A DNA stretch of 64,000 bases, taken from NCBI GenBank assembly GCA_964016885.1, contig OZ024741.1, positions 5,208,001-5,272,000 on the forward strand, read 5' to 3'. The notes beneath the pieces are model-generated. The model saw only the letters and a list, made by a program, of their open reading frames with translations. It had not been told where the DNA came from and made no database searches. Below are positions 1 to 64,000 of this stretch, in pieces. Numbering within the stretch: position 1 is the stretch's first letter; each line of letters opens with the position of its first letter. The DNA is from Eledone cirrhosa (lineage: Eukaryota). Position numbers and translations under genes: made by a program.

Positions 1-3000
1 TCACAACTATATATACATATAATAAATACAACTAACAACTGCTACGAACCTCACAAGTATATATAGATATAATAAATACAACTAACAACTGCTAGGAACC
101 TCACAACTATATATACATATAATAAATACAACAAACAACTGCTAAGAACCTCACAACTATATATACATATAATAAATACAACTAACAACTGCTACGAACC
201 TCACAACTATATATACATATAATAAATACAACTAACAACTGCTAGGAACCTCACAACTATATATACATATAATAAATACAACTAACAACTGCTAGGAACC
301 TCACAACTATATATACATATAATAAATACAACAAACAACTGCTAGGAACCTCACAACTATAAATACAGATAATAAATACAACTAACAACTGCTAGGACCC
401 TCACAACTATAAATACATATAATAAATACAACTAACAACTCCTAGGAACCTCAGAACTATATATATATATATATAATAAATACAACTAACAACTGCTAGG
501 AACCTCACAACTATAAATTCATGTAATAAAAACAACTAACAACTGCTAGGAACCTCAGAACTATATATACATATAATAAATACAACTAACAACTGCTAGG
601 AACCTCACAACTATATATGCATATAATAAATACAACTAACAACTACTAGGAACCTCACAACTATATATACATATAATAAATACAACAAACAACTGCTAGG
701 AACCTCACAACTATAAATACAGATAATAAATACAACTAACAACTGCTAGGAACCTCACAACTATAAATACATATAATAACTACAAATAACAACTGCTAGG
801 AATCTCAGAACTATATATACATATAATAAATACAACTAACAACTGCTAGGAACTTCACAACTATATATACATATAATAACTACAAATAACAACTGCTAGG
901 AATCTCAGAACTATATATACATATAATAAATACAACTAACAACTACTAGGAACCTCACAACTATAAATACATATAATAACTACAAATAACAACTGCTAGG
1001 AATCTCAGAACTATATATACATATAATAAATACAACTAACAACTGCTAGGAACCTCACAACTATAAATACATATAATAACTACAAATAACAACTGCTAGG
1101 AATCTCAGAACTATATATATATATAATAAATACAACTAACAACTGCTAGGAACTTCACAACTATATATACATATAATAAATACAACTAACAACTGCTAGG
1201 AACCTCACAACTATAAATAAAGATAATAAATACAACTAACAATTGCTAGGATCCTCACAACTATATATACATATAATAAATACAACTAACAACTGCTAGG
1301 AGCCTCACAACTATATATACATATAATAAATACAACTAACAACTGCTAGGGACCTCACAACTATATATACATATAATAAATACAACTAACAACTGCTGGG
1401 AACCTCACAACTATATATACATATAATAAATACAACTAACAACTGCTAGGAACCTCCCAACTATAAATACAGATAATAAATACAACTAACAACTGCAAGG
1501 AACCTCACAACTATATATACATATAATAAATACAACAAACAACTGCTAGTAACCTCACAACTATATATACATATAATAAATACAACTAACAACTGCTAGG
1601 AACCTCACAACAATATATACATATAATAAATACATCTAACAACTGCTAGGAGCCTCACAACTATATATACATATAATAAATACAACTAACAACTGCTACG
1701 ACCCTCAAAACTAGATATACTTATAATAAATAAAACTAACAACTGGTAGGAGCCTCACAACTATAAATACATATAATAAATACAACTAACAACGGCTAGG
1801 AAACTCCCAACTATATATATACATATAATAAATACAACTAACAACTGCTACGAACCTCATAAGTATATATACATATAGTAATTACAACTAACAAATGCTA
1901 GGAACCTCACAACTATATATACATATAATAAATACAACTAACAACTTCTAGGAACCTCCCAACTATAAATAAAGATAATAAATACAAGTAACAACTGCTA
2001 GGAACCTCACAACAATATATACATATAATAAATTCAACTAACAACTGCTAGGAACCTCACAACTATATATACATATAATAAATACAATTAACAACTGCTA
2101 GGAACCTCACAACTATATATACATATAATAAATACAACTAATAACTGCTAGGACCCTCACAACTAGATATACATATAATAAATAAAACTAACAACTGCTA
2201 GGAGCCTCACAACTATATATAAATATAATAAATACTACTAACAACTGCTAGGAACCTCACAACTATATATACATATAATAAATACAACTAACAACTGCTG
2301 GGAACCTCACAACTATATATACATATAATACAACTAACAACTGCTAGGAACCTACCAAATATAAATACAGATAATAAATACAACTAACAACTGCAAGGAA
2401 CCTCACAACTATAAATACATATAATAAATACAACTAACAACTGCTAGGAACCTCAGAACTATATATACATATAATAAATACAACTAACAACTGCTAGGAA
2501 CCTCCCAACTATAAATACATGTAATAAATACAACTAACAACTGCTAGGACCCTCACAACTAGATATACATATAATAAATAAAACTAACAACTGCTAGGAG
2601 CCTCACAACTATAAATACATATAATAAATACAACAAACAACTGCTAGGAACCTCACAACTATATATACATATAATAAATACAACTAACAACTGCTAGGAA
2701 CCTCACAACTATATATACATATAATAAATACAAATAACAACTGCTAGGAGCCTCACAACTATATATATACATATAATAAATACAACTAACAACTGCTAGG
2801 ACCCTCACAACTAGATATACATATAATAAATAAAACTAACAACTGCTAGGAGCCTCACAACTATATATACATATAATAAATACTACTAACAACTGCTAGG
2901 AACCTCACAACTATATATACATATAATAAATACGACTAACAACAGCTAGGAACCTCACAACTATATATACATATAATAAATACAACTAACAACTGCTACG

Positions 3001-6000
3001 AACCTCACAAGTATATATACATATAATAAATACAACTAACAACTGCTAGGAACCTCAGAACTATATATACATATAATAAATACAACTAACAACTGCTAGG
3101 AACCTCACAACTATATATACATATAATAAATACAACTAACAACTGCTACGAACCTCACAAGTATATATAGATATAATAAATACAACTAACAACTGCTAGG
3201 AACCTCACAACTATATATACATATAATAAATACAACAAACAACTGCTAGGAACCTCACAACTATATATACATATAAGAAATACAACTAACAACTGCTACG
3301 AACCTCACAACTATATATACATATAATAAATACAACTAACAACTGCTAGGAACCTCACAACTATATATACATATAATAAATACAACTAACAACTGCTAGG
3401 AACCTCACAACTATATATACATATAATAAATACAACAAACAACTGCTAGGAACCTCACAACTATATATACATATAATAAATACAACAAACAACTGCTAGG
3501 AACCTCACAACTATAAATACATATAATAAATACAACAAACAACTGCTAGGAACCTCACAACTATATATACATATAATAAATACAACTAACAACTGCTAGG
3601 AACCTCACAACTATATATACATATAATAAATACAAATAACAACTGCTAGGAGCCTCACAACTATATATACATATAATAAATACAACTAACAACTGCTAGG
3701 ACCCTCACAATTAGATATACATATAATAAATAAAACTAACAACTGCTAGGAGCCTCACAACTATATATACATATAATAAATACTACTAACAACTGCTAGG
3801 AACCTCACAACTATATATACATATAATAAATACGACTAACAACAGCTAGGAACCTCACAACTATATATACATATAATAAATACAACTAACAACTGCTACG
3901 AACCTCACAAGTATATATACATATAATAAATACAACTAACAACTGCTAGGAACCTCAGAACTATATATACATATAATAAATACAACTAACAACTGCTAGG
4001 AACCTCACAACTATATATACATATAATAAATACAACTAACAACTGCTACGAACCTCACAAGTATATATAGATATAATAAATACAACTAACAACTGCTAGG
4101 AACCTCACAACTATATATACATATAATAAATACAACAAACAACTGCTAGGAACCTCACAACTATATATACATATAATAAATACAACTAACAACTGCTACG
4201 AACCTCACAACTATATATACATATAATAAATACAACTAACAACTGCTAGGAACCTCACAACTATATATACATATAATAAATACAACTAACAACTGCTAGG
4301 AACCTCACAACTATATATACATATAATAAATACAACAAACAACTGCTAGGAACCTCACAACTATAAATACAGATAATAAATACAACTAACAACTGCTAGG
4401 ACCCTCACAACTATAAATACATATAATAAATACAACTAACAACTCCTAGGAACCTCAGAACGATATATATATATATATATATATATATAATAAATACAAC
4501 TAACAACTGCTAGGAACCTCACAACTATAAATTCATGTAATAAAAACAACTAACAACTGCTAGGAACCTCAGAACTATATATACATATAATAAATACAAC
4601 TAACAACTGCTAGGAACCTCACAACTATATATGCATATAATAAATACAACTAACAACTGCTAGGAACCTCACAACTATATATACATATAATAAATACAAC
4701 AAACAACTGCTAGGAACCTCACAACTATAAATACAGATAATAAATACAACTAACAACTGCTAGGAACCTCACAACTATAAATACATATAATAACTACAAA
4801 TAACAACTGCTAGGAATCTCAGAACTATATATACATATAATAAATACAACTAACAACTGCTAGGAACTTCACAACTATATATACATATAATAACTACAAA
4901 TAACAACTGCTAGGAATCTCAGAACTATATATACATATAATAAATACAACTAACAACTGCTAGGAACCTCACAACTATAAATACATATAATAACTACAAA
5001 TAACAACTGCTAGGAATCTCAGAACTATATATACATATAATAAATACAACTAACAACTGCTAGGAACCTCACAACTATAAATACATATAATAACTACAAA
5101 TAACAACTGCTAGGAATCTCAGAACTATATATATATATAATAAATACAACTAACAACTGCTAGGAACTTCACAACTATATATACATATAATAAATACAAC
5201 TAACAACTGCTAGGAACCTCACAACTATAAATAAAGATAATAAATACAACTAACAATTGCTAGGATCCTCACAACTATATATACATATAATAAATACAAC
5301 TAACAACTGCTAGGAGCCTCACAACTATATATACATATAATAAATTCAACTAACAACTGCTAGGGACCTCACAACTATATATACATATAATAAATACAAC
5401 TAACAACTGCTGGGAACCTCACAACTATATATACATATAATAAATACAACTAACAACTGCTAGGAACCTCCCAACTATAAATACAGATAATAAATACAAC
5501 TAACAACTGCAAGGAACCTCACAACTATAAATACATATAATAAATACAACTAACAACTGCTAGGAACCTCAGAACTATATATACATATAATAAATACAAT
5601 TAACAACTGCTAGGAACCTCACAACTATATATACATATAATAAATACAACAAACAACTGCTAGGAACCTCACAACTATATATACATATAATAAATACAAC
5701 TAACAACTGCTAGGAACCTCACAACAATATATACATATAATAAATACAACTAACAACTGCAAGGAGCCTCACAACTATATATACATATAATAAATACAAC
5801 TAACAACTGCTAGGACCCTCAAAACTAGATATACTTATAATAAATAAAACTAACAACTGCTAGGAGCCTCACAACTATAAATACATATAATAAATACAAC
5901 TAACAACGGCTAGGAAACTCCCAACTATATATATACATATAATAAATACAACTAACAACTTCTAGGAACCTCCCAACTATAAATAAAGATAATAAATACA

Positions 6001-9000
6001 ACTAACAACTGCTAGGAACCTCACAACAATATATACATATAATAAATTCAACTAACAACTGCTAGGAACCTCACAACTATATATACATATAATAAATACA
6101 ACTAACAACTGCTAGGAACCTCACAACTATATATACATATAATAAATACAACTAATAACTGCTAGGACCCTCACAACTAGATATACATATAATAAATAAA
6201 ACTAACAACTGCTAGGAGCCTCACAACTATATATAAATATAATAAATACTACTAACAACTGCTAGGAACCTCACAACTATATATACATATAATAAATACA
6301 ACTAACAACTGCTACGACCCTCAAAACTAGATATACTTATAATAAATAAAACTAACAACTGCTAGGAGCCTCACAACTATAAATACATATAATAAATACA
6401 ACTAACAACGACTAGGAAACTCCCAACTATATATATACATATAATAAATACAACTAACAACTGCTACAAACCTCACAAGTATATATACATATAGTAATTA
6501 CAACTAACAAATGCTAGGAACCTCACAACTATATATACATATAATAAATACAACTAACAACTTCTAGGAACCTCCCAACTATAAATAAAGATAATAAATA
6601 CAACTAACAACTGCTAGGAACCTCACAACAATATATACATATAATAAATTCAACTAACAACTGCTAGGAACCTCACAACTATATATACATATAATAAATA
6701 CAACTAACAACTGCTAGGAACCTCACAACTATATATACATATAATAAATACAACTAACAACTGCTAGGAACCTCAGAACTATATATACATATAATAAATA
6801 CAACTAACAACTGCTAGGAACCTCCCAACTATAAATACATGTAATAAATACAACTAACAACTGCTAGGACCCGCACAACTAGATATACATAAAATAAATA
6901 AAACTAACAACTGCTAGGAGCCTCACAACTATAAATACAGATAATAAATACAACTAACAACTTCTAGGAACCTCACAACTATATATACATATAATAAATA
7001 CAACTAACAACTGCTAGGAACCTCACAACTATAAATACATATAATAAATACAACAAACAACTTCTAGGAACCTCCCAACTATAAATACAGATAATAAATA
7101 CAACTAACAACAGCTAGGACCCTCCCAACTATAAATATAGATAATAAATACAACTAACAACTGCTAGGAACCTCACAACTATAAATAAATATAATAAATA
7201 CAACTAACAACTGCTAGGAACCTCAGAACTATATATACATATAATAAATACATCTAACAACTGCTAGGCACCTCACAACTATATATATATATAATAAATA
7301 CAACTAACAAGTGCTAGGAACCTCACAACAATATATACGTTTAATAAATACAACTAACAACTGCTAGGAACCTCACAATTATAAATACAGATAATAAATA
7401 CAACTAACAACTGATAGGAACCTCACAACCATATATACATATATTAAATACAACTAACAACAGCTAGGAACATCACAACAATATATACATATTATAAATA
7501 CAACTAACAACAGCTAGGAACCACATAACTATAAATACATCTAATAAATACAATTAACAACAGCTATGAACCTCTATATACATATAATAAATACAACTAA
7601 CAACCGCTAGGTACCTCACAACTATAAATACATATAATAAATACAACTAACAACAGCTAGGACCCTCCCATCTATAAATACATATAATAAATACAACTAA
7701 CAACTGCTAGGAACCTCACAACTATAAATACAGATAATAAATACAACTAACAACAGCTAGGACCCTCCCAACTATAAATATAGATAATAAATACAACTAA
7801 CAACTGCTAGGAGCCTCACAACTATATATACATATAATAAATACAACTAACAATTGCTAGGAGCCTTACAACTATATATACATATAATAAATACAACTAA
7901 CAACTGCTAGGAGCCTCACAACTATATATACATATAATAAATACAACTAACAACTGCTAGGAACCTCACAACTGTATATACATATAATAAATACAACTAA
8001 CAACTTCTAGGAACCTCACAACTATATATACATATAATAAATAAAACTAACAACTGCTAGGAACCTCCCGACTATAAATACAGATAATAAATACAACTAA
8101 CAACTTCTAGGAACCTCACAACTATATATACATATAATAAATACAACTACCAACTGCTAGGAACCTCACAACTATATATACATATAATAAATAAAACTAA
8201 CAACTGCTATGAACCTCACAACTATAAATACAGATAATAAATACAACTAACCACTTCTAGGAACCTCACAACTATATATACATATAATAAATACAACTAA
8301 CAACTTCTAGGAACCTCCCAACTATAAATACAGATAATAAATACAACTAACAACAGCTAGGACCCTCCCAACTATAAATATAGATAATAAATACAACTAA
8401 CAACTGCTAGGAACCTCACAACTATAAATACATATAATAAATACAACTAACAACCGCTAGGAACCTCACAACTATATATACTTATAATAAATACAACTAA
8501 CAACTGCTAGGCACCTCACAACTATATATACATATAATAAATACAACTAACAACTGCTAGGAAGCTCACAACAATATATACGTTTAATAAATACAACTAA
8601 CAACTGCTAGGAACCTCACAACTATCTATACATATAATAAATACAACTAACAACTGCTAGGAACCTCACAACTATGAATACATATAGTAAACACAACTAA
8701 CAACTGCTAGGAACGTCACAACTATAAATACATATAATAAATACAACTAACAACTGCTAGGAACCTCACAACTATATATACATATAATAAACGCAACTAA
8801 CAACTGCTAGGAACCTCACAACTCTAAATACATATAATAAATACAACTAACAACTGCTAGGAACCTCACATCTATATATACATATAATAAATACAACTAA
8901 CAACAGCTAGGAACCTCACAACTATAAATACATATAATAAATACAACTAACAACATCTAGGGACCTCACGACTATAAATACATATAATAAATACAACTAA

Positions 9001-12000
9001 CTGTTAGGAACCTCACAACTATAAATACATATAATAAATACAACTAACAACAGCTAGGAACCTCACATCTATAAATACATATAATAAATACAACTAACAA
9101 CTGCTAGGAATCTCACAACTATATATACATATAATAAATACAACTAATAACTGCTAGGAACCTCACAACTATATATATATATAATAAATACAACTGACAA
9201 CTGCTACGAACCTCACAAGTATATATACATATAATAAGTACAACTAACAACTGCTAGGAACCTCACAACTATATATACACATAATAAATACAACTAACAA
9301 CTTCTAGGAACCTCCCAACTATAAATACATATAATAAATACAACTAACAACTGCTAGGAACCTCACAACTATATATACACATAATAAATACAACTAACAA
9401 CTGCTAGGAACCTCACAACAATATATACACATAATAAATACAACTAACAACTTCTAGGAACCTCCCAACTATAAATACATATAATAAGTACAACTAACAA
9501 CTGCTAGGAACCTCACAACTATATATACACATAATAAATACAACTAACAACTGCTAGGAACCTCACAATCTATGTATACACATAATAAATACAACTAACA
9601 ACTTCTAGGAACCTCCCAACTATAAATACAGATAATAAATAGAACTAACAACTGCTAGGAACCTCACAACTATAAATACATATAATAAATACAACTAACA
9701 ACTGCTAGGAGCCTTACAACTATAAATACATATAATAAATACAACTAACAACTGCTAGGAACCTCACAACTATATATACATATAATAAATACAACTAACA
9801 ACTGCTAGGAGCCTCACAACTATATATACATATAATAAATACAACTAACAATTGCTAGGAGCCTTACAACTATATATACATATAATAAATACAACTAACA
9901 AATGCTAGGAATCTCACAACTATATATACATATAATAAATACAACTAACAACTGCTACGAACCTCACAACTATATATACATATAATAAATACAACTAACA
10001 ACTGCTAGGAACCTCACAACTGTATATACATATAATAAATACAACTAACAACTTCTAGGAACCTCACAACTATATATACATATAATAAATACAACTACCA
10101 ACTGCTAGGAACCTCACAACTATATATACATATAATAAATAAAACTAACAACTGCTAGGAACCTCCCAACCATAAATACAGATAATAAATACAACTAACA
10201 ACTTCTAGGAACCTCACAACTATATATACATATAATAAATACAACTAACAACTGCTAGGAACCTCACAACTATAAATACATATAATAAATACAACTAACA
10301 ACTGCTAGGAACCTCACAACTATATATAGAAATAATAAATACAACTAACAACTGCTAGGAACCTCACAATTATAAATACAGATAATAAATACAACTAACA
10401 ACTGATAGGAACCTCACAACCATATATACATATATTAAATACAACTAACAACAGCTAGGAACATCACAACAATATATACATATTATAAATACAACTAACA
10501 ACAGCTAGGAACCACATAACTATAAATACATCTAATAAATACAATTAACAACAGCTATGAACCTCTATATACATATAATAAATACAACTAACAACCGCTA
10601 GGAACCTCACAACTATAAATACATATAATAAATACAACTAACAACAGCTAGGACCCTCCCATCTATAAATACATATAATAAATACAACTAACAACTGCTA
10701 GGAACCTCACAGCTATAAATACAGATAATAAATACAACTAACAACTGCTAGGACCCTCCCAACTATAAATATAGATAATAAATAAAACTAACAACTGCTA
10801 GGAACCTCACAACTATATATACTTATAATAAATACAACTAACAACTGCTAGGAACCTCACAACTATATATACATATAATAAATACAACTAACAACTGCTA
10901 GGAGCCTCACAACTATATATACATATAATAAATACAACTAACAATTGCTAGGAGCCTTACAACTATATATACATATAATAAATACAACTAACAACTGCTA
11001 GGAGCCTCACAACTATATATACATATAATAAATACAACTAACAACTGCTACGAACCTCACAACTATATATACATATAATAAATACAACTAACAACTGCTA
11101 GGAACCTCACAACTGTATATACATATAATAAATACAACTAACAACTTCTAGGAACCTCACAACTATATATACATATAATAAATAAAACTAACAACTGCTA
11201 GGAACCTCCCGACTATAAATACAGATAATAAATACAACTAACAACTTCTAGGAACCTCACAACTATATATACATATAATAAATACAACTACCAACTGCTA
11301 GGAACCTCACAACTATATATACATATAATAAATAAAACTAACAACTGCTATGAACCTCCCGACTATAAATACAGATAATAAATACAACTAACAACTTCTA
11401 GGAACCTCACAACTATATATACATATAATAAATACAACTACCAACTGCTAGGAACCTCATAACTATATATACATATAATAAATAAAACTAACAACTGCTA
11501 GGAACCTCCCGACTATAAATACATATAATAAATACAACTAACAACTGCTAGGAACCTCACAACTATATATAGAAATAATAAATACAACTAACAACTGATA
11601 GGAACCTCACAACTATATATACATATAATAAATACAACTAACAACAGCTATGAACATCACAACAATATATACATATTATAAATACAACTAACAACTGCTA
11701 GGAATCTCACAACTATAAGTACATATAATAAATACAACTAACAACTGCTAGGAACCTCACAACTATAAATACATATAATAAATACAACTAACAACAGCTA
11801 GGAACCTCACGTCTATAAATACATATAATAGATACAACTAACAACTGCTACGAACCTCACAAGTATATATACATATAATAAGTACAACTAACAACTGCTA
11901 GGAACCTCACAACTATATATACATATAATAAGTACAACTAACAACTGCTAGGAATCTCACAACTATAAATACATATAATAAATACAACTAACAACTGCTA

Positions 12001-15000
12001 GGAACCTCACAACTATAAATACATATAATAAATACAACTAACAACTGCTAGGAACCTCACAACTATATATACATATAATAAATACAACTAACAACTGCTA
12101 GGAGACTCACAACTATATATACACATAATAAATACAACTAACAATTGCTAGGAGCCTTACAACTATATATACATATAATAAATACAACTAACAAATGCTA
12201 GGAATCTCACAACTATATATACATATAATAAATACAACTAACAACTGCTACGAACCTCACAACTATATATACATATAATAAATAAAACTAACAACTGCTA
12301 GGAACCTCACAACTGTATATACATATAATAAATACAACTAACAATTTCTAGGAACCTCACAACTATATATACATATAATAAATACAACTACCAACTGCTA
12401 GGAACATCACAACTATATATACATATAATAAATAAAACTAACAACTGCTAGGAACCTCCCAACTATAAATACAGATAATAAATACAACTAACAACTCCTG
12501 GGAACCTCACAACTATATATACATATAATAAATACAACTAACAACTGCTAGGAACCTCACAGCCATAAATACATATAATAAATACAACTAACAACTGCTA
12601 GGAACCTCACAACTATATATAGAAATAATAAATACAACTAACAACTGCTAGGAACCTCACAACTATAAATACAGATAATAAATACAACTAACAACTGCTA
12701 GGAACCTCCCGACTATAAATACATATAATAAATACAACTAACAACTTCTAGGAACCTCACAACTATATATACATATAATAAATACAACTACCAACTGCTA
12801 GGAACCTCACAACTATATATACATATAATAAATAAAACTAACAACTGCTAGGAACTTCCCGACTATAAATACAGATAATAAATACAACTAACAACTTCTA
12901 GGAACCTCACAACTATATATACATATAATAAATACAACTAACAACTGCTAGGAACCTCACAACTATAAATACATATAATAAATACAACTAACAACTGCTA
13001 GGAACCTCACAACTATATATAGAAATAATAAATACAACTAACAACTGATAGGAACCTCACAACTATATATACATATAATAAATACAACTAACAACAGCTA
13101 TGAACATCACAACAATATATACATATTATAAATACAACTAACAACTGCTAGGAATCTCACAACTATAAATACATATAATAAATACAACTAACAACTGCTA
13201 GGAACCTCACAACTATAAATACATATAATAAATACAACTAACAACAGCTAGGAACCTCACGTCTATAAATACATATAATAGATACAACTAACAACTGCTA
13301 CGAACCTCACAAGTATATATACATATAATAAGTACAACTAACAACTGCTAGGAACCTCACAACTATATATACATATAATAAATACAACTAACAACTGCTA
13401 GGAACCTCACAACTATAAATACATATAATAAATACAACTAACAACTGCTAGGAACCTCACAACTATATATACATATAATAAATACAACTAACAACTGCTA
13501 GGAGACTCACAACTATATATACACATAATAAATACAACTAACAATTGCTAGGAGCCTTACAACTATATATACATATAATAAATACAACTAACAAATGCTA
13601 GGAATCTCACAACTATATATACATATAATAAATACAACTAACAACTGCTACGAACCTCACAACTATATATACATATAATAAATAAAACTAACAACTGCTA
13701 GGAACCTCACAACTGTATATACATATAATAAATACAACTAACAATTTCTAGGAACCTCACAACTATATATACATATAATAAATACAACTACCAACTGCTA
13801 GGAACATCACAACTATATATACATATAATAAATAAAACTAACAACTGCTAGGAACCTCCCAACTATAAATACAGATAATAAATACAACTAACAACTCCTA
13901 GGAACCTCACAACTATATATACATATAATAAATACAACTAACAACTGCTAGGAACCTCACAGCTATAAATACATATAATAAATACAACTAACAACTGCTA
14001 GGAACCTCACAACTATATATAGAAATAATAAATACAACTAACAACTGCTAGGAACCTCACAACTATAAATACAGATAATAAATACAACTAACAACTGATA
14101 GGAACCTCACAACTATATATACATATAATAAATACAACTAACAAGAGCTAGGAACATCACAACAATATATACATATTATAAATACAACTAACAACAGCTA
14201 GGAACCACATAACTATAAATACATATAATAAATACAACTAACAACTGCTAGCAGCATCACAACTATATATACATATAATAAATACAACTAACAACCGCTA
14301 GGAACCTCACAACTATATATACATATACTAAATACAACTAACAACTTCTAGGAACCTCCCAACTATAAATACATATAATAAATACAACTAACAACTGCTA
14401 GGAACCTCACAACTATATATACACATAATAAATACAACTAACAACTTCTAGGAACCTCCCAACTATAAATACAGATAATAAATACAACTAACAACTGCTA
14501 GGAACCTCACAACTATATATACACATAATAAATACAACTAACAATTGCTAGGAGCCTTACAACTATATATACATATAGTAAATACAACTAACAAATGCTA
14601 GGAATCTCACAACTATATATACATATAATAAATACAACTAACAACTGCTACGAACCTCACAACTATATATACATATAATAAATACAACTACCAACTGCTA
14701 GGAACCTCACAACTGTATATACATGTAATAAATACAACTAACAACTTCTAGGAACCTCACAACTATATATACATATAATAAATACAACTAACAACTGCTA
14801 GGAACCTCACAACTATAAATACATATAATAAATACAACTAACAACTGCTAGGAACCTCACAACTATATATAGAATTAATAAATACAACTAACAACTGCTA
14901 GGAACCTCACAACTATGAATACAGATAATAAATACAACTAACAACTGATAGGAACCTCACAACTATATATACATATAATAAATACAACTAACAACAGCTA

Positions 15001-18000
15001 GGAACATCACAACAATATATACATATTATAAATACAACTAACAACAGCTAGGAACTACATAACTATAAATACATATAGTAAATACAATTAACAACAGCTA
15101 TGAACCTCTATATACATATAATAAATACAACTAACAACCGCTAGGAACCTCACAACTATAAATACATATAATAAATACAACTAACAACAGCTAGGACCCT
15201 CCCATCTATAAATACATATAATAAATACAACTAACAACCGTTAGGAACCTCACAACTATATATACATATAATAAATACAACTAACAACTGCTAGGAACCT
15301 CACAACTATATATACATATAATAAATACAACTAACAACTGTTAGGAACCTCACGACTATAAATACATATAATAAATACAACTAACAACAGCTAGGACCCT
15401 CCCATCTATAAATACATATAATAAATACAACTAACAACCGTTAGGAACCTCACAACTATATATACATATAATAAATACAACTAACAACTGCTAGGAACCT
15501 CACAACTATATATACATATAATAAATACAACTAACAACTGCTAGGAACCTCACAACTATATATACATATAATAAATACAACTAACAACTGTTAGGAACCT
15601 CACAACTATAAATACATATAATAAATACAACTAACAACAGCTAGGACCCTCCCATCTATAAATACATATAATAAATACAACTAACAACCGTTAGGAACCT
15701 CACAACTATATATACATATAATAAATACAACTAACAACTGCTAGGAACCTCACAACTATATATACATATAATAAATACAACTAACAACTGTTAGGAACCT
15801 CACAACTATAAATACATATAATAAATACAACTAACAACCGTTAGGAACCTCACAACTATATATACATATAATAAATACAACTAACAACTGTTAGGAACCT
15901 CACAACTATAAATACATATAATAAATACAACTAACAACAGCTGGAACCTCGCAACACTATATACATATAATAAATACAACTAACAACTGCTAGGAACCTC
16001 ACAACTATATATACATATAATAAATACAACTAATAACTGCTAGGAACCTCACAACTATATATATATATAATAAATACGACTGACAAGTGCTACGAACCTC
16101 ACAAGTATATATACATATAATAAATACAACTAACAACTGCTAGGAACCTCACAACTATGTATACACATAATAAATACAACTAACAACTTCTAGGAACCTC
16201 CCAACTATAAATACAGAAAATAAATAGAACTAACAACTGCTAGGAACCTCACAACTATAAATACATATAATAAATACAACTAACAACTGCTAGGAAGCTC
16301 ACAACTATAAATACATATAATAAATACAACTAACAACTGCTAGGAACCACACAACTATATATACATATAATAAATACAACTATCAACTGCTAGGAGCCTC
16401 ACAACTATATATACATATAATAAATACAACTAACAATTGCTAGGAGCCTTACAACTATATATACATATAATAAATACAACTAACAAATGCTAGGAATCTC
16501 ACAACTATATATACATATAATAAATACAACTAACAAATGCTAGGAATCTCACAACTATATATACATATAATAAATACAACTAACAACTGCTACGAACCTC
16601 ACAACTATATATACATATAATAAATACAACTAACAACTGCTAGGAACCTCACAACGGTATATACATATAATAAATACAACTAACAACTTCTAGGAACCTC
16701 ACAACTATATATACATATAATAAATACAACTACCAACTGCTAGGAACCTCACAACTATATATACATATAATAAATAAAACTAACAACTGCTAGGAACCTC
16801 CCAACTATAAATACAGATAATAAATACAACTAACAACTGCTAGGAACCTCACAAGTATAAATACATATAATAAATACAACTAACAACAGCTAGGAACCTC
16901 ACAACTATATATACATATAATAAATACAAATAACAATTGCTAGGAACCTCACAACTATAAATACATATAATAAATACAACTAACAACAGCGAGGAACCTC
17001 ACAACTATATATATATACATATATATAATAAATACAACTAACAACTGCTAGGAACCTCACAACTATAAATACAGATAATAAATACAACTAACAACTTCTA
17101 GGAACCCCCCAACTATAAATACAGATAATACATACAACTAACAACAGCTAGGACCCTCCCAACTATAAATATAGATAATAAATACAACTAACAACTGCTA
17201 GGAACCTCACAACTATAAATACATATAATAAATACAACTAACAACTGCTAGGAACCTCAGAACTATATATACATCTAATAAATACATCTAACAACTGCTA
17301 GGCACCTCACAACTATATATATATATAATAAATACAACTAACAAGTGCTTGGAACCTCACAACAATATATACGTTTAATAAATACAACTAACAACTGCTA
17401 GGAACCTCACAACTATCTATACATATAATAAATACAACTAACAACATCTAGGAACCTCACAACTATATATACATATAATAAATACAACTAACAACTGCTA
17501 GGAACCTCACAGCTATAAATACATATAATAAATACAACTAACAACTGCTAGGAACCTCAGAACTATATATACATACAATAAATACGTCTAACAACTGCTA
17601 GGCATCTCACAACTATATATATATATAATAAATACAACTAACATCTGCTAGGAACCTCACAACTATAAATACATATAATAAATACAACTCACAACAGCTA
17701 GGAACCTCACAACTATATATATACATATAATAAATACAACTAACAACTTCGAGGAACCTCACAACTATAAATACAGATAATAAATACAAATAACAACTTC
17801 TAGGAACCTCACAACTATATATACATATAATAAATACAACTAACAACTGCTAGGAACCTCACAACTATAAATACATATAATAAATACAACTAACAACTTC
17901 TAGGAACCTCCCAACTATAAATACAGATAATAAATACAACTAACAACATCTAGGACCCTCCCAACTATAAATATAGATAATAAATACAACTAACAACTGC

Positions 18001-21000
18001 TAGGAACCTCAGAACTATATATACATATAATAAATACATCTAACAACTGCTAGGCACCTCACAACTATATATATATATAATAAATACAACTAACAAGTGC
18101 TAGGAATCTCACAACTATAAATACATATAATAAACACAACTAACAACTGCTAGGAACCTCACAACTATAAATACATATAATAAATACAATTAACAACTGC
18201 TAGGAACCTCACAACTATATATACATATAATAAATACAACTAACAACTGCTAGGAACCTCACAACTATAAATACAGATAATAAATACAACTAACAACTGC
18301 TAGGAACCTCACAACTATATATACTTATAATAAATACAACTAACAACTGCTAGGCACCTCACAACTATATATACATATAATAAATACAACTAACAACTGC
18401 TAGGAAGCTCACAACAATATATACGTTTAATAAATACAACTAACAACTGCTAGGAACCTCACAACTATCTATACATATAATAAATACAACTAACAACTGC
18501 TAGGAACCTCACAACTATAGATACATATAATAAATACAACTAACAACAACTAGGAACCTCTTAACTATATATACATATAATAAATACAACTAACAACTGC
18601 TAGGAACCTCACAACTATAAATACATATAATAAATACAACTAACAACAGCTAGGAACCTCACATCTATAAATACATATAATAAATACAACTAACTACGGC
18701 TAGGAACCTCACAACTATATATACATATAAAAAATACAACTAATAACTGCTAGTAACCTCACAACTATATATATATATGATAAATACAACTGACAACTGC
18801 TACGAACCTCACAAGTATATATACATATAATAAGTACAACTAACAACTGCTAGGAACCTCACAACTATATATACACATAATAAATACAACTAACAACTTC
18901 TAGGAACCTCCCAACTATAAATACATATAATAAATACAACTAACAACTGCTAGGAACCTCACAACTATAAATACATATAATAAATACAACTAACAACAAC
19001 TAGGAACCTCTTAACTATATATACATATAATAAATACAACTAACAACTGCTAGGAACCACACAACTATATATACATATAATAAATACAACTAACAACTGC
19101 TAGGAGCCTCACAACTATATATACATATAATAAATGCAACTAACAATTGCTAGGAGCCTTACAACTATATATACATATAATAAATACAACTAACAAATGC
19201 TAGGAATCTCACAACTATATATACATATAATAAATACAACTAACAAATGCTAGGAATCTCACAACTATATATACATATAATAAATACAACTAACAACTGC
19301 TACGAACCTCACAACTATATATACATATAATAAATACAACTAACAACTGCTAGGAACCTCACAACGGTATATACATATAATAAATACAACTAACAACTTC
19401 TAGGAACCTCACAACTATATATACATATAATAAATACAACTACCAACTGCTAGGAACCTCACAACTATATATACATATAATAAATAAAACTAACAACTGC
19501 TAGGAACCTCCCAACTATAAATACAGATAATAAATACAACTAACAACTGCTAGGAACCTCACAAGTATAAATACATATAATAAATACAACTAACAACAGC
19601 TAGGAACCTCACAACTATATATACATATAATAAATACAAATAACAATTGCTAGGAACCTCACAACTATAAATACATATAATAAATACAACTAACAACAGC
19701 GAGGAACCTCACAACTATATATATATACATATATATAATAAATACAACTAACAACTGCTAGGAACCTCACAACTATAAATACAGATAATAAATACAACTA
19801 ACAACTTCTAGGAACCCCCCAACTATAAATACAGATAATACATACAACTAACAACAGCTAGGACCCTCCCAACTATAAATATAGATAATAAATACAACTA
19901 ACAACTGCTAGGAACCTCACAACTATAAATACATATAATAAATACAACTAACAACTGCTAGGAACCTCAGAACTATATATACATATAATAAATACATCTA
20001 ACAACTGCTAGGCACCTCACAACTATATGTATATATAATAAATACAACTAACAAGTGCTTGGAACCTCACAACAATATATACGTTTAATAAATACAACTA
20101 ACAACTGCTAGGAACCTCACAACTATCTATACATATAATAAATACAACTAACAACATCTAGGAACCTCACAACTATATATACATATAATAAATACAACTA
20201 ACAACTGCTAGGAACCTCACAGCTATAAATACATATAATAAATACAACTAACAACTGCTAGGAACCTCAGAACTATATATACATACAATAAATACGTCTA
20301 ACAACTGCTAGGCATCTCACAACTATATATATATATAATAAATACAACTAACATCTGCTAGGAACCTCACAACTATAAATACATATAATAAATACAACTC
20401 ACAACAGCTAGGAACCTCACAACTATATATATACATATAATAAATACAACTAACAACTTCGAGGAACCTCACAACTATAAATACAGATAATAAATACAAA
20501 TAACAACTTCTAGGAACCTCACAACTATATATACATATAATAAATACAACTAACAACTGCTAGGAACCTCACAACTATAAATACATATAATAAATACAAC
20601 TAACAACTTCTAGGAACCTCCCAACTATAAATACAGATAATAAATACAACTAACAACAGCTAGGACCCTCCCAACTATAAATATAGATAATAAATACAAC
20701 TAACAACTGCTAGGAACCTCACAACTATAAATACCGATAATAAATACAACTAACAACTGCTAGGAACCTCACAACTATATATACTTATAATAAATACAAC
20801 TAACAAGTGCTAGGAATCTCACAACTATAAATACATATAATAAACACAACTAACAACTGCTAGGAACCTCACAACTATAAATACATATAATAAATACAAC
20901 TAACAACTGCTAGGAACCTCACAACTATATATACATATAATAAATACAACTAACAACTGCTAGGAACCTCACAACTATAAATACCGATAATAAATACAAC

Positions 21001-24000
21001 TAACAACTGCTAGGAACCTCACAACTATATATACTTATAATAAATACAACTAACAACTGCTAGGCACCTCACAACTATATATACATATAATAAATACAAC
21101 TAACAACTGCTAGGAAGCTCACAACAATATATACGTTTAATAAATACAACTAACAACTGCTAGGAACCTCACAACTATCTATACATATAATAAATACAAC
21201 TAACAACTGCTAGGAACCTCACAACTATAGATACATATAATAAATACAACTAACAACAACTAGGAACCTCTTAACTATATATACATATAATAAATACAAC
21301 TAACAACTGCTAGGAACCTCACAACTATAAATACATATAATAAATACAACTAACAACAGCTAGGAACCTCACATCTATAAATACATATAATAAATACAAC
21401 TAACTACGGCTAGGAACCTCACAACTATATATACATATAAAAAATACAACTAATAACTGCTAGTAACCTCACAACTATATATATATATGATAAATACAAC
21501 TGACAACTGCTACGAACCTCACAAGTATATATACATATAATAAGTACAACTAACAACTGCTAGGAACCTCACAACTATATATACACATAATAAATACAAC
21601 TAACAACTTGTAGGAACCTCCCAACTATAAATACATATAATAAATACAACTAACAACTGCTAGGAACCTCACAACTATAAATACATATAATAAATACAAC
21701 TAACAACAACTAGGAACCTCTTAACTATATATACATATAATAAATACAACTAACAACTGCTAGGAGCCTCACAACTATATATACATATAATAAATACAAC
21801 TAACAATTGCTAGGAGCCTTACAACTATATATACATATAATAACTACAACTAACAAATGCTAGGAATCTCACAACTATAAATACATATAATAAATACAAC
21901 TAACAACTGCTACGAACCTCACAACTATATATACATATAATAAATACAACTAACAACTGCTAGGAACCGCACAACGGTATATACATATAATAAATACAAC
22001 TAACAACTTCTAGGAACCTCACAACTATATATACATATAATAAATACAACTACCAACTGCTAGGAACCTCACAACTATATATACATATAATAAATAAAAC
22101 TAACAACTGCTAGGAACCTCCCAACTATAAATACAGATAATAAATACAACTAACAACTTCTAGGAACCTCACAACTATAAATAAATATAATAAATACAAC
22201 TAACAACAGCTAGGAACCTCACAACTATATATACATGTAATAAATACAAATAACAATTGCTAGGAACCTCACAACTATAAATACATATAATAAATACAAC
22301 TAACAACAGCGAGGAACCTCACAACTATATATATATACATATATATAATAAATACAACTAACAACTGCTAGGAACCTCACAACTATAAATACAGATAATA
22401 AATACAACTAACAACTTCTAGGAACCTCCCAACTATAAATACAGATAATAAATACAACTAACAACAGCTAGGAACCTCACAACTATAAATACAGATAATA
22501 AATACAACTAACAACTTCTAGGAACCTCACAACTATATATAGATATAATAAATACAACTAACAACTGCAAGGAACCTCACAACTATAAATACATATAATA
22601 AACACAACTAACAACTGCTAGGAACCTGACAACTATAAATACATATAATAAATACAACTCACAACAGCTAGGAACCTCACAACTATATATATACATATAA
22701 TAAATACAACTAACAACTTCTAGGAACCTCACAACTATAAATACAGATAATAAATACAACTAACAACTTCTAGGAACCTCACAACTATATATACATATAA
22801 TAAATACAACTAACAACTGCTAGGAACCTCACAACTATAAATACATATAATAAATACAACAAACAACTTCTAGGAACCTCCCAACTATAAATACAGATAA
22901 TAAATACAACTAACAACAGCTAGGACCCTCCCAACTATAAATATAGATAATAAATACAACTAACAACTGCTAGGAACCTCACAACTATAAATAAATATAA
23001 TAAATACAACTAACAACTGCTAGGAACCTCAGAACTATATATACATATAATAAATACATCTAACAACTGCTAGGCACCTCACAACTATATATATATATAA
23101 TAAATACAACTAACAAGTGCTAGGAACCTCACAACAATATATACGTTTAATAAATACAACTAACAACTGCTAGGAAACTCACAACTATCTATACATATAA
23201 TAAATACAACTAACAACAGCTAGGAACATCACAACTATATATACATATAATAAATACAACTAACAACTGCTAGGAACCTCACAACTATAAATACATATAA
23301 TAAACACAACTAACAACTGCTAGGAACCTCACAACTATAAATACATATGATAAATACAACTAACAACTGCTAGGAACCTCACAACTATAAATACAGATAA
23401 TAAATACAACTAACCACTTCTAGGAACCTCACAACTATATATACATATAATAAATACAACTAACAACTTCTAGGAACCTCCCAACTATAAATACAGATAA
23501 TAAATACAACTAACAACAGCTAGGACACTCCCAACTATAAATATAGATAATAAATACAACTAACAACTGCTAGGAACCTCACAACTATAAATACATATAA
23601 TAAATACAACTAACAACTGCTAGGAACCTCACAACTATATATACTTATAATAAATACAACTAACAACTGCTAGGCACCTCACAACTATATATACATATAA
23701 TAAATACAACTAACAACTGCTAGGAAGCTCACAACAATATATACGTTTAATAAATACAACTAACAACTGCTAGGAACCTCACAACTATCTATACATATAA
23801 TAAATACAACTAACAACTGATAGGAACCTCACAACTATAAATACATATAATAAATACAACTAACAACAACTAGGAACCTCTTAACTATATATACATATAA
23901 TAAATACAACTAACATCTGCTAGGAACCTCACAACTATAAATACATATAATAAATACAACTAACAACTGCTAGGAACCTCACAACTATAAATACATATAA

Positions 24001-27000
24001 TAAATACAACTAACAACTGCTAGGAACCTCACAACTATATATACATATAATAAACGCAACTAACAACTGCTAGGAACCTCACAACTCTAAATACATATAA
24101 TAAATACAACTAACAACTGCTAGGAGCCTCACATCTATATATACATATAATAAATACAACTAACAACAGCTAGGAACCTCACAACTATAAATACATATAA
24201 TAAATACAACTAACAACAGCTAGGAACCTCACGACTATAAATACATATAATAAATACAACTAACTGTTAGGAACCTCACAACTATAAATACATATAATAA
24301 ATACAACTAACAACAGCTAGGAACCTCACATCTATAAATACTTATAATAAATACAACTAACTACGGCTAGGAACCTCACAACTATATATACATATAATAA
24401 ATACAACTAATAACTGCTAGGAACCTCACAACTATATATATATATAATAAATACAACTGACAACTGCTACGAACCTCACAAGTATATATACATATAATAA
24501 GTACAACTAACAACTGCTAGGAACCTCACAACTATATATACACATAATAAATACAACTAACAACTTCTAGGAACCTCCCAACTATAAATACATATAATAA
24601 ATACAACTAACAACTGCTAGGAACCTCACAACTATAAATACATATAATAAATACAACTAACAACAACTAGGAACCTCTTAACTATATATACACATAATAA
24701 ATACAACTAACAACTGCTAGGAACCTCACAACTGTATATACATATAATAAATACAACTAACAACTGCTAGGAACCTCACAACTATATATACATATAATAA
24801 ATACAACTGCTAGGAACCTCCCAACTATAAATACAGAAAGTAAATACAACTAACAACTGCTAGGAACCTCCCAGCTATAAATACATATAATAAATACAAC
24901 TAACAACTGCTAGGAACCTCAGAACTATATATACATATTATAAATACAACTAACAACTGCTAGGAACCTCACAACTATATATACATAAAATATATACAAC
25001 TAACAACTGCTAGAAACCTCACAACAATATATATATATAATAAATACAACTAACAACTGCTAGGAACCTCACAACTATATATACATATCATAAATTCAAC
25101 TAACAACAGCTAGGAACCTCACAACTATATATACATATAATAAATACAACTAACAACTGCTAGGAACCTCACAACTATAAATACATATAATAAATACAAC
25201 TAACAACAGCGAGGAACCTCACAACTATATATATATACATATATATAATAAATACAACTAACAACTGCTAGGAACCTCACAACTATAAATACAGATAATA
25301 AATACAACTAACAACTTCTAGGAACCTCCCAACTATAAATACAGATAATAAATACAACTAAAACAGCTAGGACCCTCCCAACTATAAATATAGATAATAA
25401 ATACAACTAACATCTGCTAGGAACCTCACAACTATAAATACATATAATAAATACAACTAACAACTGCTAGGAACCTCACAACTATATATACTTATAATAA
25501 ATACAACTAACAACTGCTAGGCACCTCACAACTATATATACATATAATAAATACAACTAACAACTGCTAGGAATCTCACAACAATATATACGTTTAATAA
25601 ATACAACTAACAACTGCTAGGAACCTCACAACTATCTATACATATAATAAATACAACTAACAACAGCTAGGAACCTCACAACTATAAATACATATAATAA
25701 ACACAACTAACCACTTCTAGGAACCTCACAACTATATATACATATAATAAATACAACTAACAACTTCTAGGAACCTCCCAACTATAAATACAGATAATAA
25801 ATACAACTAACAACAGCTAGGACCCTCCCAACTATAAATATAGATAATAAATACAACTAACATCTGCTAGGAACCTGACAACTATAAATACATATAATAA
25901 ATACAACTAACAACTGCTAGGAACCTCACAACTATATATACTTATAATAAATATAACTAACAACTGCTAGGCACCTCACAACTATATATACATATAATTG
26001 TTTCTACTTTTGACACAAGGCCAGCAATTACCCAGTGCATTACTGGTACTTTATTTTATCGACCCCGTACGGATGAAAGGCAAAGTCAACCTCGGCAGGA
26101 TTTGAACTCAGATCGTAAAGGGACGTAACTATGCTAGAAAGCATGGCGTCCGACCCTCTACCGATACTGCCAATCCACCAACTAACAACTGCTAGGAACC
26201 TCAAAACTATAAATACATACAATAAATACAACTAACAACAGCGAGGAACCTCACAACTATATATATATACATATATATAATAAATACAACTAACAACTGC
26301 TAGGAACCTCACAACTATAAATACAGATAATAAATACAACTAACAACTTCTAGGAACCTCCCAACTATAAATACAGATAATAAATACAACTAACAACAGC
26401 TAGGACTCTCCCAACTATAAATATAGATAATAAATACAACTAACAACTGTTAGGAACCTCACAACTATAAATACATATAATAAATAGAACTAACAACTGC
26501 TAGGAACCTCAGAACTATATATACATATAATAAATACATCTAACAACTGCTAGGCACCTCACAACTATATATATATATAATAAATACAACTAACAAGTGC
26601 TAGGAACCTCACAACAATATATACGTTTAATAAATACAACTAACAACTGCTAGGAAACTCACAACTATCTATACATATAATAAATACAACTAACAACAGC
26701 TAGGAACCTCACAACTATATATACATAAAATAAATACAACTAACAACTGCTAGGAACCTCACAACTATAAATACATATAATAAACACAACTAACCACTTC
26801 TAGAAACCTCACAACTATATATACATATAATAAATACAACTAACAACTTCTAGGAACCTTCCAACTATAAATACAGATAATAAATACAACTAACAACAGC
26901 TAGGACCCTCCCAACTATAAATATAGATAATAAATACAACTAACATCTGCTAGGAACCTCACAACTATATATACATATAATAAATACAACTAACAACTGC

Positions 27001-30000
27001 TAGGAACCTCACAACTATATATACTTATAATAAATACAACTAACAACTGCTAGGCACCTCACAACTATATATACATATAATAAATACAACTAACAACTGC
27101 TAGGAAGCTCACAACAATATATACGTTTAATAAATACAACTAACAACTGCTAGGAACCTCACAACTATCTATACATATAATAAATACAACTAACAACAGC
27201 TAGGAACCTCACAACTATATATACATATAATAAATACAACTAACAACTGCTAGGAACCTCACAACTATAAATACATATAATAAACACAACTAACCACTTC
27301 TAGGAACCTCACAACTATATATACATATAATAAATACAACTAACAACTTCTAGGAACCTCCCAACTATAAATATAGATAATAAATACAACTAACAACAGC
27401 TAAGACCCTCCCAACTATAAATATAGATAATAAATACAACTAACATCTGCTAGGAACCTGACAACTATAAATACATATAATAAATACAACTAACAACTGC
27501 TAGGAACCTCACAACTATATATACTTATAATAAATACAACTAACAACTGCTAGGCACCTCACAACTATATATACATATAATAAATACAACTAACAACTGC
27601 TAGGAAGCTCACAACTATCTATACATATAATAAATACAACTAACAACAGCTAGGAACCTCACTAATATATATACATATAATAAATACAACTAACAACTGC
27701 TAGGAACCTCACAACTATAAATACATATAATAAATACAACTAACAACAACTAGGAACCTCTTAACTATATATACACATAATAAATACAACTAACAACTTC
27801 TAGGAACCTCCCAACTATAAATACATATAATAAATACAACTAACTACGGCTAGGAACCTCACAACTATATATACATATAATAAATACAACTAATAACTGC
27901 TAGGAGCCTCACAACTATATATACATATAATAAATACAACTAACAACTGCTAGGACCTCACAACTATATATACATATAATAAATACAACTAACAACTTCT
28001 AGGAACCTCACAACTATAAATACATATAATAAACACAACTAACAACTGCTAGGAACCTCACAACTATAAAAACATATAATAAATACAACTAACAACTGCT
28101 AGGAACCTCACAACTATATATACATATAATAAACACAACTAACAACTGCTAGGAACCTCACAACTCTAAATACATATAATAAATACAACTAACAACTGCT
28201 AGGAACCTCACATCTATATATACATATAATAAATACAACTAACAACAGCTAGGAACCTCACAACTATAAATACATATAATAAATACAACTAACAACAGCT
28301 AGGAACCTCACAACTATAAATACATATAATAAATACAACTAACTGTTAGGAACCTCACAACTATAAATACATATAATAAATACAACTAACAACAGCTTGG
28401 AACCTCACATCTATAAATACATATAATAAATACAACTAACAACTGCTAGGAACCTCACAACTATATATACATATAATAAATACAACTAATAACTGCTAGG
28501 AACCTCACAACTATATATATAATAAATACAACTGACAACTGCTACGAACCTCACAAGTATATATACATATAATAAGTACAACTAACAACTGCTAGGAACC
28601 TCACAACTATATATACATATAATAAATACAACTAACAACTTCTAGGAACCTCCCAACTATAAATACAGATAATAAATACAACTAACAACTGCTAGGAGCC
28701 TCACAACTATATACACATATAATAAATACAACTAACAAATGCTAGGAATCTCACAACTATATATACATATAATAAATACAACTAACAACTGCTACGAACC
28801 TCACAACTATATATACATATAATAAATACAACTAACAACTGCTAGTAACCTCACAACTGTATATACATATAATAAATACAACTAACAACTGCTAGGAACC
28901 TCACAACTATATATACATATAATAAATACAACTACCAACTTCTAGGAACCTCACAACTATATATACATATGATAAATAAAACTAACAACTGCTAGGAACC
29001 TCCCAACTATAAATACAGATAATAAATACAACTAACAACTGCTAGGAACCTTACAACTATAAATACATATAATAAATACAACCCACAACAGCTAGGAACC
29101 TCACAACTATATATACACATATAATAAATACAACTAACAATTGCTAGGAACCTCCCAACTATAAATACATATAATAAACACAACTAACAACTGCTAGGAA
29201 CCTCACAACTATACATACATGTAATAAATACAACTAACAACTGCTAGGAACCTCACAACTATATATACATAAAATATATACAACTAACAACTGCTAGAAA
29301 CCTCACAACTATATATATATATAATAAATACAACTAACAACTGCTAGGAATCTCACGACTATATATACATATAATAAATACAACTAACAACTGCTAGGAA
29401 CCTCACAACTATATATACATATAATAAACACAACTATCAACTGCTAGGAACCTCACAACTATAAATACATATAATAAATACAACTAACAACTTCTAGGAA
29501 CCTCACAACTATATATACATATAATAAACACAACTAACAACTGCTAGGAACCTCACAACTATAAATACATATAATAAATAAAACTAACAACTGCTAGGAA
29601 CCTCACAACTATATATACATATAATAAATACAACTAACAACTGCTAGGAGCCTCGCAACTATATATACATATAATAAATACAACTAACAACATCTAGGAA
29701 CCTTACAACTATATATACATATAATAAACACAACTAACAACTGCTAGGAACCTCACAACTATAAATACATATAATAAATAAAACTAACAACTGCTAGGAA
29801 CCTCACAACTATAAATACATATAATAAATACAACTAACAACAGCTGGAACCTCAGAACTATATATACATATAATAAATACAACTAACAACTGCTAGGAAC
29901 CTCACAACTATATATACGTATAATAAATACAACTAATAACTGCTAGGAACCTCACAACTATATATATATAATAATACAACTGACAACTGCTACGAACCTC

Positions 30001-33000
30001 ACAACTATATATATATAATAAATACAACTAACAACTGCTAGGAACCTCGCAACTCTATATACATATAATAAATACAACTAACAACAGCTGGAACCTCAGA
30101 ACTATATATACATATAATAAATACAACTAACAACTTCTAGGAACCTCACAACTATATATACATATAATAAATACAACTAACAACTGCTAGGAACCTCACA
30201 ACTATATATACATATAATAAATACAACTAACAACTTCTAGGAACCTCCCAACTATAAATACAGATAATAAATACAACTAACAACTGCTAGGAGCCTCACA
30301 ACTATATACACATATAATAAATACAACTAACAAATGCTAGGAATCTCACAACTATATATACATATAATAAATACAACTAACAACTGCTACGAACCTCACA
30401 ACTATATATACATATAATAAATACAACTAACAACTGCTAGGAACCTCACAACTGTATATACATATAATAAATACAACTAACAACTGCTAGGAACCTCACA
30501 ACTATATATACATATAATAAATACAACTAACAACTACTAGGAACCTCACAACTATATATACATATAATAAATACAACTACCAACTGCTAGGAACCTCACA
30601 ACTATATATACATATAATAAATAAAACTAACAACTGCTAGGAACCTCCTAACTATAAATACAGATAATAAATACAACTAACAACTGCTAGGAACCTCACA
30701 ACTATAAATACATATAATAAATACAACTCACAACAGCTAGGAACCCCACAACTATATATATACATATAATAAATACAACTAACAATTGCTAGGAACCTCA
30801 CAACTATAAATACAGATAATAAATACAACTAACAACTTCTAGGATCCTCACAACTATATATACATATAATAAATACAACTAACAACTGCTAGGAACCTCA
30901 CAACTATAAATACATATAATAAACACAACTAACAACTGCTAGGAACCTCACAACTATATATATATATAATAAATACAACTAACAACTGCTAGGAATCTCA
31001 CAACTATATATACATATAATAAATACAACTAACAACAGCTAGGAACCTCACAACTATATATACATATAATAAATACAACTAACAACTGCTAGGAATCTCA
31101 CAACTATAAATACATATAATAAATACAACTAACAACAGCTAGGAACCTCACAACTATATATATACATATATATAATAAATACAACTAACAACTGCTAGGA
31201 ACCTCACAACTATAAATACAGATAATACATACAACTAACAACTTCTAGGAACCTCACAACCATATATACATATAATAAATACAACTAACAACTTCTAGGA
31301 ACCTCCCAACTATAAATACAGATAATAAATACAACTAACAACAGCTAGGACCCTCCCAACTATAAATATAGATAATAAATACAACTAACAACTGCTAGGA
31401 ACCTCACAACTATAAATACATATAATAAATACAACTAACAACTGCTAGGAACCTCAGAACTATATATACATATAATAAATACAACTAACAACTGCTAGGC
31501 ACCTCACAACTATATATACATATAATAAATACAACTAACAACTGCTAGGAACCTCATAACTATATATACGTTTAATAAATACAACTTACAACTGCTAGGA
31601 ACCTCACAACTATCTATACATATAATAAATACAACTAACAACAGCTAGGAACCTCACAACTATATATACATATAATAAATACAACTAACAACTGCTAGGA
31701 ACCTCACAACTATAAATACATATAATAAATACAACTAACAACAACTAGGAACCTCACAACTATATATACATATAATAAATACAACTAACAACTGCTAGGA
31801 ACCTCACAACTATAAATACATATAATAAACACAACTAACAACTGCTAGGAACCTCACAACTATAAATACATATAATAAATACAACTAACAACTGCTAGGA
31901 ACCTCACAACTATATATGCATATAATAAATACAACTAACAACTGCTAGGAACCTCACAACTATAAATACATATAATAAATACAACTAACAACTGCTAGGA
32001 ACCTCACAACTATATATACATATTATAAATACAACTTACAACTGCTAGGAACCTCACAACTATAAATACATATAATAAATACAACTAACAACTACTAGGA
32101 ACCTCACAACTATATATACATATAATAAATACAACTACCAACTGCTAGGAACCTCACAAGTATATATACATATAATAAATAAAACTAACAACTGCTAGGA
32201 ACCTCCTAACTATAAATACAGATAATAAATACAACTAACAACTGCTAGGAACCTCACAACTATAAATACATATAATAAATACAACTCACAACAGCTAGGA
32301 ACCTCACAACTATATATATACATATAATAAATACAACTAACAATTGCTAGGAACCTCACAACTATAAATACAGATAATAAATACAACTAACAACTTCTAG
32401 GATCCTCACAACTATATATACATATAATAAATACAACTAACAACTGCTAGGAACCTCACAACTATAAATACATATAATAAACACAACTAACAACTGCTAG
32501 GAACCTCACAACTATATATATATATAATAAATACAACTAACAACTGCTAGGAATCTCACAACTATATATACATATAATAAATACAACTAACAACAGCTAG
32601 GAACCTCACAACTATATATACATATAATAAATACAACTAACAACTGCTAGGAATCTCACAACTATAAATACATATAATAAATACAACTAACAACTGCTAG
32701 GAACCTCACAACTATATATATACATATATATAATAAATACAACTAACAACTGCTAGGAACCTCACAACTATAAATACAGATAATACATACAACTAACAAC
32801 TTCTAGGAACCTCACAACCATATATACATATAATAAATACAACTAACAACTTCTAGGAACCTCCCAACTATAAATACAGATAATAAATACAACTAACAAC
32901 AGCTAGGACCCTCCCAACTATAAATATAGATAATAAATACAACTAACAACTGCTAGGAACCTCACAACTATAAATACATATAATAAATACAACTAACAAC

Positions 33001-34583
33001 TGCTAGGAACCTCAGAACTATATATACATATAATAAATACAACTAACAACTGCTAGGCACCTCACAACTATATATACATATAATAAATACAACTAACAAC
33101 TGCTAGGAACCTCATAACTATATATACGTTTAATAAATACAACTTACAACTGCTAGGAACCTCACAACTATCTATACATATAATAAATACAACTAACAAC
33201 AGCTAGGAACCTCACAACTATATATACATATAATAAATACAACTAACAACTGCTAGGAACCTCACAACTATAAATACATATAATAAATACAACTAACAAC
33301 AACTAGGAACCTCACAACTATATATACATATAATAAATACAACTAACAACTGCTAGGAACCTCACAACTATAAATACATATAATAAACACAACTAACAAC
33401 TGCTAGGAACCTCACAACTATAAATACATATAATAAATACAACTAACAACTGCTAGGAACCTCACAACTATATATGCATATAATAAATACAACTAACAAC
33501 TGCTAGGAACCTCACAACTATAAATACATATAATAAATACAACTAACAACTGCTAGGAACCTCACAACTATATATACATATAATAAATACAACTAACAAC
33601 TGCTAGGAACCTCACAACTATAAATACATATAATAAATACAACTAACAACATCTAGGAACCTCACAACTATATATATACATATATATAATAAATACAACT
33701 AACAACTGCTAGGAACCTCACAACTATAAATACAGATAATACATACAACTAACAACTTCTAGGAACCTCACAACCATATATACATATAATAAATACAACT
33801 AACAACTTCTAGGAACCTCACAACTATATATACATATAATAAATACAACTAACAACTTCTAGGAACCTCACAACTATAAATACATATAATAAACACAACT
33901 AACAACTGCTAGGAACCTCACAACTATATATACATATAATAAATACAACTAACAACTGCTACGAACCTCACAACTATATATACATATAATTAATACAACT
34001 AACAACTGCTAGGAACCTCCCAACTATATATACATATAATAAATACAACTAACAACTGCTAGGAACCTCACAACTATAAATACATATAATAAATACAACT
34101 AACAACTGCTAGGAACCTCACAACTATATATACATATTATAAATACAACTTACAACTGCTAGGAACCTCACAACTATATATACATATAATAAATACAACT
34201 AACAACTGCTAGGAACCTCACAACTATATATACATATAATAAATACAACTAACAACTGCTAGGAACCTCACAACTATATATACATATAATAAATACAACT
34301 AACAACAGCTAGGAACCTCACAACTATAAATACAGATAATAAATACAACTAACAACTGCTAGGAGCCTCACAACTATATATACATATAATAAATACAACT
34401 AACAACTGCTAGGAACCTCACAACTATATATACATTTAATAAATACAACTAACAACTGCTAGGAACCTCACAACTATATATACATATAATAAATACAACT
34501 AACAACTGCTAGGAACCTCACAACTATATATACATATAATAAATACAACTAACAACTGCTAGGAGCCTCACAACTATAAATAC
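1..34583. repeat. Satellite 1: tandem 50-bp monomer TCACAACTATATATACATATAATAAATACAACTAACAACTGCTAGGAACC (~690 copies in window, runs off the left edge)
   Basis: 50-bp period is directly visible (tcacaa at 1, 51, 101...). Consensus is 28% GC with only 3 G per unit on the + strand. Single-base variants and (TA)n slippage are present. Array ends abruptly at ...caactataaatac|gccaaat. Confidence 0.98.
25995..26178 (-). mobile_element. tRNA-derived SINE inserted in satellite 1
   Basis: The minus strand reads TGGCAGTATCGG (Pol III A-box-like) ... GAGTTCAAATCC (B-box), then a central GACTTTGCCTTTCATCC..GGGGTCGATAAAATAAAGTACCAG body and an AT-rich tail. About 96% identical to the copy at 36553-36733. 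Confidence 0.88.
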
Positions 34584-34722
34584 GCCAAATTATATGACCA
34601 TAGCGAGAGAAAGAACAAAAAAATGACCATCAATTGTCCACCAAGTCTGACAATAGGTCAGACATCACATCACAAGGGTCAACGGAATATTTTGAGGTAA
34701 GTCAACACACTGAGAGCATTAC

Positions 34723-34849
34723 TGTGGGTGATGGCGAGGCTAAGGTGCTGAAACAACCAAGCGCCCTCACGGACGTCACCTGACACCTCAGTAAGGTGAG
34801 GTGATGGCGAGACTAAGGTGCTGGAACAACCAAACACCCTCACCTGACA
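34723..34849. mobile_element. Small putative insertion flanked by a 7-8 bp direct repeat (A)GCATTAC, containing an internal ~45-bp duplication
   Basis: gcattac at 34716-34722 and 34850-34856. Ends tgtgggtga...tcacctgaca form an imperfect inverted repeat. Two copies of ggtgatggcgag.ctaaggtgctg.aacaaccaa.c.ccctcac lie inside. Confidence 0.45.
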
Positions 34850-35515
34850 GCATTACCAATTTTCTGGGTGGGCAATGACAAGAGGCTGGGTAGAGTAGGT
34901 ATTATGTTAGAAAAATGGGAAAATAAGTTAATTGCAGTAAACAGACTGAACAAGAGAATCATTAACCCTTTAGCATTTAAACCGGCCATATCCAGCCAGA
35001 ATTCTCTCTCCTCTTTCTGCTCAAACCAGCTGTAATCGGCTACTCATACTGATGTTAAGGTATTGTTTACAAAATAAATAATATCAAAATCTCACAGATT
35101 CGGTATAAAGTGAGATAATTATACAAGATAAAGACTTTACCACGAAAATACAACAGTATATATAGAGTAATGTAAATGCTAAAGGGTTAAACTTAGACTT
35201 GTACTAAATAGAACTGTAACAATTATATCTGCATATAGACTGTCAGATGAACTAAAAGATGTTAAAAATCCCTAATGAGTGATGGTGACTTAATAATCAT
35301 TGCAGGTGACTTTAATGGGAATGTTGGGCAACATTATGTTTGTTTCTACGGAGTCCACAGAGGTTTTGGGTTTGGTGTGAGGAAGGTTTCAGGCTCCTGG
35401 AATTCTGCAACGCCAATGATCTAATTATCTGTGATACAAACTTAAAAAATAGACAATCATTTATCACCTATAGATCAGGTGAGCATGTCAGCCAGATAGA
35501 TTTTATCTTCCTATG
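34850..35515 (+). pseudogene. Degraded APE-type endonuclease of an RTE-clade LINE, interrupted by a MITE
   Basis: Translatable pieces: FWVGNDKRLGRVGIMLEKWENKLIAVNRLNKRII|KLRLVLNRTVTIISAY, IIIAGDFNGNVG and EEGFRLLEFCNANDLIICDTN..ITYRSGEHVSQIDFI (GDFN and IDF/IDY APE motifs). Confidence 0.85.
34966..35186. mobile_element. 221-bp piggyBac-type MITE
   Basis: TTAA on both sides (34962-34965, 35187-35190) and perfect 14-bp TIRs CCCTTTAGCATTTA / TAAATGCTAAAGGG. Removing it restores the host reading frame R-I-I-K-L-R-L-V. Confidence 0.9.
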
Positions 35516-35744
35516 TGTTCAAAATGAAATGAAACAAACATGTATAGGACACAATAGTCTGCACCAATCTTCTCTTTACCCTTCACCTGTTTTAATAAAT
35601 TGCTCTCACCAGCTAAATATCCCATGCATTTTGTCCATGTTGAACTTGTTTACTTGACATCCCCTCACCACTGATACACCTTGCCTCCCCTACCCAAGCA
35701 TGACAGCTGGTTATACTCTACATCTGATCTCCCACAATGCCATT

Positions 35745-36076
35745 GCCATGACAAAAAATATTAAGTCACTCTATATGCTGATCCAGTGACATAACAAAAA
35801 GCACCAGGTCCATCCTGTAAGGTGGTCGTGCTGGTGACACAACAAAAACCACCCAGTCCACTCTGTTATGTGGTTGTTTCAGTGCCATGATAAAAAGCAC
35901 CCAGTCCACACTGTAACATGGTTGGTGTTAGGTAGAGCATCAAGCTGTTGAAACCAAGCCAAAATACAGATCTGTATAAGCATGACATGTTCTCTGGACC
36001 TGACTTGTCTCATAATGTGACATGTCTAACCCATGCTAGCATAGAAAAATAGACATTAAATGATGATGATGATGAT
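35745..36076 (+). mobile_element. RTE-family 3' UTR/tail fragment (or RTE-tailed SINE) ending in (TGA)n
   Basis: Similar to the reverse complement of 38554-38830 (ggttggtgttagg..gcatc.agctgt.gaaa.caagccaaa; gtctaacccatgctagc). Carries ~45-50-bp subrepeats containing aaaaagcaccc and a (TGA)n tail at 36061-36076. Confidence 0.7.
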
Positions 36077-36078
36077 TT

Positions 36079-36089
36079 ATCTCTCTCTC

Positions 36090-36173
<84 letters not shown>

Positions 36174-36192
36174 TGTGTGTGTACGTGTGTGT
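36079..36192. repeat. Compound microsatellite (TC)n(TA)n(TG)n
   Basis: Directly visible. It explains the CV/HT low-complexity ORFs. Confidence 0.97.
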
Positions 36193-36231
36193 ATGCACAT
36201 TATATATATTTATCTATGTGCGTATGCATAT

Positions 36232-36407
36232 ATCATCATCATCATTTTACGTCCGGTTTTCCCTGCCTGCAAGGGTGGGATGGGTCCTATTCAGCACAGC
36301 ATCTCTCCACTTGTCACGGTCCTTCGTCATCTCCTCCGTCAGTTTCAGGGATCTGAAGTCTGTTCTCACCACCTCCGCCTATGATCTTCATGGTCTTCCT
36401 CTACTGC
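36232..36407 (-). mobile_element. Heavily 5'-truncated RTE LINE 3' end
   Basis: The minus strand translates to SRGRP*RS*AEVVRTDFRSLKLTEEMTKDRDKWRDAV (RTE ORF C-terminus, cf. GRPKMTWDEVIKADL...DRDFWRHAV at 38860-39111), followed by ggacgtaaaa(TGA)n. Confidence 0.8.
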
Positions 36408-36552
36408 GTCTTCAATAATACAGCTGTGTTTGTTTTATATGGCTTGCCAAGCTGCTAGGGCACTAGCGAGGAAGAACAGATTTTATATCAGTGTCAACTC
36501 TACTAAAGGCACCGAAAATATAGATTTCACAACTTTAGTCCTTTCATTATCA

Positions 36553-36733
36553 ATTGGCAGTATCGGTAGAGGGTCAGACGCCATGCTTTCCAGCATAGTT
36601 ACGTCCCTTTATGGTCTGAGTTCAAATCCTGCCGAGGTTGACTTTGCCTTTCATCCTTACGGGGTCGATAAAATAAAGTACCAGTAATGCACTGGGTAAT
36701 TGCTGGCCTTGTGCCTAAAGTAGAAACAATTAT
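36553..36733 (+). mobile_element. tRNA-derived SINE (twin of the 25995-26178 copy)
   Basis: A-box TGGCAGTATCGG, B-box GAGTTCAAATCC, and the same body and tail as the satellite-embedded copy. Confidence 0.88.
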
Positions 36734-36757
36734 CATATTTCTAATGAAAGGCACTGT

Positions 36758-36837
<80 letters not shown>

Positions 36838-36917
36838 ACTACTACTACTACTACTACTGCTATCACTACTGCTGCTACTTCTGCTACTGCTCTGCTACTA
36901 CTACTACCACCACCACC

Positions 36918-36969
<52 letters not shown>

Positions 36970-36993
36970 GTACTACTACTGCTGCTGCTGCTG

Positions 36994-37024
<31 letters not shown>

Positions 37025-37995
37025 GCCCCACCACCACCACGCCCCGCCACCACCACCACCACGCCCCGCCACCACCACCACCACCACCACTGTCACCACC
37101 ACCACTGTCACCACCACCACTGTCACCACCACCACTGTCACCACCACTGTCACCACCACCACCACTGTCACCACCACCACCACCACCACCACTGTCACCA
37201 CCACCACCACCACTGTCATCACCACCACCACCACCACTGTCCCCACCACCACCACCACTGTCACCACCACTACCACCGCCGCCACCGCCGCCACCACCAC
37301 CACTACCACTACCACCACCACCACACCACCACCACCACCATACCACCACTACCACCACCACCACCACAACACCATACCACCACCACCACCACCACAACCA
37401 CTGTCACCACCACCACCACCACCACCACCACCACCACCACCACCACCACCACTGTCACCACCACCACCACCACCACTACCACCACCACCACCACACCACC
37501 ACCACACCACCACCACCACCACTGTCCCCACCACCACCACCACCACCACCACTACCACCACCACCACCACCACCACACCACCACCACCACTGTCACCACC
37601 ACCACACCACCACCACCACCACACCACCACCACCACCACACCACCACTGTCCCCACCACCACCACCACTACCACCACCACCACCACACCACCACCACCAC
37701 CACACCACCACCACCACCACTGTCACCACCACCACACCACCACACCACCACACCACCACCACCACCACCACACCACCACTATCCCCACCACCACCACCAC
37801 TACCACCACACCACCACCACCACCACACCACCACCACCACCACACCACCACTGTCCCCACCACCACCACCACCACCATCACCACCACCACCACCACCACC
37901 ACCACCACACCACCACCACCACCACCACCACCACACCACCACCACCACCACTGTCACCACCACCACACCACCACCACCACCACCACACCACCTAC
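36758..37995. repeat. ~1.2-kb compound trinucleotide repeat (CTA)n/(CTG)n/(CCA)n
   Basis: Directly visible. The CCA tract is punctuated by ccactgtc and ccacacc variants. It produces the spurious poly-T/P/H/V/W ORFs. Confidence 0.97.
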
Positions 37996-38149
37996 CTGTT
38001 TATCAAGTAGTAACCACCAGTATGTTGTTTATAGTCAACTTCAATACAGTAGCAGAACTGCTGTCTCTTCTGTACTAAACAAACTAGTTCAGTGTGCCAA
38101 CTAGTTCACAGTGGATCATTTTATATCTATGTAGATCTGTATGTCTGCT

Positions 38150-38262
<113 letters not shown>

Positions 38263-38553
38263 AAATGAAAAGTATAGAAATTGTTGTAGCGAGAAGCTAA
38301 CAGTATTCCATAACATATATGCGACTATAGAGTCAAAATGGGAAAATAGTTAACGTAAGATATGGGAAAAATAATTCAGACTCAATTCAAAAGGAATCAG
38401 GATATAGATTTATCCAACAGAATTTAGAGAAATCCAGGGAAAAATCAATAGAGCCTTAACTCATGATAAAACAAAGGCTAAAGTACTCAACCTTCAATTT
38501 GGGACAACTTCAAATGCTCTGTATAGTCTTGAAAAGACTATACTATATATAAT

Positions 38554-40127
38554 ATCATCATCATCATCATCATCACCGTTTTACGTCCGTTCTTCCACGC
38601 TAGCATGGGTTAGACGGGTTGTCCTGTTGTGGGCAGTGTCTGGTCGGCTGACCATGCCTTGCTCATACAGGAACTGATTTGGCTTGATTTCTACAGCTGG
38701 ATGCCCTTCCTAACACCAACCTCATTTACAGTGAGTGCTGGGTGCTTTTTCGTGGCGCCTACACGTCCACTTTACAGTGTGGGCTGGGTGCTTTTTTGCC
38801 GTGGCACCTCCACGACCACTTTGCAGTGGGAGAGTGTGGGGGCATATTGTCTATATGCTTCAGCTTGTACCCATGGGAGGTCGGGTACTCTGTATTACTG
38901 CGTGACGCCAGAAGTCACGGTCGTGTGTCATTGTCTTTGAGAGGTGTAATTGGGTAAGGTCGGCTTTTATCACCTCATCCCAGGTCATCTTGGGTCTCCC
39001 CACTCCGCGGTTTCCATCAACTTCTAGTGCTCTGCACCTTTTTATGCAGCTGTCATCCTTCATATCATCACATGTCCATACCAGCGCAACCGCCTCTCCT
39101 GCACACAGCATTTGATTCCTCTTATGCTCAGTCTCTCTCTCAATTCATTTATGCTTTGTCGTTCACGTATATTACTGTTACACATCCATCGGAGCATGCA
39201 GGCTTCGTTTCTCTCTAATCTACGTAAATCTTCCACCTTCAGCGCCCAGGTCTTACTACCATGTAACATTGCTGTTCGGATACACACATCATACAGTCTG
39301 CCTTTCATTCTGAGGGAGAAGCCTTTTGCAGCTAGCAGTGGTAGTAGTTCCCTAAACTTCTTCCATCCCGTTCTTACCCTAGTTATTGTACTTTCTGAAC
39401 ACCCACCTCCGCTGCTAATTCGGTCACCTAGGTAGCAGAAGCTGTCTACTGTTTCTACAGAGCCCTCCCAGAGATTGGTGGTACTTGTTTCCTGTGGCTG
39501 TTTGCTGCTTGCTGTCTCATCACAGCTGCTGCATGTGAAGCCTACATTCTTAATTAAGCTTCCTGAGATCCCGCTACATCTCTTGTGTACCCATTGTTTG
39601 CATTTGGGGCAGAGAATGGAGTTCCTACCTACACATTTCCTACATACTGAGCAAGGCCATTTCCCTGAGGGGATCTGGGTTCTGTTTTCTCGTCTACTTA
39701 CAAGGACCTTAGTCTTTGTCAGGTTGACTTTGAGCCCCATTCTTTCTAGTCTCTGCTTCCAAGTTTGGAATTTCTTCTCTAGTAGTTCTACCATTGATTC
39801 AGCTATAAGTGCGAGGTCATCAGCATACAGGAGTTCCCATGGGCATCCGGTAAACTCCTCCGTTATTGCCTGCAGGACTATGATGAACAGGAGAGGGCTA
39901 AGAACAGAACCCTGGTGGACACCAACCTGTACGCTAAATTCCTCGCTATACTCATTGCTAATCCTAACTTTGCTGACTGCTCCCCTATACATGGCTTGTA
40001 CCGCTTTCACAAGCCATTCATCTACTAGTTTTCTAAGAGCCCACCAGATTACAGCACGTGGAACTCTGTCAAAGGCTTTCTCAAGGTCGACAAATGCCAA
40101 GTAGAGTGGCTTACTTTTAGCTAGGTA
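38554..40127 (-). mobile_element. 5'-truncated RTE-clade non-LTR retrotransposon with 3' UTR and (TGA)n tail
   Basis: RT ORF 39060-40100 plus a frameshifted C-terminus (38860-39111), a 3' UTR with ~47-bp subrepeats, and (ATC)n at 38554-38575. The 5' end is lost at a (TA)n tract near 40127. Confidence 0.93.
38860..40100 (-). pseudogene. RTE reverse transcriptase (partial, frameshifted) with internal PHD-type Zn finger
   Basis: Motifs FVDLEKAFDRV, GVHQGSVLSPLLF, LLYADDLAL, GLKVNLTKTKV, VDSFCYLG, RRLRWYGHV and GRPKMTW. Cys/His cluster CSVC-x10-CPKC-x4-HKRC-x14-CSSC. Confidence 0.9.
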
Positions 40128-40201
40128 TATATATATATGTTTCTCTCAAGCTATATTCCAGGTGCCAACAGACAGATTCACACACACACACATATATATA
40201 T

Positions 40202-42131
40202 ATAACTTTGATAACTTTGATAACTTTGATAGGTTTCGGCCAGTATTGGCCCAGGCCATGTCTAACTTAATAGCACCACCTGGCGAAGTCTTACAAATCA
40301 GTGTTTGGGCACCATGGCCCACTCGAGCAGAGAGTTATTGTTTACGGAGGCATATCCGGGTGTAGGAGGCTTATCCGGGATTTCTTGAAGGAATTTATCC
40401 AAAGACTTCTTGAACTTGATGGGGTCTGTCTCTGCTTTGATGTGTTTTGGTGTAATGTTAAAGAGTGCAGGGCCAATTGAGATGAGATAATTGTGCCGTA
40501 TTGTTGTTATGTGATGCGAGTGGGATTTTTGTCGTGGGCAGATAGCACGGGGCCCAAGCCTTGGGTGTACACTAAAGGTGATGCCAACATCATTTGGGCT
40601 AAGCTGATGGAATATTTTCCACATCATACAGATAATGTAGCGCTCACGGCGACGTTGGAGAGAATAAAGTTTGAGCTTTTCTAAAGGACCCCAATAGTCA
40701 AGGCCTGTCATGCCATCTATCTTTTTTGTAATTGACATTTGAGGTGCTTCAACTTTCATGATACTTTGTTTCGTGTGGGGTGACCACAGTGGACAACAGT
40801 ATTTAAGGTGGGGTTGGGCAAAAGTGGAGAAGAGAAGGACAACAGTGTGGATATCTCTCGATTGGAAAGTTCTGAGAATCCAGTAACACATTCTGCGGGC
40901 CATATCAACTTTGCTGTTTATATGAGTGGCCCAGCTTATATTGTTGTCCACAATTACTCCCAGGTCCCTGATGTTATTGGAAGCCACTAGAGTTTCACCC
41001 AAAGGAAGAGAGTATGGTAGTTTCAGGGCATCCTTTTTTCCAAAGTGGATTAGTTCAAATTTATCCTCATTCAACACCATATTATTCATCTCTGCCCATT
41101 GGATAACAGCCAGTAGGTCTGACTGAAGGCAAGTCCGGTCACCCGCCTCATTGATGACCCTTTGGAGCTTGGAATCATCTGCGAAGATTCTAATGTTACT
41201 GTGTTTGATGATGTCAGTAATGTCATTAATGTAGATGATGAAAAGAAGTGGGCCCAACACAGTGCCTTGTGGGACGCCACTGCTGAATTTGGCAGGGCTT
41301 GATTTTACTCCTTCGACTACAACATGCTGGGTTCTGCCTGTCAGGAAACATTTGATCCACTGTAGTAACCTTCCAGAGACACCAACATTGGATAGTTTGT
41401 TCAGTAGAATCTTATGATCAACCCTGTCGAAGGCCTTGCTGAAATCAAAGTAGATGACATCAGTGTTGGAGCCCTCTCCCAAGGCTCTCAAAACATCGTC
41501 AAAGTGATGCAGGAGCTGCGTTAGGCAGTCCCTTCCATTACGGAATCCATGTTGGTTGGAGTTCAGCAGGCCGTTGCTTTCAAGAAAGTGGGTTATTCGT
41601 GATCTCACCACCCTCTCAAATACCGTGATAATATGAGAGGTGAGTGAGATCGGACGGTAGTTCACTGCAAGGGACTTATTTCCCTTTTTGAAGACTGGGA
41701 CAACAGACTGGGACAGAAAGTTTTCAGAAATATAGCCAGTGTCCAGTGAGTTCCTCCACAGATTAGCAAGAGGAGTTGCAAGTTGGTGTCGACACACCTT
41801 CAGGACACAAGCAGGGAACCTGTCGGGGCCTACTGCTGAATTGTGTTTAATTTCGTTTATTGCCGCTAAGACATCAGGGGCGCCAAACGTTATGTCTGAT
41901 ATAGTGTGTTGGGGGTTAACATCACTGATACGGCCCAGATCGGCCATATCAGGGTTGCTGAAAACAGAGCAGTATCGTTTCTGCAGTATCTCGCCCATGA
42001 TTGTGGCATTGTCCTGGAGTGTGCCATTTTCATCAACTAGGGGCCAACAGTGGAGACGGTGACCTTGTGTTTTTTAACGAATGAGAAGAACACTTTGGGG
42101 TTGAGTTGGATTTTCTCAATGGCCACCTCTC
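40202..42131 (-). mobile_element. 5'-truncated CR1/L2-group LINE
   Basis: RT ORF below, upstream frameshifted piece AIEKIQLNPKVFFSFVK, short 3' UTR ending in a 9-bp tandem tail (ataactttg x3 on + strand, 40202-40231). Bounded by (TA)n/(CA)n on both sides. Confidence 0.9.
40298..41998 (-). CDS. Reverse transcriptase ORF2 (RT + C-terminal region, endonuclease missing) of a CR1/L2-type LINE, 566 aa open frame
   Basis: Motifs SAVGPD, VVPVFKKG, NYRPISLTS, QHGFR, DFSKAFDRVDH, GVPQGTVLGPLLF, FADD, IRDLGV and LYSLQRRRER. Confidence 0.9.
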   Translation of the reverse strand: MGEILQKRYCSVFSNPDMADLGRISDVNPQHTISDITFGAPDVLAAINEIKHNSAVGPDRFPACVLKVCRHQLATPLANLWRNSLDTGYISENFLSQSVVPVFKKGNKSLAVNYRPISLTSHIITVFERVVRSRITHFLESNGLLNSNQHGFRNGRDCLTQLLHHFDDVLRALGEGSNTDVIYFDFSKAFDRVDHKILLNKLSNVGVSGRLLQWIKCFLTGRTQHVVVEGVKSSPAKFSSGVPQGTVLGPLLFIIYINDITDIIKHSNIRIFADDSKLQRVINEAGDRTCLQSDLLAVIQWAEMNNMVLNEDKFELIHFGKKDALKLPYSLPLGETLVASNNIRDLGVIVDNNISWATHINSKVDMARRMCYWILRTFQSRDIHTVVLLFSTFAQPHLKYCCPLWSPHTKQSIMKVEAPQMSITKKIDGMTGLDYWGPLEKLKLYSLQRRRERYIICMMWKIFHQLSPNDVGITFSVHPRLGPRAICPRQKSHSHHITTIRHNYLISIGPALFNITPKHIKAETDPIKFKKSLDKFLQEIPDKPPTPGYASVNNNSLLEWAMVPKH

Positions 42132-42235
42132 TTATATATATATACACATATATATATATATAACAAAGGAATTGTGGTAAGGAACCAGATGGACCAGAGT
42201 ACTCAATACTTAGGGTAGTAGAGTGGGAAATACGA

Positions 42236-42347
42236 AAAAGTATGACCCCGTCGGCAGAGCTCAAGCCGTTTCGACGGCTATTTCTGGACTAAATTAGAAT
42301 TTTTAGCCTGGTGAATAAATAGCCGAACTTGTCAATGGGGTACTTCC
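42236..42347 (-). ncRNA. Inverted copy of the U3-A8 hammerhead, probably inactivated
   Basis: Same fold on the minus strand, but the cleavage triplet reads GAC instead of GTC and there is a mismatch in stem I next to the core. Confidence 0.55.
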
Positions 42348-43160
42348 TTATATGGGAAGATTGTAGTTGTCAAGAGGATTGGTTAACATTTGTTGTAAAC
42401 GCAAATAAGTCTATCATGGCATTTGGTGGGAGGTAGGGGTGGCTGAACTTGCCTGTAGAACAATAGGGGAGTGAGTGGAGCGGTCAAGCGTTGAAAGTGA
42501 TATGTATACAGCAGTTTCTAAGGATAGTGTATAAAGTGGGGGAGGGAGGTTATAGAATAGGTAAATCGAATGAGAGTAAGAGACAATAAAAGATAATAGA
42601 AAAAAATAATAGAAAAAATGATACCCCCCACTTGCCGAATAAGTTAGGGGAAACGCCAGCTTACTTAGGTAGATGTATCTCTTTTCTTTTCTTTTCCTCT
42701 TTGTCTCATCCTATCACTTCCTTCCACCCCCTATTTTCTTCCTCGTCTGCTTTTCCCCTTTCGCCTACCCCGATGCAGCCCATCGGGCCTCTGTAGCATC
42801 AGTTTTTTCTAATTTCAACTTATTAACCTGTTATTGTAAGATAGCATCGTGATTTTTTTTTTAATTCATTTCTCACTATATATATTTTTTTTTTTCTATT
42901 ATTTTTTTCTATTATCTTTTATTGTCTCTTACTCTAATTCGATTTACCTATTCTATAACCTCCCACCCCCACTTTATACACTATCCTTAGAAACTGCTGT
43001 ATACATATCACTTTCAACGCTTGACCGCTCCACTCACTCCCCTATTGTTCTACAGGCAAGTTCAGCCACCCCTACCTCCCACCAAATGCCATGATAGACT
43101 TATTTGTGTTTACAACAAATTTTAACCAATCCTCTTGACAACTACAATCTTCCCATATAA

Positions 43161-43272
43161 GGAAGTACCTCCTTGACAAGTTCGGCTATTTATTCGCCAG
43201 GCTAAAAATTCTAATTTAGTCCAGAAATAGCCGTCGAAACGGCTTGAGCTCTGCCGTCGGGGTCATACTTTT
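43161..43272 (+). ncRNA. Type I hammerhead ribozyme, U3-A8 core variant
   Basis: Stem I ctcc/gggg plus aagta/tactt. Core TTGACAA-G (43173-43180). Stem II cggctattt/aaatagccg. C-GAAA (43235-43239). Stem III ACGGC/GCCGT with loop TTGAGCTCT. GTC cleavage triplet ending at 43258. Confidence 0.72.
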
Positions 43273-43315
43273 TCCTATATATATATATATATATAGGAAA
43301 AAGTATGACCCCGAC
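43256..43315. repeat. Perfect 60-bp palindrome: 20-bp arm + (TA)10 + 20-bp arm
   Basis: gtcggggtcatactttttcc-(ta)10-ggaaaaagtatgaccccgac. Confidence 0.95.
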
Positions 43316-44499
43316 CTCTCCATGGGATCGTTGACAGTGCTGACTTATGTGACTTGGTTGGCCTTTTTATCTTAGACATTACGTGTTAGATTCCCGGACT
43401 TCCACACGGGAATATACCGTGACGATGGACTGACTTTATCGAGCCATAAAAGTCGTCACGACCTCGACCGGTTTAAAAAAGACTTAGCTTCTACCTTCAA
43501 TGAGTTAGGCCTTAGGATAACAGTAGCTACCAACCTCTCTAGCGTAGATTTCTTATACATTAATTTAGACCTTCACACACACACCCATAGACCCTTCCAT
43601 AAGCTAAACGAGAAACTTAATTACATTCACAAGGACTCATGCCACCCTCCCACTGTTTTTAGAAACTTCGTTAAGAATATCAGTACTAGAATCTCAAACC
43701 TCTCCTCTAATAAGGCTATCTTTGACAGGGCGGCACCCTACTATAACACGGCATTGGCTAACAGCAGCTTCTCACAACCTATCACTTACTCTCCCACTAG
43801 CAACAACACCATTAAGAAAAATAAGCGCAACAATAGACAAATTATCTGCTTCTCTCCTTCCTTCTCACTCAACGTTAAAACCAATGTAGGAAAAAATGTC
43901 TAGCCCTCTTAGATAGACACTTTCCCATAGGTCATAAATACCGCTCCATCTTTAACCGACACAAAGTTAAACTAGGATACTCCTGCGCTAAGAACATGAA
44001 GGCCCACATCACCAGCAACCCTAGGTGCAACACCCCACCAGGGTGCTCTTGCCGTAAGCCTGAAGCTTGCCCCCTTCAACAGCAATGCAACACACCAGCT
44101 GTAATCTATGAAGCTGTGGTCACTTCCAACCGACCAAACGAACCACAGGAGGTCAAATCCTATGTGGGCATGGTGGAGGGCCGATACAAGGAGCGTTTCC
44201 TGAACCACCAGTCTACCTTCAGATACCCGGACAGACGTTCATCCACGAAACTCGCGAGCCACGTATGGTCCCTCAAGGACTCAAGTATAGGCTACTCCAT
44301 TCAATGGAAAGCCATCACTAAGTTCAAGCCATACGCAAGGGGAAATCCGACGTGTGGCTTATGTATTGATGAACGAATAACTATCCTAAAGAGATAACAC
44401 AATAGTGATTGCCTAAACACGAGAAGTGAATTTTTCACACGTTGTCCACACGTCACCAAACATCTATTGCATAACTACAAGGCTCCGGATTCTTTGTAA
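43316..44499 (+). pseudogene. Penelope-like element ORF remnant (RT + C-terminal GIY-YIG endonuclease), Naiad-like
   Basis: Pieces MGS..DSADLCDLVGLFIL, GIYRDDGL, RPFHK.NEKLNYIHKDSCHPP, then CSCRKPEACPLQQQC..VIYEAVV..SYVG..KERFLNH..STKLASHVW..CGLCIDE..LNTRSEFFTRCPH. Frameshifts and a TAA stop are present. Confidence 0.88.
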
Positions 44500-44662
44500 T
44501 TTTATTTTTAATTTAATTTTAATTTTATTTTCAACCTAAAAACTTTCCGGACTTTCGCAGTTATCTCCCTTACACCTCTCGCACGCAGTCTAGTATTGCC
44601 TGTGTGAAGTAACCGAGTTTCTGCGCATGCGCGTTCGTACGGTTGTCCTTACTGTTCCTATA

Positions 44663-44720
44663 ACCATACACATCCCGAGCTGAAGATCCGATAAGGTGAA
44701 ACAATTGTTCTCGGTATGGT
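44663..44720 (+). ncRNA. Minimal type I hammerhead ribozyme in the Penelope 3' pLTR
   Basis: accata..ccgag CTGAAGA tcc-gataa-ggt GAAA c-aatt-g TT ctcgg tatggt. Stem I ccgag/ctcgg plus accata/tatggt, canonical CUGANGA and GAAA, palindromic short stem III (ACAATTGT), predicted cut after GUU at 44709. Confidence 0.8.
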
Positions 44721-44745
44721 GAACTAACTGTTGTGTAACCACTTC

Positions 44746-45002
44746 TATATATATATATATATATGCAAGCCATAAACTCTGTTATATATATATATATACA
44801 CACAGATACATACATACATACACATACACACACACACATACATACATACATACATACATACATACATACATACATACATACATACATACATACATACATA
44901 CATACATACACACCTACATACATACATACATACATACATACATACATACATACATACATACATACATACATACATACATACATACATACATACATACATA
45001 CA
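44746..45002. repeat. (TA)n and (CATA)n microsatellites
   Basis: Directly visible. Further (CATA)n tracts at ~45596-45670, 46290-46356 and 47010-47295. Confidence 0.96.
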
Positions 45003-45595
45003 TGGTGGCTGCCAACTGGTTTTCGAGTACGGCCACTACTTTATATCCATGTAGGAGAACCCTTACCGATGCGCTGAACGAGTGTGACGTTTTAGTCCAG
45101 CCAGCGACTTGAAAACTCTGGTACAAACACTACACTTGTGACAATTATTGACACATAGTGCTGGGCCCATGGTACAATGTGACGACAAGTGCAGAGAGAT
45201 CTCCAGATATAAAGCAATGCCTATGCTGTGAAGCTTTTATAGTGAGCAAAGGCACTGCACAAAGCCAGTCCCACTCTCTTAACCAAGATGATATTTACCA
45301 AAAAGAAGAACAAGTCAACATCATTGGATACCATCAGGGTTGCAGGTGTTATATCAGAGTTTTCTTTCTCCTAGAATACTGCCTTGACAAAGGCTAAGGG
45401 GTCATCTCTCCCGGTGATTTTGGATGGCCATTGACTCTTAAGAGCTCCTTTGCCCTTTGACAGGTTTTGGTTTTAGTCCTGCAGGATGTCCAAAGTCACC
45501 CTCCTCACCAAGAAACCTTGGTGGGGTTGCCAGTTTAGTCGCCAACGACCCGACCATGAGACAGGTTGTACTGGGATACATGTTACCAGTAGCAC
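45002..45595 (-). mobile_element. ~600-bp non-coding interspersed repeat, copy 1 (probably non-autonomous RTE-derived, with (TATG)n tail)
   Basis: Shares three blocks with copy 2 (tggctgc..tcgagta.ggcca; ttctcctagaa..tgacaaaggc; ttttggatggcc..catgttaccagtagcac). The minus-strand end ccgtactcg..gcagccacc(atgt)n resembles RTE 3' ends as I recall them. Confidence 0.6.
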
Positions 45596-45670
45596 CATAC
45601 ATACATACATACATACATACATACATACATACATACATACATACATACATACATACATACATACATACAT

Positions 45671-46271
45671 GATGGCTGCTCCCTCGTTATCGAGTATGGC
45701 CATTGCACGATATATTTATTAATTCTATCGTGCAATGCCTGTGCGTGAAGATATTTTTTAAAGTGAGGAAAGACTGTGCACTGAGCCAATCCCACTCCCT
45801 GAGCGACAGTAGCTATAACCCGAAAAGAAGAAAAGATCAACATCATCGGTAACTACTGAGCCGCAGGTTTTATATCGGAGTTATCCCAGTTTCTTGAGTT
45901 GCCTTCTCCTAGAAGAATGTCCTGACAAAGGCAAGGGGTCCTTCACTCCCAATGGTTTAACCGCGCGATCGGGTGTCCAGCCCGACTATTTCTATGTCTC
46001 TGCGCATATACATACACATGCACCCATGTATATACACATATACATATATATGTATATGTGTATATACATATTTACACACTTTTGGATGGCCGTTGACTCT
46101 TATGAGTTCTTCCGCCCTTTGTCAGGTTTTGTTCTTTGTCCTGCAGGGTGGCCAAACTCGCCCTCCTCACCAAGGAAACTTGGTGGAGTTGCCGGTTTAG
46201 TCGCCGAAGACCTGATCATGCGACAGGTTGTACTGGGTTACATGTTACCAGTAGCACCCAAGAGTGACCTG
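45671..46271 (-). mobile_element. ~600-bp non-coding interspersed repeat, copy 2
   Basis: Same blocks as copy 1. The minus strand has ctaggagaaggcaactc..aaacc (RTE 5'UTR-like) and ends ccatactcgataacgagggagcagccatc(atgt)n. Contains an internal CA/TA tract at ~46005-46078. Confidence 0.6.
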
Positions 46272-46355
46272 ACATACATTTCATACACACATACATACAT
46301 ACATACATACATACATACATACATACATACATACATACATACATACATACATACA

Positions 46356-47010
46356 TAAAAGCTACAGCAATGTGGAAGACATCCATGTACATAATATGAA
46401 AGAGTACTGGTGGAATGTTTCAGTAAACACTCCAATAAAATGCAGGCATAACAGACCAGATATTATGATATGGGACAGGGAGAAGAAAGCATGCACAGTA
46501 GTGGAAATTTGTTGCCCAGCAGATGCCAATATATTATCAAAGATTAGCGAAAAGGAGAATATTTATGCAGAACTGATGAGAAATCTGCAGATACTCCACC
46601 CTGATTACACCTTCAGATTTATGCCTGTGATTATTGGGCACTGGGGTATGTTAGTAACTGCCTCAATACAAATCTTGAGAAGCTGGGCTTCACAGGAACA
46701 GCAAGAACACAACTAGTTAGGAAATTACAAGTACAATCCATTAATGTAACAGTAAAAATATGTAAAACATTCCAAAAATGTTGCATCTAATAACTGCATA
46801 TACACATGTACAGATACAAAGCATATACACATGCACACATACAACTCAAAACATCCACACATACAATAACATCCATATCTACACATTCATGCAGACATAC
46901 ATATCTACCTAGTAGATGTTGTGTAAATTCCAATGAGAGAGTCTTGTGGCTATGTTAGAAACCGACTCTCTCTATTGGTAAACATTTGTGAAATTATAAA
47001 ACCAGAAGAA
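46356..47010 (+). mobile_element. Short 5'-truncated R4/Dong-type (restriction-like endonuclease) LINE with complete 3' UTR
   Basis: Encodes HNRPDIMIWDREKKACTVVEICCP..ISEKENIY (PD-(D/E)xK RLE) and is a close paralog of 48496-48876. 3' hairpin ccaatgagagagtc..gactctctctattgg. Flanked by (CATA)n on both sides. Confidence 0.85.
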
Positions 47011-47048
47011 CATACATACATACATACACACATACACACATGCATACA

Positions 47049-47080
<32 letters not shown>

Positions 47081-47295
47081 AGCATACATACATACATATA
47101 TACATACATACATACATACATACATACATACATACACACATACATACATACATACACATACATAGATACATACAGATATACATACATACACACATACATA
47201 CATATATACACACATACATATATACACATACATACATACATACATACATACATACATACATACATACATACATACATACATACATACATACATAA

Positions 47296-48876
47296 ATAAA
47301 CCCCTTGTCATTTCTGCTCAAGAAATGTGAGGGATACATTATTGGCAAACAGGAGGACAGAAATACGAACCTAACCCATAACTTCTTTGTGGATGATCTG
47401 AAACTCTATGCCAAGAACATGGATGGGATGAAGAAAAATCTTGACCTGGTTACAACGTTCTCAAAGGATATAGGAATGGAGTTTGGCCAAGATAAATGCT
47501 CATACATGACTGTAAAGAGGGGAAAAACAACAACCTAATCTAGCAACATTGTCATCAATGGTCTAACTGTTTCACCGATATCTGATGAGGACAGCTACAG
47601 ATACCTGGAGATAGATGAGAACATATCCTATAATGGTATCTGTAATAAAGAACGCGGAGCCAGGGAATACTACACTCGATTAAGAAAGATATGGTCATCG
47701 GAACTCTCTGCCCAAAGCAAAACAGTGGCTCACAATGTGTTTGCTGTGCCTGTCCTAACACCAACGTTTGGAATACTCAATTGGACGATAGACGAAATCC
47801 GAGTGATTGATGTTAGAACTCAAAAAATACTAAACAACACCGGAAACTCCCACTTCAGCAGTGACATACACCGCCTATACTTGAATCGTAAGCAGGGAGG
47901 CAGAGGCCTAACATCAGTCCAGACAGCATTTGAATGTCGCATCATATTTCTCCGACAACATCGACGAACCTAAAAGCGTAGGAGCCTGTGTCTCGACCAC
48001 GTCTATCTGCATGAGAGTTGGGAAGGAACTCTTCGAGAGGTATTCCCTGTGTGATAATCAAAAGCTCACACCCAGGGAAGTTACTCAGCAGCATCGCAAT
48101 GAATTCATGGATGAAAAACTGCATACTTATCAGCAAAAAATCATGCATGGATATGTTGCCAGGAAGCTCCAGAGTGAGAGTAATATAGATAAGGAAAGTA
48201 GTCTATATTGGACCAACAACCGCTATATTAGCTCCCACTTTGAAGGATACGCTTTTGCAATCCAAGAACAGGAAATCAATATGAAATACCTGATTCACAA
48301 AAGAGATAGGGATGCAGGCAAAACACCTAGATGTGATAACAGACTCTGCAGAATTAACATCGAAGATGTCACCCATGTCATCAGCAGCTGTCCAAAGATG
48401 TCATCGCGGTACTATCTACCTATGAGGCATGATGTAGGGGCCAAAACACTGTACAATGCAATCCGTAAAAAAGAAAGCCCCGATAATAAACACATTAAAA
48501 GCTACAGCAATGTGGAAAACATACATATACATAATATGAAAGAGTACTGGTGTAATGTTCCAGTAAAAACCCCAATAAAATGCAGGCATAACAGACCAGA
48601 TATTATGATATGGGACAGGGAAAAGAAGCAAGCACAGTAGTGGAAATTAGCTGCCCAGCAGATGCCAATATAATATCAAAGATTAGTGAAAAGGAGAATA
48701 TTTATACAGAAATGACGAGAAATCTGCAGATACTCCACCCTGATTACACCTTCAGATTTATGCCTGTGATTATTGGGGCGCTGGGATATGTTAGTAACTG
48801 CCTCAATACAAATCTTGAGAAGCTGGGCTTCACAGGAACAGAAAGAACACAACTAGTTAGGAAATTACAAGTACAA
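47296..48876 (+). pseudogene. R4/Dong-type LINE ORF remnant: RT C-half, CCHC Zn knuckle, RLE
   Basis: NPLSFLL..HNFFVDDLKLYA..DIGMEFGQDKC, YRYLE, LYLNRKQGGRGL, MHG..IQEQEI, RLC..EDVTHVISSC..RHD, RPDIMIWD..VVEISCP..EK. Split over ORFs 47305, 47725, 47930 and 48610 by frameshifts and stops. Confidence 0.88.
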
Positions 48877-49047
48877 TGGAGGCACATGGCTTAGTGCTTA
48901 GAGCATTGGCCTTGCAATTGAAAGCTTGTGAGTTCAATTCTCAGACCGAGTGATGTGTTGTTTCCATGAGGAAGACACTTTATTTCACATTGCTCCAGAT
49001 TACTCAGCTGTAGAAATGAGATATTAGGGACTGGGGTCCATATCATT
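48877..49047 (+). mobile_element. Degraded tRNA-derived SINE (CORE-like body)
   Basis: A-box TGGCTTAGTG, B-box GAGTTCAATTC, then tgtttccatgaggaagacactttatttcac..ctcagctgtagaaatgag. It truncates the R4/Dong copy after gtacaa. Confidence 0.7.
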
Positions 49048-49113
49048 CCACTGAAAAGTGGTCGTGGAGGTGCCACGGCAAAAAAGCACCCAGCACTCAT
49101 TGTAAATGAGGTT
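49048..49113 (+). mobile_element. RTE 3' UTR fragment abutting satellite 2
   Basis: ccactgaaaagtggtcgtggaggtgccacggcaaaaaagcacccagcactcattgtaaatgaggtt matches the reverse complement of 38718-38830 (with one subrepeat skipped). Confidence 0.85.
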
Positions 49114-52100
49114 ATTACAGTGGTCCACTTGAGGAGGTTATTAGTGGTCCACTTGAGGAGGTTATTACAGTGGTCCACTTGAGGAGGTTATTACAGTGGT
49201 CCACTTGAGGTTATTACAGTGGTCCATTGAGGTGGCTATTACAGTGGTCCACTTGAGGAGGTTATTACAGTGGTCCACTTGAGGTTATTACAGTGGTCCA
49301 CTTGAGGTTATTACAGTGGTCCACTTGAGAAGGATATTACAGTGGTCCACTTGAGGAGGTTATTACAGTGGTCCACTTGAGGAGGTTATTACAGTGGTCC
49401 ACTTGAGGAGGTTATTACAGTGGTCCACTTGAGGTTATTACAGTGGTCCACTTCAGGAGGTTATTATAGTGGTCAACTTGAGGAGGTTATTACAGTGGTC
49501 CACTTGAGGAGGTTATTACAGTGGTCCACTTGAGGAGGTTATTACAGTGGTCCACTTGAGGTTATTACAGTGGTCCACTTGAGGAGGTTATTACAGTGGT
49601 CCACTTGAGGAGGCTATTACAGTGGTCCACTTGAGGAGGTTATTACAGTGGTCCACTTGAGGTTATTACAGTGGTCCACTTGAGGAGGTTATTACAGTGG
49701 TCCACTTGAGGAGACTATTACAGTGGTCCACTTGAGGAGGTTATTACAGTGGTCCACTTGAGGTTATTACAGTGGTCCACTTGAGGAGGTTATTACAGTG
49801 GTCCACTTGAGGTTATAACAGTGGGCCACTTGAGGTTATTACAGTGGTCCACTTGAGGATATTACAGTGGTCCACTTGAGGTTATTACAGTGGTCCACTT
49901 GAGGTTATTACAGTGGTCCACTTGAGGAGGTTATTACAGTGGTCCACTTGAGGAGGTTATTACAGTGGTCCACTTGGGGAGGTTATAACAGTGGTCCACT
50001 TGAGGAGGCTATTACAGTGGTCCACTTGAGGTTATTACAGTGGTCCACTTGAGGAGGTTATTACAGTGGTCCACTTGAGGAGGCTATTACAGTGGTCCAC
50101 TTGAGGAGGTTATTACAGTGGTCCACTTGAGGAGGTTATTACAGTGGTCCACTTGAGGAGGTTATTACAGTGGTCCACTTGAGGTTAATACAGTGGTCCA
50201 CTTGAGGAGGTTATTACAGTGGTCCACTTGAGGTAATTACAGTGGTCCATTTGAGGAGGTTATTACAGTGGTCCAATTGAGGAGGTTATTACAGTGGTCC
50301 ACTTGAGGTTATTACAGTGGTCCACTTGAGGAGGCTATTACAGTGGTCCACTTGAGGTTATTACAGTGGTCCACTTGAGGAGGTTATTACAGTGGTCCAC
50401 TTGAGGTTATTGCAGTGGTCCACTTCAGGAGGTTATTACAGTGGTCCACTTGAGGTTATTACAGTGGTCCACTTGAGGAGGCTATTACAGTGGTCCACTT
50501 GAGGTTATTACAGTGGTCCACTTGAGGAGGATATTACAGTGGTCCACTTGATGTTATTACACTGGTCCACTTGAGGAGGTTATTACAGTGGTCCACATGA
50601 GGTTATTACAGTGGTCCACTTGAGGAGGCTATTACAGTGGTCCACTTGAGAAGGTTATTACAGTGGTCCACTTGAGGTGATTACAGTGGTCCACTTGAGG
50701 AGGTTATTACAGTGGACCACTTGAGGGGTTATTACAGTGGTCCACTTGAGAAGGTTATTACAGTGGTCAACTTGAGGTTATTACAGTGGTCCACTTGAAG
50801 AGGCTATTACAGTGGTCCACTTGAGGTGGTTATTACAGTGGTCCACTTGAGGTTATTACAGTGGTACACTTGAGGAGGCTATTACGGAGCTCCACTTGAG
50901 ATTATTACAGTTGTCCACTTAAGGAGGTTATTACAGTGGTCCACTTAAGGAGGTTATTACAGTGGTCCACTTGAGGAGGTTATTACAGTGGTCCACTTGA
51001 GGAGGCTATTACAGTGGTCCACTTGAGGAGGTTATTACAGTGGTCCACTTGAGGTTATTACAGTGGTCCAATTGAGGAGGTTATTGCAGTGGTCCACTTG
51101 AGGAGGCTATTACAGTGGTCCACTTGAGGTTATTACAGTGGTCCACTTGAGGAGGTTATTACAGTGGCCACGTGAGGAGGCTATTACAGTGGTCCACTTG
51201 AGGTGGCTATTACAGTGGTCCACTTGACGAGGCTATTACAGTGGTCCACTTGACGAGGTTATTACAGTGGTCCACTTGAGGAGGCTATTACAGTAGTCCA
51301 CTTGAGGTTATTACAGTGGTCCACTTGACGAGGCTATTACAGTAATCCACTTGACGAGGCTATTACAGTGGTCCACTTGAGGAGGCTATTACAGTGGTCC
51401 ACTTGATTTTATTACACTGGTCCACTTGAGGAGGTTATTACAGTGGTCCACTTGACGAGGCTATTACAGTGGTCCACTAGACGAGGTTATTACAGTGGTC
51501 CACTTGAGGAACTATTACAGTGGTCCACTTGATGTTATTACACTGGTCCACTTGAGGAGGTTATTACAGTGGTCCACTTGAGGAGGCTGTTACAGTGGTC
51601 CACTTGAGAAGGTTATTACAGTGGTCCACTTGAGGTTATTACAATGGTCCACTTGAGGAGGTTATTACAGTGGTCCACTTGAGGTTATAACAGTGGGCCA
51701 CTTGAGGTTATTACAGTGGTCCACTTGAGGATATTACAGTGGTCCACTTGAGGTTATTACAGTGGTCCACTTGAGGTTATTACAGTGGTCCACTTGAGGA
51801 GGTTATTACAGTGGTCCACTTGGGGAGGTTATAACAGTTGTCCACTTGAGGAGGCTATTACAGTGGTCCACTTGAGGTTATTACAGTGGTCCACTTGAGG
51901 AGGTTATTACAGTGGTCCACTTGAGGAGGCTATTACAGTGGTCCACTTGAGGTTATTACAGTGGTCCACTTGCGGAGGTTATTACAGTGGTCCACTTGCG
52001 GAGGCTATTACAGTGGTCCACTAGACGAGGTTATTACAGTGGTCCACTTGAGGAACTATTACAGTGGTCCACTTGATGTTATTACACTGGTCCACTTGAG

Positions 52101-55100
52101 GAGGTTATTACAGTGGTCCACTTGAGGAGGCTGTTACAGTGGTCCACTTGAGAAGGTTATTACAGTGGTCCACTTGAGGTTATTACAATGGTCCACTTGA
52201 GGAGGTTATTACAGTGGTCCACTTGAGGTTATAACAGTGGGCCACTTGAGGTTATTACAGTGGTCCACTTGAGGATATTACAGTGGTCCACTTGAGGTTA
52301 TTACAGTGGTCCACTTGAGGTTATTACAGTGGTCCACGTGAGGAGGTTATTACAGTGGTCCACTTGAGGAGGTTTTTACAGTGGTCCACTTGGGGAGGTT
52401 ATAACAGTGGTCCACTTGAGGAGGCTATTACAGTGGTCCACTTGAGGTTATTACAGTGGTCCACTTGCGGAGGTTATTACAGTGGTCCACTTGAGGAGGT
52501 TATTACAGTGGTCCACTTGAGGTTAATACAGTGGTCCACTTGAGGAGGTTATTACAGTGGTCCACTTGAGGTAATTACAGTGGTCCATTTGAGGAGGTTA
52601 TTACAGTGGTCCACTTGAGGAGGTTATTACAGTGGTCCACTTGAGGAGGCTATTACAGTGGTCCACTTGAGGAGGTTATTACAGTGGTCCACTTGAGGAG
52701 GTTATTACAGTGGTCCACTTGAGGAGGTTATTACAGTGGTCCACTTGAGGTTATTACAGTGGTCCACTTGAGGAGGTTATTACAGTGGTCCACTTGAGGA
52801 GGTTATTACAGTGGTCCACTTGAGGTTAATACAGAGGTCCACTTGAGGTTATTACAGTGGTCCATTTGAGGAGGTTATTACAGTGGTCCACTTGAGGAGG
52901 TTATTACAGTGGTCCACTTGAGGTTATTACAGTGGTCCACTTGTAGAGGTTATTACAGTGGTGCACTTCAGGTTATTACAGTGGTCCACATGAGGATTTT
53001 ATTACAGTGGTCCACTTGAGGTAGCTATTACAGTGGTCCACTTGAGGAGGTTATTACAGTGGTCCACTTTAGGTTATTACAGTGGTCCACCTGAGGTTAT
53101 TACAGTGGTCCACTTGAGGAGGTTATTACAGTGGTCCACTTCAGGTTATTACAGTGGTGCACTTGAGGAGCCTATTACAGTGGTCCACTTGAGGTTATTA
53201 AAGTGGTCCACTTGAGGAGGTTATTACAGTGGTACATTTTAGGTGGCTATTACAGTGGTCCACTTGAGGAGGTTATTACAGTGGTCCACTTGAGGAGGTT
53301 ATTACAGTGGTCCACTTGAGGAGGTTATTACAGTGGTCCACTTGAGGTTATTACAGTGGTCCACGTGAGGAGGCTATTACAGTGGTCCACTTGAGGTGGC
53401 TATTACAGTGGTCCACTTGACGAGGTTATTAAGGTGGTCCACTTGAGGAGGCTATTACAGTGGTCCACTTGAGGAGGCTATTACAGAGGTCCACTTGAGG
53501 TGGCTATTACAGTGGTCCACTTGAGGTTATTACAGTGGTCCACTTGAGGAGGCTATTACAGTGGTCCACTTGAGAAGGTTATTACAGTGGCCCACTTGAG
53601 GTTATTACAGTGGTCCACTTGAGGATGCTTTTAGAGTTGTCCACTTGAGGAGGTTATTACAGCGGTCCAATTGAGAAGGGTATTACAGTGGTCCACTTGA
53701 GGAGGCTATTACAGTGGTCCACTTGAGAAGGTCATTACAGTGGCCCACTTGAGGTTATTACAGTGGTCCACTTGAGGATGTTTTTAGAGTTGTCCACTTG
53801 AGGAGGTTATTACAGTGGTCCAATTGAGAAGGTTATTACAGTGGTCCACTTGAGGTTATTACAATGGTCCACTTGAGGAGGTTATTACAGTGGTCCACTT
53901 GAGGTTATAACAGTGGGCCACTTGAGGTTATTACAGTGGTCCACTTGAGGATATTACAGTGGTCCACTTGAGGTTATTACAGTGGTCCACTTGAGGTTAT
54001 TACAGTGGTCCACTTGAGGAGGTTATTACAGTGGTCCACTTGGGGAGGTTATAACAGTTGTCCACTTGAGGAGGCTATTACAGTGGTCCACTTGAGGTTA
54101 TTACAGTGGTCCACTTGAGGAGGTTATTACAGTGGTCCACTTGAGGAGGCTATTACAGTGGTCCACTTGAGGTTATTACAGTGGTCCACTTGCGGAGGTT
54201 ATTACAGTGGTCCACTTGCGGAGGCTATTACAGTGGTCCACTAGACGAGGTTATTACAGTGGTCCACTTGAGGAACTATTACAGTGGTCCACTTGATGTT
54301 ATTACACTGGTCCACTTGAGGAGGTTATTACAGTGGTCCACTTGAGGAGGCTGTTACAGTGGTCCACTTGAGAAGGTTATTACAGTGGTCCACTTGAGGT
54401 TATTACAATGGTCCACTTGAGGAGGTTATTACAGTGGTCCACTTGAGGTTATAACAGTGGGCCACTTGAGGTTATTACAGTGGTCCACTTGAGGATATTA
54501 CAGTGGTCCACTTGAGGTTATTACAGTGGTCCACTTGAGGTTATTACAGTGGTCCACGTGAGGAGGTTATTACAGTGGTCCACTTGAGGAGGTTTTTACA
54601 GTGGTCCACTTGGGGAGGTTATAACAGTGGTCCACTTGAGGAGGCTATTACAGTGGTCCACTTGAGGTTATTACAGTGGTCCACTTGCGGAGGTTATTAC
54701 AGTGGTCCACTTGAGGAGGTTATTACAGTGGTCCACTTGAGGTTAATACAGTGGTCCACTTGAGGAGGTTATTACAGTGGTCCACTTGAGGTAATTACAG
54801 TGGTCCATTTGAGGAGGTTATTACAGTGGTCCACTTGAGGAGGTTATTACAGTGGTCCACTTGAGGAGGCTATTACAGTGGTCCACTTGAGGAGGTTATT
54901 ACAGTGGTCCACTTGAGGAGGTTATTACAGTGGTCCACTTGAGGAGGTTATTACAGTGGTCCACTTGAGGTTATTACAGTGGTCCACTTGAGGAGGTTAT
55001 TACAGTGGTCCACTTGAGGAGGTTATTACAGTGGTCCACTTGAGGTTAATACAGAGGTCCACTTGAGGTTATTACAGTGGTCCATTTGAGGAGGTTATTA

Positions 55101-58100
55101 CAGTGGTCCACTTGAGGAGGTTATTACAGTGGTCCACTTGAGGTTATTACAGTGGTCCACTTGTAGAGGTTATTACAGTGGTGCACTTCAGGTTATTACA
55201 GTGGTCCACATGAGGATTTTATTACAGTGGTCCACTTGAGGTAGCTATTACAGTGGTCCACTTGAGGAGGTTATTACAGTGGTCCACTTTAGGTTATTAC
55301 AGTGGTCCACCTGAGGTTATTACAGTGGTCCACTTGAGGAGGTTATTACAGTGGTCCACTTCAGGTTATTACAGTGGTGCACTTGAGGAGCCTATTACAG
55401 TGGTCCACTTGAGGTTATTAAAGTGGTCCACTTGAGGAGGTTATTACAGTGGTACATTTTAGGTGGCTATTACAGTGGTCCACTTGAGGAGGTTATTACA
55501 GTGGTCCACTTGAGGAGGTTATTACAGTGGTCCACTTGAGGAGGTTATTACAGTGGTCCACTTGAGGTTATTACAGTGGTCCACGTGAGGAGGCTATTAC
55601 AGTGGTCCACTTGAGGTGGCTATTACAGTGGTCCACTTGACGAGGTTATTAAGGTGGTCCACTTGAGGAGGCTATTACAGTGGTCCACTTGAGGAGGCTA
55701 TTACAGAGGTCCACTTGAGGTGGCTATTACAGTGGTCCACTTGAGGTTATTACAGTGGTCCACTTGAGGAGGCTATTACAGTGGTCCACTTGAGAAGGTT
55801 ATTACAGTGGCCCACTTGAGGTTATTACAGTGGTCCACTTGAGGATGTTTTTAGAGTTGTCCACTTGAGGAGGTTATTACAGCGGTCCAATTGAGAAGGG
55901 TATTACAGTGGTCCACTTGAGGAGGCTATTACAGTGGTCCACTTGAGAAGGTCATTACAGTGGCCCACTTGAGGTTATTACAGTGGTCCACTTGAGGATG
56001 TTTTTAGAGTTGTCCACTTGAGGAGGTTATTACAGTGGTCCAATTGAGAAGGTTATTACAGTGGTCCACTTGAGGTCATTACAGTGGTCCACTTGAGGTG
56101 GTTATTACAGCGGTCCACTTGAGGTTATTAAAGTAGTCCAATTGAGGTTATTACAGTGGTCCACTTGAGATTATTCCAGTGGTCCACTTGAGGAGGTTAT
56201 TACAGTGGTCCACTTGAGGTTATTACAGTGGTCCACTTGAGGTTATTACAGTGGTCCACTTGTAGAGGTTATTACAGTGGTGCACTTCAGGTTATTACAG
56301 TGGTCCACATGAGGATTTTATTACAGTGGTCCACTTGAGGTGGCTATTACAGTGGTCCACTTGAGGAGGTTATTACAGTGGTCCACTTGAGGTTATTACA
56401 GTGGTCCACTTGAGGAGGTTATTACAGTGGTCCACTTGAGGAGGTTATTACAGTAGTCCACTTGAGGTGGTTATTACAGTGGTCCACTTGAGGAGGTTAT
56501 TACAGTGGTCCACTTGAGGTTATTACAGTGGTCCACTTGAGGAGGTTATTACAGTGGTCCACTTGAGGTTATTACAGTGGTCCACTTGAGGAGGCTATTA
56601 CAGTGGTCCACTTGAGGTTATTACAGTGGTCCACTTGAGGAGGTTATTACAGTGGTCCACTTGAGGTTATTACAGTGGTCCACTTGAGGAGGTTATTACA
56701 GTGGTCCAATTGAGGAGGTTATTACAGTGGTCCACTTGAGGTTATTACAGTGGGCCACTAGAGGAGGTTATTACAGTGGTCCACTTGAGGTTATTACAGT
56801 GGTCCACTTGAGGAGGCTATTACAGTGGTCCACTTGAGGAGGTTATTACAGTGGTCCACTTGAGGAGGTTATTACAGTAGTCCACTTGAGGAGGTTATTA
56901 CAGTGGTCCACTTGAGGTTATTACAGTGGTCAACTTGAGGAGGTTATTACAGTGGTCAACTTGAGGTTATTACAGTGGTCCACTTGAGGAGGTTATTACA
57001 GTGGTCCACTTGAGGAGGTACTTACAGTGGTCCACTTGAGGAGGTTATTACAGTGGTCCACTTGAGGTTCTTACAGTAGTCCACTTGAGGAGGCTATTAC
57101 AGTGGTCAACTTGAGGTTATTACAGTGGTCCACTTGAGGAGGCTATTACAGTGGTCCACTTGAGGTTATTACAGTGGTGCACTTGAGGAGGTTATTAGAG
57201 TGGTCCACTTGAGGTTATTACAGTGGTCCACTTGAGGAGGCTATTACAGTGGTCCACTTGAGGTTATTACAGTGGTCCACTTGAAGAGGCTATTACAGTG
57301 GTCAACTTGAGAAGGTTATTACAGTGGTCCTCTTGAGGTTATTACAGTGGTCCACTTGAGGAGGCTATTAGAGTGGTCCACTTGAGGAGGTTATTACAGT
57401 GGTCCACTTGAGAAGGTTATTACAGTGGTCCACTTGAGGTTATTACAGTGGTCAACTTGAGGAGGCTATTACAGTGGTCCACTTGAGGTGGTTATTACAG
57501 CGGTCCACTTGAGGTTATTACAGTGGTCCACTTGAGGCTATTACAGTGGTCCACTTGCGGAGGCTATTACAGAGGTCCACTTGAGGAGGTTATTACAGTG
57601 GTCCACTTGAGGAGGTTATTATAGGGGTCCACTTGAGGTGGTTATTACAGTGGTCCACTTGAGAAGGTTATTACGGTGGTCCAGTTTAGGTTATTACAGT
57701 GGTCCACTTGTGGAGGTTATTACAGTGGTCAACTTGAGGTTATTACAGTGGTCCACTTGAGGAGGTTATTACAGTGGTCCACTTGAGTAGGTTATTACAG
57801 TGGTCCACTTGAGGTTATTACAGTGGTCCACTTGAGGAGGTTATTACAGTGGTCCACTTCAGGTTATTACAGTGGTCCACTTGAGGTGGCTATTACAGTG
57901 GTCCACTTGAGGAGGCTATTACAGTGGTCCACTTGAGGAGGTTATTACAGTGGTCCACTTGAGGAGGTTATTACAGTGGTCCACTTGAGGTGGCTATTAC
58001 AGTGGTTCACTTGAGGTTATTACAGTGGTCCAATTGAGGAGGTTATTACAGTGGTCCACTTGAGGTTATTACAGTGGTCCAATTGAGGAGGTTATTACAG

Positions 58101-61100
58101 TGGTCCACTTGAGGAGGTTATTACAGTGGTCCACTTGAGGTTATTACAGTGTTCCACTTGAGGTGGTTACTACAGTGGTCCACTTGAGGAGGTTATTACA
58201 GTTGTCCACTTGAGGTTATTACAGTGGTCCACTTGAGGAGGCTATTACAGTGGTCCACTTAAGGTTATTACAGTGGTCCACTTGAGGAGGTTATTACAGT
58301 GGTCCACTTGAGGCTATTACAGTGGTCCACTTGAGGAGGCCATTACAGTGGTCCACTTGAGCTTATTACAGTGGTCCACTTGAGGAGGCTATTACAGCGG
58401 TCCACTTGAGGTTATTACAGTGGTCCACTTGAGGTTATTACAGTGGTCCACTTGAGGAGGCTATTACAGTGGTCCACTTGAGAAGGTTATTACAGTGGCC
58501 CACTTGAGGTTATAACAGTGGTCCACTTGAGGATGTTTTTAGAGTTGTCCACTTCAGGAGGTTATTACAGTGGTCCAATTGAGAAGGGTATTACAGTGGT
58601 CCACTTGAGGAGGCTATTACAGTGGTCCACTTGAGAAGGTCATTACAGTGGCCCACTTGAGGTTATTACAGTGGTCCACTTGAGGATGTTTTTAGAGTTG
58701 TCCACTTGAGGAGGTTATTACAGTGGTCCAATTGAGAAGGTTATTACAGTGGTCCACTTGAGGTCATTACAGTGGTCCACTTGAGGTGGTTATTACAGCG
58801 GTCCACTTGAGGTTATTAAAGTAGTCCAATTGAGGTTATTACAGTGGTCCACTTGAGGTTATTCCAGTGGTCCACTTGAGGAGGTTATTACAGTGGTCCA
58901 CTTGAGGTTATTACAGTGGTCCACTTGAGGTTATTATAGTGGTCCACTTGTAGAGGTTATTACAGTGGTGCACTTCAGGTTATTACAGTGGTCCACATGA
59001 GGATTTTATTACAGTGGTCCACTTGAGGTTGCTATTACAGTGGTCCACTTGAGGAGGTTATTACAGTGGTCCACTTGAGGTTATTACAGTGGTCCACTTG
59101 AGGTTATTACAGTGGTCCACTTGAGAAGGTTATTACAGTGGTCCACTTGAGGAGGTTATTACAGTGGTCCACTTGGGGAAGTATTACAGTGGTCCACTTG
59201 AGGAGGCTATTACAGTGGTCCACTTGAGGTTATTACAGTGGTCCACTTGAGGAGGTTATTACAGTGGTCCACTTGAGGAGGCTATTACAGTGGTCCACTT
59301 GAGGTTATTACAGTGGTCCACTTGAGGAGGTTATTACAGTGGTCCACTTGAGGAGGTTATTACAGTGGTCCACTTGAGGTTAATACAGAGGTCCACTTGA
59401 GGAGGTTATTACAGTGGTCCACTTGAGGTTATTACAGTGGTTCATTTGAGGAGGTTATTACAGTGGTCCACTTGAGGAGGTTATTACAGTGGTCCACTTG
59501 GGGTTATTACAGTGGTCCACTTGAGGAGGCTATTACAGTGGTCCACTTGAGGTTATTACAGTGGTCCACTTGAAGAGGCTATTACAGTGGTCCACTTGAG
59601 AAGGTTATTAGAGTGGTCCTCTTGAGGTTATTACAGTGGTCCACTTGAGGTGGCTATTAGAGTGGTCCACTTGAGGAGGTTATTACAGTGGTCCACTTGA
59701 GAAGGTTATTACAGTGGTCCACTTGAGGTTATTACAGTGGTCAACTTGAGGAGGCTATTACAGTGGTCCACTTGAGGTGGTTATTACAGCGGTCCACTTG
59801 AGGTTATTACAGTGGTCCACTTGAGGCTATTACAGTGGTCCACTTGCGGAGGCTATTACAGAGGTCCACTTGAGGAGGTTATTACAGTGGTCCACTTGAG
59901 GAGGTTATTATAGGGGTCCACTTGAGGTGGTTATTACAGTGGTCCACTTGAGAAGGTTATTACGGTGGTCCAGTTTACGTTATTACAGTGGTCAACTTGA
60001 GGTTATTACAGTGGTCCACTTGAGGAGGTTATTACAGTGGTCCACTTGAGGAGGTTATTACAGTGGTCCACTTGAGGTTATTACAGTGGTCCACTTGAGG
60101 AGGTTATTACAGTGGTCCACTTGAGGAGGCTATTACAGTGGTCCACTTGAGGAGGTTATTACAGTGGTCCACTTGAGGAGGTTATTACAGTGGTCCACTT
60201 GAGGTGGCTATTACAGTGGTTCACTTGAGGTTATTACAGTGGTCCAATTGAGGAGGTTATTACAGTGGTCCACTTGAGGTTATTACAGTGGTCCAATTGA
60301 GGAGGTTATTACAGTGGTCCACTTGAGGAGGTTATTACAGTGGTCCACTTGAGGTTATTACAGTGTTCCACTTGAGGTGGTTACTACAGTGGTCCACTTG
60401 AGGAGGTTATTACAGTGGTCCACTTGAGGTTATTACAGTGGTCCACTTGAGGAGGCTATTACAGTGGTCCACTTAAGGTTATTACAGTGGTCCACTTGAG
60501 GAGGTTATTACAGTGGTCCACCTGAGGCTATTACAGTGGTCCACTTGAGGAGGCCATTACAGTGGTCCACTTGAGGTTATTACAGTGGTCCACTTGAGGA
60601 GGCTATTACAGCGGTCCACTTGAGGTTATTACAGTGGTCCACTTGAGGTTATTACAGTGGTCCACTTGAGGAGGCTATTACAGTGGTCCACTTGAGAAGG
60701 TTATTACAGTGGCCCACTTGAGGTTATAACAGTGGTCCACTTGAGGATGTTTTTAGAGTTGTCCACTTGAGGAGGTTATTACAGTGGTCCAATTGAGAAG
60801 GGTATTACAGTGATCCACTTGAGGAGGCTATTACAGTGGTCCACTTGAGAAGGTCATTACAGTGGCCCACTTGAGGTTATTACAGTGGTCCACTTGAGGA
60901 TGTTTTTAGAGTTGTCCACTTGAGGAGGTTATTACAGTGGTCCAATTGAGAAGGTTATTACAGTGGTCCACTTGAGGTCATTACAGTGGTCCACTTGAGG
61001 TGGTTATTACAGCGGTCCACTTGAGGTTATTAAAGTAGTCCGATTGAGGTTATTACAGTGGTCCACTTGAGGTTATTCCAGTGGTCCACTTGAGGAGGTT

Positions 61101-64000
61101 ATTACAGTGGTCCACTTGAGGTTATTACAGTGGTCCACTTGAGGTTATTATAGTGGTCCACTTGTAGAGGTTATTACAGTGGTGCACTTCAGGTTATTAC
61201 AGTGGTCCACATGAGGATTTTATTACAGTGGTCCACTTGAGGTGGCTATTACAGTGGTCCACTTGAGGAGGTTATTACAGTGGTCCACTTGAGGTTATTA
61301 CAGTGGTCCACTTGAGGTTATTACAGTGGTCCATTTGAGAAGGTTATTACAGTGGTCCACTTGAGGAGGTTATGACAGTGGTCCACTTGGGGAGGTTATT
61401 ACAGTGGTCCACTTGAGGAGGCTATTACAGTGGTCCACTTGAGGTTATTACAGTGGTCCACTTGAGGAGGTTATTACAGTGGTCCACTTGAGGAGGCTAT
61501 TACAGTGGTCCACTTGAGGTTATTACAGTGGTCCACTTGAGGAGGTTATTACAGTGGTCCACTTGAGGAGGTTATTACAGTGGTCCACTTGAGGTTAATA
61601 CAGAGGTCCACTTGAGGAGGTTATTACAGTGGTCCACTTGAGGTTATTACAGTGGTCCACTTGTAGAGGTTATTACAGTGGTGCACTTCAGGTTATTACA
61701 GTGGTCCACATGAGGATTTTATTACAGTGGTCCACTTGAGGTAGCTATTACAGTGGTCCACTTGAGGAGGTTATTACAGTGGTCCACTTTAGGTTATTAC
61801 AGTGGTCCACCTGAGGTTATTACAGTGGTCCACTTGAGGAGGTTATTACAGTGGTCCACTTCAGGTTATTACAGTGGTGCACTTGAGGAGCCTATTACAG
61901 TGGTCCACTTGAGGTTATTTAAGTGGTCCACTTGAGGAGGTTATTACAGTGGTACATTTTAGGTGGCTATTACAGTGGTCCACTTGAGGAGGTTATTACA
62001 GTGGTCCACTTGAGGAGGTTATTACAGTGGTCCACTTGAGGAGGTTATTACAGTGGTCCACTTGAGGTTGTTACAGTGGTCCACGTGAGGAGGCTATTAC
62101 AGTGGTCCACTTGAGGTGGCTATTACAGTGGTCCACTTGAGGTTATTACAGTGGTTCATTTGAGGAGGTTATTACAGTGGTCCACTTGAGGAGGTTATTA
62201 CAGTGGTCCACTTGGGGTTATTACAGTGGTCCACTTGAGGAGGCTATTACAGTGGTCCACTTGAGGTTATTACAGTGGTCCACTTGAAGAGGCTATTACA
62301 GTGGTCCACTTGAGAAGGTTATTAGAGTGGTCCTCTTGAGGTTATTACAGTGGTCCACTTGAGGTGGCTATTAGAGTGGTCCACTTGAGGAGGTTATTAC
62401 AGTGGTCCACTTGAGAAGGTTATTACAGTGGTCCACTTGAGGTTATTACAGTGGTCAACTTGAGGAGGCTATTACAGTGGTCCACTTGAGGTGGTTATTA
62501 CAGCGGTCCACTTGAGGTTATTACAGTGGTCCACTTGAGGCTATTACAGTGGTCCACTTGCGGAGGCTATTACAGAGGTCCACTTGAGGAGGTTATTACA
62601 GTGGTCCACTTGAGGAGGTTATTATAGGGGTCCACTTGAGGTGGTTATTACAGTGGTCCACTTGAGAAGGTTATTACGGTGGTCCAGTTTACGTTATTAC
62701 AGTGGTCAACTTGAGGTTATTACAGTGGTCCACTTGAGGAGGTTATTACAGTGGTCCACTTGAGGAGGTTATTACAGTGGTCCACTTGAGGTTATTACAG
62801 TGGTCCACTTGAGGAGGTTATTACAGTGGTCCACTTGAGGAGGCTATTACAGTGGTCCACTTGAGGAGGTTATTACAGTGGTCCACTTGAGGAGGTTATT
62901 ACAGTGGTCCACTTGAGGTGGCTATTACAGTGGTTCACTTGAGGTTATTACAGTGGTCCAATTGAGGAGGTTATTACAGTGGTCCACTTGAGGTTATTAC
63001 AGTGGTCCAATTGAGGAGGTTATTACAGTGGTCCACTTGAGGAGGTTATTACAGTGGTCCACTTGAGGTTATTACAGTGTTCCACTTGAGGTGGTTACTA
63101 CAGTGGTCCACTTGAGGAGGTTATTACAGTGGTCCACTTGAGGTTATTACAGTGGTCCACTTGAGGAGGCTATTACAGTGGTCCACTTAAGGTTATTACA
63201 GTGGTCCACTTGAGGAGGTTATTACAGTGGTCCACTTGAGGCTATTACAGTGGTCCACTTGAGGAGGCCATTACAGTGGTCCACTTGAGGTTATTACAGT
63301 GGTCCACTTGAGGAGGCTATTACAGCGGTCCACTTGAGGTTATTACAGTGGTCCACTTGAGGTTATTACAGTGGTCCACTTGAGGAGGCTATTACAGTGG
63401 TCCACTTGAGAAGGTTATTACAGTGGCCCACTTGAGGTTATAACAGTGGTCCACTTGAGGATGTTTTTAGAGTTGTCCACTTGAGGAGGTTATTACAGTG
63501 GTCCAATTGAGAAGGGTATTACAGTGATCCACTTGAGGAGGCTATTACAGTGGTCCACTTGAGAAGGTCATTACAGTGGCCCACTTGAGGTTATTACAGT
63601 GGTCCACTTGAGGATGTTTTTAGAGTTGTCCACTTGAGGAGGTTATTACAGTGGTCCAATTGAGAAGGTTATTACAGTGGTCCACTTGAGGTCATTACAG
63701 TGGTCCACTTGAGGTGGTTATTACAGCGGTCCACTTGAGGTTATTAAAGTAGTCCGATTGAGGTTATTACAGTGGTCCACTTGAGGTTATTCCAGTGGTC
63801 CACTTGAGGAGGTTATTACAGTGGTCCACTTGAGGTTATTACAGTGGTCCACTTGAGGTTATTATAGTGGTCCACTTGTAGAGGTTATTACAGTGGTGCA
63901 CTTCAGGTTATTACAGTGGTCCACATGAGGATTTTATTACAGTGGTCCACTTGAGGTGGCTATTACAGTGGTCCACTTGAGGAGGTTATTACAGTGGTCC
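49107..64000. repeat. Satellite 2: mixed 23-bp (GAGGTTATTACAGTGGTCCACTT) and 26-bp (extra GAG) monomers, runs off the right edge
   Basis: Both periods are directly visible. Each unit contains the palindrome AGTGG-T-CCACT. Kilobase-scale duplications of 2220 and 2714 bp are present. Confidence 0.98.

Follow-up and report, generated by a model that had tools for sequence, protein, structure and literature searches.

Genomic copy ends of a Penelope-like family in Eledone cirrhosa likely mark the cut site of its U3-A8 hammerhead ribozyme

Hammerhead ribozymes with a U3-A8 core occur in nature (PMC3088659), and about 1,300 U3-A8 matches of Penelope hammerheads were counted in Schistosoma mansoni, according to the accessible text of the report in which circles were also proposed for hammerhead Penelope RNA (Cervera and de la Pena, 2014; PMC4209133). 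Penelope promoters sit in the pLTR, as far as the available excerpt states (PMC2377424). For the anole element, the accessible part of the original study describes two neighbouring internal sites that are used for initiation on both strands of the target, and reports that cleavage was dispensable in vitro and that RNA-seq ends were absent from the cut (Frangieh et al., 2024; PMC11167929). What hammerheads do in Penelope elements that carry an endonuclease was called unclear in the excerpted text of Craig et al. (2021; PMC8557442). Here, a hammerhead-bearing locus of Eledone cirrhosa is compared with these systems. We consider it probable that the locus is an insertion of an autonomous Penelope element, and that the U3-A8 hammerhead of this element cuts the element RNA in vivo at GUC, in a minority of the templates.

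The window, i.e., the whole stretch analysed, comprises 64,000 nt of E. cirrhosa (OZ024741.1, 5,208,001-5,272,000, forward strand; genome size 3.0 Gb). Self-comparison of the window revealed two arms of 389 nt with 98% complementarity, at 42230-42618 and 42890-43278. Judging by its layout, the unit to which they belong is one 5'-truncated Penelope-like insertion, which consists of a pLTR arm and an inverted arm of pLTR plus tail. Both arms terminate in TA runs, and the left one is composed of an inverted 5' pLTR and a tail of about 80 nt. The (TA)n target run of the left end (42133-42162) is followed by the tail (42163-42232, minus strand), which runs beyond the end of the pLTR into ORF-proximal sequence and matches the full-length copy L031 beside its 5' pLTR; the tail measures about 78-80 nt in intact copies, and the window copy is without 10 nt of it. 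Based on alignment to L031, the left arm (42233-42618, minus strand) is an inverted, 5'-truncated pLTR copy of this family, which is referred to as family A throughout this paper. The right arm (42619-43275, plus strand) corresponds by blastn to the 3' UTR and pLTR of L031, starts 9 nt past the stop codon of its ORF, and, compared with L031, shows a gap of some 110 nt close to 42803. The first-pass annotation had placed the unit at 42234-43315; these bounds are revised here, as the unit reaches left to 42163 with its tail and the right arm begins at 42619, not at 42890. A (TA)10 target run (43276-43295) closes the right end and is followed by a 20-nt inverted stub of the family A 3' end (43296-43315, minus strand), recognized by sequence comparison. 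A truncated and inverted copy with a tail agrees with the descriptions in the accessible parts of PMC8557442 and PMC3846280.

The stub meets a second Penelope copy head-to-head through a CGAC microhomology (-3 to 0) that spans the cut site, and it may have arisen either by fold-back or from a second template. At 17 sites, 15 of which were examined (window 43256-43315; L070-L084), a TA run is enclosed by a tail-to-tail palindrome, and several stubs share the variant of their own neighbour, which hints at fold-back copying. The second copy belongs to family B (43313-44745, plus strand); it is 5'-truncated, has its own pLTR, and carries an ORF (43313-44497) with RT/EN protein fragments 33-39% identical to those of family A. 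Its sequence contains a minimal hammerhead-like motif with C3-G8 (CTGAAGA...GAAAC AATT GTT; 44675-44714, plus strand), in which AATT is a palindrome, and family B yielded 1,059 first-look candidates. The earlier statement that the pLTR of the unit is unrelated in sequence to that of the adjacent Penelope ORF holds; the latter belongs to family B and carries a separate minimal hammerhead with C3-G8. Of 11 other family B copies, 4 (L250, L253, L254 and L257) have family A pieces within 1.5 kb, which fits shared TA targeting. Other repeats were noted in the surroundings: a LINE RT ORF (40298-42073, minus strand; RVT_1, E 1e-28) that abuts the left TA run of the unit, a second RT-like fragment (39060-40145, minus strand), a 59-nt inverted repeat pair of 93% identity separated by 10 kb (38771-38829 and 49048-49106), which flanks this part of the window on both sides and is probably another dispersed repeat, a 23/26-bp minisatellite (49117-50000), and a long triplet-repeat tract (36672-38104) that yields spurious ORFs.

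The hammerhead region of family A gave 1,114 first-look candidates in the 3.0-Gb genome, and the exact tail motifs matched 9,726 times for the window subfamily and 6,019 times for the sister subfamily, together more than 15,000 3' ends. In the full-length copies L031, L032 and L033, this pLTR is found on either side of an RT/GIY-YIG ORF of its own; L031 has two direct pLTR copies around an ORF region of about 3 kb, and the other two carry an inverted 5' copy. RT motifs are recognizable in the ORF fragments, as is a C-terminal endonuclease, which in L033 has RLRWR, SDKTG, CNCPDRSTC, CNLC and CKH. A single ORF with RT and C-terminal GIY-YIG lies between pLTRs, and it is broken in all copies seen. 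Searches of Pfam with six Penelope fragments and of PDB with the RT fragment returned no match; among the ESM Atlas neighbours, RVT_1 was found on 42% of one cluster and GIY-YIG on 23% of one cluster. Family A inserts in (TA)n, the 3' ends of its copies fall at either of two fixed positions (the end of the pLTR or that of the tail), and the copies display 5' truncation, an adjacent inverted pLTR and a tail at one end, as is typical of EN+ Penelope-like elements. The RWK (here reading RWR), DKT, CxCX5C linker and CxxC/CxH motifs and the (TA)n targets of the Hydra clade, as given in the available text of PMC8557442, were all found. By its motifs, the source of the unit is an autonomous Penelope-like family with its own RT/GIY-YIG ORF and Hydra-clade features. 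Of the former description of the unit as "pLTR or retrozyme-like", the first half stands and the second does not, since the pLTR flanks its own RT/GIY-YIG ORF; a non-coding unit mobilised in trans is likewise contradicted by the ORFs of L031-L033 and by the start of the right arm just past the ORF stop.

The right arm contains a type I hammerhead (43169-43262, plus strand) with the core U3-U4-G5-A6-C7-A8-A9 and a predicted cut after C43258. It consists of stem I (43169-72/43259-62), the core TTGACAA (43173-79), the G10.1-C11.1 pair (43180/43235), a stem II of 9 bp (43183-91/43225-33) within a 56-nt arm, GAA (43236-38), and stem III (43239-43/43253-57) with GAGCTC in its loop. All elements listed at first pass were thus recovered, as was TTGACAA in each of the two arms, and the architecture is that of type I (three stems, CUGANGA/GAAA/NUH, open at stem I) with a U3/A8 variant of the core. 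The left-arm hammerhead (42246-42339, minus strand; U3-A8 core at 42335-42329) is broken by U16.1A (42251) and by A at N2.1 (42336). Because GAC replaces GTC at the cut and A replaces C beside the core, this ribozyme is probably inactive. GTC (A15.1-U16.1, H17) is present at the cut site in 50 of 51 aligned genomic copies; the left arm of the window, which lies outside that alignment, departs from it.

Folding predictions differed among copies. The hammerhead of the window copy is not its minimum-energy fold and lies 4.9 kcal/mol above the ensemble, as compared with 2.3 kcal/mol in the unmutated sister L003; in the best fold of the window copy (z = -2.5 versus shuffled sequences), UUGAC of the core pairs with GUCGA. 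The hammerhead was the minimum-energy fold in the TTGATAA, CTGAGAA and TTGAAAA copies folded, and a constrained energy for the left arm was discarded, as non-canonical pairs had been forced. A comparison with the Rfam hammerhead models, which had been proposed as a check, lent no support: a scan of 38000-50000 returned no hammerhead family among 84 matches at E<=10, only chance miRNA hairpins. The long stem II insert and the core variant may account for this miss. It was also observed that GCCGTC is directly repeated (43230-35 and 43253-58), and that a recurrent deletion between the repeats removes GAAA and stem III.

Conservation was assessed in the whole genome. The core and stem II motif, searched with a fixed stem II flank, matched 2,744 times and its reversed control 0 times. 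A strict hammerhead pattern had given 2 matches and was replaced by one that yielded 81 copies, 51 of which were picked to span the core types and aligned. U4, G5, A6 and A9 are unchanged in 51/51 copies and N7 is free to vary (all four bases occur among the 2,744 core matches), 91% of the stem cells are paired, as compared with 32-55% in slid controls, and stem II has two-sided changes at three pairs between subfamilies. The fold is therefore conserved among genomic copies, and the hammerhead exceeds chance, because 2,744 matches stand against 0 in the control and stem II covaries between subfamilies. The 3-8 pair behaves differently. It is U-A in 24, C-G in 7, U·G in 7 and unpaired in 13 of the 51 copies, although these variants and the two-sided changes stem from a few subfamilies and not from independent events. 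Genome-wide, U3-A8 accounts for about 2,280 matches and C3·A8, mostly as CTGAGAA, for 462, among them L035-L054; a looser G8 pattern gave 93 matches (control 3), mostly U3·G8 among those read, and another G8 count (165) was inflated, as 10 of 20 regions checked were not hammerheads. C3-G8 and U3·G8 are both present in an older group whose stem II differs. The pair is thus not strictly compensatory, because it can be U-A, C·A, U·G or C-G; the former term "compensatory" fits only in part, since mismatched C3·A8 and U3·G8 subfamilies were amplified as well. The occurrence of U3-A8 in Penelope hammerheads had been published before (accessible text of PMC4209133). In a tree of 116 columns with midpoint rooting and bootstrap values that had not settled, G8 copies are basal and A8 copies form one supported group; since no outgroup was used, the order from C-G/U·G through U-A to C·A should be taken only as a lead.

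The 5' ends of the copies have a preferred position. Unbiased samples were taken as the first matches along contig C1 (92 arms of the sister subfamily and 31 of the window subfamily), in which 57/92 and 21/31 arms, respectively, start at -30 to -46 from the cut, and 12/92 and 2/31 reach the 5' half of the core (L317, with an end at -4, was excluded). In 42 TA-joined sites counted by hand among the matches listed (100 of 9,256), ends reach -40/-42 and then nearly stop, with 2/42 beyond. The simplest reading, and a likely one, is that the cluster marks where cDNAs run off an RNA whose 5' end lies close to the A in TTAGT/TCAGT; in the window this would be TTAGT at 43216-43220 (plus strand), inside the stem II loop, with A43218 at -41 from the cut, a start position taken from DNA copy ends alone. 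TTAGT/TCAGT at this presumed start may resemble an initiator. A splice acceptor or a protein or structure roadblock, with the 5' hammerhead complete on the RNA, is a possible but less favoured account of this one step: acceptor-like AG dinucleotides at -40 and -35 follow a CTAAT motif, the inner hairpin starts near -37 in the window subfamily, and the D. virilis pLTR intron ends at helix I (accessible text of PMC4209133). However, the joints have no upstream exon in common and continue either into TA runs or into the partner arm, the near-complete stop past -40/-42 does not fit, and the inner hairpin varies among subfamilies with the same boundary.

Where arms are paired, the resulting inversions measure about 240 bp and have centres that vary from copy to copy, and most family A copies among L219-L330 are such inverted mini-insertions without the 5' half of the ribozyme. 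Since the window copy is without an ORF and short inverted units exist in thousands, one might suppose that Penelope proteins acted in trans on a non-coding, retrozyme-like unit and copied it into an inverted repeat. We regard this as highly improbable: the pLTR flanks its own ORF, each inversion was made anew because arm lengths and central joints vary between copies, and no tandem array of complete hammerheads was found, unlike in the definition of retrozymes in the available text of bioRxiv 10.64898/2026.07.22.740005.

A second class of ends lies at the cut. In the TCTTAC-tail subfamily, whose core is TTGATAA in 6/6 linked copies, an AT-rich junction lies between +2 and -9 in 47 matches from 46 loci. 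Exactly at G1.1 (position 0) start 26 of the 46, with 4 or fewer at every other position (P = 2e-17 versus uniform, for 44 loci with two ambiguous ones dropped and a pattern that merges T/A positions with their neighbours); control positions -11 to -16 have 12 ends in total. Of the 26, 17 carry the tail and therefore derive from the pLTR/ORF junction. Two members of this set of 26, L163 and L193, are whole hammerheads with an AT-rich insert of 17-18 nt exactly between C17 and G1.1; a genome-wide search for such inserts gave 4 matches including these, and the same search at two neighbouring control positions gave 3 matches without a clean insert and 0 matches. In L279 and in L291, both arms begin at the cut and are separated by 1-2 extra bases, and among 114 near-cut inverted joints, 50 counted by hand comprised 13 with 1-3 extra bases (11 unambiguously cut-to-cut), 22 blunt CCCC|GGGG joints that are CG-ambiguous, 11 that fit CGACG microhomology, and 4 others. 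In the unbiased sister sample, 6/92 arms (4 loci) are at 0 as compared with 16 over the 29 positions -1 to -29, and cleaved RNA is therefore a minor template.

The signal varies among subfamilies. In the window subfamily, TA-junction ends counted by hand at 98 sites among the matches listed (100 of 125; 8 internal deletions dropped) include 13 at 0 (7 direct), as compared with 5-10 at each of the positions -11 to -15 with a slightly looser pattern, so that no clear excess is seen at the cut; 1/31 unbiased arms is at the cut, and 43 near-cut joints, about 5-6 of them clean, are several-fold fewer per copy than in the sister subfamily. This weak signal fits the predicted misfold of the window subfamily, which is a lead only from four subfamilies. 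The TTAAAC-tail group has 8-11 of 35 ends at 0, and a C3·A8-linked tail (8/12 copies linked) has 9 of 18. The latter is unexpected because strict 3-8 pairing would not predict cutting by a mismatched core, and a shifted register, in which G7 acts as G8, is a possible explanation.

It is likely, as far as can be judged from DNA, that the cut-site ends, the cut-to-cut joints and the inserts are a fossil record of hammerhead cleavage in vivo. Alternatively, the hammerhead could be vestigial and the ends at the cut produced by a reverse transcriptase that stalls at the hairpin of stem III or at the G-run, or by microhomology joining. The tolerance of the 3-8 pair for C·A and U·G, the predicted misfolding of the window copy and the weak excess in its subfamily are in keeping with that explanation; CG/CGACG microhomology covers up to 33 of the 50 near-cut joints counted, and the recurrent deletion of GAAA and stem III, found about 26 times among the matches listed (100 of 619) genome-wide, counts against a ribozyme reading. 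Nevertheless, it is unlikely. A stall at the hairpin base would be predicted at -1/-2, where 4 and 3 ends were seen against 26 at 0, G0 shares no microhomology with TA runs, joints with untemplated bases sit at 0/0, and the inserts lie exactly between C17 and G1.1.

Based on these observations, cleavage in vivo can be placed in the following scheme. The two ends of the nicked TA target would prime reverse transcription at the pLTR end and at the tail end of one RNA, and the two resulting cDNAs would be joined head-to-head. The usual RNA would begin near -41 inside stem II, so that most cDNAs run off there and give the mini-inversions of about 240 bp, and run-off on cleaved RNA would give copy ends at the cut. 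An inverted arm made by self-priming on an antisense template (Arkhipova, 2013), in place of two primings on sense RNA, was put forward for rotifer elements whose joints contain palindromes (accessible text of PMC3846280), and palindromic joints are common here. It appears improbable for family A, since the arms end at the pLTR end and the tail end, which correspond to two sense-RNA initiation sites (available part of PMC11167929), and unequal arms and untemplated bases are frequent at the joints. Under the two-priming scheme, long arms such as those of the window (to about -360 and -640) might come from read-through, from tandem or circular RNA, or from a jump through the -41 to +17 repeat. 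More speculatively, because the 5' copy on the RNA would retain no more than the substrate half, this half-ribozyme could be cut by the complete 3' copy as a double-hammerhead through the GAGCTC loop and lead to circularisation. The combined proposal that the start splits the 5' hammerhead, that the 3' copy cuts the 5' end and circles template full pLTRs, that truncated genomic copies register start and cleavage site alike, and that even C3·A8 cores cut in vivo, is tentative and in our view rather doubtful.

The U3-A8 variant and the inverted layout are already known; the copy-end evidence appears to be new. A full-text literature search retrieved no description of copies that end at the cut of a Penelope hammerhead, and none of amplified mismatched 3-8 cores. 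Ends, joints and inserts exact to the cut argue, at the level of DNA, for reverse transcription of cleaved RNA in the germ line. The U-A, C·A, U·G and C-G subfamilies, with their differing misfolding, offer a natural series for relating the rate of cleavage to the proportion of ends at the cut, and since end mapping requires an assembly only, it is applicable to any Penelope family.

Among the described systems, the pLTR hammerheads of S. mansoni Cercyon and other metazoans, as presented in the accessible text of PMC4209133, are similar to that of family A in type I pLTR location, U3-A8, G10.1-C11.1, long helix II, short helix I, palindromic loop 3, mostly truncated copies, and opposite-strand pairs 100-700 bp apart. 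The family A hammerhead differs from them in a stable stem III of 5 bp with a 9-nt loop, where theirs is minimal, in its 56-nt stem II arm without an extra base between 9 and 10.1, in the amplified C3·A8 and U3·G8 subfamilies, and in copy ends that mark the cut. Non-LTR retrozymes (available text of bioRxiv 10.64898/2026.07.22.740005) share the type I hammerhead, the relation to pLTRs and non-coding short copies, but family A is not tandem, is protein-coding and autonomous, and has 80/92 arms without the 5' core. The likeness to the Hydra clade, whose elements have a C-terminal endonuclease (EN+), would rest on motifs: in the excerpts of PMC8557442, that clade has in common with family A the RW-basic, DKT, CxCX5C linker, CxxC and CxH motifs, (TA)n targeting, a hammerhead and a length of about 3 kb, whereas family A has RWR instead of RWK, a tail of about 80 instead of 30-40 nt, and a very high copy number. 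Poseidon PAc of Anolis, according to the accessible part of PMC11167929, resembles family A in two adjacent initiation sites that define the tail, an AT-rich target, a hammerhead near the pLTR/ORF junction, and uncleaved RNA as the main template. Its ORF starts inside the hammerhead, whereas that of family A starts about 190 nt downstream, and in contrast to its RNA-seq ends, none of which was found at the cut, the genomic ends of family A pile up at this position.
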